Below the pieces are notes generated by a model that saw only the letters and a program-made list of their open reading frames with translations, did no database searches and was not told the DNA's origin. 64,000 bases of DNA from an uncultured Gemmatimonadales bacterium. Its GTDB lineage: Bacteria > Gemmatimonadota > Gemmatimonadetes > Longimicrobiales > RSA9. The position numbers and the translations under genes were made by a program. Below, one piece after another: positions 1 through 64,000 of this stretch. Numbering within the stretch: the stretch's first letter is position 1; every line of letters starts with the position of its first letter. The stretch is from NCBI GenBank assembly GCA_963783305.1, contig CAWAMW010000002.1, positions 768,001 to 832,000 on the forward strand, in the 5' to 3' direction.

Positions 1-64
1 AGACGGGGGTTCTTGCGTTCCCCCACCCGCCTCGCTGGAACGCGTGATGCACGGCGGGAGCGGC

Positions 65-997
65 ATGGACCTGGACACGCAGGCTCGGGGCGAGATCCGC
101 ATCGGCATATCCGGCTGGCGCTACACCGGCTGGCGCGGTGAGTTCTACCCGGATGGCCTGCCGCAGCGGGCGGAGATGGAGTACGCCTGCAGTCGCTTTC
201 CGACCGTGGAGATCAACGGGACGTTCTACTCGCTCCAGCGGAAGGCATACTTCGAGAGGTGGGCGGCCAGCGTCGCCGACGACTTCATCTTTGCGGTGAA
301 GGGCAGCCGTTTCATCACCCACATGAAGCAGCTCAACGAACCGGAGCAGGCACTCTCGAACTTCTTCGGCCAGGGGCTCCTCGCGTTCGGTGACCACCTT
401 GGCCCGATCCTGTGGCAGTTCAGCGAGCGGTTTCGCTTCCGTCCGGAGCGGCTGGAGCCCTTCCTCGACCTGCTCCCGCCCGACCACGCCTCCGCCGCGC
501 GCCTCGCCCGGGAGCACGACCACCGCGTCAGGGATCCCTGCACGGAGCCCCGCGCAGAGCGCCCCATTCGCCACGCCATCGAGGTCCGTAACGACACGTT
601 CCTCGTGCCCGAGTTCGTGGACATGTGTCGCGACCGTGGCATGGCCGTCGTCGTCTCCCACAGCCCCGGCGTGTACCCCCTGATCGAGGAGCCCACGGCC
701 GACTTCATGTACCTCCGGCTGCACGGCGCCGAACGGATGTACTACGGCAGCTACGGCGATGAGGCGCTCGACGACTGGGCCGCTCGCATCAATGCCTGGT
801 CCTCGGGCGAGGAACCCGCCCACCCGGAGCGGATCACGAGCGACGAGCCCCCGGCGGCCACACCCCGCGACGTGTACGTCTACTTCGACAACGACGAGAA
901 GACGAAAGCCCCCTTCGACGCCCGCCGGCTCATGGAGCGCCTCGACCTCGCTGCCCCCTTCCCGCGCCCCGGCACCACCGACAGGATGCCCGAATGA
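65..997 (+). CDS. DUF72 (YecE/YunF-like) domain protein
   Basis: IRIGISGWRY..W...FYP, VEINGTFY, FAVKGSRFITH, GPILWQF, YLRLHG and VYVYFDND motifs. Start chosen at the ATG after GGGAG; ATG at 47 is also possible. Confidence 0.9.
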   Translation: MDLDTQARGEIRIGISGWRYTGWRGEFYPDGLPQRAEMEYACSRFPTVEINGTFYSLQRKAYFERWAASVADDFIFAVKGSRFITHMKQLNEPEQALSNFFGQGLLAFGDHLGPILWQFSERFRFRPERLEPFLDLLPPDHASAARLAREHDHRVRDPCTEPRAERPIRHAIEVRNDTFLVPEFVDMCRDRGMAVVVSHSPGVYPLIEEPTADFMYLRLHGAERMYYGSYGDEALDDWAARINAWSSGEEPAHPERITSDEPPAATPRDVYVYFDNDEKTKAPFDARRLMERLDLAAPFPRPGTTDRMPE

Positions 998-1027
998 CCG
1001 CCACGCCGTATTCTGCAGTACGCGGCT

Positions 1028-1061
1028 CCGTGAACCGTGACCGTGAACCGTGAACCGTGAA
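1028..1061. repeat. Heptamer tandem repeat (CCGTGAA)x5, one unit 6 bp
   Basis: ccgtgaa ccgtga ccgtgaa ccgtgaa ccgtgaa read directly in the intergenic region. Confidence 0.9.
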
Positions 1062-1085
1062 CGGCGGCGCAGCCGCCAGGATGTC

Positions 1086-1535
1086 ATGACCGACCTGACG
1101 ATCTACCTCGCCGGCGAGATCCACTCCCCGTGGCGCGACGAGCTCCGGGATCTCCTCGAAGCCCATGGGATCCCCGCCGACATCGAGTGGGTGGGCCCTC
1201 AGGAGGTCCACGAGCGCTCCGATGACATCGGCGAGGCCATCCTCGGGGAGCAGCCGAACCAGCGCTATCGCGACCTCCTGGGCGGGAAGGTGAACAACCT
1301 CCGCAGGCGCATTCAGATGAACCGGGCCGACCTCGCCGTCGCCTACTTCGGGCCCGAGTACAAACAGTGGAATACCGCGGCGGATGCCGGGGCGGCGGCG
1401 GCCATGGACATCCCGCTCATCCTGGTCCGTGACATGGCGCACCTGCACGCGCTCAAGGACCTGGACGCGTTCGCGGCCGTGACCGTCGAGACGCTGGAGC
1501 AGGCGGCGGCCGTGATCGCCTACATGTTCGAGTAG
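1086..1535 (+). CDS. YtoQ family protein (nucleoside deoxyribosyltransferase-like fold)
   Basis: IYLAGEIHSPWR, HERSDDIGEAILG and FGPEYKQWNTAADAG motifs; AGGA RBS before ATG 1086. Confidence 0.8.
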   Translation: MTDLTIYLAGEIHSPWRDELRDLLEAHGIPADIEWVGPQEVHERSDDIGEAILGEQPNQRYRDLLGGKVNNLRRRIQMNRADLAVAYFGPEYKQWNTAADAGAAAAMDIPLILVRDMAHLHALKDLDAFAAVTVETLEQAAAVIAYMFE

Positions 1536-1587
1536 TACGCCCGGAACCCTTGCGTCCGACCAGGCCACCAGTCAGCTTGGCCAGCCT

Positions 1588-1905
1588 ATGAGCAATCCAA
1601 GGATCGACAGTCTCCGGCGCATGCTGGAGAAGCACCCCGAAGACGCACGGCTCCGCTTCGGCCTCGCCCTCGAGTACGAGAAGCTGCAGCTGTGGGAGGA
1701 CGTGGCCGAGCAGCTCCAGCACTACCTCGCCCTCACCGAGGACGAAGGGAACGCCTGGGGCCGGCTCGGCACAGCGCTGCGGCACCTGGACCGCGATCCG
1801 GAAGCGCGGGACGCCTACCTCAAGGGGATCGACGCCGCCCGGCGCCACCACCACCCCACCATGGCCGCCGAGTTCGAGGAAGTCCTCGCCGACTGGGACG
1901 ACTGA
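1588..1905 (+). CDS. Small tetratricopeptide-repeat protein
   Basis: LRFGLALEY and AWGRLGTAL..EARDAYLKGI TPR-like helices. Confidence 0.8.
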   Translation: MSNPRIDSLRRMLEKHPEDARLRFGLALEYEKLQLWEDVAEQLQHYLALTEDEGNAWGRLGTALRHLDRDPEARDAYLKGIDAARRHHHPTMAAEFEEVLADWDD

Positions 1906-1909
1906 GCGC

Positions 1910-2512
1910 TCAGTCCAGCAGCGAGGTCTGCCCGCCCACCGCCGGAACCTCGTGGCAGGCCCGACACCGCGCCTCGTAACTCTCCAACCCCCCCACCTGA
2001 ATCGTCGGACCCTCCGCCGGCGCAGGCCTGCCATCGATCAGCCGCTGGTTACGCGTGGCCAGCTCCCCGCACTTCACGCAGATCGCCGTCAGCTTGTCCA
2101 CCACCTCCGCCACGCTCAGCAGCGGACCGATCGGGCCGAACGGCTCACCCCGGAAGTCCATATCCGTACCCGCCGCGATCACACGCACCCCGCGATCCGC
2201 CAGCGCGTTCACCACTCGCACCACACCATCATCCAGGAACTGGATCTCGTCGATCGCCACCACCTCCGTCTCCGGCCGCACCGCCGACATCAACTCCCCC
2301 GATGTCGATACCATCAGCGCCGGCAACCGCCCCTCATCGTGCGAGACGACTTCCCGGATCCCATACCGGTCGTCCAGCTGCGACTTGAAGACCTGCACCC
2401 GCTTCTTCGCCAGCGTGGCACGACGAACGCGACGCATCAGCTCCTCCGACTTGCCGCTGAACATCACCCCACTGATGATCTCGATCCAGCCCGTTCTGCT
2501 CGTGTTCCTCAT
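1910..2512 (-). CDS. tdk: Thymidine kinase
   Basis: GVMFSGKSEEL P-loop, IDEIQF, DMDFRGEPFG, zinc site CVKC...YEARCRAC. Confidence 0.95.
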   Translation of the reverse strand: MRNTSRTGWIEIISGVMFSGKSEELMRRVRRATLAKKRVQVFKSQLDDRYGIREVVSHDEGRLPALMVSTSGELMSAVRPETEVVAIDEIQFLDDGVVRVVNALADRGVRVIAAGTDMDFRGEPFGPIGPLLSVAEVVDKLTAICVKCGELATRNQRLIDGRPAPAEGPTIQVGGLESYEARCRACHEVPAVGGQTSLLD

Positions 2513-2611
2513 GGCGCGCCAACCTACCCTCAGCGACCGCGTCCGTCCACCCGCCCCGGCACGCGTCTTGAACACCTTCACACCCTCTTTCACTACCACC
2601 CGGAGATCCCC

Positions 2612-2842
2612 ATGCCAAAGCCCGATTCCGTCACCATCCTCGCCAAGGAAAACGGTCCCTACCTCGTCACCGGCCCCGTCTCACTCACCGACGTTGATGG
2701 CCACAGCTACGACATCGCCGACAAGAAGACCGTAGCCCTCTGCCAATGCGGCGGCTCCACCAAAAAACCCTTCTGCGACGGCACCCACTCCCGCATCGGC
2801 TTCGAAGCCGCCGAACGCGCCGTCTCCAACTCCGACCGCTGA
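2612..2842 (+). CDS. CDGSH iron-sulfur domain protein (76 aa)
   Basis: ENGPYLV...ALCQCGGSTKKPFCDGTH; GGAG RBS; it is the C-terminal part of listed ORF 1952..2842. Confidence 0.9.
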   Translation: MPKPDSVTILAKENGPYLVTGPVSLTDVDGHSYDIADKKTVALCQCGGSTKKPFCDGTHSRIGFEAAERAVSNSDR

Positions 2843-2855
2843 CCGCTTCCCCCTC

Positions 2856-3064
2856 GCGAGGCCCAGCCGAGCCACCCTGCGAGGCAAAGCCGAGCCACCC
2901 TGCGAGGCCCAGCCGAGCCACCCTGCGAGGCATAGCCGAGCCACCCTGCGAGGCCCAGCCGAGCCACCCTGCGAGGCATAGCCGAGCCACCCTGCGAGGC
3001 CCAGCCGAGCCACCCTGCGAGGCCATAAGCCGAGCCACCCTGCGAGGCAAAGCCGAGCCACCCT
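2856..3064. repeat. Tandem array of nine 23-bp units GCGAGGC-NN-AGCCGAGCCACCCT
   Basis: Units start at 2856, 2879, 2902, 2925, 2948, 2971, 2994, 3017 (25 bp) and 3042. Variable core: CC, AA, CC, AT, CC, AT, CC, CATA, AA. Confidence 0.95.
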
Positions 3065-3127
3065 CGTAGGGAATCCCCCCACAACCCACCCCCCTCCATT
3101 TCAGCCATCTCCCCACAGACGCCCACC

Positions 3128-3165
3128 CCTATAACGCATATTCTTATGAGGAAATCAGGATAACG
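3128..3165 (+). promoter_or_regulatory. AT-rich putative promoter/Rrf2 operator upstream of the nirK cluster
   Basis: AT-rich patch CTATAACGCATATTCTTATGAGGAAAT with a CATA-N4-TATG dyad immediately upstream of the Rrf2 gene. Confidence 0.35.
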
Positions 3166-3179
3166 CCACCGGAGATACC

Positions 3180-3620
3180 ATGACCCTCTCGCAAACCGCC
3201 GAACACGCGCTCCGCGCCGTCCTCTTCCTGGCCCGACAGCCGGAAGGGACGCGGGTGCCCGCCGAGGCGATCGCCAAGGCTCTTGGCGCCCCCCGGAACT
3301 ACCTCTCCAAGACGCTGGGTCTGCTGGCGCGCGGGGGACTTATCACGGGTGCGCGGGGGCCCACGGGCGGGTTCCGCCTCGAGCGGTCGCCCCACGACGT
3401 GACGCTCGCGGAGGTGGTGGAGCTGTTCGAGGAGCCGGTCGGCACGACCAGGGTGTGCCTGGAAGGAGGTCGGGCGTGCAGCAGTGAGTCGCCGTGCACC
3501 GCCCACGCCCGCTGGCTGGAGGTCCGGCGCGCCGCCCGTGCGCCGATGGAGGAGACAGTGATAGCGGACCTGCTGGGATCCCCGGCGCGGGAGACCCGGA
3601 GTGGGGAGGCCGCGGCATGA
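3180..3620 (+). CDS. Rrf2 family transcriptional regulator (NsrR/IscR-like, three Cys)
   Basis: [27 protein letters not shown] and C-terminal C-x6-C-x5-C-x2-H. Confidence 0.92.
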
Positions 3621-3670
3621 AGCCCGGCACAAACGACAACGAGTCGCAATCAGATAAGAGGAGCAGGGAA

Positions 3671-4792
3671 ATGAGCAGCATGAAGGCAGTGAAGGCACGC
3701 TGGATAGCGCTGGGAGCGGGTGGGGCGATTCTCGCCACGTCCGCGGTGGCGTTCAGCCTGTCGAGCCCCACGCGGTCGACGATGGACGCGGCGGTCCCGC
3801 CCACGCCGGAGGCGGAGGAGATCGTGGGTGTGGAGCAGGCCGAGCTGTTGGCCCCGCCCTTCGTGCCGGCGCCCATCACACGGAAGCACGCCACGAAGGT
3901 GATCGTGGACCTCGAGGTGATCGAGAAGCCCATGACGCTGGCGAACGGAGTCGAGTACACGATGTGGACGTTCGGCGGCACGGTGCCGGGCAAATTCATC
4001 CGCGTCCGTGAGGGCGACCAGGTGGAGTTCCACCTCAAGAACCACCACTCCAGCGACATGCCGCACAACATCGACCTGCACGCGGTCACGGGCCCGGGCG
4101 GTGGAGCCAAGGCGTCTCTGACGATGCCGGGGAACGAGACGGTGTTCGAGTTCACGGCGCTGAATCCCGGCCTCTACGTCTATCACTGCGCCACCGCGCC
4201 CGTGGGGATCCACATCGCCAACGGCATGTACGGGATGATCCTGGTGGAGCCGAAGGAGGGCCTGCCGCCGGTCGACCGTGAGTATTACGTAATGCAGGGT
4301 GAGTTCTACACCAAGGGCGGGTACATGGAGAAGGGCCTGCAGCCGTTCGACATGGAGAAGGCCATGGACGAGAACCCGGACTACGTGGTGTTCAACGGCG
4401 CCGTCGGCTCGCTGACGGGCGAGAACGCGCTGAAGGCGGAGAAGGGCGAGACGGTTCGGCTGTTCGTCGGCAACGGCGGCCCCAACCTGACCAGCTCCTT
4501 CCACGTGATCGGTGAGATCTTCGACAACGTCTATGCCGAGGGCGGCACCATGGTCAGCCACAACATCCAGACGACGTCGATCCCCGCCGGCGGCGCGGCC
4601 ATCACCGAGTACCGCGTGGAGGTCCCGGGCGAGCTGATCCTGGTCGACCACGCGATCTTCCGGGCCTTCAACAAGGGCGCGCTGGGTATGATGGAGGTCA
4701 CTGGTGAGCAGGACATGGCGATCTTCAGCGGCCAGAAGACGAACCAGCCCTACGAGGCGACCACCCCCGCCGTCGCGGACGACGAAGAGTAG
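3671..4792 (+). CDS. nirK: Copper-containing nitrite reductase (AniA/NirK type)
   Basis: [37 protein letters not shown] and [12 protein letters not shown] copper motifs; signal peptide. Alternative start at 3617 (ATGA overlap with Rrf2 stop). Confidence 0.95.
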
Positions 4793-4807
4793 GGGACGGA
4801 AGCCACC

Positions 4808-5569
4808 ATGCTGCGTCGACTCGTCACGCTCGCGCTGCTCCTCCCCCTTCCCCTCGCCGCTCAGGCGGGGGGAAGGGGGATGGTGGTGGTGCCGGCGGGG
4901 CGCTACATGCCCCTCTACGCGCCGGACACCACAGCCGTGCATGTCGAGTCGTTCCGAATGGACCGGTATCCGGTCACCCGCGGTGATTTCGCCAGCTTCG
5001 TCGCGTCCAATCCGCGGTGGCGGCGCGGCCAGGTGAAGCCGGTTTTCGCCGATCGCCGCTACCTCGTAGACTGGAAGGACGACGTCACCCCAGGCGACCG
5101 ACCGGATGCACCGGTCACCAACGTCTCCTGGTTCGCGGCACGCGCCTACTGCGGCTCGCAGGGCCGGCGGCTCCCCACGGTGGACGAGTGGGAGTACGCG
5201 GCCCGGGCCGACGAGACCCGCGCTGACGCCATGAGCGACCCGGCCCACAAGGCGCGGGTCCTCGAGCTGTACACGCAGCGGCCCAAGACACCGCCCGCGG
5301 TCGGCGCCACCTTCACCAACACGTACGGGATCCACGATATGCACGGCCTGGTCTGGGAATGGATCCGGGACTTCAACACCGTCACGGTCGGTACAGACTC
5401 GCGCGGCACCGGCCAGCGCGACAACCAGCTCTACTGCGCCGCCGGGGCCGAGGGCGCCACGGACACGGGCAACTACGCCGCGTTCCTGCGCTATGCCTTC
5501 CGCGCCAGCCTCCAGGGTCGCTCCACGTCGGCAGCCCTCGGGTTCCGCTGCGCCCTGGACGCGCCATGA
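4808..5569 (+). CDS. Formylglycine-generating-enzyme (SUMF1) family protein, NirV-like
   Basis: PVTNVSWFAARAYC, RLPTVDEWEYAA, YGIHDMHGLVWEW, LGFRCA; signal peptide; lies directly after nirK. Confidence 0.85.
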   Translation: MLRRLVTLALLLPLPLAAQAGGRGMVVVPAGRYMPLYAPDTTAVHVESFRMDRYPVTRGDFASFVASNPRWRRGQVKPVFADRRYLVDWKDDVTPGDRPDAPVTNVSWFAARAYCGSQGRRLPTVDEWEYAARADETRADAMSDPAHKARVLELYTQRPKTPPAVGATFTNTYGIHDMHGLVWEWIRDFNTVTVGTDSRGTGQRDNQLYCAAGAEGATDTGNYAAFLRYAFRASLQGRSTSAALGFRCALDAP

Positions 5570-6324
5570 GGGCGGCGCCACGCGGGCGGTCGGACACCCG
5601 CCGCCGGAGCGTCGTGATCGCCCGGCTGCTCTGGGTCGCCCTGGCCGTCATGATGCTGGTGCTCGCCGCCTGCGGCCCGTCCGACGCCGACGCCCGTGAT
5701 CCAGCCGCCGACCCCTCGACGATGGAGGACGCGTCGATGGAGGCAGGGCACAGGGGAGAGGACGGTTCGGATCACGCGGGAATGGACCACAGCGCGATGA
5801 AGCACCGCGACATCGGCGCCACCGAGCCCACCGACTTCTCCATCTATCACGCCGAATCGGTCTGGACCGACCAGACGAGCGCGGAGCGTCAGCTCGAGTC
5901 CCTGGCGGGCCGGGTGCAGGTCGTCGCGATGCTTTACACGAGCTGCGCCTACGCCTGCCCCCGTATCATGCTGGACATGAAGCGGATCGAGGGGGAGCTC
6001 GGTGCAGCGCTGAGCGACGACGTCGGCTTCGTCGTCGTATCCATCGATCCCGATCGCGACACGCCCGAGCGCCTGACCGAGTTCGCTTCCGGCAGCATGC
6101 TGGACCCGGATGCGTGGACGCTCCTGACCGGCGCGGAGGGCGACATCCTGGAGCTGGCCGCCCTCCTGGGGGTCCAGTACCGGGAGACGGAGCCCGGGGA
6201 GTGGGTCCACAGCAATGTCATCACGGTGCTGGATCAGGAGGGCGTGGTGGCCCACCGACAGCTCGGCCTCGGCTCCGACCCCGCCGAGACCCTCGACGTC
6301 ATCCGAAAGCTCGCGGCTCGCTAG
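5566..6324 (+). CDS. SCO1/SenC family copper chaperone lipoprotein
   Basis: YTSCAYACP (CxxxC), SIDPDRDTPE, HSN; LAAC lipobox; His/Met-rich linker; ATGA overlap with upstream stop. Confidence 0.9.
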   Translation: MRAAPRGRSDTRRRSVVIARLLWVALAVMMLVLAACGPSDADARDPAADPSTMEDASMEAGHRGEDGSDHAGMDHSAMKHRDIGATEPTDFSIYHAESVWTDQTSAERQLESLAGRVQVVAMLYTSCAYACPRIMLDMKRIEGELGAALSDDVGFVVVSIDPDRDTPERLTEFASGSMLDPDAWTLLTGAEGDILELAALLGVQYRETEPGEWVHSNVITVLDQEGVVAHRQLGLGSDPAETLDVIRKLAAR

Positions 6325-6422
6325 CCGGAACCGCGAGGCATGAGCCGTGCGAACCTGCCGGCACCCGGCGGTCACAATCCGTGCGGGCAGGACGTTGTGA
6401 TGGTGAACGATCACCGAACGGT

Positions 6423-7280
6423 ATGCCTATTCGCGCTCTCCATGCTCCCCGCGCTTTCTTCTTCGCCGCGCTCGCACTCGCGCTGACGGGCGCGGTGCCG
6501 GTCGCCCTGCCGGCGCAGAGCATCGTGGGGACCGTGGTCGACCACGAGTCCGGTGGTGTACTCGAAGGGGTCGAGCTCCGCTTGCTGGACACCGCCGACT
6601 CCGTCCTGGTCGTGACCCGCTCGGGCGCGGAAGGCGGGTTTAGGCTGCTCGCGCCGTCGCGCGGTGAGTGGCGGATCGCCGCCGAGCTCCTCGGCTACAG
6701 CCGCACCCTCTCCGATCCCATCACTCTCGACCATGACCGTGTGGTCGACGTACAGATCCGGATGGCGATCGAGCCCGTCCCCATCGAGGAGCCGCTGGTC
6801 GTCGTGGGCGAGGTGACGTACCTCAACCCCGACATCCAGGGGTTCCACAGGCGCCGTAAGGAGTCGGCCGGCAATGGCACGTTCCTCTTCGGCGAGATCA
6901 TCGAGCGCCGCGCCGGCACCCGCCCCACCGACCTCATCCGGTCGGTCGCCGGGCTGCGGCTCATGCGGCAGCCGAGTGGCCAGGGCCAGTTGATCCACAT
7001 GCGCAACGGCTGCGTCCCGGCGGTGTTCATCGACGGCGCCCAGATCAACCGCTATCAATCCTCCGAGTCCGTCGACGACTATGTGGTCTCCGAGAACATT
7101 GAGGGGATCGAGGTCTATCGCGGAACCCAGACCGCCGGCCGCTTCTACGACCGGCACGGCTGCGGCCTGGTCCTCATCTGGACCCGGCGCGGCACCGCCG
7201 TGCCCACCGCGACGAAGTTCGACGTCAAGCGCGTCTTCGTCTTCATCGGGCTGCTGGCGGGGTTCTTCGTCCTGCGCTAG
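6423..7280 (+). CDS. Secreted carboxypeptidase-regulatory-like domain plus TonB-plug-like domain protein with C-terminal hydrophobic tail
   Basis: Signal peptide, [46 protein letters not shown]. Confidence 0.7.
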
Positions 7281-7378
7281 CCGCTGCGGCCGCAGCTCCG
7301 GCGGCCACTGGCCCTTTCGGCGGCAACGCGGCCTTCACACATTCAGAACCACACTGCCCATCGTCCCGGAGCGAGATC

Positions 7379-7585
7379 ATGTCCGACCACGTGTACAAGA
7401 AGGTAGAGCTCACCGGCTCCTCCACCCAGAGCATCGAGGACGCCATCGACAAGGCCATCTCCAAGGCCTCCGCCACGATGCACAATCTGCGCTGGTTCGA
7501 GGTGGGTGAGATTCGGGGCCACATCGAGAACGGCTCCATCTCGCACTACCAGGTTACCATCAAGATCGGGTTCACCGTGGACTGA
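7379..7585 (+). CDS. Dodecin (flavin-binding)
   Basis: [19 protein letters not shown]...[27 protein letters not shown]. Confidence 0.95.
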
Positions 7586-7588
7586 TCG

Positions 7589-8050
7589 ATGGTGCACTCC
7601 GACCCCCACGGCTCCGACCCGTCCGCCGCCCAGGCGCTCCTCGCCTTCAGGATCATCGGCGCCAGCCTGGGCCTCGGTGTAACGCTCTTCGCCTTCGTCA
7701 GCTGGTTCCTCCACCAGCAAGGTGGACCGGCCAGGGCCGCACCGGACCCCGACCTCATGGCCAGCCTGGTCGTCGCGCTGGCGACAGCGGCCATCCTCAC
7801 GGCGATCCTCTTCTGGCGCGCCCGAGTCGCGCCGCTCATCGAGCGGGAAGCCGCGCGTCCAGAGGAATCCCGGACGGGGGACATCCAGACGAATGTGGTG
7901 ATTGTCTGGGCGCTCCTGGAAGCCCCAGCCCTGTTCGCCGTGGTCCTCTACTTCATGTACGGGAACGTTCTTGCCGGCGCCCTCGGAGTGGCGCTCATCT
8001 GGGCGGCGCTCGCCGCGACGTGGCCGCGCGAGGAGTGGTTCGGTACCTGA
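7589..8050 (+). CDS. Hypothetical membrane protein (about 4 TM)
   Basis: Four hydrophobic stretches; GC-biased codon usage; 3 bp after dodecin. Confidence 0.7.
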   Translation: MVHSDPHGSDPSAAQALLAFRIIGASLGLGVTLFAFVSWFLHQQGGPARAAPDPDLMASLVVALATAAILTAILFWRARVAPLIEREAARPEESRTGDIQTNVVIVWALLEAPALFAVVLYFMYGNVLAGALGVALIWAALAATWPREEWFGT

Positions 8051-8064
8051 GCCCGGCCGTGGTC

Positions 8065-8955
8065 TCAGCCGGCGAGCCGCTCCAGCAGCTCGCGCATTCG
8101 CACGTCCCACGGGTCCGCAGAGGCATCCTCGCCGTCGATCTCAGGCTCCGCCTGCGGCGTCTCCAGGATCAACGGGATACCGCGGCTCCTCGGGTCCGAC
8201 AGCAGCCATTCGAACGCCTCCGCGCCGATCTCGCCCTCCCCGATCAGCGCGTGGCGGTCCTTGTTGCTACCCATGGGAAACTGGCTGTCGTTCAGGTGGT
8301 AGAAGCTCGGCGGCTCCCCAGTCGCCTCCTCCCACTCGTCGAGCACCCCCACGAGCCGCTCCCGCGATTCAGAAAGGTCGTAACCGGCGCTGAAGAGGTG
8401 GCAGGTGTCCAGTCCGTACCCCGTTCGCGGCCGCAGCGATGGGGGAACTCCTTTCAGGATCGTCGCCACCTCCTCGGCCGTGCGGCCCACCGTCGCCCCC
8501 GCCCCCGCCGTGTTCTCCACCCACACCTTCGTCTCCGTCTCCACTGACTCCAGCGCACCCACGATCGCCGCCGACACGTGCCTCAGCGCGGGCGCCACCT
8601 CGCCCTTCCCGGCGCTGCCCGGGTGGAAGCACACCCCGCCCGCCCCGATCTCCGCCGACCGCTCCAGCTCCTTGGCGAGCCCCGCGTGCGCACGGCCTCG
8701 CTTGCCCTCGTCCTGGTTCGCGGTATTCAGCACGTACGCAGCATGCACGACGACGTTCCTGCCGTCCATGCCGGTCTCCGAGAGAGCCCTCCGGAACCGC
8801 TCCACCCGCTCCTCGCTGATCCCCGACTTGTCGCCGTAGAACTTCGGGATGGCCGTAAAGACCTGAACCGCATCAAGGCCGGCCGCGTGGGCGCGATAGA
8901 CGGCCATTTCGATGCCGCCGTTGCTGATCGTGTGGGAACCGAAGATGTGGGTCAT
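8065..8955 (-). CDS. nfo: Endonuclease IV
   Basis: FGSH, VHAAYVLN, FHPGS, VENTAG, LDTCHLFSAGYD, HLNDS...KDRH..IGEG, ILETP. Confidence 0.93.
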   Translation of the reverse strand: MTHIFGSHTISNGGIEMAVYRAHAAGLDAVQVFTAIPKFYGDKSGISEERVERFRRALSETGMDGRNVVVHAAYVLNTANQDEGKRGRAHAGLAKELERSAEIGAGGVCFHPGSAGKGEVAPALRHVSAAIVGALESVETETKVWVENTAGAGATVGRTAEEVATILKGVPPSLRPRTGYGLDTCHLFSAGYDLSESRERLVGVLDEWEEATGEPPSFYHLNDSQFPMGSNKDRHALIGEGEIGAEAFEWLLSDPRSRGIPLILETPQAEPEIDGEDASADPWDVRMRELLERLAG

Positions 8956-9078
8956 GCGAATCGGGATTCGGAAGTCGGGTTTGAGCCTGGCACGGGCGCC
9001 GCCAGAGACCTGTCGGCGCCCCTCGAGCGCACCCCAACCTCGCCGGGCGACGGGATGGCTGCAAGCCACCCCCGGCGG

Positions 9079-11001
9079 TTACCGCAGGGGCAGGCGCGTG
9101 ATCCCCGGCAGGGTTGGCACCACCAGACCGTCGCCCACTCCAAAGCCACCGGGAAGATCGATGGGCAGCCTCCCGGTGATCGGGATCTCGCCCATCAGCG
9201 CGCGCACCGCCGCCTCCTGGCTGACGTCCGCCCGATCCCACGCCAGCATGTACGTCCCGGCGGCCGGGACCTGGCGGATCAGGTACGGGTCTCCGAACGA
9301 CACGACCGGGGCTCCCCAGAGCGCGAGCTCCGTCGCCAGCGCCACGATGGCCTCGGGCAGGCCGAGAGCGCCCTTCCACGGCACCGCGCGAGAGAAGCTG
9401 GCGAAGACCGTCACGTCGGCTGCGGCCGCCGCCTCCCGCGCCCGTTGGAGCGCCGCTTCCCCCGATCCGCGCGACAGCCGGACCGCCTGCACGCGCGCAC
9501 CACGATCGGCCAGCGCTCGCTCGAAGACCCGCCCGGCCGTGTGATCCCGGGCATCGTCGTAGATGACCACGAGCACCGTTTGGTCCTTTACGCTCAGCGG
9601 GAGCGACCGTGAGTCCGCCACCGGAACGGTGATGGATCGTTCCGCTACCCGCCGCGCCCACGCCCCGTGGTCTGAACGGCCGACCTGCGCCAGGATCACT
9701 CCCAGGTTCGTTCGCCGTTCGCGGCTCAGACCGGCCGCCGCCTTGGCCATGAGCACCCGTCGCACCGATCGGTCGATGCGCTCCTCGCTCAGGTCGCCCC
9801 GCCGCACCGCCCGCACCACCGCGTCGATGGCCTCGGCCTCGTCCGGCGGCATCAGCAGGATGTCCGCCCCCGCCAGGATCGCCGCCACCGCCACGGCACC
9901 CGTTCGGCCTGAGCCCTTCACCCCGTCCATGTGCAGCGCATCCGTCACCACCAGCCCTTCGAACCCCAGCTCGTGACGCAGCAGGTCGGTGAGGATCGGA
10001 GGCGAAAGCGTGGCCGGGCGCGGGCGGGCTCCGGGGTCGAGGAGCGGCAGCGCCACGTGCGCCGTCATCACGCCCTCCACACCGCCAGCGATGGCCGCCC
10101 GGAAGGGTCGGAGCTCCACCTCCTCCAGACGAAACCGGTCCACGTCCAGCACCGGCAGATCCAGATGCGAGTCGGTCTCCGTATCTCCGTGTCCCGGAAA
10201 GTGCTTCACCACCGTCATGAGACCGGCGCTCCGAGCACCCTCGATGAAGGCCACCACCCGGTCCGATACCTGTCCGGGATCGCTCCCGTACGAGCGCGTG
10301 TTGATAACCGGGTTCTCCGGATTCACGTTTACATCCGCCACGGGCGCGAACGCCATGTGCACGCCCGCCGCACGAGCTTCCAGCGCCGTGATCCGGCCCG
10401 CCTCGTACGCCAGCTCCGCCCGACCGGCCGCCGCCACCGCCATGTTGATCGGCAGCACCGTCGCGCCCCGTAGCCGCGTCCCCGGCCCCCACTCCAGATC
10501 CGCCGTCACCAGCAGCGGCAGCAACGACCGCTCCTGGAGCTCGTTCAGCCACGCCGCCGTCTCATGGCCTGAACCCACACCCACAATGAGCCCCCCGACC
10601 TTCGCCCGCTCCACCAGCCGCACCGCTCGCTTCCAACGGGCTCCACCCACCTCGGGCCGTCCGCCCTCGATGTACGAGATGACCAGCTGCCCGACCTTCT
10701 CCTCCAGCGTCAGGCCCGCCGCCGTCCGCTCGATCCATAGCCAGTCTTCCGCGCGCAGGCGTTCGCTCAGCGCCGCATCCGGCGCGAACTCCGGGTCCTT
10801 CGCGGCCTCGCTACTCCCCTCGGCCTCCGGCGATGCCGCATCCAGCCATGCCGGTTCCACACCCTCCGGCGCCGCCACCTCGGACTGCCACTCGGGTGCT
10901 TCCGTCCAGTCGTCCCGACCCAGCGGGCCGTCCTGTGACACCGGCGTGCCAATTTGCGCGGCCAGCGCCAGAAAGGTGAATGCCGTTGCGGGTAGAATCA
11001 C
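9079..11001 (-). CDS. Glycoside hydrolase family 3, beta-N-acetylhexosaminidase (NagZ-like), secreted
   Basis: TLEEKVGQL, FAPVADVN.NP.NPVINTRS, KHFPGHGDTETDSH, VVTDAL.M; GTG start after GAGAGG. Confidence 0.9.
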   Translation of the reverse strand: MILPATAFTFLALAAQIGTPVSQDGPLGRDDWTEAPEWQSEVAAPEGVEPAWLDAASPEAEGSSEAAKDPEFAPDAALSERLRAEDWLWIERTAAGLTLEEKVGQLVISYIEGGRPEVGGARWKRAVRLVERAKVGGLIVGVGSGHETAAWLNELQERSLLPLLVTADLEWGPGTRLRGATVLPINMAVAAAGRAELAYEAGRITALEARAAGVHMAFAPVADVNVNPENPVINTRSYGSDPGQVSDRVVAFIEGARSAGLMTVVKHFPGHGDTETDSHLDLPVLDVDRFRLEEVELRPFRAAIAGGVEGVMTAHVALPLLDPGARPRPATLSPPILTDLLRHELGFEGLVVTDALHMDGVKGSGRTGAVAVAAILAGADILLMPPDEAEAIDAVVRAVRRGDLSEERIDRSVRRVLMAKAAAGLSRERRTNLGVILAQVGRSDHGAWARRVAERSITVPVADSRSLPLSVKDQTVLVVIYDDARDHTAGRVFERALADRGARVQAVRLSRGSGEAALQRAREAAAAADVTVFASFSRAVPWKGALGLPEAIVALATELALWGAPVVSFGDPYLIRQVPAAGTYMLAWDRADVSQEAAVRALMGEIPITGRLPIDLPGGFGVGDGLVVPTLPGITRLPLR

Positions 11002-11191
11002 GGACCTCTCGAGGTGCAGGAAACCGACATGCCAGCATCTCCGGAACGGGAAACCGGAGGCGCTCACCTTAATCTCTACCCGGCGGACCCGCGCGCAAGT
11101 TCCGCTACCCCCCGGGTGACAAACCGGCCGGGACCCTGCTGCGTCCCGGCCGACGGCGGCTAACCCCCGTTGATCCCAGCGAGTTACGCTC

Positions 11192-11220
11192 TTGACACCC
11201 CGCCCGGCCCCATCCACCTT
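11192..11220 (+). promoter_or_regulatory. Putative sigma70 promoter
   Basis: Perfect TTGACA (11192-11197), 17-bp spacer, weak -10 CACCTT; lies in the divergent intergenic region. Confidence 0.45.
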
Positions 11221-11348
11221 ACCTGACCGACCCTTCAGGAACACACTGAGATCGGGTGGCGTGCGGCGCCGGCCGCAGCAGCAGCGGCAGCCACGCTTTC
11301 CTCCGAACAGAGCCGAACAAAACCGTGGATGGCAGGCGACGACAGCCC

Positions 11349-12128
11349 GTGACGCACCCCGATATCGCGGTCGAGGCCGAGTCGCTCGTCCGTGCATTAC
11401 GAGGGGTCACCTGCGCCCGAATTCGCAGCTCCGACCACGGAATCGAGAGCATCCACGTCACCGCCAGCGATGACGACGCAGCCACTCACATGGCCGCCCA
11501 CGTCCGGTCAGCACTCCTCGCCGGACTCGCCGCACCCGTCACCCCCGCTCGCATCCACATCGTTGTGGCCCCGAACGACGAGCAGAGCGCGCCCACGGCG
11601 CCGCCCTCCGACGATCGGCTCCAGCTCCTCCGTTCCGACACGACTCCACAGCAGACGCTACCACAGCCCGATGCGCCCGCGTCCGGGGATGTGGACGCGG
11701 AAGACCGCCTCAATCCGCCCGGAGACCACGGCGACCCCGAAGCAGCGACCGAACGCCCCATCACGGCCCGCCCGCGACTCGTGGCCGTCGACACCGACCA
11801 CCCCGGCGGTGGCCGCGTGATCTGCCGCGTATCGATCGCTTACGGCACTCGCGTCCACCGCGCCGAGGCTGTCGCCGTCGACCTGCCCGGCTCCGCCGCT
11901 CAGGCCGCCGCCCAGGCCGCCGTCCGCGCACTCATCGACGCAGGCTTCACCGGCATCGAGCTCTGCGGACTGCGCGAAGTCGAGATCGCCGGCCGCGACT
12001 ACGTCCTCGTAGCACTCCGACGTACCGAGCCCTTCACGCGGACCCGCTCCGGCAGCGCACCCATCGTCGGGTCCGCCGAGCGCTCCGCCGCCGAGGCGAC
12101 CGTCGCCGCGGCCCACGAACTGTCATGA
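11349..12128 (+). CDS. Hypothetical protein (two alpha/beta domains joined by a Pro/acidic linker)
   Basis: Coding-like codon bias; LRGVTCARI..IESIHV...VRSALLA N-domain and AAQAAAQAAVRAL...AEATVAA C-domain; start uncertain. Confidence 0.75.
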   Translation: MTHPDIAVEAESLVRALRGVTCARIRSSDHGIESIHVTASDDDAATHMAAHVRSALLAGLAAPVTPARIHIVVAPNDEQSAPTAPPSDDRLQLLRSDTTPQQTLPQPDAPASGDVDAEDRLNPPGDHGDPEAATERPITARPRLVAVDTDHPGGGRVICRVSIAYGTRVHRAEAVAVDLPGSAAQAAAQAAVRALIDAGFTGIELCGLREVEIAGRDYVLVALRRTEPFTRTRSGSAPIVGSAERSAAEATVAAAHELS

Positions 12129-12309
12129 TCGATCCGACGCGTCGGCCGCAACGCCGACCCGACCCGAACATCACCAACTAAAGGAGCCCCCCGCCGGCGG
12201 AAAACATCAGCGAAGTACTCAGCGGACACCAGCAGGACCCAGCGGAGCGTTCGCGGCCCACCATTAGCGGATCGAGGCCGACGCACACGCGAAAGGAGGT
12301 GACGCTGAC

Positions 12310-12378
12310 ATGGAGCTAATTCTTCGCCTGATCGCGGCCGTAGTCTCGCTGTTGGGGGCAGGCCAACTGACAGTATAA
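12310..12378 (+). CDS. Unannotated 22-aa hydrophobic peptide MELILRLIAAVVSLLGAGQLTV
   Basis: AAAGGAGGTGA Shine-Dalgarno at 12292-12302, ATG at 12310, TAA at 12376-12378; below the ORF-track size cutoff. Confidence 0.75.
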   Translation: MELILRLIAAVVSLLGAGQLTV

Positions 12379-12410
12379 GTAGGGCTGGGGGTTCCTTTTT
12401 ATTTTTGCCG

Positions 12411-13754
12411 ATGCCAAAACCGCTCACTTTCTTTATAACCGGCCTGACCGCTGCGGCTGTTTCCTTCGTTTTGCTGTTGGACTGGGCACCTCTTGTCAGC
12501 TTCACCCCTACCGAGATCGGTGGGCTCGCCACCTTTGTGGCTCTGGCGGTGCTCTCTCAGGCAATGGCGGTCGACTCCGTGGTTGGAGTGGCCAAGCCGG
12601 TGAAGTCGTCAATTGCCTTTCTACCGCTACTGGCATTGGCCGTCGTATTCCCTCCCGTCGCTGTGGTTATCGCTGCTGGGGGCATGTTCGTGGTGAACGA
12701 ACTGGTCCTTCGCAGGGATAGGATCTGGATGCGGGCTGCGTTTAACATCAGCCAAATCGTCCTGTCGTACGGGTGCGCCAGCTGGTTATTTCACCGGCTA
12801 TACTGGGTGAACTCCGCAGGCGCTGAAACTCTGTTTGATGGTGGCCTGGCCGCCATCTTTGTCCCGTTCTACGCCCTCGCGTTCACATTTTTCGGCCTGA
12901 ATCTGCTGGTTGTCGGCGCTTACATCGCCATTCGGGACAAGCAGCCATACTGGCGGATCATCCAGGAATCAGCAGGAAGCGGTGGTGGGAACCTCTTTTA
13001 TGATCTTTTGGCCAGCCCGGTTGCTCTCTTCGCGGCATACCTGTATGTCAACATGAAGGTCGCTGGGCTACTCGGCTTTGTTCTGCCACTTCTTCTTATC
13101 AGGCACTCCTATCTCGCAGCCATGCAGTTGGAGAAGGCGAACCGGGACCTACTGCAGGTGCTGATCAAGGCTATCGAGACGAGGGATCCGTACACATCAG
13201 GGCATTCCCTCCGCGTGTCTACCCTGGCAAAGATGATTGCGGAAGACCATGGCTTGCGGGCGTCAATCGTTAATGATATCGAGAACGCCGCTCTCCTGCA
13301 CGATGTAGGCAAAATCGATGCACTCTATTCGGATATCATTGCAAAAGACTCTAGCCTTTCGGAAGAGGAACTTGACATAATCAAGACTCATGCTGCTACG
13401 GGCGCCGATCTCCTACAAAGTTTGACCTCCTTGGACCGTCAGATCGTCGTTGGCGTTCGCCACCACCACGAACGGTACGACGGGACCGGGTATCCGGACC
13501 GACTACAAGGGAAATCGATCCCTCTCGCGGCTCGCATTATCATGCTGTGCGATTCAATCGACGCAATGTTATCCGATCGACCCTACCGCGCTGCTCTGCC
13601 TGTGCAGCATGTTCGATCGGAACTCATCCGCTGCTCAGGCAGTCAATTCGACCCTGACCTCGTGCGGACAATTTTGAACAACAACACGCTCGAACGGGCT
13701 GCCTTCCTTGCCGACAGGTCTGGGGCACGTACGCCCGTACGGGTCGTAGGCTGA
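12411..13754 (+). CDS. Membrane-bound HD-GYP cyclic-dinucleotide phosphodiesterase (multi-TM N-terminal sensor)
   Basis: About 7 TM segments, then ETRDPYTSGHSLRVS, LLHDVGKI, HHHERYDGTGYP, DSIDAMLSDRPYR, QFDP. Confidence 0.92.
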   Translation: MPKPLTFFITGLTAAAVSFVLLLDWAPLVSFTPTEIGGLATFVALAVLSQAMAVDSVVGVAKPVKSSIAFLPLLALAVVFPPVAVVIAAGGMFVVNELVLRRDRIWMRAAFNISQIVLSYGCASWLFHRLYWVNSAGAETLFDGGLAAIFVPFYALAFTFFGLNLLVVGAYIAIRDKQPYWRIIQESAGSGGGNLFYDLLASPVALFAAYLYVNMKVAGLLGFVLPLLLIRHSYLAAMQLEKANRDLLQVLIKAIETRDPYTSGHSLRVSTLAKMIAEDHGLRASIVNDIENAALLHDVGKIDALYSDIIAKDSSLSEEELDIIKTHAATGADLLQSLTSLDRQIVVGVRHHHERYDGTGYPDRLQGKSIPLAARIIMLCDSIDAMLSDRPYRAALPVQHVRSELIRCSGSQFDPDLVRTILNNNTLERAAFLADRSGARTPVRVVG

Positions 13755-13937
13755 CGCAGCCCTTTTTAAGTTAGCTGCACCGCCTAAGCTGTCCCAGACC
13801 GAGACAAGCGCCTCTATAGGCCACAGAATTGTTCTACGACTCCCCTCGTAGCGAATTGTCTCAAGTGGCTATCGGTTCCCTTAGACAATTGTGCAACATT
13901 ACACCAGTCGCGAGATCTCGTCTCAGGTGGGGTTCCC

Positions 13938-16900
13938 ATGGTGGTTCAGAGTCTATGCAGTTGCACCTTGTTGGGTAGGTGTACGCTGCAATACGCCGGT
14001 AAATGCATTTATTTCAGCCCCAAGCATGTGGCGCTTATCGCCAGGCTCGCGACCTCGAGAACTCGGAGTTGTAGCAGAGCCGTTCTTGCGCGAGAGCTCT
14101 GGCCGGCGTCGGATGACAGCGATGGTCGGCACAGTTTAAGTCAGGCGATTTACCGACTTCGGTCCCTGACTCACGCCTCGCTAATTGAGGCAGATTCGGA
14201 AGTCGTCACTCTAGGAGCAATTACCACAGACATCGAGGCATTCTGCTCTCACCACGGGCTCGGTCGGTGGAAGGAGGCAGCAGAAGTGTACGGTGGCTCG
14301 CTCTTAGAGACGGTGGAATTGGATGAATGCGTCGATATTTCCCACTGGGTTGAATCCACAGCGGCTCATTATCGACTGATGGCGGAGGATGTGCTCGATG
14401 GCCTTTGCGCTGACGGAGAATGGGCACCCGCCCTTAAGTTGTCGGACACTCTCTTAGAGAAGGACAACGAAGATCCGCGGCTTCATGCTCTGCGGCTTCG
14501 GGCTATCGGGGAGTTGAACGGCGAGGAAGCAGCGGCAGCCGCTTTTCGCGCTGCTGATCTTTCCGATCGAGGTGCAGTTTACGAACTCTGGCGCAACCTA
14601 TCGGGGATGGCCGGTGACACCAGGCGCAGTTCCCCGATATTTGTAGGGCGCAATACCGAACTGGCCCAACTTGAAAGGGAACTCTCCTGCGTCAAATCCG
14701 AAGGGACTCGGGCAGTCCTCTTGGACGGCGACGCAGGAATAGGCAAGACGGCCCTCTTGAATCGATTCGTCAAGACACGCGTAATCAGAGGCGATATTGC
14801 GCTCGTCGCTTCTTCGTCTGAGGCAGAACAAAAGGTACCGTTTGGCGTTTTAGACCAGTGGCTCCAAGCAATTCCTGATCGGCTATTGGCCCGCCACTAC
14901 GACGCCCCCTGGTGGCCCGTTCTCTGTGGCTTGTTCCCTTCACTATCAGCCAAACACGAGGCACAACTTGTTGACCCGGTTGAGCACCGGAGGCTTCTTG
15001 AGGCCTTGCGACGCCTTTTCGCCGCGCTCGCCGACAATAATGTGCTTTTGATTTCGGTGGACGATGCGCACTTCGCCGACTCCGCGTCCTTGGCGTTTCT
15101 CTCCTACCTAATCGGCAAAGAGCGGGAGGCCCCCATAATGCTGCTGTTGGCGCGGCGGAGTAGGGCAAGCGGAGGACTGGAGTCACTCGTCGACCGCTAC
15201 TCAGCAACCCGAATAGCTCTGGACCCGCTTTCTGAAGCAGATATCGATCTGTGGCTGCGTAAAGTCCGCATTGGAGACGAGGGACGCCGCAATGACTCTG
15301 TTTCAAGTCTCGTATTAAGAACCGGAGGAAGCCCCCTCCTGATCGCGGCCCTCCTTGAAGGCCAACGCGATCTGCCTCCGGAGCATCTGCCTGCGACTGT
15401 CATGGAGTACTACAGGCCGATCCTACTTAGCCTATCGCCGACGTCGAATTCAATTCTGGTCGCAATTTCTATTATTGGAGAACACGTCGCTCGCGATATA
15501 CTTGCGAGTATCGTTGGGTTGTCCGGCACTGCCACTGCCAGTGCCTGCACCGAGTTGTTGCAGGCTGGGCTTATAGTGATCGGGCCTGAGGGTGTTGTTG
15601 GGCTTAGGCATGGTATTGTGGGAGAGGTCGCTCTTTCGTTGGCGACTGAACCCGAGCAGCGCCGGATCCACGGGCGCACCGCACGCTTGTATGAGCACCG
15701 CCGCCCTGCTGGTACCGCAATCGCAGCTGTTTCCCATGACATCGCAGGCAACAAAACGGCCGCTTTCACTGCGGCCAAGCGAGCAGCGCAGGCTTGCGCT
15801 GTTCTTAACGCACACAGTGAGCGTCTGTTCTTCCTTAAGCTGGCAATTGCGAATGCTCCTAATTCAGATGAGGCCGCCGGTCAAAGGGTCGCCTTAGCGG
15901 AAGTTCTACTGACATTGGGTCGTCCAGGAGAGGCACTGGAATCTTTGAACGAGAAACTGGTTCAAGGGGCAGCTTTGCAAACGAACGTGCGCGTGCAAGT
16001 CCAGCGACTCTCTGCGAGACTCGCACTCGCAGGAACGGCCGAGGAAGTTGAGCAATGCTGGTTTCAGGCGCAGTCATTGGCCAGAGCAACTAGCACGCCT
16101 ATGGTAGCTCGGCTGTACTCCGACATTGCAGGCGCGGCTCACGACCTCGGCAACGACACACTTGCGGGTCAGATTTTGGACAAAACGCGCAACATTGTTG
16201 AGGACCTGCCTGCTTCGATCGCGCGTTCCGAACTCCTCCTTCGCCCAATTAGGCTTACAGGAGTAACTGACGATTGCGATCGGGCCTTCCGTGAACTCGA
16301 AGCCTTGCCGCCCGCCAACGCAACAGCGATCGAGTATAAGTGCAAACTACACGCAACGAAGGGCATTCTTTTAATGTCGGCGGGCAAACCTGCTGCGGCG
16401 GAACGGGAGTTTTCGGAAGCTCTTTTTATTGCTGAGCGTCACGGACTCTACGACAACCTCTTTATGCTCTACAACAATTTAGGCGTTTGCCTCATTGAAC
16501 AGGGTAAGTATATAGATGCGGAATCCCAAATATCGCGAGCAGGGGACTACGCGTCATTCGACACATACCCTGCCCAATACTCACTCGTTTCGGATAACCG
16601 CGCCGTTTTGTATTACGAGACTGGCCGCTATCAGGAGCTTCTCTTTATCGCACAGGACGGCTTGCGAGGAGGGAAGACCAAGGGCCGGCGCAGCCTTCTT
16701 CACACGTACATCATGATTGGACTTGCCGAACTCTCAATCGGTCGTCTGGGAAAAGCCCGCGAGGCTGAGCGAGAAGCCCGCCTTCTTCAGTCAGACAGTC
16801 ATCCTCTCAGGTCGGACTCCTCCTATATACACATTTTTGCTGCAAGAATGCGGGTGGCAAGTGAGCATCCTTACGAGGCAGTCGAGTACCTGGAGGCTCG

Positions 16901-17099
16901 AGCCGGTGACAACATGCGAACACTCGTACTGTCGCGCTGGCGGCTCGAAATCGAAGCCTTTCGCATCCGGTCTTCTATGGGACTCCCTATCCCGGGCATC
17001 GAGCGGCTCCTTGGACAACTTAACGGATCGGGGGCGGAGCCCCTGATCGAGCGCGCGCAAACTCTGCACAGACGGGTTGAGCGCAGCGCAATTTGCTAG
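13938..17099 (+). CDS. SARP-type (wHTH + BTAD) transcriptional regulator fused to a STAND/AAA ATPase and TPR repeats
   Basis: LLG..., SRAVLARELWP...SLSQAIYRLR, AEVYGGSLL, FVGRNTEL, Walker A GDAGIGKT, Walker B SVDDAHFAD, TPR LYNNLGVCLIEQGKY. Confidence 0.85.
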   Translation: MVVQSLCSCTLLGRCTLQYAGKCIYFSPKHVALIARLATSRTRSCSRAVLARELWPASDDSDGRHSLSQAIYRLRSLTHASLIEADSEVVTLGAITTDIEAFCSHHGLGRWKEAAEVYGGSLLETVELDECVDISHWVESTAAHYRLMAEDVLDGLCADGEWAPALKLSDTLLEKDNEDPRLHALRLRAIGELNGEEAAAAAFRAADLSDRGAVYELWRNLSGMAGDTRRSSPIFVGRNTELAQLERELSCVKSEGTRAVLLDGDAGIGKTALLNRFVKTRVIRGDIALVASSSEAEQKVPFGVLDQWLQAIPDRLLARHYDAPWWPVLCGLFPSLSAKHEAQLVDPVEHRRLLEALRRLFAALADNNVLLISVDDAHFADSASLAFLSYLIGKEREAPIMLLLARRSRASGGLESLVDRYSATRIALDPLSEADIDLWLRKVRIGDEGRRNDSVSSLVLRTGGSPLLIAALLEGQRDLPPEHLPATVMEYYRPILLSLSPTSNSILVAISIIGEHVARDILASIVGLSGTATASACTELLQAGLIVIGPEGVVGLRHGIVGEVALSLATEPEQRRIHGRTARLYEHRRPAGTAIAAVSHDIAGNKTAAFTAAKRAAQACAVLNAHSERLFFLKLAIANAPNSDEAAGQRVALAEVLLTLGRPGEALESLNEKLVQGAALQTNVRVQVQRLSARLALAGTAEEVEQCWFQAQSLARATSTPMVARLYSDIAGAAHDLGNDTLAGQILDKTRNIVEDLPASIARSELLLRPIRLTGVTDDCDRAFRELEALPPANATAIEYKCKLHATKGILLMSAGKPAAAEREFSEALFIAERHGLYDNLFMLYNNLGVCLIEQGKYIDAESQISRAGDYASFDTYPAQYSLVSDNRAVLYYETGRYQELLFIAQDGLRGGKTKGRRSLLHTYIMIGLAELSIGRLGKAREAEREARLLQSDSHPLRSDSSYIHIFAARMRVASEHPYEAVEYLEARAGDNMRTLVLSRWRLEIEAFRIRSSMGLPIPGIERLLGQLNGSGAEPLIERAQTLHRRVERSAIC

Positions 17100-17848
17100 C
17101 GCTGCTCACCGCGGATCCATGCTTCGACGATCCATTCCCAGCCCAGGTGCTCTCGAATGAATGTGGGGCGGTAGCCGGTGAGTCGCTTCATGGCGTTGCT
17201 CATGGTGAAGCCGTCGCTGTAGCCGAACCGGACGGAGACCCGGTTGATGCTGAGGCGGGTGTTCTGGATCTGTATGGCGACGTGCAGGACGCGCGCGAAC
17301 TGCAGCCAGTGTGAAGGCACGGGCAGGTCGCGCTCCTGAAAGAACCGCCCGAGTGTGCGCCGTGACTGGCACATCCGCGCGGCCAGCCGGTCGATGCTGC
17401 TCACGTGGGGCGCCGCACTGAAGATGGTTTCGACCACCTCTCGAGTCGCCTCGTCCTGGACCACGCCCGAGTCTTCCAGCTGATCGGCCACAGCCGCCGG
17501 CAGCGCTGTAGGAGGTGAGGCCAGCAGCGTCCCCAGCGCATGGGCGAGCCCGCGGCCGGCAGATGGGATCACGGCCCGCGGACGCGTATCGGGAATGTGG
17601 CGCAGGATGGACGCAATCGACGCGATGTCCTCGGGTTGCGGAAGCACGATGAACAGCGGCAGCCACGCCGGCCGAGCGCGCACCCATTCCAGCTCGGGGT
17701 AGATGCTGCCCTCCGGCGCCATGAACCACACGGCAGACCCACCGGGCTCGGGTTCGTGAGGGGACCAGCCCAGCTGAACGGGCTCGTAGCTCCGATAGGG
17801 GGGACAGAAGCGGAAGAGTCCCTGTCTGGGTAGTGTTTCGCGTCGCAT
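17096..17848 (-). CDS. AraC/XylS-type HTH regulator
   Basis: C-terminal SIDRLAARMCQSRRTLGRFF...FGYSDGFTMSNAMKRLTGYRP; GGAGG RBS. Confidence 0.85.
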   Translation of the reverse strand: MRRETLPRQGLFRFCPPYRSYEPVQLGWSPHEPEPGGSAVWFMAPEGSIYPELEWVRARPAWLPLFIVLPQPEDIASIASILRHIPDTRPRAVIPSAGRGLAHALGTLLASPPTALPAAVADQLEDSGVVQDEATREVVETIFSAAPHVSSIDRLAARMCQSRRTLGRFFQERDLPVPSHWLQFARVLHVAIQIQNTRLSINRVSVRFGYSDGFTMSNAMKRLTGYRPTFIREHLGWEWIVEAWIRGEQR

Positions 17849-17979
17849 GATGCCTCCGGCGGTTCTGAGGGGTGAAACCAAGCTCACACGCCGGTATCAA
17901 CGAGCTATCAACAATACCCGTTCACCCCGAGCCCGCCGGGACCTCCTCGCTGAGTCTGGAACGGTTCTTCCCGTATGGA

Positions 17980-17995
17980 TATCCGTAATCGGATA
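17980..17995. promoter_or_regulatory. Perfect 6-4-6 inverted repeat TATCCG-TAAT-CGGATA, candidate operator
   Basis: Read directly; lies in the divergent region between the AraC gene and the 18024 ORF. Confidence 0.4.
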
Positions 17996-18023
17996 GCAAC
18001 GGGGAGCGCGAAAGGAGCGTCAA

Positions 18024-18440
18024 ATGAGCGGTTCGAGCGCGCCTGGCGAGGCGAACAGATCGACGGGGGAGAACGGATCGGGGCGTTCTGCGGGAGAGGA
18101 GCGCCTGACTCTGCTCATGGAGGAATTTCAGCGAAGGCAGGCGGAGCGACCGGAGCTGGTGGTACGGCCATGGTGGATATCCGGCAGCCGGGGCGACGAT
18201 GGCGACGCCCCCCGTCGCATCACGGGGTTCGTGGTGGAGTACTGCCCGCGGGGTGTGGAGAGCGCGGAACTGGCGATCCGACCGGATCGTGTGCGTGTGG
18301 AGGGCCCGCGCGGCTTGCGAGAAGCGCCGCTCGACCTCGAGGCCGGCTGGCGTCTGGCGGGGCGGGACGTAAGCTGTCCACGCCTCATGACCAACCACCT
18401 TCTTTCCATGGCGGATCGGCTGCTGGGCGAAGCTGCGTAG
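18024..18440 (+). CDS. Hypothetical protein
   Basis: AAAGGAG RBS, 138-aa ORF with plausible composition. Confidence 0.65.
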   Translation: MSGSSAPGEANRSTGENGSGRSAGEERLTLLMEEFQRRQAERPELVVRPWWISGSRGDDGDAPRRITGFVVEYCPRGVESAELAIRPDRVRVEGPRGLREAPLDLEAGWRLAGRDVSCPRLMTNHLLSMADRLLGEAA

Positions 18441-18456
18441 GCGGTGCCGATCCTGG

Positions 18457-21400
18457 CTAGAGCCGCGCCTCCAATTCCTTCAGCGCGGTCCGTAGCTGAT
18501 CGTAGCGGGTGAACGCGTCCCGCCCCACCCGCTGCGGCGCCGCCGCCACCATGCCGTAGAGGTACCCGATCTGCTCGAGGAGCATGGGCTGCGGGTAGCT
18601 GACGTCTTCGCGCTCCGTCAGCTCCCGGTGCAGCGTTCGCAGTCGCTCCAGGTCCGCGCCCCCGGCGTCCACCATCCGCGCCTCCACTTCCGCCAGCGTC
18701 ATGGCGGCCCGGCTCATTAGCTCTCGCACCGCCAGCGCCAGTCCCTCCTGCTCCTCCAGGTCGTTCGACGTGACGCCCGCCTCCCGCACCCGCGGGTCCA
18801 TCACCACTGTCAGCGGGCGCGTCGCGCTCCAGGCGCCCGCGCTCACCCGCACGCTGTAGCGACCGGGCGCCACCGCGGGGCCGCTACGGTCCAGCGACGC
18901 GGCGCCATCGCGGTCCATGGTCCAGGCGCCCGCGTGCTGGAGGGGAGCCACGAACCGCGTATGGCCCGCCTTGCGAGGGACGGACGGTCCGCCCACCCGC
19001 AGCCGCTCCTCGCCGCGCATGGACGGGGAGACGACCAGCTGGTACCCGCTCTCCTCGCTCGACCAGCCGTTCAATACCGCGCCGCTCTCGTCCAACAGCT
19101 CCACCACGACCGGCGAGTCCGGCGCCACGTCCAGCACCCAGTCCACGACGGCACCCGGCTCTCCGAACTCCGGGTCCATGGGATCGGCGGTGTAGCCCCA
19201 GCCCCCGGTCCGCCAGCGAGCGAGCGTGGCCGTGGCGGGCGGGTACAGGTGGGCCGCGGCCGCGGCCACCGCGCCGTCCAGCCGGCGAAGCGGCGTCAGG
19301 TCCCGCAGCACCTGGAAGCCGCGCCCCATGGTGGACACCACCAGGTCGTTCTGGAGCGCCTCCGAAGCGGCCGAGGGGAACGCCATGTCGGTGACGGGTG
19401 TCACGGGCAGATCGAGCTGGAGCGGCTGCCAGTGGGCCCCGTCGTCGAACGACACGTACGCCCCGAACTCCGCTCCCGCGTAGAGGAGCCCCGGGCGCAC
19501 GGGGTCCTCGCGCGTGACCCGGACCGGGTAATCGGCTGGGATCCCGTTGTCACCTGGCGTGAGCAGCTGCCAGGTACGGCCGTAGTCGCGGGTGCGGTAG
19601 ACATACGGCCGCCAGTCGTCGAGCATGAACCGGAGCACGCTGTAGATGGCGGTCGCCGGGTCGTACGGAGATGCATCGATCGACTGCACCCGGCCGCCCG
19701 GCGGCAGGTCCGGCGGTGTCACATCGCGCCAGGTGGCGCCGTCGTCCACGCTGACGTGGAAGGGCCCATCATACGACCCGACCCAGATCACACCCCGCCG
19801 TACCGGGCTCTCCTCGATGGCATACAGCGTCGAGTAGACCTCCTCGCCCGTCGCGTCACGGGTGATCGGCTCGCCGGGAACGCCCTGCGTCCCGGGCGGT
19901 GTAGCCGTGAGGTCGTCGCTCAGGCGCTCCCACGTGACGCCGCCGTCCGTGGTACGGTGCACGTACTGGGAGCCATGATACACGACGTTCGGATCGTGGG
20001 GGCTCACCTCCACCGGTGCCACGCGCTGGAACCGGTAGGGCAGGTCGCGGGGCGCGTGACCGTACATGTACACGCCGCCCACGTAGCGGTGCTGGAGCTC
20101 CCCCGTCCGCCGGTCCCATACCATGAAGCGGCCCTTGCACGCGTTGTAGTTGACGCTCGGGTCGCCCGGCTTCGGGACCGCCGGTCCCGTCTCGCACGTC
20201 CCGCCGCCATAGTGGATCATGCTACCGAGCGGCGATGGCCGGCTCGGCACGCCCACGATGTCCCGGTCCTGCTGCCCGGCCCACGCCCAGTAGGGGAACC
20301 GGTCGTCGAGCTTCACGCCATAGAGCTCGGCTGTTGGCTGATTCGTCTGAGGTGACCACGTGCGCCCGCCGTCGGTGCTCACGTTCGCGCCACCATCGTT
20401 GCCCTGAACCATGAGATCGGTGTCGGCCGGGTCGATCCAGATGTCATGGTTGTCGCCGTGCGGGGTGTCCACGGTGTGCCAGCTCTCGCCGCCATCGGTG
20501 GACCGGAAGAGGGGCACGTGCGCGTTCACCCACACCGTCTCCGGATCCGTCGGATCTACGTCGACGTTCGTGTAGTAGAACGCGCGCGCGGTGAGCCGGT
20601 CGTTGGACGAAATCTGGCGCCAGCTGCGGCCGCCGTCGTCGCTCCGGTACAGGCCATCCTCCGGGTCCGGCGCCTCGATCAGCGCGTACACCGTCTCCGG
20701 CGCGGAGCGCGCTACCGCCAGGTCGATCTTCCCGAACAGGTCGCCCGCGCCCGTGGGAAGACCGCCGCCGAGCTCGGTCCAGCTGTCACCGCCATCGATG
20801 GACTTGAAGACGCCGCCCTCGCGCGCGCCGCTGATGATCGTCCACGGCCGCCGCTCCGCGCGCCAGCTCGAGGCGTAGAGGACGTCCGGATCCCGCGGAT
20901 CGATCTCCACGTCCACGATCCCCGTGCTGTCGCTGATGAACAGCACGTTCTCCCACGTCTCGCCGCCATCCCGGGTCCGATACAGACCCCGCTCCGGGTT
21001 CGGCCCGAACGGGTGCCCGATCGCCGCCACATATGCGACGTCCGGGTCCCGCGGATCCACCTCGATCGCCCCCGTGTTCCCGATGTCGCGCAGCCCCAGG
21101 AACCGCCACGTCTCGCCCGCGTCCGTCGATCGGTACACCCCCAGCCCCGTGACCACGTTGCTGCGGTACCCGTCGCTGCCCGTGGCCACCCACACCACGT
21201 CCGGGTTCGATTCCGCCACCCGGATGCCACCCACCGACGGCGTCTCGAACCAGCCGTCGCTCAGGTTCGCCCAGCGCTCGCCGTAATCCTCCGTCTTCCA
21301 GACACCCCCCCCGGTCGCGCCCATGTAGTACGTCCCGGGACGATCGACCACGCCCGTCACCGCCGTCACTCGCCCGCCCCGCGCGGGGCCGATCCAGTCC

Positions 21401-21618
21401 CACGTCATGTCCGCGAACAGCGCAGGGTCGAAGACGACAGTGCCCGGCGCCGGCGCCCTTCGCTCCGCCAGCGGCGTCGGCGGGCGCTCAGTCACCGCCG
21501 GGCCGGTCGGCTCGGCGACGGGGCCCACTGGTCCGCCCGCAGAAGAGGCCGTGGCGCAGGCGCCCAGGAGGAGTGAAACGCCGAGCGCGGACGCTGAGGC
21601 CCTGAAGCTGTGGAGCAT
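18457..21618 (-). CDS. VPS10/BNR-repeat beta-propeller glycosyl-hydrolase-like lipoprotein
   Basis: LGAC lipobox, IGPARGGRV, many S/T-x-D-x-G-x-S/T-W Asp-boxes, HGDNHDIWIDP. Confidence 0.9.
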   Translation of the reverse strand: MLHSFRASASALGVSLLLGACATASSAGGPVGPVAEPTGPAVTERPPTPLAERRAPAPGTVVFDPALFADMTWDWIGPARGGRVTAVTGVVDRPGTYYMGATGGGVWKTEDYGERWANLSDGWFETPSVGGIRVAESNPDVVWVATGSDGYRSNVVTGLGVYRSTDAGETWRFLGLRDIGNTGAIEVDPRDPDVAYVAAIGHPFGPNPERGLYRTRDGGETWENVLFISDSTGIVDVEIDPRDPDVLYASSWRAERRPWTIISGAREGGVFKSIDGGDSWTELGGGLPTGAGDLFGKIDLAVARSAPETVYALIEAPDPEDGLYRSDDGGRSWRQISSNDRLTARAFYYTNVDVDPTDPETVWVNAHVPLFRSTDGGESWHTVDTPHGDNHDIWIDPADTDLMVQGNDGGANVSTDGGRTWSPQTNQPTAELYGVKLDDRFPYWAWAGQQDRDIVGVPSRPSPLGSMIHYGGGTCETGPAVPKPGDPSVNYNACKGRFMVWDRRTGELQHRYVGGVYMYGHAPRDLPYRFQRVAPVEVSPHDPNVVYHGSQYVHRTTDGGVTWERLSDDLTATPPGTQGVPGEPITRDATGEEVYSTLYAIEESPVRRGVIWVGSYDGPFHVSVDDGATWRDVTPPDLPPGGRVQSIDASPYDPATAIYSVLRFMLDDWRPYVYRTRDYGRTWQLLTPGDNGIPADYPVRVTREDPVRPGLLYAGAEFGAYVSFDDGAHWQPLQLDLPVTPVTDMAFPSAASEALQNDLVVSTMGRGFQVLRDLTPLRRLDGAVAAAAAHLYPPATATLARWRTGGWGYTADPMDPEFGEPGAVVDWVLDVAPDSPVVVELLDESGAVLNGWSSEESGYQLVVSPSMRGEERLRVGGPSVPRKAGHTRFVAPLQHAGAWTMDRDGAASLDRSGPAVAPGRYSVRVSAGAWSATRPLTVVMDPRVREAGVTSNDLEEQEGLALAVRELMSRAAMTLAEVEARMVDAGGADLERLRTLHRELTEREDVSYPQPMLLEQIGYLYGMVAAAPQRVGRDAFTRYDQLRTALKELEARL

Positions 21619-21753
21619 GGAGTTCTCTGCGGTTGGATGTCCCTCGGGGACCTATAATGCGATACGGCCACCGGGCGGGCCAGCCCGCGCCCCGCCGGGT
21701 CCGCTCCCCGCACCCTCTACCGCGCCGTCCGTCACCTTCTTAGCTTCTCAGCC

Positions 21754-22149
21754 ATGGCCTATCCAGACCGATTCTACGGCGAACGCGTCCGGCGCTTCAG
21801 CAACCGGATCGAGACAGTCCTCTTTGACGCGTACCGTCGCACCGATGCCCATCGCGACCAGATCGGCGCCGGACCGCCCCACCCGGGAGAGCTCCAGCTC
21901 TTCTCGTGGCCCCAGGAGTGGCCGGACTGGGCCTGCGGCTTTGGCGAAGACGCACGCCAGGACGCGTGCATCGACCAGACCCACGTCGTCACCGATGACG
22001 GCACGCATATGGTCTACATCTATCACGCCGGCCGCTTCGTCCGCGCCCTCGAGAACCCTGGCAGGGCCTTCTGGGTGGCCGTGCGAAAGCACCACCTCCC
22101 GGGCGCGACCGACGTCGAGGAATGGACGCGGCTCGCCGAGCAGGACTAG
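21754..22149 (+). CDS. Hypothetical protein
   Basis: 131-aa ORF with coding-like codon usage, aromatic-rich; fills the intergenic gap. Confidence 0.7.
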   Translation: MAYPDRFYGERVRRFSNRIETVLFDAYRRTDAHRDQIGAGPPHPGELQLFSWPQEWPDWACGFGEDARQDACIDQTHVVTDDGTHMVYIYHAGRFVRALENPGRAFWVAVRKHHLPGATDVEEWTRLAEQD

Positions 22150-22243
22150 TCGTCAAAAGCGCGCCTTTCCACCCCACCCGCCGAACGCCACTGGCCGCCA
22201 GGAAGGTGAGATCCTTGACCACCAGCCCGATCCGCGTGACTGA

Positions 22244-24262
22244 TCAGGGTTCACTTCGCCGGACCACCAGGCGGCGGAAATACCAGATCAGCGCGACGAA
22301 GAGCACCAGCGCGAGCCACGGCCCCGCCGCCCCCGCCCACTCGTAGCCCACCGTCCACGGGTTCTGGCCCCGCGACACGGCGTAGCCGGCCGCGCCGGCG
22401 ATGACCACGCCGATCAGGCCCTCACCGCCCACGAGCCCGGAGCCGAACAGGATCCCGCGGTCGCGCCGGGCGGTGCCCTCCTCCTCGTCGTCGGCCTGCC
22501 GGACGAGCAGCATGCGGAGCAGCCCACCCAGAAACACCGGGAACATGGTCGATACGGGGAGGTACACGCCCACCGCGAAGGGCAGGGACGGGATGCGAGC
22601 CACCTCGGCGAGCAGGGCGATCCCGGCGCCGATGGCCACGAGCACCCACGGCAGGTTCTGCGCGAGGACACCATCGATCACCAGCTTCATGAGCGTGGCC
22701 TGGGGCGCCGGTAGCTCCTCACCGCCGAACCCATAGGCGTTCGCCAGCAGGAGGACGGTCAACGCCACGAACGCCGCGGACGTGAGCACGCCCACCAGCT
22801 CGCCGATCTGCTGACGGCGCGGTGTGGCCCCGAGCAGCATACCCGTCTTCAGATCCTGCGAGCTGTCCCCGGCGATCGAGGCCGCGATGGCCACCACCGC
22901 CCCTACCGTGAGCGCCGCCACCTTCCCCGCATCGTCGGTCCACCCGAGGATAAGGAAAATGCTCGCGGTGCCCAGCAGCGTCGCAATGGTCATCCCGCTG
23001 GTGGGGTTGGACGTTACCCCCACCAGGCCCACGATCCTGGAGCTCACCGTCACGAAGAAGAACGCGAAGATCACCACCAGAAGCGCCGCGATGGCACGGC
23101 CCCAGGCGAATTCAATGCTGCTGAACGCCTGCGGGACCAGCGCCAGAATCAGGAATACGGCCAGGGCCCCGATTCCCACCACGCGCAGAGACAGGTCGTT
23201 CTCCGTCCGCATCACCTTCTCCGCCTCATCGCCGGCGGCGAGTCGGTCCCGGATCTGCGCCGCGCCGATCTTGAAGCTCTCGATCATGGTCGGGATGCTC
23301 CGGATGAGCGTGATCAGCCCCCCCGTTGCCACCGCGCCCGCTCCGATGTAGCGCACGTACCGGGTCCAGATGAGACTGGCGTCCATCTCCGCGATCGTGA
23401 GCGCGGTCTCCGGGAACAGCGGATCCACCCGTCCCGCACCCCACCAGTCGATGAGGGGGATGATCACCAGCCAGGAGAGGAGCCCGCCCCCCACCATGAT
23501 GGTCGCGATCCTCGGACCCAGGATGTACCCGACACCGAAGAGCGCAGGCGAGATATCGCTCCCGAGCTGACCCTTCCGCAGGAACGGGATATGGACCTCG
23601 ATGGAATCCGGCACCGCGCGCATCCACCCCGTGATGCCTTTCATCGCCGCGCCCACCCCGAGCCCGAGGAACACGTTCCTGGCCCGCGACCCGCCGCCCT
23701 CGGCCGCCTTCAGCACTTCCGCGCACGCCGTACCCTCGGGGTACGGCAGCTCGTGATGCTCCCGCACGATCAGGTACGGGCGCAGCGGGATCATGAACAG
23801 CACGCCCAGAAGACCGCCGCACATGGCCAGCAGCGTGATCTGCACCACGTTCGTCTCGAAGCCCCAGAGGAAGAGCGCCGGGAGTGTGAAAATCACGCCG
23901 CTGGCGATGGAGCTCGAGGCCGAGCCCACCGTCTGTGACATGTTGGCTTCCAGAATCGAGCTCTTCACTCCCCCCGCACGCAGCGCGCGGAAGAGCGCGA
24001 CCGTCATGACGGCCACGGGGATCGATGTAGAGATCGTCAGACCCGCCCGCAGCCCCAGGTACGCGTTGGCGGCCCCGAACAGGATGCCGAACATGATTCC
24101 CGCGGCGATCGCCTTGACCGTCGCCTCCGGCGGGCTTTCCCCCGCCGCCACGTACGGCGCCGGCGGCCGGTCGGTCGGGCCGGCCACATCACCCGCCGGC
24201 ATCATCGCGCCCGGTTTCCCCGGGTCGGACGTAGGGGAGCTCCTTCCTCGGTCGGCCGCCAT
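22244..24262 (-). CDS. OPT family oligopeptide transporter
   Basis: AANAYLGLRAGLTISTSIP, LPYPEGTACAEVL, TSNPTSGMTIATL, SQDLKTG, PAPQATLM; AGGAG RBS. Confidence 0.95.
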   Translation of the reverse strand: MAADRGRSSPTSDPGKPGAMMPAGDVAGPTDRPPAPYVAAGESPPEATVKAIAAGIMFGILFGAANAYLGLRAGLTISTSIPVAVMTVALFRALRAGGVKSSILEANMSQTVGSASSSIASGVIFTLPALFLWGFETNVVQITLLAMCGGLLGVLFMIPLRPYLIVREHHELPYPEGTACAEVLKAAEGGGSRARNVFLGLGVGAAMKGITGWMRAVPDSIEVHIPFLRKGQLGSDISPALFGVGYILGPRIATIMVGGGLLSWLVIIPLIDWWGAGRVDPLFPETALTIAEMDASLIWTRYVRYIGAGAVATGGLITLIRSIPTMIESFKIGAAQIRDRLAAGDEAEKVMRTENDLSLRVVGIGALAVFLILALVPQAFSSIEFAWGRAIAALLVVIFAFFFVTVSSRIVGLVGVTSNPTSGMTIATLLGTASIFLILGWTDDAGKVAALTVGAVVAIAASIAGDSSQDLKTGMLLGATPRRQQIGELVGVLTSAAFVALTVLLLANAYGFGGEELPAPQATLMKLVIDGVLAQNLPWVLVAIGAGIALLAEVARIPSLPFAVGVYLPVSTMFPVFLGGLLRMLLVRQADDEEEGTARRDRGILFGSGLVGGEGLIGVVIAGAAGYAVSRGQNPWTVGYEWAGAAGPWLALVLFVALIWYFRRLVVRRSEP

Positions 24263-24420
24263 CGCGCTGCTCCTGAAACTGGAAACGGAAGGGCGCCAAA
24301 TTAGACCCGCCCCGGTCGCGAGGCCAGACGCCCGGAGGGAGGCGGAGGAGGGGAGGAGGGGAGGAGGGGGCGCGCAGCTGGAACACCCGTTGCCCGGAGA
24401 CGCAAACGACTCGAGGCACT

Positions 24421-24638
24421 CAGGACTTCATCGCAGGTGCCGTACTCGGCCGCCTCGCCCCGCTGGTGCGGGCTCTCGGCTACTCCGTCATCGTCGACGA
24501 CCGATGCCTTCTGGCCCACGATCGCCGCGCTCCTGCCAGACGTGCCGGGCGATCCACGCGTCCGGGCCGTGCGGTTCCGTCGCCGCCCCCCGGTGCGACG
24601 AGGCGTACTGGGAGGGCAGCCACACTCGACGGATGTGA
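24421..24638 (+). pseudogene. Decayed Mut7-C RNase (PIN + Zn-ribbon) remnant
   Basis: One frame reads DFIAGAVLGRLAPLVRALGYSV..DD. Other frames read RFRRRPP and CDEAYWEGSHTRRM*. No start codon; middle deleted. Confidence 0.6.
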
Positions 24639-24687
24639 CGCCGGCTGGAGGCGACTGCGCCGGTGCCCCAGCGACAGACCCCCGGAG

Positions 24688-25119
24688 CTAGGGCGCCAGC
24701 GGGTCGTCACTTCCCGTGGCTCCGGTGTCGGATCCGCCCTCGGCCGTGGCGGTAGTCTCCGTCGTCTCGCCCGTGCGCGGGAGCGCGACCACGTCATGAT
24801 CGCCCGTTTCGCTGCGGGCCGCCCGCTGTTCCAGCTCCTTCCGCAGCTCCGCGATCTTCGCCTGCACCTTCTGGAGGAGCCCGTCCAGACGGGGCTGGAC
24901 GTCGGCCAGGAAGCGATCGACCCGTGGCTTCACGTCCTCCATGGCGTCGTCCACGCGCGGGCGCAGCTCCTTCACTGCCGAGTCGACCCGAGCGTCCAGC
25001 TCCTCGAACGCCTTCCGGAACTTCGGACGCGCCTCCTCGATGGCGGCATCGATCCGCGCCTCCAGATCCGCCAGGACGTCGCGCCGCGGCCGCTTCTCGT
25101 GATTCTGCTGCTCGTCCAC
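24688..25119 (-). CDS. Hypothetical amphipathic-helix protein with 11-aa repeats
   Basis: AAGGAGG RBS and GTG start; periodic EARPKFRKAFE/ELRPRVDDAME/DVKPRVDRFLA/DVQPRLDGLLQ. Confidence 0.8.
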   Translation of the reverse strand: MDEQQNHEKRPRRDVLADLEARIDAAIEEARPKFRKAFEELDARVDSAVKELRPRVDDAMEDVKPRVDRFLADVQPRLDGLLQKVQAKIAELRKELEQRAARSETGDHDVVALPRTGETTETTATAEGGSDTGATGSDDPLAP

Positions 25120-25290
25120 CGTTGCCTCCTTGAAATGCTCCAGACTGCGGGTTCGCACCCGGTGATCACACTACGGCAATGGTGGATGCGGGTTTCGGGC
25201 CGCGCCCCTGCCACGCGTCTTGCATGGAATACCGGCTGCCGTTCCCCGGACGCGGAGTCCTGCATGAGACCCACCGAGATCGATCAGCCC

Positions 25291-25788
25291 ATGGACCTCC
25301 TGACCCTCTGCGAAAGCATGAAGGCCAACGCGGAAACCGTGGCCACCGCAGTGATCGACCACTGGGAGTCCATCGCGGAAGGGGAACCGTGGCAGGCCCT
25401 CCCTCCCGACCTCGACCACAACCACCTCCCGCAACTCGTCCGGAGCCTGGCCGCGGCCGGCCTGTGCACCGACTTCGATCGCGAGCTGTGCCGCTCCATG
25501 GTCCACGACTCCGCGGAGCACGGCCGGCACCGCGCCGCGGAGGGTCTCGAAGACGCCCTCCTCTACCGGGAGTACCACCTCCTGCGCCGCGCGCTCTGGC
25601 AGCATATGAAGAAGGACCACGGGGAGACGGCCACCGTCTACTACGCCACCATGCGGATTGATGCCCTGATCAGCCTGGCGAACTCCGCAGCGCTCTACGG
25701 GCTCAACTGGAAGACGCTCGAGGCGGAAGGACGCTGGCCCGACGTCCTGGATGAGCTCCTCGACGAATGGCCGCTGCCGCGCGCCTGA
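25291..25788 (+). CDS. Hypothetical all-helical protein, RsbRD-N/non-heme-globin-like
   Basis: HLPQLV...AEHGRHRAAEGL...LYREYHLLRRALW pattern; alternative start 25264. Confidence 0.6.
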   Translation: MDLLTLCESMKANAETVATAVIDHWESIAEGEPWQALPPDLDHNHLPQLVRSLAAAGLCTDFDRELCRSMVHDSAEHGRHRAAEGLEDALLYREYHLLRRALWQHMKKDHGETATVYYATMRIDALISLANSAALYGLNWKTLEAEGRWPDVLDELLDEWPLPRA

Positions 25789-25811
25789 GCGGCGTTACCC
25801 GTCGACCTTCC

Positions 25812-26495
25812 TCACCTCCGATGGCGCCGCTTCCGCGTACGCACGATTGACGATCGGCACGTCGCCCGGGGAGTGCATCCCACCCGCTTCGCGGTCTGCC
25901 GCCATGGCGCGCCGTGCCCCCTGTGGCCGTGTACCAGCCACGTCTCCGCGTGCGCCATCTCGTGAAGCATCGTGTCGTGCAGGGCTCCGCGGTTCACCGG
26001 GAGCAGGAGGTCAGCAGAAATGGCGATCTCGAGCACGGACGCGGTATCGGGGTCGTAGCGGATCGTCCCCAGTGAGCGCGTCATCCTGCGGCTGAGCCGG
26101 AGCGGAATCTCCGGCAACCGGTCACCAAAACGCTCGCGGTTCAGCCGCCGGAACAGCCGCCTGAGGGGCTCCGTCTCCGGTCCATCCGTGGAAGGGCCGG
26201 CGCGCCGCGGTCGCTGCCGCCGCGCCGACTGCAGCCCCCGTTGGGTGCCCTCCCAGCTGCGGAGCTGCTCCAACGCACGCGAAGCCGCCGGAGAGGAGCG
26301 GCGGGCGCTTACGAAGTGTGCCACCGCCTCGAGAATGTGAGGCGGCGCGTTCCTGAAGCAGACATGGCTGTTCAGGGTCCGACCGTCCTTCGAGACGGAC
26401 AGGAGTACGGTGCGGTTCGAACGGTAACGGACGCTGCGGATCCGGGAGTCCCGGATGCGCAGCTCCGCCAGCAACGGGTCGGTGGCAGGTGTCAT
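25812..26495 (-). CDS. SprT-like zinc metalloprotease domain protein
   Basis: LN...F...LP, SRRMTRSLG, TMLHEMAH, HRGHGAPW. Confidence 0.85.
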   Translation of the reverse strand: MTPATDPLLAELRIRDSRIRSVRYRSNRTVLLSVSKDGRTLNSHVCFRNAPPHILEAVAHFVSARRSSPAASRALEQLRSWEGTQRGLQSARRQRPRRAGPSTDGPETEPLRRLFRRLNRERFGDRLPEIPLRLSRRMTRSLGTIRYDPDTASVLEIAISADLLLPVNRGALHDTMLHEMAHAETWLVHGHRGHGAPWRQTAKRVGCTPRATCRSSIVRTRKRRHRR

Positions 26496-26593
26496 GCAAT
26501 GGAAGCTAACGAGTGCAGCCTCGGTTGCCGACGGGGGCGGGACATCGTACGCTGACCGCTTCCGAACCCCTGATCACCGCACCTGAGGATCCG

Positions 26594-27364
26594 ATGACGC
26601 GCTGGGTCAAATGGCTGCTCATCGCCAACATCGTCGCCTTCATCCTGGCGCCGCCAGGATCCACTCTCTACCAGCTCCTGATGTTCGTGCCCGCCTGGGT
26701 GCTGACGCGGCCGTGGACCATCCTGACCTACATGTTCCTGCACGGCGGGTTCATGCACATCCTCTTCAACATGATCGGTCTCTACTTCTTCGGGCCGCGG
26801 CTGGAAGCACGGATCGGCTCCCGTGACTTCCTGATCCTGTACCTCGTGGCCGGCATCGCCGGCGCCCTGCTCTCGTTCGTCCTGGAGCCACGGGCCGCCA
26901 TTGTGGGCGCGTCCGGCGCGGTGTTCGGGGTGCTCCTGGGCTTCGCCATGTTCTGGCCCCACGAGCGGATCTACATCTGGGGGATCCTGCCCGTACCCGC
27001 TCGAATGATGGTCCTCGGTCTCGCCGCTCTCTCCATCTACTCCGGGTTCCAGGGAGCCGGCTCCGGCATCGCCCACTTCGCGCACCTCGGCGGGTTCGCC
27101 GGCGCGTGGGGCTATCTCAAGATCCGGGAGCGGCGGTCCGGCGCATTCAAGCGCAAGGCCACCCGCGGCGCCCACCCGACGGCCGCCGATCGCATTACGG
27201 GACGGGCGAGCCGCGACGAACGGCAGTGGGACGACATCCGGCTCGAGGATCTCCACGAGATCAATCGACAGGAGGTCGAGCGGATCCGCGCCAAGATCGA
27301 GCAGAGCGGGGGTGGCTCCCTCACGCCGGATGAGCGCGCGTTCATGACGCGCATGTCCAGCTGA
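26594..27364 (+). CDS. Rhomboid family intramembrane serine protease
   Basis: PWTILTYMFLHGGFMHILFNM, VGASGAV, AHFAHLGG. Confidence 0.95.
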   Translation: MTRWVKWLLIANIVAFILAPPGSTLYQLLMFVPAWVLTRPWTILTYMFLHGGFMHILFNMIGLYFFGPRLEARIGSRDFLILYLVAGIAGALLSFVLEPRAAIVGASGAVFGVLLGFAMFWPHERIYIWGILPVPARMMVLGLAALSIYSGFQGAGSGIAHFAHLGGFAGAWGYLKIRERRSGAFKRKATRGAHPTAADRITGRASRDERQWDDIRLEDLHEINRQEVERIRAKIEQSGGGSLTPDERAFMTRMSS

Positions 27365-27374
27365 AGGTCCCCGC

Positions 27375-28274
27375 CTACGGCGAACGAGCCTGCCATTCGC
27401 GAAAGACCTCGTCGGCGCTCTCCAGGAACAGCGGGTGCTCCGGCTTCCAGCCCAGGTCGCGCGCGCGAGCGCACCCCATCACCTGATCCATCGTCAGCGC
27501 GTCGGCGAAATCACCCATGGACTCCCGGGCGTCCTCCACCCGCACCCGCAGGGTCTCGCCACCGGCTCCGGCCGCGCGGCTCGCCGACACCGCCAGATTC
27601 CCCACCAGCGCCGCCTCCTCCGCGCAGTGGAAAATACCGCCCGCCTGTGCCTCGATCACCATCCGGTAGAGCCGCGCCACGTCCCCGCGGTACACGGGCG
27701 ACCAGTGGTTCGCGCCATCACCCACGAACTCCGCCGCGCCCCCGGACTCAGCCGACGCGAAAAAGCTCGCAAAGGCCCCTTCCGTTCCTCCGTACACCAT
27801 CCCCGGCCGGATCACCGCCGTGGTCAGCCCCGCACCCGCCGCCTCCAGAACACGGGCCTCCTGCGCAGGGCGCCACGCCACCATTTCGGGCGCTCCCTCC
27901 GTGGAGGAATCCTCGTCCGCAGGCTCCGGCCCCGTCTCCCCCAGCACGAAGCACCCCGACGTATAGACCAGCACCTGGGCACCACCCGCATCCGCCGCCG
28001 CCAGCAGCGCAGCCACCGCGGTCCGGTCCACCTCCTCGCGGTCCGACGATTCCTCCGCCGCCACGTGCACCAGCGCGTCCGCCGATTCCAGTTCGTCGCG
28101 GAAGGCGCCCGCATCCCGCAGGTCTCCTACCACCGCCCGGGCCCCAAGCTCCCGGAGGTACGCTGACTTTTCCGCCGTCCGCGTGAGACCCACCACCTCG
28201 TGCCCCGCCTCCACCAGCTCCTCCACGATGGCGCTCCCGATGTACCCCGTAGCACCCGTCACGAATACCTTCAC
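27375..28274 (-). CDS. NAD-dependent epimerase/dehydratase (atypical SDR)
   Basis: VFVTGATGYIG, VYTSG, IRPGMVYG. Confidence 0.9.
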   Translation of the reverse strand: MKVFVTGATGYIGSAIVEELVEAGHEVVGLTRTAEKSAYLRELGARAVVGDLRDAGAFRDELESADALVHVAAEESSDREEVDRTAVAALLAAADAGGAQVLVYTSGCFVLGETGPEPADEDSSTEGAPEMVAWRPAQEARVLEAAGAGLTTAVIRPGMVYGGTEGAFASFFASAESGGAAEFVGDGANHWSPVYRGDVARLYRMVIEAQAGGIFHCAEEAALVGNLAVSASRAAGAGGETLRVRVEDARESMGDFADALTMDQVMGCARARDLGWKPEHPLFLESADEVFREWQARSP

Positions 28275-29017
28275 ATTCCACCTCCCTCGGTCGATTCCGC
28301 TCTCATGATACGACGGGCGCGCTCCAGACGCTCCGGGTCCCCGATCTCCAGCCAGAGCGAGCCCGTGATGTCATAGGGCACGATCCGATGGCCGGCGCCC
28401 GCCAGGCGCAGGTAGGGCGCCATGATCGAGAAGGCACCCGACTCCGTCACCAGATCGAAGATGTCGGGGCTCAGCACGTGGATGCCGTCGAACGCCCAGT
28501 CCCGCGCTGCCCCGTGGCGTTCCCGCGCCTCATCCATTCGCCCGTCCCGCAGGTCCACCCGCGCCTGCAGTCCCTGCTGATCGAAACGGAGTGCCCGGCT
28601 CGATTCCCGCTGGCTGACGGCGAGCGTTGCCAGCGGGGCCGAGTCGGTGTGAGCCGTGTACATCGCCTGAAGATCGGCGTCGGAGATGACGTCCACGTTG
28701 TGCAGGAAGAAGGGGGCATTCCGCCGGAAGTGCGGGCGGGCGTGCAGCAGGCCCCCCCCGGTCTCCAGGCGATCCACCGGCTCGAGTGAGAGCCGGACGT
28801 CGACACCGAACCCGTTTCGGTCTTCCACGAACGACCGGATCTGATCGGCATGGTGGTGGAGGTTGATGATGAGCCGGTCGGCACCCACAGCGATCAGGCG
28901 ACGCGCGATCCGCTCGATCATGGGCACACCGGCCACCTCCACCAGCGCCTTGGGGGTGTGGTCGGTGACCGGACGCAGGCGTGTACCGAGACCCGCCGCC
29001 AGGATCATGGCATCCAC
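28271..29017 (-). CDS. Sugar-phosphate nucleotidyltransferase, MurU-like
   Basis: AMILAAGLGTRLRP.T..PKALV, LETGGG, WLEIG; coupled to the AmgK-like gene. Confidence 0.88.
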   Translation of the reverse strand: MDAMILAAGLGTRLRPVTDHTPKALVEVAGVPMIERIARRLIAVGADRLIINLHHHADQIRSFVEDRNGFGVDVRLSLEPVDRLETGGGLLHARPHFRRNAPFFLHNVDVISDADLQAMYTAHTDSAPLATLAVSQRESSRALRFDQQGLQARVDLRDGRMDEARERHGAARDWAFDGIHVLSPDIFDLVTESGAFSIMAPYLRLAGAGHRIVPYDITGSLWLEIGDPERLERARRIMRAESTEGGGM

Positions 29018-30522
29018 TATTCCCGCACCTCCGCCTCTACCTCGTCCGGCTCAGGGCGTGGCGGCCAGCTCTCACGCTCCCGGTGCTCCACCTTCACCGC
29101 CACCTCCGGGAAGGTCTCCCGGATGTGCGATGCCAGGCGCTCGGACATGTACACCGAACGATGCTGCCCGCCCGTGCAGCCGAAGGAGATGGTAAGGCTG
29201 CTGAATTCCCGCCGGAGGTATTCCTCGACCTGCGTCTCCACGAGGTGTCGCACACCGCGCCAGAACGAGTGGGCCTCATCCAGGTTCTCCAGGTACCGAA
29301 CCACCGGCTCGTCCAGTCCCGTCTGCGCACGATATTCCTCCTCCCTCCCGGGATTCGGCAGCGCACGGCAGTCGAAAACGTAGCCGCCCCCATGTCCGCC
29401 CTCATCCTGCGGATAGCCCCGCTTGTAGCTGAAGGACGTGATCCGCACGGTCAGCCCCGGCGAGTCGTCTTCCGACTCCGTCTCCGCCCAACGCTCCACG
29501 ATCCGGCCGAACACGGACTCCAGCTCCGGCAGCTCCTGTGGCAGCCCCCGCTCCAGGAGGGAGCGCAGGTTCCTCGCCGCGTACGGCACGCTCTGGAGGA
29601 ACCGCGGCTTTCGCTCGTAGAAGCCCCGGTAGCCGTAGGCACCCAGCGCCTGGAGGATCCGCACGACGACGTAGCCGCGGTAGCGGTTCCGGAACACGTC
29701 GCGGTCGATCTCCACCAGCGGCTCGAGCGAGTCCATGTAATGCTCGAGGAGCTCGTCCCGGAGGGGCTCGGGAATCGCCGCCTTCGCGTCGTAGAGCAGT
29801 GAGGCGACATCGTAGTGGAGGGCTCCGCGCCGGCCGCCCTGGTAGTCGATGAACCACGGCTCGCCCTCCCGCAGCATGATGTTCCGTGACTGGAAGTCGC
29901 GGTACAGGAAGTGGTTGGTATCCGCCTGCAGAAGGAACCAGATCAGCGTACCGAAATCATGCTCGAGCCTCTGCTCGTTGAATGGGATGTGCGCGAGCTT
30001 GAGGAAATGGTACTTGAAGTAGTTCAGGTCCCACCGGATCGACTGCTTGTCGAACGCCGAGCGCGGGTACGCCACGCTGAAGTCGATGCAGCGCCCCCCC
30101 TCGACCTGCAGCCTGGGCAGCTCTTCGAGGACCCGGCGGTAGACCGGCGCCATGGCGCTCGGGAAGGGACCACCCTCCCGGTTTCGCGCCTGCACCAGCG
30201 CGTCGAAAAGCGTCGTGTCCCCCAGGTCCTCCGCCAGCCACACGCCCGCCTCCTCGTCCACATCGTACAGCTCCGGGACGGCGAAGCCCGCCTGCCGCAG
30301 CGACCGCGAGTACGAGAAGAAGGCGCGGTTCTCCTCCGCATCCGGCCCGACCCCGCCGACCGCCGTCTCCATGGCCGGACCGATCAGGCGGAAGTACGTG
30401 CGGCTCGAACCGTCGGCACCGATGTCCACCACCAGCGTCGGTGTGGTGCCAAAATGCCGCTCGAACAGTTTCAGTAAGGGCGTGTGCATCAGACCGTCAG
30501 TATCAGGGTCGTGCCGTGGCAT
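29017..30522 (-). CDS. AmgK-like aminosugar phosphotransferase fused to a RapZ C-terminal domain
   Basis: DGSSRTYFR, EDLGD, YRDFQSRNIM, IDYQG; then ITSFSYKRG, VFDCRALPNP, ISFGCTGGQHRSV; start uncertain (30489 possible). Confidence 0.88.
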   Translation of the reverse strand: MPRHDPDTDGLMHTPLLKLFERHFGTTPTLVVDIGADGSSRTYFRLIGPAMETAVGGVGPDAEENRAFFSYSRSLRQAGFAVPELYDVDEEAGVWLAEDLGDTTLFDALVQARNREGGPFPSAMAPVYRRVLEELPRLQVEGGRCIDFSVAYPRSAFDKQSIRWDLNYFKYHFLKLAHIPFNEQRLEHDFGTLIWFLLQADTNHFLYRDFQSRNIMLREGEPWFIDYQGGRRGALHYDVASLLYDAKAAIPEPLRDELLEHYMDSLEPLVEIDRDVFRNRYRGYVVVRILQALGAYGYRGFYERKPRFLQSVPYAARNLRSLLERGLPQELPELESVFGRIVERWAETESEDDSPGLTVRITSFSYKRGYPQDEGGHGGGYVFDCRALPNPGREEEYRAQTGLDEPVVRYLENLDEAHSFWRGVRHLVETQVEEYLRREFSSLTISFGCTGGQHRSVYMSERLASHIRETFPEVAVKVEHRERESWPPRPEPDEVEAEVRE

Positions 30523-30665
30523 CACAACCGGTGCCGATGACGTCGGCATCCGGTCGCGCGCCGTGTGCTCTCTCTTACACCGGCAGGTGCCATGCCGGCG
30601 GTCGGTTGAAACCGGCACCGGCCGCGCTCGTATGGACATCCGGAGCCAATCACGAGGAGGAAACG

Positions 30666-30896
30666 ATGGAAGAGAGCAAGTCGCTGTTGAGCCGGGTCGT
30701 GAAGTGGATCATCCTCGCGCTGCTGGTCGTCCTGGCGATCAAGATCATCGGTAGCCTGCTGGCGTTCCTGCTCGGGATGGTCGGGATGGCCTTCGGTGTC
30801 GTGGGATTCCTGCTGTTCACGGTCGGGCCGATCGTGCTGATTGGTTGGCTGGCCGTGAAGGCGTGGAAGGCCTTCGCGAAAGAGCCTGCGGTGTAA
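30666..30896 (+). CDS. Small membrane protein (76 aa)
   Basis: GAGGAGG RBS; two long hydrophobic helices. Confidence 0.8.
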   Translation: MEESKSLLSRVVKWIILALLVVLAIKIIGSLLAFLLGMVGMAFGVVGFLLFTVGPIVLIGWLAVKAWKAFAKEPAV

Positions 30897-30919
30897 CGCG
30901 ACAGGCCGACGTGGCCTTC

Positions 30920-30976
30920 CCTCCGGATGAAGAATCGGCGGCCGCGTGAGCGTCCGCCGATTCTACGTTCAGGAGG
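30920..30976. other. Long hairpin (possible terminator or structured RNA)
   Basis: AGAATCGGCGG (30931-41) / CCGCCGATTCT (30954-64) perfect IR, inner CGC-GTGA-GCG, outer CCTCC/GGAGG. Confidence 0.7.
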
Positions 30977-31244
30977 ATAAATCTATGTGTGTCACAGAGA
31001 GGGCTCCGGCAAGCCGGTTGACCCTCCCCGGCCGTCGACCTTCCGCGGACCTGTGGTCCCTTTGTTCAGCGCGTCCTGTGGACGCATACGTGCGGCTCCG
31101 CCGCACCCGTTCAGAAGGCCGTCGTTATGTTCAGCACGACCAAGATGCCGCCACGGCCCGCGCCTGTCAGTCGGGTGGTCGCTGAACCTCCGTCGTCGCG
31201 CTCCCGACGACCGTAAGGGCCCCGGCCGTAGGAGGAACTCCCAC

Positions 31245-32486
31245 CTACGACGGCTGCTCGATCCCGAGCACGAGCCGCACGGTGTCACGCGCTATGAGCA
31301 GCTCCTCGTCCGTGGGAATGACCCAGGCGGCGATCCGTGAGTCCTCTTTCGAGATGCGACCGGCGGTCTGGCCGGTGGTGGATGCGTTCGCGTCGTCGTC
31401 CAGCTCGAGCCCGAGCCACTCCAGCCCCTCCATGATCGATGCGCGGATGATCGGTGCATTCTGTCCGATCCCACCCGTGAACACGATGGCCTCGGCACCC
31501 CCCATGGCCGCGAGATAGGCACCGATGTATTTCCGGGCCCGGTAGGTGAAGATCTCGATCGCCAGCCGAGCACGTCGATCGTAGTTCTCCTGGGCCTCCT
31601 CCAGCAGCTCGCGCATATCGTTTGTGAGGCCAGAGATCCCCAGCAGACCGGACTGCTTGTTCAGCAGGTTCTCCACCCCGCGCAGGTCGAGTCCCTCCTT
31701 CACGGAGATGTAGTCCAGCACGGCGGGGTCGACGTCCCCCGAGCGGGTGCCCATGACGAGCCCCTCCAGCGGGGTGAAGCCCATGGACGTGTCGACACTC
31801 TTGCCGTTCCGGATGGCGCAGGCGGAACATCCGTTGCCGAGGTGAAGAGTGACGATGTTCACATCCGTTCGACCCTTCCCCTCCATCCTCCGGTACCGGT
31901 AGGCCACATACCGGTGCGATGTGCCGTGAAACCCGTACCGTCGGATCTTGTGACGGCGGTACAGCGAGTACGGGATGGCGTACAGGTATGAGGTCTCAGG
32001 GAGGGTGCTGTGGAACGCGGTGTCGAATACGGCGGCCTGGGGGATCTCGCCCAGCGCGTCCTTCACAGCGCGCACACCCGCAAGGTTGTACGGCATGTGC
32101 AGGGGCGCGAGCTCAATGTGGTCATCCAGCACGCTCAGAACGGAGCTGTCCAGCAGCACCGACTCCGAGAACGCTTCCCCGCCATGGACCATCCGGTGCC
32201 CCACCGCCTCGATCTCACTCAGGCTCCGGATGTCCACCCCGCTGTCTTCCGATGTCACCCATTTCAGGATCCAGTCGATGGCCCCCTTGATGTCACGGAT
32301 CGAGGCCGTGGCCCTCCGGCTGCCCTTCGACTCCGACCACAGCGACAGCACCGCCTCGCCCCCGATCCGCTCCACGGTCCCGCTGGCGAGTTTCTCATCA
32401 CGATCCTCGTCGATCCGTTCGGCGTCCGTCCGGATCAGCTGGAACTTCACCGTCGACGATCCAACGTTCAGCACGAGCACGTTCAT
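31245..32486 (-). CDS. ackA: Acetate kinase
   Basis: [53 protein letters not shown]. Confidence 0.97.
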
Positions 32487-32560
32487 ATATGCCTCCTGGT
32501 CGGCGCCGCCTCGCTCGACGGCTGCTGGTCCGTTCACGAGCGCCGGTCCCCGACTCCGTT

Positions 32561-35353
32561 TTACAGGTCGTTCCAGTTCAGCAGCGCGTTCCAGACGAAC
32601 GCGAAGTTCATATAGTTCTGGTGCCGATTCAGAGGGTTGAACCCGAACAGGACCCAGTGTCCCCCGCCTGATGGCACCGACAGCACCGCCGGCTCACCCG
32701 CCAGACGGCTCCCCCCCTGCACCAGGCCGCTCAGCCCGATGTCTCCCTCGCCGTACCTCACTACCACCACCTCGTCTTCGATCTCGTCTTCCACCCGCAG
32801 GTAGGGGCCGAAGCGATGGTGCAGCGCCGGTCCCGCGCCGAATCCGTACGTGAGCGGGTGATCCGCTCGTGCCACCTCCCCGCGCACGAGCGACCCCGGG
32901 ACGAAGAGTCCCTCGGGCGTGTCCGCGACGTGGACATCGCGCACCAGCCCCAGCTCGATCGGGAGCGTGCTCGCCGACCGCAGCGCAACAAAGGTCCCGC
33001 CATCCGCCACGAAATCCCGGATCGCCGCCAGCCCTTCCAGCGTCATCCCCCCGGTCATGTCCTTCGTCTCATCAGGGGCCCCCAGGCTCGGCGCCGCGTC
33101 CGTCGCGCGGTAGGGAAGCGGTCCGTCCGCCGGGTCCAGGCCCTCCAGGATGGCACGACCCGTTCGGCCCTGGTCGGGGAACAGGATAACGTCGAACTTC
33201 CGCCGGAGCCGCCCCAGGTCCACGAGCTCGGTGTCCGCGATGTAGGCGAACGGCACCCCGAAGTGGTCGAGTGTGTAGCGGGCCCACCCTTCTGCCTGGG
33301 TCGAGCCCCAGCTGTGGAGCACCGCGATTCTCGGCAGATCCAGCTCGTGGCGGGGGAGGCCCTCGACAGCCGCCTCCGCGACGCCCACCAGACTCAGCCC
33401 GTATCGGCCCGCCCAGGCCTCCGCGGCCCCGCCCTCCAGGTCACGGCCCCGAATCAGCCACGCACCCGGCGCCACGGTGTCCTCCGCCACCACGGTGCTG
33501 TCCTCCAGCGCCCACACGCGCGTGTCGCCGAGGTCGAGGCGGGCGGACATGGAATACGCCGAAGCGGTCGGCGGAACGAGCCACCACTCGCCCGCGCCCT
33601 CCACAGACCCGCCGAGCGATGGACGGGGCGTCGGCGCCATCGCCATCTGGAGCACGGCCGAATCGGCGATCGGGTAGGCGGTGGCGCCGAACATGAGCGG
33701 GAACGTCCATGCCACATCGTCGTACGGCCGGGGCGCATCGGCCGGAAACTCCTGCTGACGCATCAGGGTGGCAACCAGGTTCCGGTAGGGCTGGTCCATC
33801 CGGATCACATAGTCGCCCGGAGCCACCGCGATGGAGTCCACCTCCCCCTCGTGCACCGCCAGCCGAGCGGAATCCGCGAACGAGTGCAGCTCGATACCCT
33901 GCTGCTCCAGGTTGCGCAGCATGGCCTGCGCATCGCCCTTTCGCGATTGCTCCAGCGGCACGACCCAGGCGAACGGAGCCTCCGCACGACCCCTGCGCAG
34001 GGCGTTCTCCGCCTTGGTCCGGAACTGTCGCAGCAGCCGACTCCGGTTTTGCGCCGTAAGGGAGAGCGCCGTCAGTACCCCCGTCTCCATGTAATTGGTG
34101 TTGTTGCGAAGCGACCAGAGCGTCGTATCGCGGGGTGGGTTCGGGCGGTACCATTCCACCGACGTGGAGCCCTCGTCCAGAGTGCGTTCCCTGGTCCACG
34201 GCACGCTGTTGCCGAACGTCTCGTAGAAGCGGCCGAGGCCGTTGCGGGTGTTCACCGCCCAGATCAGGTACGTGGGGTTCCAACCGTCATAGAAGTTGTG
34301 CGTCCAGACACCGGGGAGCCCCAGGGCCGTGAGCGCGGTCACCTCGTAGTTCGCGAACCAGGTCCATTCTGCGACGGAGATGGGATCGATGTCCGGGTTG
34401 TATGGACCCGTCCCGGTGGAGGTGTACAGGTAGGGCACCGACTCGTGGAGGTCGTGAGCCAGCGGCACGCGCCACTCGTTGATCAGCCCGACGATCTCCT
34501 GCGTGAGGCGAGCGGACAGCTGCAGCCCGTCGCGGTTGTTGTCATGGTAGATGTACTTCCCCCAGTACGGGGGGCCCGGAACATCCCGCGTCGTGTCGGG
34601 GGTGGGATAGTGAAGGCGATACCAGTCGACGACCCGGTTGCGACCATCCGGCTCCGCCACGGGCACGATCATGACCAGCACGCTGTCCCGGATGGCCCGC
34701 AGCTCCGGGGCATCCGAGGCGGCCAGCCGGTATGCCAGCTCCATCACCATCTCGGGTGGCCCCGTCTCCCGGGAATGGAGCCCCGCCGTGATGAGATAGA
34801 CCGCCGGGAGCCGCGCAATGAGCTCCGCGGCGGCGCGTGCATCGGACCGGCGCGGATCCGCCAGCCGACCGTACTCCGCGCGGATGTCGTCCAGGCGCCC
34901 CATCGTGCTCTCGCTGCCCACCTGCACCAACCCGAGCCGGTTCCCCTCCTCCGTCTGCCCCAGCTCCTGGAACCGGACGCGCGGCGTGCTGCCGGCGAGC
35001 GCACGGAAGTAGTCGTGGACCTCGTCGGTCCGGTGCAGCACCCCCGGCTTTCCGATGGGCGCTCCGAAATGGTCGGTGGGTGAAATGATCGAGGGATGAT
35101 CCGGGATGTGGTCCACCAGCGGGGTCGTGTACTCGGGGGCGGTCGTCCAGGAGAGGATCTGCCGCGTCGCCTCCCGCTCCAGTGGCTGTCCCCACGGGGT
35201 GCTGTCCGCCACGACTGCCGTGTGCCAGTCGAACGTCTGGGGCGGCTGCTCGGCGGGCGTCTGCGCGTGGAGCCGGGTTGGGGGCAGCACCGCCGCCGTG
35301 ATGGCCAGGCCGAGCGCCAGGGCCCCATTCCAGCGGCAGCATCCGTTGAGCAT
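32561..35353 (-). CDS. Secreted M14 family zinc carboxypeptidase with C-terminal GATase-like domain
   Basis: Signal peptide, GLHSRETG (HxxE), PDGR, HDNNRD, HDLHE. Confidence 0.88.
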
Positions 35354-35527
35354 CGCTACTCCTTGACGAGCGGGTATAGTGGAGGCGCAAGATGCGCCAC
35401 CGGCTCGACGGACGCCAGCCGCCGTCGGCCGGGAAAACGCTTGCCGGCTCCGCAGCTCGCGGGTATCATCACGCTGTCCCCTGCCACCCCCTGCCGGGCT
35501 CCTGCACGCACTCGAACCGGTAGCCCC

Positions 35528-36139
35528 ATGCTCGTACATGGCCGCATGTCGACGGAAGTGATCACCGCCTCCCCCCGAACTACCGTGGCGGAGGCCCTGG
35601 AAGTCATGGGCGCCCATGGGATCCGGCACCTCCCCGTAGTGGATGCCGGGCACCTGGCGGGGATCGTCACGGACCGAGATCTCAGGGAGGCCGCCGCCGA
35701 GGGTGATGTGACGATCGACATGGTGATGACCTCTCCGCCCCTGGTCGTCGCGCCCGACGTCCCCGTGGAGAGCGCGGCCGCATTGCTCTCAGAGCACCGC
35801 ATCGGGTGCCTGCCCGTGGTGGATGGCGAAGAGCTCGTGGGGATCCTCACCGAGTCGGACGTGCTCCGCGCGTTCGTCGAGCTCATGGTGGGCCGCGAGC
35901 CCCACAGCCGAGTGGAGATCCTCGCCCCGGACCGGCCGGGCGAGCTCGCCCGCATCGTCCGGCTCATCGGGATCGATCACGGGATCAACATCACCGGGGT
36001 CGTGGTCCCGCCGTCCCACGGCGGTCAATCGCTGGTGGTGCTGCACCTCGAGACGGGTGACCCGGAAGCGGTTATGGAAAACCTGCGCCGGCTCGGATAC
36101 GAATCCGGCTCTCCCGCGCTCCTCACGCGGCCGATCTAG
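35528..36139 (+). CDS. acuB: CBS-pair + ACT domain protein (AcuB-like)
   Basis: IRHLPVVD..LAGIVTDRDL, IGCLPVVD..LVGILTESD, ACT motif DRPGELA. Confidence 0.85.
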   Translation: MLVHGRMSTEVITASPRTTVAEALEVMGAHGIRHLPVVDAGHLAGIVTDRDLREAAAEGDVTIDMVMTSPPLVVAPDVPVESAAALLSEHRIGCLPVVDGEELVGILTESDVLRAFVELMVGREPHSRVEILAPDRPGELARIVRLIGIDHGINITGVVVPPSHGGQSLVVLHLETGDPEAVMENLRRLGYESGSPALLTRPI

Positions 36140-36150
36140 GGTCGCGCACG

Positions 36151-37323
36151 GTGGAATGCGCCCTGGTGTGGTCGGATGAAATGGCGGGCTACCGCTTCCG
36201 ACCCGGACACCCACTCGACCCGCTCCGCATGGAGCTGACCATCGACCTGATCCGGGCCATGTCCCTCGTGGGCGTGCCGAATCGACCGCTGGTCGCCCCA
36301 CGCCCGGCCACGGATGACGACCTCCTGACGGTTCACCTGCCCGACTACGTGGACGCGGTCCGGCGCGTTTCGAAGGATCCTCACGCACTGGTGAGCCGCC
36401 ATTTTGGGCTCGGGACCGACGACGTGCCGATTGTGGAGAACATGCACGAGATGTCACGAGCGGTGGTCGGCTCGACACTCACGGCGTCCGCGCTGGTGGC
36501 CTCGGGCGAGGCTACCCGGGCCATGGGGCTGGCGGGCGGGCTGCACCACGCCCACGCCGCGGCCGCCTCCGGCTTCTGTGTGTACAACGACCTGGCGGTC
36601 GCCATCCGCTGGCTCCAGCGCGAGCACGGCATGCGGGTGCTCTACATCGACTATGACGCCCACCATGGCGATGGCGTGCAGGACATCTTCTACGATGACC
36701 CCGATGTCATGACGGTCTCCTTCCACGAGAGCGGCCTCTACCTCTTCCCCTCCACCGGGTTCGTGGATGAGCTGGGTGAAGGCGATGGCCATGGAGCCTG
36801 CGCCAACGTCCCCCTCGAGGCCCAGACGGAAGACGCCTCCCTTCTGGCGGCCTTCGACGCACTCCTCCCGGAAGTGGCCGGCGCCTTCGAGCCGGACATC
36901 ATCGTGGTTCAGACCGGCTGCGATGCCCACTATCTGGATCCCCTCACCCACCTCCGGTGCACCACCACCCTGTATGAGGAGCTCATGCGCCGCGTCGTGT
37001 TCCTGGCCGACCGGCACTGCGGCGGTCGCATCGTGGCCACCGGCGGCGGTGGCTACGCGATCCGAGAAGTCGTTCCGCGGGCGTGGGCGCTGACCTGGGC
37101 CGCGCTCTGTGGTGAGGAGGCACCGGACACAATACCGGTGGAGTGGCTCGAGCGGGCCCAGCGCGGCGCACAGGAGCCGCTTTCCCCCACTCTGCGCGAT
37201 CCCCCGGGAGCGGTTCCCGCGGCGCCGCGCAGAGAAGAGGTTGAGCGCGCGAACGAACTCACGGTTCGGGGGCTCAAACGACGGCTCATGCCGCTCATGA
37301 CCGGGTGGGGGCTCGGCTTCTGA
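36151..37323 (+). CDS. acuC: Zn-dependent protein deacetylase (AcuC/HDAC family)
   Basis: GHPLDPLR, GGLHHA, SGFCVYND, IDYDAHHGDG, SFHE..LFP.TG, GCDAH..DPL, TGGGGY. Confidence 0.93.
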   Translation: MECALVWSDEMAGYRFRPGHPLDPLRMELTIDLIRAMSLVGVPNRPLVAPRPATDDDLLTVHLPDYVDAVRRVSKDPHALVSRHFGLGTDDVPIVENMHEMSRAVVGSTLTASALVASGEATRAMGLAGGLHHAHAAAASGFCVYNDLAVAIRWLQREHGMRVLYIDYDAHHGDGVQDIFYDDPDVMTVSFHESGLYLFPSTGFVDELGEGDGHGACANVPLEAQTEDASLLAAFDALLPEVAGAFEPDIIVVQTGCDAHYLDPLTHLRCTTTLYEELMRRVVFLADRHCGGRIVATGGGGYAIREVVPRAWALTWAALCGEEAPDTIPVEWLERAQRGAQEPLSPTLRDPPGAVPAAPRREEVERANELTVRGLKRRLMPLMTGWGLGF

Positions 37324-37327
37324 TCCC

Positions 37328-37834
37328 ATGACGCACCCACCGACGTCCCGGACCGACAAGCAAGGTGGCACGTTTGTGCTCCGCGGCTTCGTGCCGGGCG
37401 ACCGGGAGCGGCTCGAACGAATGTACGACGACTTCGAGCCCAAGCGGATCGCACAGGGGCTGCCGCCCGCGGGCACGGACCAGCGCAGGCGGTGGCTGGA
37501 CACGGTGCTCCGCGCCGGCCATCACCTGATCGTTGAGGTCGATGACACCGTGATGGGTCACGGCATGCTGCTGCCCATCGACTCCGAGGCCGGAGAGCTC
37601 GCCAACTTCCTTCACCAGTCCATCCGCGACCGGGGCATTGGCACCAGCCTCAACCGTGAGCTACTGGATTTCGCCCGTGATATCGGATTGCGCAGAGTGT
37701 GGCTGTCGGTCGAGCCATCGAACCGGCGCGCCGTCCGTTCGTACGAGAAGGCGGGCTTCCGCAGGCGGTTCACCTCGGGCTGGGCGCCCGAGCTCGAGAT
37801 GGAGATCGAGCTGACCCGTGACGCTCCTTCTTGA
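37328..37834 (+). CDS. GNAT family N-acetyltransferase
   Basis: RDRGIGTSL acetyl-CoA motif, [17 protein letters not shown]. Confidence 0.9.
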
Positions 37835-37901
37835 GTCCCGGAACCCTCCCGACGTACCTTACACTCCCCTGAAGCACCCCAACCCGATACCGGAGCCGGT
37901 G

Positions 37902-38231
37902 ATGGCAACGAAGAAAGCAGCCGCGGACAAGGACGAGGCGAAGAAGCCGGCCAAGAAGGCCACCGCCAAGAAGGCCACCGCCAAGAAGGCCACCGCCAAG
38001 AAGTCGACCGCCAAGAAGGCCACGGCCAAGAAGGCCACCTCCAAGAAATCGACTACCAAGAAGGCTCCGGCGGCGAAGAAGACGGCCTCCGCGAAGAAGA
38101 CCTCCTCGAAAAAGGCCAGCACCGAGAAAGCTGTCGAGGGCAGGAAGCCGTCGCCGCGGAAGGCGGCGGCCGCGCCGGAGGGGGCACCGGCGCTGGGCAG
38201 GGAGAAGCTCCGTATGTCGAAGAATCGCTGA
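37902..38231 (+). CDS. Lys/Ala-rich histone-H1-like protein (109 aa)
   Basis: GGAG RBS; KKATA-type pentapeptide repeats; 32 Lys in 109 aa. Confidence 0.8.
37953..38057 (+). repeat. Coding 15-bp tandem repeat (AAGAAGGCCACCGCC consensus) x7
   Basis: Encodes KKATA x3, [20 protein letters not shown]. Confidence 0.9.
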
Positions 38232-38244
38232 CTTGCAGTGACCC

Positions 38245-38293
38245 CGACAGGGAGGCCCGCGGCCGTCTGTTTCGTCCGCGGGCCTCTCTGTCG
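38245..38293. terminator. Hairpin between convergent genes, likely bidirectional terminator
   Basis: CGACAGGGAGGCCCGCGG ... CCGCGGGCCTCTCTGTCG; no U-tract. Confidence 0.65.
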
Positions 38294-38314
38294 TCCAGTG
38301 TCCGGGGGTTCGGC

Positions 38315-40909
38315 TCAGTCCGACACAGCTCCGAAGATGCCGGCGGCTGCATGGTCCTGGGCCACGGCCTGGGTCAGGAGCAAATGCATGATGGAGCTCT
38401 GAATCGTGCTCTCCCGCGGGCGAGCATTGGGCTGGACGGTGAAGCGGCCCTTCTCCCACGCCAGCATCTCCCGCAGCGCCGGCTCACCCTTGGCACCGCC
38501 TCGGATCTGGGCGTGCACGGCGTCGCCCTTCTTCAGGTAAATGGCCCCGTCGGCAGACCCCGTCCGAATCCCGATGGCGGCCGTCCTGGAGTCATACTTC
38601 ATCACCTGGAGCAGCCAGCTCAGCGGGAAATCGGACACGTCTCCCTGGAGCGCCAGCCACGGCGCTTTCTGATCCGTGCCAGACCCGGCGCTTTCCCCTG
38701 CACCCCGTCCGCCATTCCTGTGGAGAGTCCTTCGCACCAGGGCACCGAGCGTGCCCTGCAGCTCGGCGTACGTCGTGCCGGGCGGGAAGCACACATCCGC
38801 ACCACTTTCCAGGAGCCGGACCCGCAGCGAGACGGTGTCCGCGTCCACCACCACTACCGGCAGCGACGCGAACAGCGGATCCACGCGGAGGTCGCGGACG
38901 AAGGCCGCCGCGGCCTCCTCACCCGCTTCCACCGATACCACGAGCGCCGACACCGGCACCCGGCGCAGACGCTCCCGGGCGGCGGCGGCATCGGCCGAGA
39001 CCTCCGCAAGATACCCGGCGGAGCACAGCTTTGCCGCCGTAACCACCGCGCCCGGCTGGTCCGGGTTCACCAGCAGGATATGGGGCCTCTGAACGAAACC
39101 GACGTGGGGCTGCTCCGGCCGCTCCAGGACCGAGCTCAGCGCTTCCACCACCGCCGGGTCGAACTGTGTGCCAGCCTCGTCCCGGATCTCACGGGCAGCG
39201 TCCGGCACCTTTCGCGGGAGACGATAATGCCGCGGCGAGACCATCGCCGTGAACGAATCCACCACCGCCAGCACGCGAGCCAAAATGGGTATGGCCTCGC
39301 CCGTGAGGCCATCCGGATAGCCAGCCCCGTCCCAGCGCTCGTGGTGGTGCCGGACGGCCAGGCGCACCCGCCGAGGAAGTTCGATCCCCTCCAGCAGGTC
39401 CAGCGCCAGGTCTACATGGCGCTCGATCTTGCGACGGCTCTCCGGCGTCTCCTGACCGGTCTTGGGGACGAGACGCCCACCCATGGCAAGGCGGCCCAGG
39501 TCGCGTAGAACCGCCGCGAGGGACAGGTCCACCCGCTCCGCTTCCGTAAGCCCGAGCTCTTCCGCCACGTTCGCCGCGACCAGACGCGTCAGGCTGCTGC
39601 TTCCACGGAAGAACGGGTCCCGGTACTCGAGCAACCCCACCAGCATGTCCGTGATGGCGATCAACGACCTCGCCATTGCCCCCGCGTCGCCCGCGCCACT
39701 CGCGTCCACATCGGACGACTCTCCCTCGAGACGCGACCACACGCCCGCCGGCTCCGCGGCAGCGCTCGCCACCCCCTTCACGGCGGGCTCGGACTCGGAC
39801 TCGAGGACCGGTCCGGGAAAGAGGTCGGCCACAGCCCTGACACCGGGATCGCCAAGCCCGAGGACGCTCTCGGGCGTCGCCGCTGGGGCAGACTCTATCG
39901 GCTGATCGTCGTCGGAGCCCGGCTCATGCGCTGGTCCGGAGCCATTCGATGCAGCCGCTCCCGGCGCCGCAGGGCCGTGCCACCGCAGGAGCCCCGTAAG
40001 GTGCTCCCGCACGGTGACGCCCGCGGTCAGAGGCGCCGAATATGGTTCCGGCCGAGCCGGCGCGCCGCGGGCTTTCGGTTCGACGGGCGTTCCCGACGCC
40101 GCTGGCGCCGACCAGTCGAGCTCGATCTCCGCGATTCGTTCCGGGCGCGACGACTCGACCGTCGCCGCCCCCGCACGCTCCGCCTCGTTGACCTTGGCCC
40201 TCAGCCTCTCGTCGCCAGGCGTTCGCTGGAGCAGCTGCCTGTAGACGGAGGCGGCCCGCCGATGCAGTCCCTGCCGTGCGTAGAGCTCGGCCATGGTTTC
40301 CGTGACGACATCACCGGGATCGGACGTCCGCGCGGCCTCTGCCGACTGCGCGGCCTCCTCCTGTAACGTGTCATCCAGAGCTTTATCGGCATCGGCCGCG
40401 TGAGCGGCGGCGGACCCCTTCCCCGGCCTGCCTGAAATGGCGCCGGTTCTCTCGCCGTCGTGGGCGAGAGAACCGAACTGCCCGTCCCGCCGGAGCTCCG
40501 AGACCCGGTTCTCCAGCTCCCGCACCCGCTCCTTGATCTCCGCAGTGGGCTTCAGTCGCGCGAGACGCTGAAACTGGAGCAGGGCCTCCCTGATTCGGCC
40601 CTGCTCCAGCGAAACCTGTCCCAGCGACTCGAGGGCGATCTGGTTCTGGGGGTCCAGTTCGAGCACGCGGCGAAACGCCCGCTCCGCCTCGGCGTGCTTG
40701 CCCTGATCCAGGCGCAGGCGTCCCAGGACGACATGTGCGGAAGAATAGTCGGAGTGGCGTCGGAGACCGGCGGTGAGGACGGTCTCGGCCTGCGCGTACC
40801 GACCCGCCCGCCGATAGGCATCGGCGAGGTGCGGGAAGACGAGGCCATCCGGATGGGCGGCCTGTAGCAGCTCCAGCCGGCTGATCTCATCGCGGTTTAT
40901 TGACGCCAT
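38315..40909 (-). CDS. TPR + degenerate HD-GYP + pseudo-receiver + DUF4388/PATAN-like protein
   Basis: LADAYRRAG/AHVVLGR TPRs, TETMAELYARQG, HHHERWDGAGYPDGL, LQGDVSDFPLSWLLQ...GAIYL..G.AVHA...W..G.F. Confidence 0.85.
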   Translation of the reverse strand: MASINRDEISRLELLQAAHPDGLVFPHLADAYRRAGRYAQAETVLTAGLRRHSDYSSAHVVLGRLRLDQGKHAEAERAFRRVLELDPQNQIALESLGQVSLEQGRIREALLQFQRLARLKPTAEIKERVRELENRVSELRRDGQFGSLAHDGERTGAISGRPGKGSAAAHAADADKALDDTLQEEAAQSAEAARTSDPGDVVTETMAELYARQGLHRRAASVYRQLLQRTPGDERLRAKVNEAERAGAATVESSRPERIAEIELDWSAPAASGTPVEPKARGAPARPEPYSAPLTAGVTVREHLTGLLRWHGPAAPGAAASNGSGPAHEPGSDDDQPIESAPAATPESVLGLGDPGVRAVADLFPGPVLESESEPAVKGVASAAAEPAGVWSRLEGESSDVDASGAGDAGAMARSLIAITDMLVGLLEYRDPFFRGSSSLTRLVAANVAEELGLTEAERVDLSLAAVLRDLGRLAMGGRLVPKTGQETPESRRKIERHVDLALDLLEGIELPRRVRLAVRHHHERWDGAGYPDGLTGEAIPILARVLAVVDSFTAMVSPRHYRLPRKVPDAAREIRDEAGTQFDPAVVEALSSVLERPEQPHVGFVQRPHILLVNPDQPGAVVTAAKLCSAGYLAEVSADAAAARERLRRVPVSALVVSVEAGEEAAAAFVRDLRVDPLFASLPVVVVDADTVSLRVRLLESGADVCFPPGTTYAELQGTLGALVRRTLHRNGGRGAGESAGSGTDQKAPWLALQGDVSDFPLSWLLQVMKYDSRTAAIGIRTGSADGAIYLKKGDAVHAQIRGGAKGEPALREMLAWEKGRFTVQPNARPRESTIQSSIMHLLLTQAVAQDHAAAGIFGAVSD

Positions 40910-41196
40910 GGATCGGCCCCGTTGGCGAACACCAGGATGGTTCGCTCGCCAATATGCGCCATTCGGACGCGTACGCACAAGGGAGGGAGAGAGATAGGTG
41001 TAGCATTGCAGCAGAAATATCCCACCTTCAGAGGGTCGCGTGGGATTCGTCTATTGCGCTGCGACAGATCGCGGGAGGCGGGAGATAATCGAGTTGCGGA
41101 CCCCGCCCAGGCGGACACCCAATGCGCGAAAGGAGCGCCGGCGGCGCCCCTTTCCCGTCCTCCACGACTCCCTCGCGGGGAGCGCGTCAAAGGAAG

Positions 41197-41949
41197 TCAA
41201 TAAATGTAGACTGCGGTCCCGACCTCGACCATGTCTCTCAATTGAGCGACATCCTCGTTGTTCATCCGGATGCACCCGTGGCTGGCCGCGGCCCCTATGC
41301 TTTCCTGGTTGTACCGATGCGTGCCATGGATCAGGTAGCCGTCCCCGAGCGACAGCTTCACGGGCCCCAGTGCGTTGGGGATCATGCGCTGGGGGCTCCC
41401 AAACGGCGGTATGAAGATGTACCCGTCGAAGATGATCTCGCTGCCGGGCGTAAACGGATAATAGTTGTCCCACCGGTTTACACGGCCCACTTCGGAGCCG
41501 CGGACCTCGATGAAGGTCCCGTCGGAGAGCTCGATCCGGTCCCCCTCCTTCAGGTGCACCGGCTCGAGCCCACGGTTCACCGCCTTCTCGTAGTAGTGCC
41601 AATCCGGCGGGATCCAGTTGGGGTCATCGCGCTTCTCGAGAATGCGGCGCTCGCCCTTCGGCGTGTCGAATGTGTAGGAGGTCCCGGCGAAACGAAATAC
41701 GCCGCCCTTCCCGATGGCCACCGGAGCGGAGAAGAGAGTATCCTGCCCCTGCACGAGCCACAGGCGTCGCTGTGAGAGCGAGATCAGCACCTTCCGCCCC
41801 GGGTCCGCCGCGGCCGCCTCCCAGGTCGACTGGCTCTGCTCCAGTCGAGCCTGGCTAGGGTACGCAGCCAGCGGAGCCGCTGCCAGGAAGGCCAACGCGG
41901 CCGCCCCGGCCATGGTGGTGCGACTTTTCATGGACTTCTTCTCAATCAT
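41197..41949 (-). CDS. L,D-transpeptidase (YkuD family), secreted
   Basis: ISLSQRRLWL, PVAIG, P.WIPP, YLIHGT...IGAAASHGCIRM; alternative start 41931. Confidence 0.92.
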   Translation of the reverse strand: MIEKKSMKSRTTMAGAAALAFLAAAPLAAYPSQARLEQSQSTWEAAAADPGRKVLISLSQRRLWLVQGQDTLFSAPVAIGKGGVFRFAGTSYTFDTPKGERRILEKRDDPNWIPPDWHYYEKAVNRGLEPVHLKEGDRIELSDGTFIEVRGSEVGRVNRWDNYYPFTPGSEIIFDGYIFIPPFGSPQRMIPNALGPVKLSLGDGYLIHGTHRYNQESIGAAASHGCIRMNNEDVAQLRDMVEVGTAVYIY

Positions 41950-42082
41950 GGATGATCCTGATCGCCGCTGTTTCGGACAGGTGGGACCGGCCTCTCCCCC
42001 CCTGAAATTAATGCACATCGCGGACCAGGGGAACAGGGACGGCCACCCGCCCAAGCCGTTCTGGCCCACAGCCTTGGCGCGC

Positions 42083-43312
42083 CTACCCCAGCTCCGGCAC
42101 CGGCAGTCCACGCGTGGCGAGGATCCGCTCGAGCGTCTGGCCGATCTTGTTGTTCGGTGTGGAGGCCCCGGCGGTGAAGCCGAAGGTGAGCGCCCCCTCA
42201 GGCATCCAGTCCCGTACCAGCTCCTCCGGCGCGTCGGCGTCCAGGACGGGCTTGTGTCGGATGGTCGCCGCCTCCACATCGATGCAGGTCGCGTCGCTGA
42301 TGTGATACGTGGTCGTGTACTCGCGGCACAGATGCGCCAGGTGATTCGTGTTCGACGAGTTGTAGCCGCCGATGACGATCATGATGTCCGGCGGCTCCTT
42401 CATCAGCTCCTTGACCGCGTCCTGGCGCTCCTGGGTGGCCGAGCAGATGGTGTCGAAGCTGCGGAAGTGCTCCGCCTTCGCCTCCTGCCCGTGCCGCACC
42501 GCCACGCTCCGGCCGATGGCCTCCGCAATGGCAAGGCTCTCCGTCGAAAGCATGGTGGTCTGGTTCGCAGCACCCACTCTCACCAGATCACGGTCCGGAT
42601 CGAAATCCGGGGACGCCTTGTCCTTGAAGTGCTCCAGGAACTCCTGCCGGTCCAGCGCGTGGTCGCTCTGCTCGATGTAGTCCATCAGCAGCTGCGCCTC
42701 GTCCATACTCCGGACAATGACGTACCGCCCGCCGTGGCGGTTGGCCTGTGATGCCGTGGCCCGCGTCTCCTCGTGCTGGTACTTCCCGTGGATGATCGCG
42801 GTGAACCCATCCTTCGCGTACTGATCCACGCGCTTCCACACGTTGAGCACCGATCCGCACGTCGTATCGATCAGCACACAGCCGATCTCCTTCAGGGTCT
42901 CGAAATCATGCAGAGTCACGCCGAACGCCGGCATGATCACCACATGGTCAGGCGTGACGATGGAGAAATCGAACTTGCCGTGGGCGTCGGGATAGATGAA
43001 CTCGATCCCCATGTCCCTGAGCCGCTGATTCACGTGCGGGTTGTGGATGATCTCGCCCACCAGGTAGATCTGTCGATCCGGGAACTTCATGGCCGTCTGA
43101 TACGCATAATCCACGGCGCGATCCACGCCGTAGCAGAAGCCAAATTCCTCCGCCAGCTTGACCGTGATGTCCCCGAACGTCGCCTTGTGTCCTTCCGCGG
43201 CCTTGATCTGGGCGACGACCGCGCTGTGGTACTCGGCGTCCAGCACCGGCTGGACTTCCTTTTTGAGCCCGAGCCCACGTCGGAAGTAGGTGTCGGTGGA
43301 TGCGTCGGCCAT
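42083..43312 (-). CDS. ispH: 4-hydroxy-3-methylbut-2-enyl diphosphate reductase
   Basis: FGFCYGVDRA, EIIHNPHV, DTTC, HEET, ANQTTM, DTICSATQERQDA, GGYNSSNT, TAGASTP. Confidence 0.95.
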   Translation of the reverse strand: MADASTDTYFRRGLGLKKEVQPVLDAEYHSAVVAQIKAAEGHKATFGDITVKLAEEFGFCYGVDRAVDYAYQTAMKFPDRQIYLVGEIIHNPHVNQRLRDMGIEFIYPDAHGKFDFSIVTPDHVVIMPAFGVTLHDFETLKEIGCVLIDTTCGSVLNVWKRVDQYAKDGFTAIIHGKYQHEETRATASQANRHGGRYVIVRSMDEAQLLMDYIEQSDHALDRQEFLEHFKDKASPDFDPDRDLVRVGAANQTTMLSTESLAIAEAIGRSVAVRHGQEAKAEHFRSFDTICSATQERQDAVKELMKEPPDIMIVIGGYNSSNTNHLAHLCREYTTTYHISDATCIDVEAATIRHKPVLDADAPEELVRDWMPEGALTFGFTAGASTPNNKIGQTLERILATRGLPVPELG

Positions 43313-43545
43313 CGAGCTTCGAGGTTCGAGTAGGTTCCAGTGCGGGGGGAGCGTACGCTCGCCGCGTACCACGCCCGGGTGAATTGGAACCCCGGCCGAG
43401 ACGGCGTGTTCCGGGTTCGGACCACGGCCCTTGGGGCAGGGGGCCGCCGGAGCCAGGTAAAGGCACGCGGGGCGGGCGTCGTATAGATTGCGTGCCCGGG
43501 AGGCACGGTTCAGTCCGCCCAATCATACAGCCCTGGAGGAACGTG

Positions 43546-44379
43546 ATGAAGCGAGTCCCTTTGTCGACCGCGGCCATCGTCGTGGCGCTGCTGGCCCTGA
43601 TGCTGGCCGGAACCAGCGCGTGCACCAGAGTGGACAGCTACGAGGTGGCGGTGAAGAAGAACGCCGTAACCGGTCAGGTGGCGGACGAGATTTACGGGCA
43701 GGGCCTGTACCACTCCATTTTCCGCGACTGGACGACCTACCCACGGCGCGAGATCCAGTACCCCGACGAGTCCCGCAGCGAGCGCCTCACGGCCCTCACG
43801 AGCGACCAGCTCACGATCACCATCGACGCGGCGTACCGCTACCGCGTGGTCCCCGACTCCGCGCTCGACCTCTACCTGACGGTGGGCGACATGGACCAGG
43901 TGCACCAGTTCGTCTACAACAGCTATCGCTCCGCCGCACGCGACGCCGTGGCGAACATCGCCGCCGCGGAGCTCCTGTCACGTGAGCGCGCCGGAATCGG
44001 TGAGCAGATCCGCACCATCATGACGCTGCGCCTGGCCCCCCGGGGCATCCAGATCACCGATTTCTTCGTCCGGGACATCGAGCCACCGCCGGCGATCCGG
44101 GAGGCGATCGAGCAGAAGCTGGCGCGGGAACAGCAGGTGCAGGCGGAGGGATACCAGACGCAGGTCGTGCAGGAGCAGGCGAACCAGAGGCGAGCTGAGG
44201 CCGAAGGGATCCGCGACGCACAGCAGACCATCTCCGAGTCCCTCGCCGGCGTGAGCGGCCAGCGCTACCTCTACTGGCGATACATCGAGTCGCTCATGGA
44301 GATCGGCAAGGGGGAGAACAACCTGGTCATCGCCCCCACCGAGGGCGGTGTGCCCGTGTTCGTGACACCCGGCGGCTGA
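43546..44379 (+). CDS. SPFH/prohibitin (band 7) family protein
   Basis: N-terminal hydrophobic helix with SAC, LTSDQL.I.ID, I..AIEQKL...Q, AEAEG. Confidence 0.85.
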   Translation: MKRVPLSTAAIVVALLALMLAGTSACTRVDSYEVAVKKNAVTGQVADEIYGQGLYHSIFRDWTTYPRREIQYPDESRSERLTALTSDQLTITIDAAYRYRVVPDSALDLYLTVGDMDQVHQFVYNSYRSAARDAVANIAAAELLSRERAGIGEQIRTIMTLRLAPRGIQITDFFVRDIEPPPAIREAIEQKLAREQQVQAEGYQTQVVQEQANQRRAEAEGIRDAQQTISESLAGVSGQRYLYWRYIESLMEIGKGENNLVIAPTEGGVPVFVTPGG

Positions 44380-44770
44380 CGGAAGGGCGCCGGACCACGT
44401 AAACATCAGGCGGACCGGCAGTTGCACTTGTTCCCAGGTGTGGCAGGGGGGCGGGTCAGGCGCTCGCCGCCGGCCCGGCCCACGCCCCCCGGAAGCCCCC
44501 GGGAGCCCCCCGGGTGCCGCATATCCATTCGTCGCGGGCCATGGGCCACACCCGATCACCGTCGAGGCCAGGCGTAGTATTGAGCGAGAACCCCGCCGCC
44601 CCGGACCTGCCTCACGTACGTGCGAGCCCGCTCCGGCCGTGGGAGAGAGTATCAGCGCGGGAGGTGGGTCAGGGTGTGCCCGGTTGCCGGGTCGGCGACG
44701 CGAGGTCTCGCGCGTGCGAGGAAATACCCTTACGTTTCATGGCTTTCCGTGCTAATAGCGAGGTGAACGC

Positions 44771-45841
44771 GTGGACGTGAGATCGGTGGAGTTCCTCAAG
44801 CAGCTGCTGGACGCCCCCGGGCCGAGCGGGTTCGAGGCCCGGCCGGCTCGTGTGTGGCGGGCGGAGGCTGAGCGAATCGGCGGCGAGGTGACCGCCGATG
44901 TGAGCGGGAACTCGTTCGCCACGCTGAACCCTGGCGGCAGTCCGCGGGTCATGCTGGCCGGTCATATCGACGAGATCGGGCTGATGGTGACCCACATCGA
45001 CGAAGAGGGCTACCTCTACGTTGAGGGGATCGGCGGCTGGGACCCGCAGGTCCTCGTGGGGCAGCGGGTGAAGCTGCTCGCTCGCGACGGCGACGTGCGG
45101 GGCGTGGTGGGGAAGAAGCCGATCCACCTGATGAAGGGCGACGAGAAGGAGAAGGCCTCGAAGGTCACGGATCTCTGGGTCGACATCGGAGCGGCCGACC
45201 GGGAGTCGGTCAAGCGGCGGGGTGTGCGGGTGGGTGACCCGGCCGTGATCGATGCACCTCTGCTCGAGCTTACGGAGGACCTGATCGCCAGCCGTGCCAT
45301 CGACAACCGGATCGGCGCGTTCGTGGTACTGGAGGCGCTGCGGCTGTTGGCGGAGGACCGGCCTTCAGCGAGCATCACGGCGGTGGCCACGACCCAGGAG
45401 GAGATCGGGTATCAGGGCGGTGGTGCCCGCACGAGCGCGTACCGGATCGAGCCGCATGTGGCGCTGGTGGTCGATGTTACGTTCGCCTCGGATGCGCCCG
45501 GAGTGGAGAAGAAGGAGCTGGGCGAACACAAGCTCGGGGGCGGGCCGGTGCTTGGTCGGGGCTCAGCGGTGCATCCGGTGGTGTTCGATCGGCTGGTGGA
45601 TGCTGCGGAACGTGAAGGCATCCCCTACACGATTGCTGCGCAGGCGAGGTACACGGCCACGGATGCCGACTCGATCTACCTCTCGAGGGCCGGTGTGGCC
45701 ACCGGGCTCATCTCGGTTCCGAATCGCTACATGCACTCGCCGAACGAGGTGGTGAGCCGGGGGGACCTCGAGCTGGCGGCGCGGCTTATGGCGGCGTTCG
45801 TGCGGGACCTCTCGGCGGACACGGACTTCGTCACGCGGTGA
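44771..45841 (+). CDS. M42 family metallo-aminopeptidase
   Basis: GPSGFE, AGHIDEIG, DNRIG, QEEIG, VDVT, RYMHSPNE. Confidence 0.93.
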   Translation: MDVRSVEFLKQLLDAPGPSGFEARPARVWRAEAERIGGEVTADVSGNSFATLNPGGSPRVMLAGHIDEIGLMVTHIDEEGYLYVEGIGGWDPQVLVGQRVKLLARDGDVRGVVGKKPIHLMKGDEKEKASKVTDLWVDIGAADRESVKRRGVRVGDPAVIDAPLLELTEDLIASRAIDNRIGAFVVLEALRLLAEDRPSASITAVATTQEEIGYQGGGARTSAYRIEPHVALVVDVTFASDAPGVEKKELGEHKLGGGPVLGRGSAVHPVVFDRLVDAAEREGIPYTIAAQARYTATDADSIYLSRAGVATGLISVPNRYMHSPNEVVSRGDLELAARLMAAFVRDLSADTDFVTR

Positions 45842-46458
45842 TCGACATCACGCAGCCGCTGGGGGTCGGGGTCGGGTGCTGGCCGGGTGACGTCCCATTC
45901 GAGCTGGAGTGGACGCTCCGGCGCGACCGGGGCGACAGCGTGGATGTGGCGGCGATCCGCATGAGCGTGCATACGGGCACGCACGTGGACGGACCGCTCC
46001 ACGTGATGCCGGGGATGACGGCTGGTGAGCTGCCGCTGGATCGGTTCATGGGGGCGGCCACGGTCGTGGATGCGAGGCCGCACCGCTCCGAGGCCGGGGC
46101 AGTGCTTGCTTCGGCTCTGGACGGGGTGGAAGCGTCCCGGACGCCACGGGTGCTGTTCCGGACCCGTGACGAAGTGGACCCGACGCGTTTTCCGGACGCC
46201 GTGGCGGCGCTGTCCCCGGCGCTCGCACGGCGTCTCGTGGACGAGGCATTCGTGCTCGTGGGGACGGATGCGCCTTCAGTGGATCCGTTGGACTCGCGGT
46301 CGCTGGATGCGCACCGGATCCTGGCGGAAGCGGGGATTCCGAACGTGGAGAACCTGGTGTTGAGCGAGGTCGCGCCGGGCGAGTACACGTTCGTGGGGCT
46401 GCCGCTGCGGCTTGCGGGTGCGGATAGCGCCCCGCTTCGGGCGGTGCTGGTTCCTTGA
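45838..46458 (+). CDS. Cyclase family / kynurenine formamidase-like
   Basis: WPGD, HTGTHVDGP, VGTDAPSVD, ENL, ADSAPLRA. Confidence 0.88.
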   Translation: MIDITQPLGVGVGCWPGDVPFELEWTLRRDRGDSVDVAAIRMSVHTGTHVDGPLHVMPGMTAGELPLDRFMGAATVVDARPHRSEAGAVLASALDGVEASRTPRVLFRTRDEVDPTRFPDAVAALSPALARRLVDEAFVLVGTDAPSVDPLDSRSLDAHRILAEAGIPNVENLVLSEVAPGEYTFVGLPLRLAGADSAPLRAVLVP

Positions 46459-46922
46459 CTGTGCCGATCGTGATCCCCTGGGATCTGTACGAGGGAAAGC
46501 TGGTGGTGTGGTGCGAGGCGGTGGCCGCGGGCGCCCGACGGGCGGTCCTGCTGCCGCGCCTGGACACGATCTTCGCACCGGTCCGGGAGGATCCCGCGCG
46601 GGAGCAGGAGTACTCGGCTCTCGACTGGCAGCTGGTCAGTCCTCGGGAGTCGGACTGGACGAAGTACGAGGGAATGGTGAAGCGTCACACGGCGCGTTAT
46701 TCGATCGAGTATCGGATGCAGCGCGTGGAGAACGTGGCGGAGTGGGTGGGCGGCGCGAAGGTCGTAGTGCCGCAGTACCACCTCTGGCTGTACCGTGAGG
46801 AGTCGGTCGCGGCCGAGATCGATGAATTGTACGCGGAGTCCGATGCCGAAAGGCGGCGCGGGCTCTGGCGAGAGTTGCTGACGTGGCAGACGTCGGCTGA
46901 ACCGAGGATGGAGGAAGATTGA
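46455..46922 (+). CDS. Hypothetical protein
   Basis: Overlapping start/stop with both neighbours. Confidence 0.7.
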   Translation: MTVPIVIPWDLYEGKLVVWCEAVAAGARRAVLLPRLDTIFAPVREDPAREQEYSALDWQLVSPRESDWTKYEGMVKRHTARYSIEYRMQRVENVAEWVGGAKVVVPQYHLWLYREESVAAEIDELYAESDAERRRGLWRELLTWQTSAEPRMEED

Positions 46923-47401
46923 AGCGAATGGATACGACGACGCTGGTGAAGGAACTGCAATCGATGCGCGAGGGCGGCTACCTGCCCGACCCGATCCTGC
47001 GCAAGGCGGTGCGTGCGCTGCACGAGGCGGAAGACAAGTACAAGTGGGTGGGGATCTACCTCATGCGGGACAACGAGGCCAAGCTCTGGCTGCATAACTA
47101 CGTGGGCGCCCCCACGGAGCACGCGGAGATCGAGGTAGGCCAGGGCGTCTGCGGCACGGCGGTCGCCGAGAAGGCGAACCAGATGGTTCAGGACGTGAGC
47201 GCGGTGGAGAACTACCTGGCGTGCAATCCCAAGGTAAAGTCGGAGCTGGTGGTGCTGATCCGGGCCGGTGACGAGATCCTCGGCCAGATCGACATCGACA
47301 GCCACGAGAAGGAGGCCTTCACCGAAAAGGACGAGCAGGAGGTCCAGGCGGTGGCGGACAAGCTCGCCGAGGTGCTGATGGCCGAGCGCCACGCCGGCTG
47401 A
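46919..47401 (+). CDS. GAF domain protein, free Met-R-sulfoxide reductase (MsrC)-like
   Basis: WVGIY, GQGVCGTA, V.DV..NYLAC, SELVV, IDIDS. Confidence 0.82.
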   Translation: MKRMDTTTLVKELQSMREGGYLPDPILRKAVRALHEAEDKYKWVGIYLMRDNEAKLWLHNYVGAPTEHAEIEVGQGVCGTAVAEKANQMVQDVSAVENYLACNPKVKSELVVLIRAGDEILGQIDIDSHEKEAFTEKDEQEVQAVADKLAEVLMAERHAG

Positions 47402-47402
47402 C

Positions 47403-48161
47403 ATGCTCCGCACGATCCTCGCGCCGAACGCGTCGCCGCTGACGCTGGACGGCACGCGGACCTACATCGTGGGGGAGTCCAGGCCGGCGATCATCGATCC
47501 TGGCCCCGCGGATTCATCCCACCTGGACGCCATCACCGAGGCGATCGGCGATGGCGTTCCCGTAGCCATCCTGGTCACCCATTCGCATCCGGACCACAAT
47601 GCGGGCGCCAGCGCGTTGGCGGAGCGGCTGGATGTCCCCGTGCGCCGTCTGGGAAACCGGTCGCTCGGCGAGGGTCAGGAGGTGGAGACCGACTCGGGCC
47701 GGCTCGTCACCGTGGCAACGCCGGGACACACCACCGACCATGCCGCCTTCCACTGGCCGGATTCCGACGCAGTGTTCTGCGGCGACCTCATGATGGGCGG
47801 GCACCATACGGCACTGGTGGCGCCGCCGGAGGGGCGGCTTGGCCCCTATCTGATGTCGCTGGAGCGGGTTCGGGGGCTGGCACCAGGAGTGATCTACCCG
47901 GCGCACGGCCCCGCCTTCGACGACCCCCAGGCGGCCCTGGATCGCTACGTGGGCCACCGCAGGGCCCGGCTGGATCAGGTGCTACGGGCGGTGAGGGGAG
48001 GCGCCCACGACTACGAGACCCTGCGCCGGGTCGTCTATGGCGATTCGCTGGAGCCGGGCCTGGAGCGGGCGGCGATGGCGGCGCTGAAGGCGTATCTGGA
48101 ACACCTGCAGGGACTCGGGGAGGTCCGGCGACTGCGGCGCGGCTGGGAGGCGACGAGCTGA
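47403..48161 (+). CDS. MBL-fold metallo-hydrolase (LACTB2-like)
   Basis: APNASPLTLDGT, IDPGP, THSHPDH, TPGHTTDH, GD, PAHG. Confidence 0.9.
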   Translation: MLRTILAPNASPLTLDGTRTYIVGESRPAIIDPGPADSSHLDAITEAIGDGVPVAILVTHSHPDHNAGASALAERLDVPVRRLGNRSLGEGQEVETDSGRLVTVATPGHTTDHAAFHWPDSDAVFCGDLMMGGHHTALVAPPEGRLGPYLMSLERVRGLAPGVIYPAHGPAFDDPQAALDRYVGHRRARLDQVLRAVRGGAHDYETLRRVVYGDSLEPGLERAAMAALKAYLEHLQGLGEVRRLRRGWEATS

Positions 48162-48165
48162 GCGC

Positions 48166-50163
48166 TCAGGCCCTGGCGTGGGGCTTGGTGCGGTAGAGCT
48201 CGGCATCCGCGGCGCGCAGGAGCGCCTCGGGGTTGCCCATGTCCGGCGCGAACTCCGCGAGACCGGCCGACACCTTCAGGGGACCGTGGCCGAGGGCTGC
48301 CACGCCGAGGTCGAAGCGGTCGCGCACCCGCCGTATGAACGACCGGGCACCTTCCGCATCGGTGTCCGAGAGGATCGCGACGAACTCATCGCCGCCATAT
48401 CGAGCCGCCACGTTCATGGCGCGCATCTCGTTCTGGAGCGCCCGGGCAAACGCCTGAAGCGCCTTGTCCCCGGCCACGTGGCCGTAGGTATCGTTGTACT
48501 CCTTGAACAGGTCCAGGTCGAAGATGACGGCCGTCAGGTCGCGGCCGCGGAGCGCAGCGGCGAACTCGCGGGGCAGATCGCGCTCGAGTTGGCGCCGGTT
48601 GGCGAGTCCGGTGAGGGGATCCGTCACGGACATGACCGTCACCTGCTCGAAGAGGCGTGCCTGCTGAATCGCGATGGCCGCCTGCTCGGCCAGGGCTCCC
48701 ATGAGCTCGAGCTCCTCCGCATCGAACGGCTCGCTCCGAATGCAGGCGAACAGCGCTCCCAGCGTTTCACCCCGGAAGTGGATGGGCGCAGCCGCCACCG
48801 GCCACCGTCCCAGGAACGACAGGCTCTGAGGCTGGATGAAGGGATCCCGGGAGGGGTCGGCGCTGGCGCGCGGCTCTTCGTGCCGGACCACCCAGCCGGT
48901 GAAGCTTCCCTGGAGTGGGAAGCGCAGACCGATCACGTCGCCGGGCAGCCCTACCGCCGATCGCGTCTCGAGGGACTGGCCGTCGGCCGTGAGGAGCTCG
49001 ATCCCGGCGCCCCTGGTGCCGAAGACGGAGCGAGCGGACTCGGAAATGACCCGAAGAGTCTCATCGAGCTCGGTGGTGCCGGCGAGGGAGTGGGTGACCT
49101 CCACGAGGGCCCGGGTATGGGCAAGCTGCCGACGCCGATCGGCGTCCCTGTCGGCAATGTTGAACGCCTGCCCCGTGCGGACGGAAAGGACCAGGGCGAG
49201 GGCCGTAACGGCGATGACGGTCTCCAGTCGGGGCGGCCGGCCCAGGCCCATGTCGAGTACGGCCAGGGCCAGGAACAGTGCGGCGGCCGGCACGAGCATT
49301 TTCCGGATCGCGTCGGGTCCCCGTCTGCGCGCCAGCATGGCGCGCGCGGTTGCGGGCACGAGGCGAGCGGTGAACCCGGCCATCGCGAACAGCAGCCAGC
49401 CGGCCAGCTCTATGTAGTCCGACGGCTCGGTGATGGTGTAGCGCGGCGTGCCGAGTCCCGTCAGCGAGAGAAAGGCGGCGAGAGCGAACGCGAGCGCCGC
49501 CGCCAGCAGGAGCGAGGCGGCCCAGGGCGAGAGGGTCCCTCCCCTGCGGAGCACCAGCTGAGCCGCCAGGAAGACAGGAATAACGGTCAGTGCCTGGAGT
49601 GCGGCCAGGATCGTCGGCTCAACGCCTCCACCCGGGAGCCGCAGGAGGGCGGGCTCCGCCACCAGCCGGAGCGAAGCGGCGATCAGGGCCAGGAGCAGGA
49701 GCGTGGTGTCGGCCGCCAGGCGCGGCGTCCAGATCCTCCGCCGGCGCGAGCCGGTGGCCAGGGCGGCGCCGAGGGTGATGGCGACGGGGGGCAGCAGAAG
49801 CAGGTACCCCGACAGGGGCATGATCCCCTCGAGCGTGGCGGGCGACTCGTAGGACCACGCGAGGTGTCCGGCGGCGCCCAGGACAGCGGCTGCCTGGAAG
49901 GCCCGGAAAGCGGTGTTCGCGAGCGACTCCGCCCGCCGAGCGGCGTACCCCCAACCGACCGCGGCGAGAACCGGACAGAGGACCCAGGGAAGGGCGCCGA
50001 GGCTGGACGAGACGGAGCCCGCCAGCAGGAGCGGGAGGTAGGCCAGGAGAAGCAGCGTGATCGCGGTGCCCACCCCCCACCAGAGGCCGCCTGACCGCCA
50101 GCGCGAGGCGATGTCATGAGACGGCCGGTGGACCCGGAGCGTGCCGGGCAGCTGAACACCCAT
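48166..50163 (-). CDS. Membrane-bound GAF-GGDEF diguanylate cyclase
   Basis: Multi-TM N-terminus, GAF, TDPLTGLANRR, DLDLFKEYNDTYGHVAGD, RYGGDEF. Confidence 0.92.
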   Translation of the reverse strand: MGVQLPGTLRVHRPSHDIASRWRSGGLWWGVGTAITLLLLAYLPLLLAGSVSSSLGALPWVLCPVLAAVGWGYAARRAESLANTAFRAFQAAAVLGAAGHLAWSYESPATLEGIMPLSGYLLLLPPVAITLGAALATGSRRRRIWTPRLAADTTLLLLALIAASLRLVAEPALLRLPGGGVEPTILAALQALTVIPVFLAAQLVLRRGGTLSPWAASLLLAAALAFALAAFLSLTGLGTPRYTITEPSDYIELAGWLLFAMAGFTARLVPATARAMLARRRGPDAIRKMLVPAAALFLALAVLDMGLGRPPRLETVIAVTALALVLSVRTGQAFNIADRDADRRRQLAHTRALVEVTHSLAGTTELDETLRVISESARSVFGTRGAGIELLTADGQSLETRSAVGLPGDVIGLRFPLQGSFTGWVVRHEEPRASADPSRDPFIQPQSLSFLGRWPVAAAPIHFRGETLGALFACIRSEPFDAEELELMGALAEQAAIAIQQARLFEQVTVMSVTDPLTGLANRRQLERDLPREFAAALRGRDLTAVIFDLDLFKEYNDTYGHVAGDKALQAFARALQNEMRAMNVAARYGGDEFVAILSDTDAEGARSFIRRVRDRFDLGVAALGHGPLKVSAGLAEFAPDMGNPEALLRAADAELYRTKPHARA

Positions 50164-50273
50164 GGTACAGCTTCTCCTGTGGTGAGCGGCCGGGGAGAGG
50201 GGTCGGTCGGGGATCGTGAGGATCGCACTCTATATACGCCACGCCCGGCGGCGCAACAAGGAGCGGCGGTGCG

Positions 50274-51741
50274 CTATTCGCCTCCGTGTTTCCCGGCGAC
50301 CGTGGCCGCGGCCTCTGTCAGCAGTGCCCAGGCCCGCGCCACATGCTCTTCCCGCGTGCGCAGGTTCCCGATCGCGAGCCGGATCGCAAAGCGGCCGCGC
50401 ACACGCGTATGGGAGAGGAACGCTTCCCCGCTCCGGTTCACGCGATCCAGCACCTCCTGGTTGAGCGCGTCGATCGCCTCCTCATCCTGCATGTGATCGG
50501 GGCGGAAGCGGAACACCACCACTGAGAACGTCACGGGCGCAAGCAGCTCGCACCCGGGGTCGTCGTGCACCCACTCGGCCAGGGTAGCGGCGAGCCGGAG
50601 GTGGTTTCGGAGCGCATTCTGCGATCCCCCGGCGGCCGAAATACCGCAGGACGAACCAGAGCTTGAGCGAACGGAAGCGGCGTCCGAGGGCGACGCCGTA
50701 GTCCATGAGGTTGGTGACGTCGGTCTCGCCCGTCTCCAGGTACTCAGGGGTGAGACTGAAGGCCCGGCGCATTACCTCCGGATGTCGGGTGTACGCGGCG
50801 GAGCAGTCGATGGGCACGAACAGCCACTTGTGAGGGTTCACCACCAGCGAGTCGGCGCGTTCGCAACCGTCGAGTACGTGCCGCAGCTCGGGGACCACGG
50901 CCGCGGCGCCACCATACGCGGCGTCCACGTGCAGCCAGACTCCCTCCGAGCCACATATGTCGGCGATCGCGGGCACAGGATCCACCGCGGTCACCCCCGT
51001 GGTCCCGACCGTGGCCACCACCGCAAGGGGCCGGAGCCCACGGGCGCGATCCTGGCGAATGGCTCTGGTCAGCATCTCCGGCGACATCCGGAACGCCTCG
51101 TCCGTGGGGATCCGGACCACGTTCTCGGACCCGAGCCCGAGGGTGATCGCGGCCTTGTCCACGCTGGAGTGCGCCTCCACGGACGCATAGACCCGGAAGG
51201 GCGCCAGGTCCTCCCGCCCGGCCATGCCGCGTGCTCGAATGTCGAGGCCCGTGGATTCCCGGGCGGCGGCGAGGGCGTAGAGCGTGCTGGACGACGCGGT
51301 GTCGTTGATCACGCCATGGAACCCCTCCGGGAGGCCGATCATCTGGCGTAGCCAGTCGAGGGTGACCTCCTCCAGCTCCGTCTGGGCGGGACCGCTCTTC
51401 CATAGCATGGCATTGACGTTCAGCGCCGCCGCGAGTGCCTCGCCCAGGATCCCGGGCGCCGAGGCCGTAATGCCGAAATAGGCGAAAAACGCCGGGTGGT
51501 TCCAGTGCGTGGTGTTGGGGACGATGAGCCGGTCGTAGTCGTCCAGAATGCGATCGAACGGCTCCGGGGCCTCGGGGGGGTGTTTCGGCAGGCGGCTCCG
51601 GATGGCCCCGGGACGGATATCCGGGAGCACGTCTACGGCGTCGGGGTGGGCGAGGTAATCAGCGATCCGATCGATCACGGCCCGTCCGTACGCCCGGAAC
51701 GCCTCGTCCTCCATGTCGACGCCTTCACGATCCCTGGTCAT
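50274..51741 (-). pseudogene. PLP-dependent aromatic-L-amino-acid decarboxylase, frameshifted (pseudogene or sequence error)
   Basis: THWNHP.FFAYF, AHSSVDKA, WLHVDAAYGG, NPHKW, LGRRFRSLKLW. The C-terminus continues in another frame after about 50618. Confidence 0.85.
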
Positions 51742-51871
51742 CCGGTCGCTCCTGGACCCGCGGTTCGAAGGCGGCCACCGTGCGGCAGGGCTCTTTACGC
51801 GACGCGGTCGGGAACCCACCTTGCCGGTGGGATCGGAGCACGACAGTCGCCCTGAACACGGGAGCCGAACG

Positions 51872-52417
51872 ATGGACGATACGCCTGGGGCCGGCACCGC
51901 CGCCACCCCGACCGGAAGGAAGCGCGGCAGGGGCATGCTGTGGGGACTGCTTGCCGTAGTGATCGCTTTTTCAGCTGGCTTCCTGTGGCAGTTCTACGAA
52001 GCCACCACCGTGCGCGACCAGCTGACGACCGCGGAGCAGGAGCTGGCGATGGAGCGGCTTCGTGTCCACCTCGGGCAGGCCGCCCTGGCCGCACAGTCCG
52101 GGAACTACGAGTTGGCGCGCCAGCAGATGAGCGGCTTCTTCGGCAAGCTCGAGGATCTCCCGGCGGGTCTCGACCCGGCGCTGGTCGGCGTCTCGGACGA
52201 CTTCCTGAACATGCGCGACGAAGTGATCACCGGGCTCAGCCGCTCCAACCCGGAGTATGCGGACGTCGTCTACGGGATGTACGAGAACCTGAATGGCGCC
52301 ATCGATCGGGCGATCGGTACGACCGGCGGCGTGCCCGCGACTCCCATCGGCGCGCCGGCGCAGGAGGACGAGAGGGGCATGAGCCCGGTGGACAGTGGAC
52401 CGGGAGCGGGCGACTGA
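51872..52417 (+). CDS. Hypothetical single-TM helical protein
   Basis: RKRGR followed by a TM helix, then coiled/helical domain; GGGAG RBS. Confidence 0.75.
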   Translation: MDDTPGAGTAATPTGRKRGRGMLWGLLAVVIAFSAGFLWQFYEATTVRDQLTTAEQELAMERLRVHLGQAALAAQSGNYELARQQMSGFFGKLEDLPAGLDPALVGVSDDFLNMRDEVITGLSRSNPEYADVVYGMYENLNGAIDRAIGTTGGVPATPIGAPAQEDERGMSPVDSGPGAGD

Positions 52418-52459
52418 GGCGCGGCAGGACGCCGCGAGTGGTATCCCGCGACGGGGGAA

Positions 52460-53305
52460 TCAGGATACCGGTCGGACGCCGCCAACCCCTTCCGACTCGA
52501 TCGCCGCCTTCATGGCGCGGTAGCCTTCCTCGATGAAGTAGTCGACGGCGTCGAAATCGAACGTCGAGTACTTCGCCACGTCCGGCCGCACATGCACGAC
52601 CCGCGGCCCCATCCACATGTCCTCCACCACCGCCCGGTGGGCAAACGACATGATGTCCATGACCCGGTGCTGAATGGCGATCAGCCCCTTGTCCACCGTG
52701 TCGGCGGCATCCCGCTTTCGACCGGAGGAGGCGTGCACCGCCAGGATGAGGTCCGCCCGCCGGTCCGCCGCCTTCGTGACCGGGACGGCGTCCATCACGC
52801 CGCCGTCCACCAGATGCATGCCGTTCACCGCCAGGGGCGGATAGAAGGGCGGTAGGGCGGCTGAGGCGTAGATCGCATCCACCAGCGGCACGTCGGTCCG
52901 ACCGCCCGCACCGAACCACACGGTCTGGCCGCTCTCCAGGTCCACCGCGTTCACCGTCAGCGGGATCGTCAGCTCGCTCCACTCGGTCTCTGGGGTGACC
53001 CTGGCGATGTAATCACGCAGCGCCACGCCATGGAAGATCGACTGCTGCCGGATCCCCATGGGAAGCAAAGCCCACCGGTTCACGTCCACGATATCCTTCT
53101 TCACCAGCGCACGCGCCCGCGCCTCCAGATCTTCGGCCTCCGCGCCCCCGGCGATGCTGGCTCCCACCAGCGCCCCGATGCTGGTCCCAACGATCTCCGC
53201 CACCTCCACCCCCGCCTCGCGCAGCGCGCGCCACGCGCCCGCGTGCGCCGTCCCTTTGACACCGCCGCCGCCCAGAACCAGGACCACCCGCTCGCTCACT
53301 GTCAT
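52460..53305 (-). CDS. Patatin-like phospholipase
   Basis: LGGGGVKG, GTSIG, ASAALP, DGG. Confidence 0.92.
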   Translation of the reverse strand: MTVSERVVLVLGGGGVKGTAHAGAWRALREAGVEVAEIVGTSIGALVGASIAGGAEAEDLEARARALVKKDIVDVNRWALLPMGIRQQSIFHGVALRDYIARVTPETEWSELTIPLTVNAVDLESGQTVWFGAGGRTDVPLVDAIYASAALPPFYPPLAVNGMHLVDGGVMDAVPVTKAADRRADLILAVHASSGRKRDAADTVDKGLIAIQHRVMDIMSFAHRAVVEDMWMGPRVVHVRPDVAKYSTFDFDAVDYFIEEGYRAMKAAIESEGVGGVRPVS

Positions 53306-53398
53306 GAAGCAAGCTACACTGGCCGGGGCGGGGCGGAAACGCAGGGCTGGCCGGGTGGGCGCCCGCCCTTGCATCGGGTGGCCAGATGGGGTAGTGTT

Positions 53399-53417
53399 GA
53401 GATTGAGAATCATTATT
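53399..53417. promoter_or_regulatory. Fur-family box upstream of the suf operon
   Basis: GAGATTGAGAATCATTATT matches 15/19 of GATAATGATAATCATTATC; AT-rich island in high-GC DNA. Confidence 0.75.
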
Positions 53418-53561
53418 GGTAAGGCGCCCGCCGGAACAGACGCCGGGGGGGCTTGTTCTGTCGGACGCCACGGCGCGCCCGCTCGGAACGGGGGGTGGTC
53501 GGGCGGGTAGGGATGGGCGGCGGAGAACCGGTAGAGGCGAACCTCGAACGCGAACGAAGAC

Positions 53562-54335
53562 ATGGCGATCCTGAAGATCGAAGACCTGCATGCGCGGGTG
53601 GCGAGTGAAGACGGTACGGAGATCCTGCGCGGAGTGGAGCTGGAGATCGAGGCGGGGAAGATCCATGCGATCATGGGTCCGAACGGCTCGGGCAAGAGCA
53701 CGCTGGCGAAGGTTCTGGCGGGGCATCCTGCATACGAGGTTACGGCGGGCAGCGTGACGTTCGATGGTGAGGATCTTCTGGAGCTGGAGCCGGACGAGCG
53801 TTCGCGCGCGGGTGTGTTTCTGGCCTTCCAGTACCCGGTGGAGATCCCGGGAGTGTCGATTGCCAACTTCCTGCGTACGGCGGTACAGGCGAAGAAGGGC
53901 GAGGAGGAGGTGGACCTGTTCGAGTTCCAGCAGGAGCTGGTGGACAAGATGGCACTGCTGGAGATGGACACGACGTTCGCGCAGCGGAGCGTGAACCAGG
54001 GGTTCAGCGGCGGGGAGAAGAAGCGGAACGAGATTCTGCAGCTGGCCATGCTGGAGCCGAAGCTGGCGATCATGGATGAGACCGACTCCGGTCTGGACAT
54101 CGACGCCTTGAAGGTGGTTTCGGCGGGAGTGAACAAGCTGCACGAACAGCGTGAGGACATGGGAATCCTGCTCATCACGCATTATCAGCGGCTGTTGAAC
54201 TATATCCGTCCGGACTACGTGCATGTGATGATCCGCGGCCGGATCGCGAAGTCGGGTGGCGCGGAGCTGGCGGAGCAGCTGGAGGCCGAGGGCTACGAGG
54301 AGTGGCGCGAGATGGAAGAGCCGGCGGCGGTTTGA
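53562..54335 (+). CDS. sufC: Fe-S cluster assembly ATPase SufC
   Basis: [45 protein letters not shown]. Confidence 0.97.
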
Positions 54336-54392
54336 GCTTTGCTGTGATGCCAAGACAGAGGGTGAGTATTTGCCAGGACAGGAGGGCGCCAG

Positions 54393-55811
54393 ATGCCACA
54401 TGATGAGACCGTAGCGAACCTCGGACTCGAGGAATACAAGTACGACTTCAAGACGGAGGACGACAAGAACGTCTTCCGTGCGGAGCCGGGTCTGAGCGAG
54501 GACGTGGTCCGTCAGATCTCGGCGAACAAGGACGAGCCCGAGTGGATGCTGGATTTCCGCCTGAAGGCGCTGGAGATCTACAATCGGAAGCCGATGCCGA
54601 CGTGGGGCGGAGACCTGACGACGCTCGAGGAGACGCTGGACAGCATCTACTACTACGTCCGTCCGCAGCAGAAGATGGAGCGGTCGTGGGACGATGTGCC
54701 GGAGAACATCAAGACGACGTTCGAGCGGCTCGGGATCCCGGAGGCGGAGCAGAAGGTGCTGGCGGGTGTGGGCGCGCAGTACGAGTCGGAGATGGTGTAC
54801 CACTCTCTGAAGAAGGAGTGGGAGGACAAGGGCATCATCTTCGAGAGCATCGAGGAGGGGCTGAGGCAGTATCCGGAGCTCTTCCGCGAGCATTTCGCCA
54901 CGATCGTCCCGCCGGCCGACAACAAGTTCGCGGCGCTGAATTCGGCGGTCTGGTCGGGTGGTTCGTTCGTTTACGTCCCGAAGGGTGTGAAGATCGACAC
55001 GCCGCTCCAGGCGTACTTCCGAGTGAATCAGGAGCGGATGGGGCAGTTCGAGCGGACGCTGATCATCGTGGAGGAGGGTGCGGACGCGCAGTACATCGAG
55101 GGGTGTACGGCGCCAGTGTACTCGAGTGAGAGCTTCCATTCGGGCGTGATCGAAATCGTCGTGAAGGACAACGCCCGGTTCCGCTACGTGACGATCCAGA
55201 ACTGGTCGAACAACATGTACAACCTGGTGACGCAGCGGGCGATGGTAGGTCGTCACGGGCACATGGAGTGGATCGACGGGAACCTGGGATCGAAGCTGAC
55301 GATGAAGTACCCGTCGTGCTACCTGACGGGCGAAGGTGCGCACGGATCGATTCTGAGCATCGCCTATGCGAGTGACGGTCAGCATCAGGACACCGGTGGG
55401 AAGGTGGTCCACGCGGCGCCGAACACGACCTCACAGATCATCTCGAAGAGCATCAGCGTGGGCACGGGGCGCTCGACGTACAGGGGTCTGGCGAAGGTGT
55501 ACGAGGGTGCCACGAACGCCAAGAGCAACGTGGAGTGTGACGCGCTGCTGTTGAACGAGACGAGCCGGACCGACACTTTCCCATACATCGAGATCGAGGA
55601 GAACACCGCGAGCATCGGTCACGAGGCCAGTGTATCGAAGATCGGCGAGGAGCAGCTCTTCTATCTCATGAGCCGTGGTCTGGCGGAGGACGAGGCGGCG
55701 GCGCTGATCGTGCGCGGGTTCATCGAGCCGATCAGCAAGGAGCTGCCGCTGGAGTACGCGGTGGAGTTGAACCGACTGATCGAGCTGGAAATGGAGGGCT
55801 CCGTTGGCTGA
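54393..55811 (+). CDS. sufB: Fe-S cluster assembly protein SufB
   Basis: [43 protein letters not shown]. Confidence 0.97.
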
Positions 55812-57120
55812 GGTTGCAACGGCCCCGAATGCTACCGAGGGCCTGATGAAGATCGACAGAGAGGGAGCGCTCGCCGGATCCGCAGGACAGCCCGACTGGC
55901 TGCGTGAGCGCCGGTCGGCGGCCTGGTCGGCATTCGAGCGCCTGCCGCTCCCGACGAAGAAGCTGGAGGAGTGGCGCTATACGGACGTGGCGCAGCTGAA
56001 GCTGGACGAGGTCCGGCTCGCGAAGCCCACAGGGGAGGTACCCGCGGAAGCGCGGTCGCTGCTGGCGGAGAAGGAAGCTGCGGCGAAGGTGTTGATGGTC
56101 GGCCCGCGAGTGGTGGATATCGAGGTCGACCCGCGCTGGGCGGAGCAGGGTGTGATCGTAGCGGACCTGGCGACGGCAGCGGCCGAGCACCCGGAGCTGG
56201 TGCGGAAGCACCTGGGCAGTGCGGTCGCGATGGATCAGGACAAGCTGGCTGCGCTGAACGGCGCGGCGTGGGCGGGCGGTGTGTTCGTGTACGTGCCGGC
56301 CAATGTCGAGATCAAGGACCCGATCCGGGTGGCGCGCTGGCTGCCGGAGAGCGGTGTGGCGGTGTTTCCGCGCACGCTCATCGTGGCGGAGCGGCACAGC
56401 CACGTCGCGTACGTGGACGAATTCGCTTCTCCGGACTTCGACGAGCCGACACTCTCGCTGGGTGCGGTGGAGGTCATTGCGGACGAAGGCGCGGATGTCC
56501 AGTACGTGGCGGTGCAGCAGTGGGGCGCGGGAGTGCGCCACCTGTCCATCCAGCGCACGCTGGCGCAGCGGGACGCGAACCTGGACACGCTCGTGGTCAA
56601 CCTCGGCGCGACCGTATCCCGTGTGGATCTGAACGCGCGCCTGGAGGGTCCGGGGGCCCGGAGCGACATGCTCGGCCTCTATTTCGCCCGTGGCGACCAG
56701 CACTTCGACCACAATACCCGGCAGGACCACGTCAGTCCGAACGCCAACAGCGACCTGCTGTACAAGGGTGCGCTGTACGACCGGTCGAAGACGGTGTTCC
56801 GGGGCGTGATCCGGGTCTTCCCGAACGCGCAGCGGACGGACGCGTACCAGACGAACCGGAACTTGCTGTTGAGCGAGAACGCGGAAGCGGTGTCGCTGCC
56901 GAACCTCGAGATCGAGGCGGACGACGTGAAGTGCTCGCACGGCGCCACGGTGGGTCAACTGGACGAGGAGGAGTTGTTCTACCTGCAGAGCCGTGGTCTG
57001 AACAAGCGGCAGGCGGAGCGGCTGGTGATCTTCGGGTTCTTCGGCGAGGTCCTGGACCGTCTACCTCTGCCGGGAGTGGTCGAGGAGCTGAAGCGGGCGA
57101 TCGAAGCCAAGATCCGCTGA
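55804..57120 (+). CDS. sufD: Fe-S cluster assembly protein SufD
   Basis: [32 protein letters not shown]. Confidence 0.95.
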
Positions 57121-57434
57121 TGGCGTTCGTCAAGGTGGCGAGTCTCGACGAAGTTCCGAAGCGGGGGCTCCTGGACGTGGAGGTAGACGGGGTGAAGCTG
57201 GTGCTGGTGGCGACGGGTGACGGCGTGTACTACGCGCTCAAGGACCAGTGCTCGCACCAGAACTATCCGCTGTCGGATGGTGATCTCCTCGACGGGGGTC
57301 GCGTGGAGTGCCAGTATCATGGGGCCAAGTTTGACGCCGCGAGCGGCCGTGCGGTCGCGCTGCCGGCGATCCGCCCGGTGAAGACGTACGAGGTGAAGGT
57401 CGAGGACGGCGAAATTCTGGTGGACCTGGGGTGA
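57120..57434 (+). CDS. Rieske-type ferredoxin
   Basis: DQCSH...ECQYHGAKFD; TGATG overlap with sufD. Confidence 0.92.
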   Translation: MAFVKVASLDEVPKRGLLDVEVDGVKLVLVATGDGVYYALKDQCSHQNYPLSDGDLLDGGRVECQYHGAKFDAASGRAVALPAIRPVKTYEVKVEDGEILVDLG

Positions 57435-57435
57435 G

Positions 57436-58728
57436 ATGAGCGATCCTGAGGGGACTGGTGGAGGCGGGGCCACGGTGACGGCGGACGCCGGTGACCGTGG
57501 CCCTTCTTCGTTCGACCCGGAAGCGGTGCGGGATCGTTTCCCGATTCTGCGTTCGTCGAACGGGGAGCGCCTGGTGTACCTGGACAGCGCGGCCACGGCG
57601 CAGCGCCCCGACGAAGTGATCGACGCGGTGTCGGCATTCTATCGGAGCGACAACGCCAATGTCCACCGCGGGATCTACGACCTGTCCCGTCGGGCGACGG
57701 AGCGGTTCGAGGGCGCGCGCTCGACGGTCGCCCGGTTCTTGAACGCGCCGGACCCGGCGCACGTGATCTGGACCCGCGGTACGACGGAGGCCATCAACCT
57801 GGTGGCCGCCACGTGGGGTCAGGAGAACATTGGTCAGGGCGACGAGATCGTCCTCACGCGCATGGACCACCACTCCAACCTGGTGCCGTGGCAGCTCCTG
57901 GCGCAGCGGAACGGCGCCATCATCCGGTACGTGGACATCGATGGCGAGGGGCGGCTGCGCGTCGACCAGTACGATGACCTGCTGGGCGAGCGGACGAAGC
58001 TCGTGGCCATCAACCATGTATCGAACGCGCTCGGAACGGTCAATCCGGTGTCGGAGATCGTGGAGCGGGCGCGTTCGGTGGGAGCCCGCGTGCTGGTGGA
58101 TGGGGCCCAGGGGGCTCCGCATATCCCGGTGGACGTCCAGTCCATGGGGTGCGACTTCTACGCGCTTTCCGGTCACAAGATGGGCGGCCCCATGGGCATC
58201 GGGGCGCTCTGGGGGCGGAAGGAGTTGCTGGAGTCGATGCCGCCGTATCAGGGTGGCGGCGAGATGATCGACGAAGTGCACGATGACTACTCGACCTGGG
58301 CCGAGTTGCCGCACAAGTTCGAGGCGGGCACGCCGAACGTCGCCGGGGCCGTGGGGATGGCGGCCGCGGTCGAGTTCATGGAGGCGCTGGGCCCGGCGGC
58401 CGTGGAAGCCCACGAACGGCGTCTGGTGGAGTACGGCCTCGAACGGCTGGGCGCCGTCGAAGGTCTGCGACTCTTCGGCCCTTCGACGCCGGATGCGAGG
58501 GTGGCGGTCTTCTCGTTCGCGATGAAGGGGGTGCACCCCCACGACGTCGCGACCATCCTGGACGCCGAAGGCATCGCCGTGCGGGCGGGTCATCACTGCA
58601 CCCAGCCGCTCATGCGCTGCCTGGGCGTACCGGCGACCACGCGGGCCTCCTGCTGGGTCTATAGCACAGAAGCGGACCTGGATCGTCTGGCAGAGGGCCT
58701 GGCGCAGGCCAGCGAGATCTTCGGGTAG
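57436..58728 (+). CDS. sufS: Cysteine desulfurase SufS
   Basis: YLDSAAT, NANVHRG, SGHKM, FEAGTP, RAGHHCTQPL. Confidence 0.95.
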   Translation: MSDPEGTGGGGATVTADAGDRGPSSFDPEAVRDRFPILRSSNGERLVYLDSAATAQRPDEVIDAVSAFYRSDNANVHRGIYDLSRRATERFEGARSTVARFLNAPDPAHVIWTRGTTEAINLVAATWGQENIGQGDEIVLTRMDHHSNLVPWQLLAQRNGAIIRYVDIDGEGRLRVDQYDDLLGERTKLVAINHVSNALGTVNPVSEIVERARSVGARVLVDGAQGAPHIPVDVQSMGCDFYALSGHKMGGPMGIGALWGRKELLESMPPYQGGGEMIDEVHDDYSTWAELPHKFEAGTPNVAGAVGMAAAVEFMEALGPAAVEAHERRLVEYGLERLGAVEGLRLFGPSTPDARVAVFSFAMKGVHPHDVATILDAEGIAVRAGHHCTQPLMRCLGVPATTRASCWVYSTEADLDRLAEGLAQASEIFG

Positions 58729-58808
58729 ACCCCGCAGGAGAACCGAATGAGCGCGCCCGATCCCGGCTATCGAAGCCTCGAACCCGAGTCCTGAATCCTG
58801 AGCCCGTC

Positions 58809-59258
58809 ATGATCGATCGCTCCACACCCGCCCTCGGTGACCTCTTCCAGGACATCATCCTGGAGCATTACAAGCGCCCACGGAACAAGGGATCGCTGGA
58901 TGAAGCTACGGTGGACGTGCACATGAACAATCCCACCTGTGGCGATGAGATCCACCTCTTCCTGAAGGTCGAGGACGGGATCGTCCGGGATGTGGCGTTC
59001 GAGGGTGAGGGGTGCTCGATCTCGCAGTCATCGATCTCGATGATGACGCAGATCCTGAAGGACCAGCCGATCGAGGATGGCCTCCGGATCGCCGAGCGGT
59101 TCAAGGAGATGATGCACGGCGATGAGGCGGCGGCGAAGGACAAGGAGCTGCGCGATGCGCGGGCGCTGGCGGGTGTGAGCAAGTTCCCGACGCGCGTGAA
59201 GTGCGCGCTCCTGGGCTGGAACGCGTTCGAGGAAGCGGTCCGTACCGACCGGGACTGA
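58809..59258 (+). CDS. sufU: SUF-system NifU-like protein SufU
   Basis: ILEHYKRPRN.G, NPTCGD, GCSISQSS, RVKCALLGW. Confidence 0.95.
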   Translation: MIDRSTPALGDLFQDIILEHYKRPRNKGSLDEATVDVHMNNPTCGDEIHLFLKVEDGIVRDVAFEGEGCSISQSSISMMTQILKDQPIEDGLRIAERFKEMMHGDEAAAKDKELRDARALAGVSKFPTRVKCALLGWNAFEEAVRTDRD

Positions 59259-59267
59259 GCGCCGGCG

Positions 59268-60653
59268 TCAGAACTCGTCCAGCAGCCAGAACCGCTCGCG
59301 GGTGGCGAAGGCCGCATCGAGCAGTCGTCCATCCCCGGCGATGGAGGCCGACCCGAGGCGTACGGCCTCGGTGGGTGGTATTTCCCCCACGAAGATCCGG
59401 GCAAACGTGGGCGCGTCGGTGCTCAGCGACGCCTCGGGGCGTGCCGGATCCCCGGTCGTCCCTCCATCCCCGGCCTCCACGATCGCCCCCGTGCCCTGCC
59501 CCCGGAGCCGCACGGTCCACGGCCCCGTGTTGGTCGGGAGCTGAGCGTCGGCGACCGTGATGCGGAGAACGCCGTCGCGCGGGTCCGGCCGCCCCGCCGC
59601 CGCGCCCATGGGGGCGGGCGGGTCGGCGTTGAACCACGGCCGGAGTCGAAGGGCCGCCGCCACGTCGAGCAGCCGGAACATCGGCCCCTGCACGATCCGG
59701 GCGGTGGGGAAGTAGAGCGAGCGCACCTTGCCGTGGCCGGGGGGCCGTGGATCCGAGAGGCGGTCGGCGAAGCGCTCGTGGGGGCGGGCGAAGTGCCGGG
59801 CCACCGGCCAGCCTTCGTGTTGCGCCGCGACATATCCGAGCAATCCTCTGTACGCATGCTCCGTCTCCGCCACCAGCTCCCGCACCACGAGCGCGCGTCG
59901 GGCACTTGCGCGGTCGCTGGAATGGCGGAGCAGCGCGTAGCCGGTGATCCCATTTTCGTCGAAGACGACAGCGCGCAGCTTCGGGTTGCCAGCGAATGGC
60001 GCGCTGCGCTCCTGGGACAGCAGGCGCACGCCCAGCTCTTCGGCCGCCAGCCGGTAGGCCCAGATCCGCGCGTCCCGGCTGATGGGTCCGTTGGAACGCT
60101 CCGCTACGCGCGCGTAGCAGGCGGCGATGGCGTCGGTATCGCTCGGCCCGGCCGGTCTCACGTGACGGGATTCTTCGGAATAGCGCGGCAGCGCACGTGT
60201 GTGGAACCGGTGGTCGTGCAGCGCGCCGACCTGGCCCCAACCGAGCCGCCGGTAGTACTCGGGGCGAAACGGGTAGAGGGCGCTGGCGAGATCGCCGCGC
60301 GCGGCGGCGGCGTGGATCGCCTCGTGACACAGGCGCTCGCCGAGCCCCCTGCGTCGGTGCTCGGAGGCGATGGCAACGGCGGCCAACCCCATGAGGGGGA
60401 AGGCCTCTCCGGCCACGTGCCCTTCCAGGCGATAGAGTTTGGCGGCGCCGACGAGGGCGCCCCCACCGCCTCGCAGGACCAGCACTGTCTCCAGGCCACC
60501 GTACCGGCCGCCGCTCTGCAGCATGGCCATGCGCTCCTCGACCGTACGGCTCCCGGGGAAGGCGTCGCACCAGAGCTGGGCCACGTCACGGGTGTCGGAA
60601 GCACGCGCCTGCCGGACCTCGTAGTCGGCGTCCCTGCTCTCGTTGTGCGTCAT
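59268..60653 (-). CDS. Eis-like GNAT acetyltransferase with C-terminal SCP2-like domain
   Basis: GLAAVA...HRRRGLG, SALYPF...YYRRLGW, MFRLLDV..AL, C-terminal LDEF. Confidence 0.85.
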   Translation of the reverse strand: MTHNESRDADYEVRQARASDTRDVAQLWCDAFPGSRTVEERMAMLQSGGRYGGLETVLVLRGGGGALVGAAKLYRLEGHVAGEAFPLMGLAAVAIASEHRRRGLGERLCHEAIHAAAARGDLASALYPFRPEYYRRLGWGQVGALHDHRFHTRALPRYSEESRHVRPAGPSDTDAIAACYARVAERSNGPISRDARIWAYRLAAEELGVRLLSQERSAPFAGNPKLRAVVFDENGITGYALLRHSSDRASARRALVVRELVAETEHAYRGLLGYVAAQHEGWPVARHFARPHERFADRLSDPRPPGHGKVRSLYFPTARIVQGPMFRLLDVAAALRLRPWFNADPPAPMGAAAGRPDPRDGVLRITVADAQLPTNTGPWTVRLRGQGTGAIVEAGDGGTTGDPARPEASLSTDAPTFARIFVGEIPPTEAVRLGSASIAGDGRLLDAAFATRERFWLLDEF

Positions 60654-60836
60654 TGGCTCGCTCCGTGGCGGTGGGTCCGGGGGACCGCCCCAACGGTACG
60701 CAATGGAGCCGCCCGTAGCGAGCGCGGATGCCGCCGCTGGTGCCGGGCTCCAGCTCCGGCCGTGGCTCGATGATTGCCCCGGTGCCAGGTCGCAGCACCA
60801 GGTCGCAGTCCGGAGTGGCGTACACGTGGAGGCACG

Positions 60837-62246
60837 ATGGCGGAGGGACCACAGGAGTCGGAGGGGAGATCGGCGGCGGGGGGCGAAGCCATGGACATGA
60901 GCGGCGAAGCTTCCGGAGAAGGCGAGGGTCGCGTTCCGGCCGCACGGTCCGGCGCGGGTCGGATCGGCCGGCGAGTGGCGGTCATCGAGGGCTGTCGTAC
61001 GCCGTTCGCGCGCTCGAACACGGTGTTCCAGGAGATGACGGCGATCGACCTGGGGACGCTGGCCGTGCGGGAGCTGCTGAACCGGTCGGAGATCGAGGGT
61101 GATGCGATCGACGAGGTGGTCTACGGCACCGTTGTGCACTCGGTGCAGGCGCCGAACATCGCGCGTGAGGTGTCGCTGAAAGCGGGGATCTCGCCGAAGG
61201 TGCCATCCTTCACGGTGAGCCGTGCCTGCGCCAGCTCCAACCAGTCGATCACGAGCGGCGCCGAGAAGATCGCCCTGGGACAGGGCGATGTGGTGGTGGC
61301 GGGCGGCGCCGAGTCGCTTACCGACATTCCGATCATGGTATCCAAGCCGCTGCGCGATCGGCTGGTGGCGGCCTCGAAGGCGAAGACGCTGGGTGCTCGG
61401 GTGAAGGCCTTCGCCGGATTCCGCCCGAGCGAGCTGGCGCCCATGACCCCGGCGATCGCGGAGCCATCCACGGGCGAGACCATGGGGGAAAGCGCCGAGC
61501 GGATGGCCAAGGAGAACGGGATCAGCCGCGAAGAGCAGGACCGCTGGGCGCTGCGGAGCCACCAGTTGGCGGCGGCAGGGACCGCGGATGGCCGACTGAC
61601 GGCCGAGATCGTGCCCGTGTACCTCCCGCCGGATTACGAGGAGGTGGTGGAATCCGACAACGGGATCCGCACGGACACGAGCATGGAAAAGCTCGGGTCG
61701 CTCCGGCCGGCGTTCGACCGAAAGTACGGCTCGGTGACGGCGGGGAACGCCTCACCGCTGACGGATGGCGCGTCGGCGGTCCTGCTCATGAGCGAGGAGC
61801 GCGCGCGGGCCGAGGGGCGGGATCCGCTCGGCTACATCCGGAGCTGGGCGTACGCGGCGCTGGCTCCCAGCGACCAGCTGCTCCAGGGCCCCGCTTTCGC
61901 GATACCCGCCGCGCTCGACCGCGCGGGTCTCTCGATGAGTGACATCGACCTCTGGGAGATGCACGAGGCGTTCGCCTCTCAGGTGCTCAGCAACTTGCAG
62001 TGGCTCGACTCGGACACGTTCGCGCAGGAAAAACTCGGTCGGCCGAAGAAGGTGGGAATCCTGCCGGAGGACCGGATCAACGTGATGGGCGGGAGCATCG
62101 CCATCGGCCATCCGTTCGGTGCGACGGGAGGGCGCCTGACCGTGACTCTGCTGAACGAGATGAGGCGTCGGGACTCGCAGTTCGGGCTCATCAGCGTATG
62201 CGCCGCCGGAGCGCTGGGATTCGCCATGGTCGTGGAGCGGGTCTAG
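60837..62246 (+). CDS. fadI: Acetyl-CoA C-acyltransferase (FadI-like thiolase)
   Basis: RTPF, APNIAREV, SRACASS, HEAFASQ, GHPFGATG, CAAG; start uncertain. Confidence 0.88.
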   Translation: MAEGPQESEGRSAAGGEAMDMSGEASGEGEGRVPAARSGAGRIGRRVAVIEGCRTPFARSNTVFQEMTAIDLGTLAVRELLNRSEIEGDAIDEVVYGTVVHSVQAPNIAREVSLKAGISPKVPSFTVSRACASSNQSITSGAEKIALGQGDVVVAGGAESLTDIPIMVSKPLRDRLVAASKAKTLGARVKAFAGFRPSELAPMTPAIAEPSTGETMGESAERMAKENGISREEQDRWALRSHQLAAAGTADGRLTAEIVPVYLPPDYEEVVESDNGIRTDTSMEKLGSLRPAFDRKYGSVTAGNASPLTDGASAVLLMSEERARAEGRDPLGYIRSWAYAALAPSDQLLQGPAFAIPAALDRAGLSMSDIDLWEMHEAFASQVLSNLQWLDSDTFAQEKLGRPKKVGILPEDRINVMGGSIAIGHPFGATGGRLTVTLLNEMRRRDSQFGLISVCAAGALGFAMVVERV

Positions 62247-62305
62247 CCCGCCGCGTCAGGAGCCGGGCTGTCCCTCCTCGAGGGCGTGCGCCGCGCGGGC
62301 TGAAC

Positions 62306-63235
62306 TCACCCCCGCGGAAGGAGCGACACTCGCCGGAGTGTGCGCCAGGCGATGAGGGCGCGTCGTTCGGGCGCCTCACCGCCCCAGGAGCCGTCGTCGC
62401 TCTGGGTGGACTGCAGCAGATCGGCGCCGTGCACGAGCGCCCGCCGCGCCTGCTCAGGCGCCACTCCCAATGCGTCGGCAGCCCGGAACAGCTCCAGCGC
62501 CTGAATGGGGTCGATCTCGACCCAGCTGCCGTCCCCGCGCTGCTTCCCGCTCACCAGGAGCACACCTCTCCGGGCCTCCTCGCGGTCTTCCTCGACGGGT
62601 GAACGCATCAGAACGCGCACGGCGGCGAGGAAGCAGGCGAGGGTGAGGTCGTGGGGTGGGGATTCGGGCCAGAGCGATGCCACCCGGCGGACGCCCTCCA
62701 GGTGGAGCCGTATGTCGGCCGTATCGCGCTGCCACGAGAGGTGGCACTCGAGCGCCGCCAGTGAGGCGATGAAGCGAGCGGGCGAGTCACCGATGACGCG
62801 GGCCCCGCTACGGAGGGGCGCGCTCTCCAGCGACGCCTCGGGCGGTGCGGGCGAGAAGAACCCACCGAGGAAATGGTGGCACGTGCCCCGGCGGTGTCGC
62901 GTTGGGGTGCAGCCATCGGTCCATGCCCCGGGTACGCCGCGGCGGGCGCGGAGCCAGTCGAGGGCGCGGCCGATCCCGGGATCCTGCTCACGGAGCGCGG
63001 CGGCGGTGCGTATCTCCATGATGTCCAGGAGGGCATGCGCCGTGGCCGTGAGGTCGCCCCCCCAGGCGCCGGCCGCGTCCTGATCGGCGAGGACCCGGCC
63101 CACCCACCGCCGTGCGTCCTTCGGGTCCGTGGCGACCCCGGCTTCGTAACCGGCAATGATGGCTTCAGGGGAGTCGCGAGACACGAGCCACGCGAGCGCG
63201 GCGTCCATGGTGCGGTCGATGTCGACGCGGGTCAT
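62306..63235 (-). CDS. Hypothetical protein with prenyltransferase/squalene-cyclase-like QW repeats
   Basis: QDAAGAW, QRGDGSW, QSDDGSW and ALAWL/ALDWL helices. Confidence 0.65.
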   Translation of the reverse strand: MTRVDIDRTMDAALAWLVSRDSPEAIIAGYEAGVATDPKDARRWVGRVLADQDAAGAWGGDLTATAHALLDIMEIRTAAALREQDPGIGRALDWLRARRGVPGAWTDGCTPTRHRRGTCHHFLGGFFSPAPPEASLESAPLRSGARVIGDSPARFIASLAALECHLSWQRDTADIRLHLEGVRRVASLWPESPPHDLTLACFLAAVRVLMRSPVEEDREEARRGVLLVSGKQRGDGSWVEIDPIQALELFRAADALGVAPEQARRALVHGADLLQSTQSDDGSWGGEAPERRALIAWRTLRRVSLLPRG

Positions 63236-64000
63236 GTGAGGAAGTGGCGGGCCATGAGGAGCAGCGTGTGGTGCGCGGCCTCGATCTCCTCCACCGACAC
63301 GGACTCGTCCGCCGTATGTGCATCCTCGATGCTCCCGGGCCCGAAACAGAGCGCGGGGATCCCGGCGGCGTTGTACATCGAGGCCTCGACCCAGGCAGAC
63401 ATCCCGCGGATCCGTGGCTCGACGCCCGCTTCTTCCACGGCCTCGGACAGGGCGACCACCAGGGGATGGTCGGACGGGATCTCGCTGCCGCTCCGGTGCA
63501 GGGTCACCTCCAGACCGGCATCCAGGGAGGGCACGTCGGAGCGGAGCTGTGCGATCAGAAACTCCACGTCCGACAGGAGCCCGGCCACGGCTTCGCCCGG
63601 CAGCGTGCGGCGCTCGAGGGTGAGACGGCAGCGGGACGGGTACACCGAGGGCGCGGTGCCCCCGTGGATGGTGCCGGCGTGGATGGACCCGAACCCCAGG
63701 AGCGGGTGACGTTTCCTCTGCTGGAGCCGTGCCTCGAGCTCGTCGAGGCGGGCCAGGAACAGGCCTGCATGCCGAATGGCATCAACTCCCCGATCGGGGC
63801 GGGAGCCGTGGGCGGCCTGGCCGTGAAAGTCGATCTGGATCCACGCAAACCCCTTGTGGGCCGGCATGATGGCCAGGCTGGTGGGCTCGCACACGATGGC
63901 GGCATCGGCAGAGAGCCCCTCCGCGACTAGGCGGCGGCAGCCACCGGCAGCCTCCTCCTCGTCCGCGGTCAGCGCGACCATGATCGTGCCGCGGAACTCC
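63232..64000 (-). CDS. M20 family ArgE/DapE-like deacylase (5' end outside window)
   Basis: ADEE, AIVCEPT, AHKG, AAHGS.P..GVDAI, FGPG....AHTADE. Confidence 0.9.
   Translation of the reverse strand, partial: EFRGTIMVALTADEEEAAGGCRRLVAEGLSADAAIVCEPTSLAIMPAHKGFAWIQIDFHGQAAHGSRPDRGVDAIRHAGLFLARLDELEARLQQRKRHPLLGFGSIHAGTIHGGTAPSVYPSRCRLTLERRTLPGEAVAGLLSDVEFLIAQLRSDVPSLDAGLEVTLHRSGSEIPSDHPLVVALSEAVEEAGVEPRIRGMSAWVEASMYNAAGIPALCFGPGSIEDAHTADESVSVEEIEAAHHTLLLMARHFLT

Follow-up and report, generated by a model that had tools for sequence, protein, structure and literature searches.

A variable four-residue peptide tail tracks the membrane sensor of a neighbouring predicted c-di-GMP phosphodiesterase in two genera of Gemmatimonadota

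In the agrBDC and comQXP quorum-sensing loci a small precursor is encoded beside a membrane receptor, and the variable ligand and sensor form a block between conserved flanks. The precursors of the RRNPP systems are commonly processed by signal peptidase I, as described in passages of PMC9765709. Another type of receptor appears in sections of PMC11109136, where the 5TMR histidine kinases BtsS and YpdA, together with MreD, are presented as receptors with the S-component fold; the terms MASE and HD-GYP do not occur in that paper (0 occurrences). Peptide control of c-di-GMP enzymes is represented by the phage YIP peptides, which bind the diguanylate cyclase YfiN (excerpt of PMC8085984). For the membrane domain MASE9, the relevant portion of Galperin and Chou (10.1101/2021.11.05.467447) gives no ligand and expects binding within the membrane, and its main text contains neither "peptide" nor "upstream" (0 occurrences of each). 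The MASE9-HD-GYP protein HdgA of Streptomyces venezuelae sits in the membrane, is expressed at a low level and has shown no phenotype, and its activating signal is supposed to be missing (part of PMC6205966). The portions consulted of these two MASE9-HD-GYP papers name no upstream peptide, RNA or S-component fold, and a literature search for a known RNA-peptide-MASE9 module found nothing in print.

The locus described here lies in a window of 64,000 nucleotides (the whole stretch of Gemmatimonadota DNA that was analysed). Its features are as follows:

11349..12128, + strand: conserved upstream gene without a Pfam family; start uncertain, frame open from 11256
12180-12398, + strand: RNA element enclosing the small ORF
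12180..12195, + strand: 5' arm of a long-range helix, a 16-bp complement to 12383-12398, with compensatory changes
12209..12271, + strand: four AGCG(G/A)A repeats, at 12209, 12221, 12241 and 12266
12292..12302, + strand: AAAGGAGGTGA, the Shine-Dalgarno sequence that serves the small ORF
12310..12378, + strand: small ORF of 22 aa; the amphipathic body is residues 1-18, its last residues being G-A-G
12364..12375, + strand: variable four-residue tail QLTV, the proposed MASE9 ligand (variants in its own genus, co-variation in two other genera)
12383..12398, + strand: 3' arm of the long-range helix, with a U-rich run behind it
12411..13754, + strand: MASE9 (residues about 1-235, ECF S-component fold in the model) and HD-GYP, a predicted phosphodiesterase
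13749..13769, + strand: terminator-like hairpin with a U run past the HD-GYP gene
13938..17099, + strand: regulator with SARP-type winged helix, STAND ATPase and TPR (Pfam), here a low-GC, divergent allele
17096..17887, - strand: AraC-family regulator, kept beside the SARP gene in the order

The RNA element, the conserved upstream gene and the terminator-like hairpin had been overlooked in the initial annotation.

A near-perfect Shine-Dalgarno sequence had been noted before an unannotated ORF, 32 bp ahead of the HD-GYP gene, and both observations hold: AAAGGAGGTGA is the single copy in the window (0.01 expected), the ORF translates as MELILRLIAAVVSLLGAGQLTV followed by a stop (22 codons), and the HD-GYP gene starts with the ATG at 12411, 32 nt after that stop. 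The scan of homologues suggested at the time gave a result above chance. Within 300 nt upstream of MASE9-HD-GYP genes, an SD-led hydrophobic ORF of 12-40 aa was found at 51 of the 56 phylum loci with sufficient flank (5 further loci, with too little upstream DNA, were excluded), as opposed to 1 of 433 control windows. Such ORFs also precede MASE9-HD-GYP genes in four other phyla (Bacillota, Actinomycetota, Chloroflexota and Thermotogota); at 12 loci of Actinomycetota and Chloroflexota they do so without the repeats and without the upstream gene. The pN/pS ratio of 0.48, from 15 pairs picked by leader similarity, indicates purifying selection on the small ORF.

The form of the precursor was compared between phyla. 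All 22 Bacillota precursors carry K/R within the first five residues and 21 of them a small-X-small motif ahead of the tail, such that their sequences look like a signal peptide followed by a tetrapeptide. Among the Gemmatimonadota, 5 of 43 precursors have K/R in the first five residues and 35 of 43 have D/E in the body; the small-X-small motif occurs in 35 of 60, and some precursors measure just 14-16 aa. By this charge and motif pattern the Gemmatimonadota precursor mostly lacks signal-peptide character. Inspection of the neighbours revealed no protease or exporter gene at the locus. In other phyla the membrane partner is DUF5317; here this role was rejected for it (0 of 121 genomes of the class), and the OPT peptide transporter at 22244-24262 was discarded as part of the module, being absent from its vicinity in 37 regions of relatives.

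The variation within the peptide is concentrated at its end. Across the 18 genomes of genus g31, each of residues 1-18 has one or two states and codons 1-18 hardly vary even at their synonymous sites, while the last four residues have 5, 8, 6 and 5 states. Identity in this genus ranges from 0.26 to 0.91 for MASE9 and from 0.81 to 0.98 for the leaders. Shared tails go together with high MASE9 identity (TVSI, four times, 0.78-0.88; LVGW, 0.91; xSQ[IL], 0.79-0.87), and the LTWT and LMWI sensors share 0.79 MASE9 identity versus about 0.3 to the rest. Rank correlation with the tail is 0.43 for MASE9, 0.18 for the HD domain and 0.16 for the leader, and the partial Mantel test of tail and MASE9 gives r 0.44 (p 0.0002, n 18). 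In genus g37 (14 genomes) the corresponding values are r 0.55 (p 0.0003) for the tail and r -0.15 (p 0.80) for the peptide body. Within two tail classes, TVSI with 5 alleles and LVGW with 3, the tail codons exhibit synonymous changes only. The test of peptide/TM-domain co-variation that the initial annotation had suggested thus gave a positive result in these two genera, and none in the window's own family (20 genomes from many genera): there the tail fell short of significance (r 0.11, p 0.10) and the peptide body gives r 0.17 (p 0.02). Across the phylum, the partial correlation of the whole peptide is 0.08. The tails found in the window's own genus are QLTV, FLTL, FLTV and HLQW.

The new observation, at the level of sequence comparison, is that the four-residue tail tracks the MASE9 allele in two genera, and not the leader or the HD domain; with a spacing of 30-100 nt between tail and MASE9, some co-variation is expected from joint transfer alone. 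The C-terminal GQLTV or QLTV had been named as a possible ligand, as an alternative to the whole peptide, and the four residues after the G are indeed the variable portion that tracks the membrane sensor. Since the tail changes in step with the sensor domain, the last four residues are likely to be the sensor's private signal. That the tail binds MASE9, counting together a signal between cells and a contact in the producing cell only, appears quite probable from these comparisons. Of the 19 MASE9 columns fixed between two tail classes, 12 are placed, in our reading, towards the end predicted to be cytoplasmic (strand 47-64 of the hairpin, the end of helix 4, the T167 side, 179-180 and 230). 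The assembly G746, from the window's own genus, has a scaffold gap that extends from right after ...LLGAG to the HD domain; 400 kb of control DNA contained none.

The product of 12411-13754 scores 27.3 bits against Pfam MASE9 over residues 41-218, above the cut-off of 24.3, and also matches HD_5 (E 7e-30); an atlas search with the sensor matched MASE9 clusters. The HD-GYP residues are intact, as had been stated (D259, H297-D298, H327, H352-H353-E354, G360-Y361-P362 and D381), and the modelled domain matches the fold of 4mcw (Z 24.6); the protein is predicted to be a membrane enzyme that destroys c-di-GMP. The estimate of roughly seven transmembrane segments comes close to the structure model, which has eight membrane helices, a re-entrant pair included. 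The MASE9 model aligns with RibU (Z 13.6, rmsd 2.9, 163 aligned) and the NikM-type 4m5c (Z 13.5, 192 aligned), values near 13 being borderline for helical bundles; ten further S-component entries score Z 8.9-13.0. These twelve entries fall within the best 50 fold matches, in which the non-HD matches are almost all of this fold, and Foldseek by itself ranked S-components weakly (RibU, E 0.06). MASE9 is accordingly predicted from the model to have an ECF S-component fold, consisting of a six-helix core and the L1 hairpin.

In ECF S-components, loops L1, L3 and L5 are on the outer side (section of PMC4820897). In MASE9, loop 99-109 has a net charge of +3.2, loop 174-192 of +0.7 and the hairpin of +0.2, with -0.8 for loops 23-33 and 129-147. 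The charge counts, as distinct from the coordinates, suggest that the fold is probably inverted; upside down, its pocket, which in the model seems to be lined by the conserved R108, N112, Q115 and N164, would open to the cytoplasm, and the tail would therefore need an uptake step. S-component pockets normally hold small molecules.

These elements may be combined as follows. The 22-codon ORF would yield a precursor that is likely membrane-bound, and its last four residues, QLTV, would likely bind, with allele specificity, the MASE9 domain of the HD-GYP enzyme encoded beside it, setting the predicted breakdown of c-di-GMP, probably as self-recognition between cells. The tail may be cleaved behind the small-X-small motif (G-A-G) and taken up to reach the cytoplasm-facing pocket, as with Phr and SHP peptides. 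The long-range helix, which in this phylum extends across the region where the HD-GYP gene starts, could tie synthesis of the sensor to translation of the peptide, and the upstream protein may read the AGCG(G/A)A repeats. We propose, with slightly less than even confidence, that the tail is an allele-specific signal to the MASE9-HD-GYP enzyme that acts between cells.

The RNA structure rests on comparison among loci, as the window leader folded alone is not significant (z -1.57). In each of the four phyla tested, the two arms of a locus's long-range helix pair better with each other than with arms taken from elsewhere, and they show compensatory changes. The 3' arm starts 5 nt past the small-ORF stop and ends 12 nt short of the HD-GYP start; at most phylum loci its end is within about 4-22 nt of that start, whereas in Bacillota it is well ahead of the next ribosome site. 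When a ribosome footprint is placed at the small-ORF stop in a folding model, the unpaired probability of the 3' arm rises from 0.08 to 0.93, and the HD-GYP start region is not more open (0.60 vs 0.57). The repeat cluster has a chance of about 7e-4, AGCG[GA]AG occurs in 47 of 48 phylum leaders, and the last repeat lies within the loop closed by a short inner stem (12254-12258 paired with 12276-12280), which covaries among loci. Rfam covariance models had no match over 11900-12420, and two chance matches fell elsewhere (E 1.6 and 4.3). A general role of the helix in termination was rejected, as few loci have a U-rich stretch at its end (3 of 46 in the phylum and 4 of 21 in Bacillota; the window has one), and a TRAP-type attenuator was likewise rejected, PF02081 not being found in genome G000 (96% complete). 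CsrA, whose target motif is ANGGA, is encoded in the genome; the repeats read AGCGGA and often AGCGAA (39 of 91 leaders), the latter without GGA.

All 22 small-ORF loci of Bacillota, and 45 of the 48 in Gemmatimonadota, have a homologue of the upstream gene 5' of the ORF. Its modelled product (pLDDT 85) comprises an N-domain with a CDF-CTD/BolA-like fold (MamM CTD, Z 9.2) and a C-domain folded like the regulatory part of LeuA/CimA (match to that of LiCMS at Z 9.8, rmsd 3.0, 109 aligned); an atlas search with it returned unnamed clusters alone. We consider this protein a candidate binder of the leader repeats. The idea that it is their sole reader is weakened: the window's copy is devoid of the family motifs PKQxxR and DHRKIS, the genome contains four paralogues, and the repeats also occur at a Thermotogota locus where another gene lies upstream.

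The initial annotation had also described the gene at 13938-17099 as a wHTH-BTAD-ATPase-TPR regulator. AAA_16 and TPR exceed the cut-off, the winged helix is below it, and BTAD has no match in this protein but is matched in 2 of 3 orthologues scanned. The gene is conserved beside the module in this class (adjacent in 14 of 20 class regions by tblastn), and in most of the class it is convergent to the HD-GYP gene, not co-oriented. In the window the two genes are separated by the terminator-like hairpin, which is weak alone (3 such sites in 3.1 kb vs 2.1 expected). The regulator's TPR region is hypervariable (0.31-0.73) and low in GC3, with a drop of at least 0.1 in 11 of 20 genes; among other SARP-STAND genes, 1 of 12 shows such a drop (p 0.003). 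A mere effect of proximity to the HD-GYP gene is rejected, given that G089, in which the gene has the reverse orientation, retains the dip in this region. No second SD-led peptide that might serve this regulator was seen between 13755 and 13937.

Whether this regulator reads the tail through its TPR domain, in an RRNPP-like manner and either alone or besides MASE9, was weighed against the same data. Adjacency, the low GC3 that persists in the inverted gene, and the hypervariability of the TPR region, in which G746 has its second gap, would suit such a role. Identity of the TPR region follows neither the tail (rho 0.06) nor MASE9 (rho -0.07) over 55 pairs; two genomes sharing the tail LVGW and 85% identical MASE9 have TPR regions that are 34% identical, regions accompanying different tails reach 62-65%, and three long-flank loci outside the phylum have no such neighbour. 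We regard this reading as very improbable, and the proposal of a TPR receptor is not upheld: as the regulator varies independently of the tail, it is probably not the peptide's receptor, and on these sequences it would be a neighbour with its own variable sensor. The same contact of tail and MASE9 may be made inside the producing cell only, by an uncleaved amphipathic peptide in the inner leaflet, its amount being set by the RNA leader; MgrB, a modulator of PhoQ, would be a small-protein parallel. All of the tail-MASE9 co-variation fits this arrangement, together with the predicted cytoplasmic pocket, the amphipathic Gemmatimonadota precursors without a basic N-terminus and the lack of an exporter at the locus, and the phage YIP peptides act on YfiN from inside (portion of PMC8085984). 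We consider it on the doubtful side, in view of the many tail classes across species of one genus, which resemble the specificity groups of cell-to-cell signals, and the signal-peptide form of the Bacillota precursors.

Alternatively, the ORF could be no more than a leader peptide that, when translated, unfolds the long-range helix at the HD-GYP start region or prevents termination, the co-variation then reflecting joint transfer of adjacent DNA. This would account for the 3' arm lying in the stop-to-start interval, for its release by the modelled footprint and for the near fixation of synonymous sites in g31. It is unlikely, since tail codons change only synonymously in two allele classes, the tail rather than the body tracks MASE9 in g37, the peptide is kept where the RNA element is missing, the Bacillota arm ends too early, and the start region is not opened in the folding model. 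Type I toxin mRNAs, which encode small membrane toxins silenced by 5'-3' pairing, are of similar size, hydrophobicity and end-to-end pairing, and TisB is matched here far below the cut-off (E 0.024). The small ORF is nevertheless single-copy in the genome, holds a constant place before MASE9-HD-GYP in five phyla, has a tail that co-varies with the sensor, and is without an Rfam antitoxin match; a toxin-antitoxin-like unit is hardly credible.

The preferred reading, a signal between cells, offers QLTV-type tails as specific, synthesisable four-residue candidate ligands for MASE9, an orphan sensor family, and natural cognate and non-cognate pairs for a swap test are at hand (TVSI, xSQI and LVGW with their sensors). 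If it is true, peptide signalling would feed directly into c-di-GMP turnover without a kinase, in Gemmatimonadota, soil bacteria of the Gram-negative type, as well as in Bacillota, Actinomycetota, Chloroflexota and Thermotogota, and MASE9 would be one more receptor that uses the fold of a transporter. The lack of co-variation with the TPR region removes one branch of the model first put forward and leaves a second, independently variable sensor. We suggest only tentatively that these loci form a widespread and hitherto undescribed class of peptide quorum sensing, in which a tetrapeptide would be cleaved from the product of a mini-gene within a protein-controlled RNA ring and read by an inverted ECF S-component fused to a c-di-GMP phosphodiesterase, with allelic specificity groups, in at least five phyla, among them the diderm Gemmatimonadota.

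As in TM1467 of Thermotoga maritima and HdgA, the window's protein has the Pfam architecture MASE9 plus HD_5. Like agrBDC and comQXP, this type of locus displays co-variation of ligand and sensor between conserved flanks (two genera); unlike them, its output is a predicted c-di-GMP phosphodiesterase and not a histidine kinase, there is no AgrB or ComQ, the neighbours being an uncharacterised protein, the SARP-STAND-TPR regulator and AraC, and the peptide, which has no ring cysteine or prenylated Trp, is encoded inside a structured RNA. A short precursor, a proposed C-terminal active piece and an adjacent TPR protein are shared with the RRNPP systems (Rap/Phr, Rgg/SHP), but the TPR protein is here a SARP-STAND regulator that does not follow the tail, and the co-varying partner is a membrane protein. 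The six-helix S-component core with an extra N-terminal helix is, by the model, common to MASE9 and the 5TMR receptors; in contrast to the 5TMR kinases, whose helix 0 starts outside (section of PMC11109136), the charges of MASE9 point the opposite way and there is one more C-terminal helix. Finally, as with YIP and YfiN, a peptide is proposed to control a c-di-GMP enzyme, a co-encoded allele pair with a phosphodiesterase in the present case, as opposed to a foreign peptide acting on a cyclase.

The surroundings of the small ORF, whose body (residues 1-18) is followed by the four-residue tail QLTV, are as follows.

11349-12128 (+), upstream gene, without a Pfam family
12180-12195, 5' arm of the RNA leader (12180-12398), pairing with the 3' arm
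12310-12378 (+), small ORF of 22 codons
12383-12398, 3' arm, beginning 5 nt past the small-ORF stop
12411-13754 (+), MASE9-HD-GYP gene
13938-17099 (+), SARP-STAND-TPR regulator
17096-17887 (-), AraC gene

The SD site proposed in the initial annotation, AAAGGAGGTGA (12292-12302), occurs once in the window, and the ORF, its 32-nt spacing to the ATG at 12411 and the HD-GYP assignment are all confirmed; the protein that follows combines MASE9 and HD-GYP, with the metal and GYP residues all present. The wHTH-BTAD-ATPase-TPR assignment holds in part: AAA_16 and TPR are matched in the 1053-aa protein, whose winged helix match falls below threshold. Across 12400-17100 the GC content drops from ~70% to 55%. 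The nearest named relatives belong to Longimicrobiales, which presumably makes this a Gemmatimonadota genome.

MASE9-like genes occur in 78 of 201 genomes of the class. The expectation that homologues would also be preceded by such an ORF was borne out: within Gemmatimonadota a hydrophobic ORF of 12-40 codons behind an SD site was identified at 51 of 56 loci, compared to 1 of 433 control windows (five more loci with too little upstream DNA were excluded). Four of the five misses have a visible ORF or leader below the thresholds, and the fifth is an interrupted gene. The ORF is also present at one Thermotogota locus and absent at one Desulfotruncus locus.

Small ORF in other phyla under a looser rule (MASE9 + HD-GYP loci <520 aa; other or unassigned MASE9 architectures; control windows)
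Bacillota: 22/24; 3/7; 11/114
Actinomycetota: 8/11; 4/17; 5/105
Chloroflexota: 5/9; 6/13; 1/78

An Actinomycetota tally takes in two unpublished genomes (G592, G560), and the peptide claims are independent of both. The small ORF is missing upstream of all four Bacillota MASE9-GGDEF genes (~580-600 aa; L177, L189, L191, L193), which indicates that the peptide accompanies the HD-GYP form of MASE9. Selecting pairs by leader likeness gives the small ORF a pN/pS of 0.48 (15 pairs); selecting them by peptide likeness, a biased choice, gives 0.30 (21 pairs). Some modifications are evident. In G754 of the window's family (L430/L300), the ORF after the strong SD leaves the usual frame past the start, giving an 11-aa product, and the familiar body and tail sit in a different frame. 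The tail is duplicated in L107 of G084 (TGKILW twice), and in L100 of G137 ~1.3 kb of insertion-element-like DNA splits the MASE9 gene. In several genomes of genus g37 (L406-L412) the MASE9 gene lies in two frames, by sequencing error or true decay.

The two arms of the leader pair better with each other than with those of other loci, and RNAalifold recovers an outer and an inner helix with both-sided changes in 5 of 10 pairs. The leader has no match in Rfam.

Arm pairing (loci; own score; score with other loci's arms; permutations reaching the own score, the derived significance being overstated since related loci are not independent) and leaders with AGCG[GA]AG
Gemmatimonadota: 48; 35.0; 23.9; 0/10000; 47/48
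Bacillota: 22; 34.4; 21.3; 0/10000; 19/22
Actinomycetota: 12; 33.8; 21.0; 0/10000; 6/12
Chloroflexota: 8; 28.5; 23.5; 107/10000; 3/9

Four AGCG(G/A)A repeats lie between the arms in the window. In Actinomycetota and Chloroflexota combined, repeats occur in 7/7 loci with the upstream gene and 2/14 without it. The upstream protein, modelled with a CDF-CTD/BolA-like domain and a LeuA/CimA regulatory domain, is a candidate reader of the repeats; its candidacy suffers from missing family motifs in the window's copy and from four paralogues in the same genome (including C17:222622-223932, C16:543360-544034 and C16:519774-520172), none of which is followed by repeats or a small ORF. Genomes of the window's family carry 4-6 copies. 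CsrA, encoded at C7:466297-466449, may be a second reader, of those repeats that contain GGA. At some loci of family f5 (L119, L121, L122, L123) an extra gene, HTH_17 plus a receiver domain in L119, separates the upstream gene from the leader. In several genomes (L126, L128) the module is preceded by GGDEF fused to a [FeFe]-hydrogenase-like Fe-S domain, placing cyclase and phosphodiesterase within one gene run; others have sigma-54 activators or phosphodiesterase-family genes at this position.

The co-variation of peptide and membrane domain that the initial annotation suggested testing was found in two genera; for the family of the window itself it was not significant. Genus g31 gave matches in 23 of 50 genomes, and the test drew on the 18 that have a complete MASE9 and a peptide starting with the usual MLQLL; the exclusions were two truncated loci, two with a different start and one lacking upstream DNA. 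Here residues 1-18 are nearly fixed and variation is concentrated in the last four; MASE9 identity ranges from 0.26 to 0.91, compared to 0.81-0.98 for the leader. Tail identity follows MASE9 (rho 0.43; partial Mantel r 0.44, p 0.0002) more closely than the HD domain (rho 0.18), the leader (rho 0.16) or the DNA upstream (rho 0.15). G131 and G007, the closest pair by leader (0.98) and HD domain (0.92), differ in their tails and share a MASE9 identity of 0.69. Among the 23 loci examined in g37 (31 of 61 genomes matched; 20 loci with a called ORF and 14 complete), the tail again correlates with MASE9 (r 0.55, p 0.0003), unlike the variable body (r -0.15, p 0.80). In the TVSI and LVGW classes the tail-codon differences are synonymous only. 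In the window's family (ORF in 20/22 loci) the correlation is r 0.11 (p 0.10) for the tail and r 0.17 (p 0.02) for the body, and phylum-wide the partial correlation of the whole peptide is 0.08. DNA closeness alone can produce such co-variation. Tails in the window's genus are QLTV, FLTL, FLTV and HLQW. In G746 a 100-N gap runs from directly behind LLGAG up to the HD domain and a second lies inside the TPR region, compared to 0 gaps in 400 kb of its 20 largest contigs, which as a control favour well-assembled DNA; we infer allele mixing within the sampled population.

The regulator adjoins the HD-GYP gene in 14 of 20 class regions and in L003, convergent in all of those; within the window's family the two genes run the same way in the window, G746, G089 and G754. 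Its TPR region, the most variable part, has low GC3 in 11/20 cases compared to 1/12 controls (p 0.003). Proposed earlier as a peptide receptor, this region does not track the tail (rho 0.06 over 55 pairs) or MASE9 (rho -0.07) in 12 g31 genomes. The regulator is thus a neighbour particular to the class, with a variable sensor of its own, and stands outside a core composed of the upstream gene, RNA, peptide and MASE9-HD-GYP. The window's copy probably represents a whole-gene allele replacement: it is ~35% identical to same-genus orthologues, compared to 58-72% for AraC and HD, with 8 TTA codons and low GC3 throughout (0.58; genome median 0.86 in 2188 long ORFs). DUF5317 follows the HD-GYP gene at 18/22 Bacillota, 1/12 Actinomycetota and 6/9 Chloroflexota loci, and was found in 0/121 genomes of the window's class. 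An OPT-family oligopeptide transporter (22244-24262, minus strand; Pfam OPT, E 3e-103) lies 5 kb from the module; among 37 relatives' regions, none has such a transporter close to the module.

Over residues 31-216 the AlphaFold model of the MASE9-HD-GYP protein (78 sequences, pLDDT 93) resembles ECF S-components (RibU, Z 13.6), and over 1-219 it matches 4m5c (Z 13.5), another of them. In S-components, loops L1, L3 and L5 close the pocket and face outside (PMC4820897). By charge counts, the matching MASE9 loops 99-109 and 174-192 are positive and the hairpin neutral, whereas loops 23-33 and 129-147 range from neutral to negative. This pattern, opposite to S-component facing, suggests an inverted fold with a predicted cytoplasm-facing pocket, for which R/K108, F111, N112, Q115, N164 and W184 are conserved candidate residues. 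Between two tail classes, 12 of 19 fixed columns lie at the predicted cytoplasmic end, a count on seven sequences without a statistical test.

We consider it likely, judging from sequence comparison, that the tail binds MASE9 and thereby sets phosphodiesterase output, whether between cells or within one. The tail may further be released and re-imported as a signal, a version we favour tentatively because allele classes common to several species and the signal-peptide form of Bacillota precursors would fit specificity groups. The same two features speak against action solely within the producing cell, which seems rather unlikely, even though three points favour it: the precursor has no basic N-terminus in this phylum, the locus contains no exporter, and the predicted pocket faces inward. 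Leader-only control by the small ORF appears improbable.

Comparisons can be drawn with agr, comQXP, MgrB, type I toxins and the CsrA motif. Phage peptides are described as acting on a cyclase (PMC8085984), and peptide processing in RRNPP systems has been described (PMC9765709). Literature searches, in which subscription journals were thinly covered, returned nothing on the small-ORF peptide, the RNA element or DUF5317. For MASE9 the ligand is described as unknown and expected to be intramembrane (10.1101/2021.11.05.467447), and HdgA as a membrane protein that stays silent under laboratory conditions (PMC6205966). The S-component fold is used outside transport by 5TMR kinases and MreD, and the paper that lists them mentions neither MASE nor HD-GYP (PMC11109136). 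New here are the co-variation of tail and MASE9, the proposed fold and orientation of MASE9, and the negative outcome for the TPR domain as a receptor.
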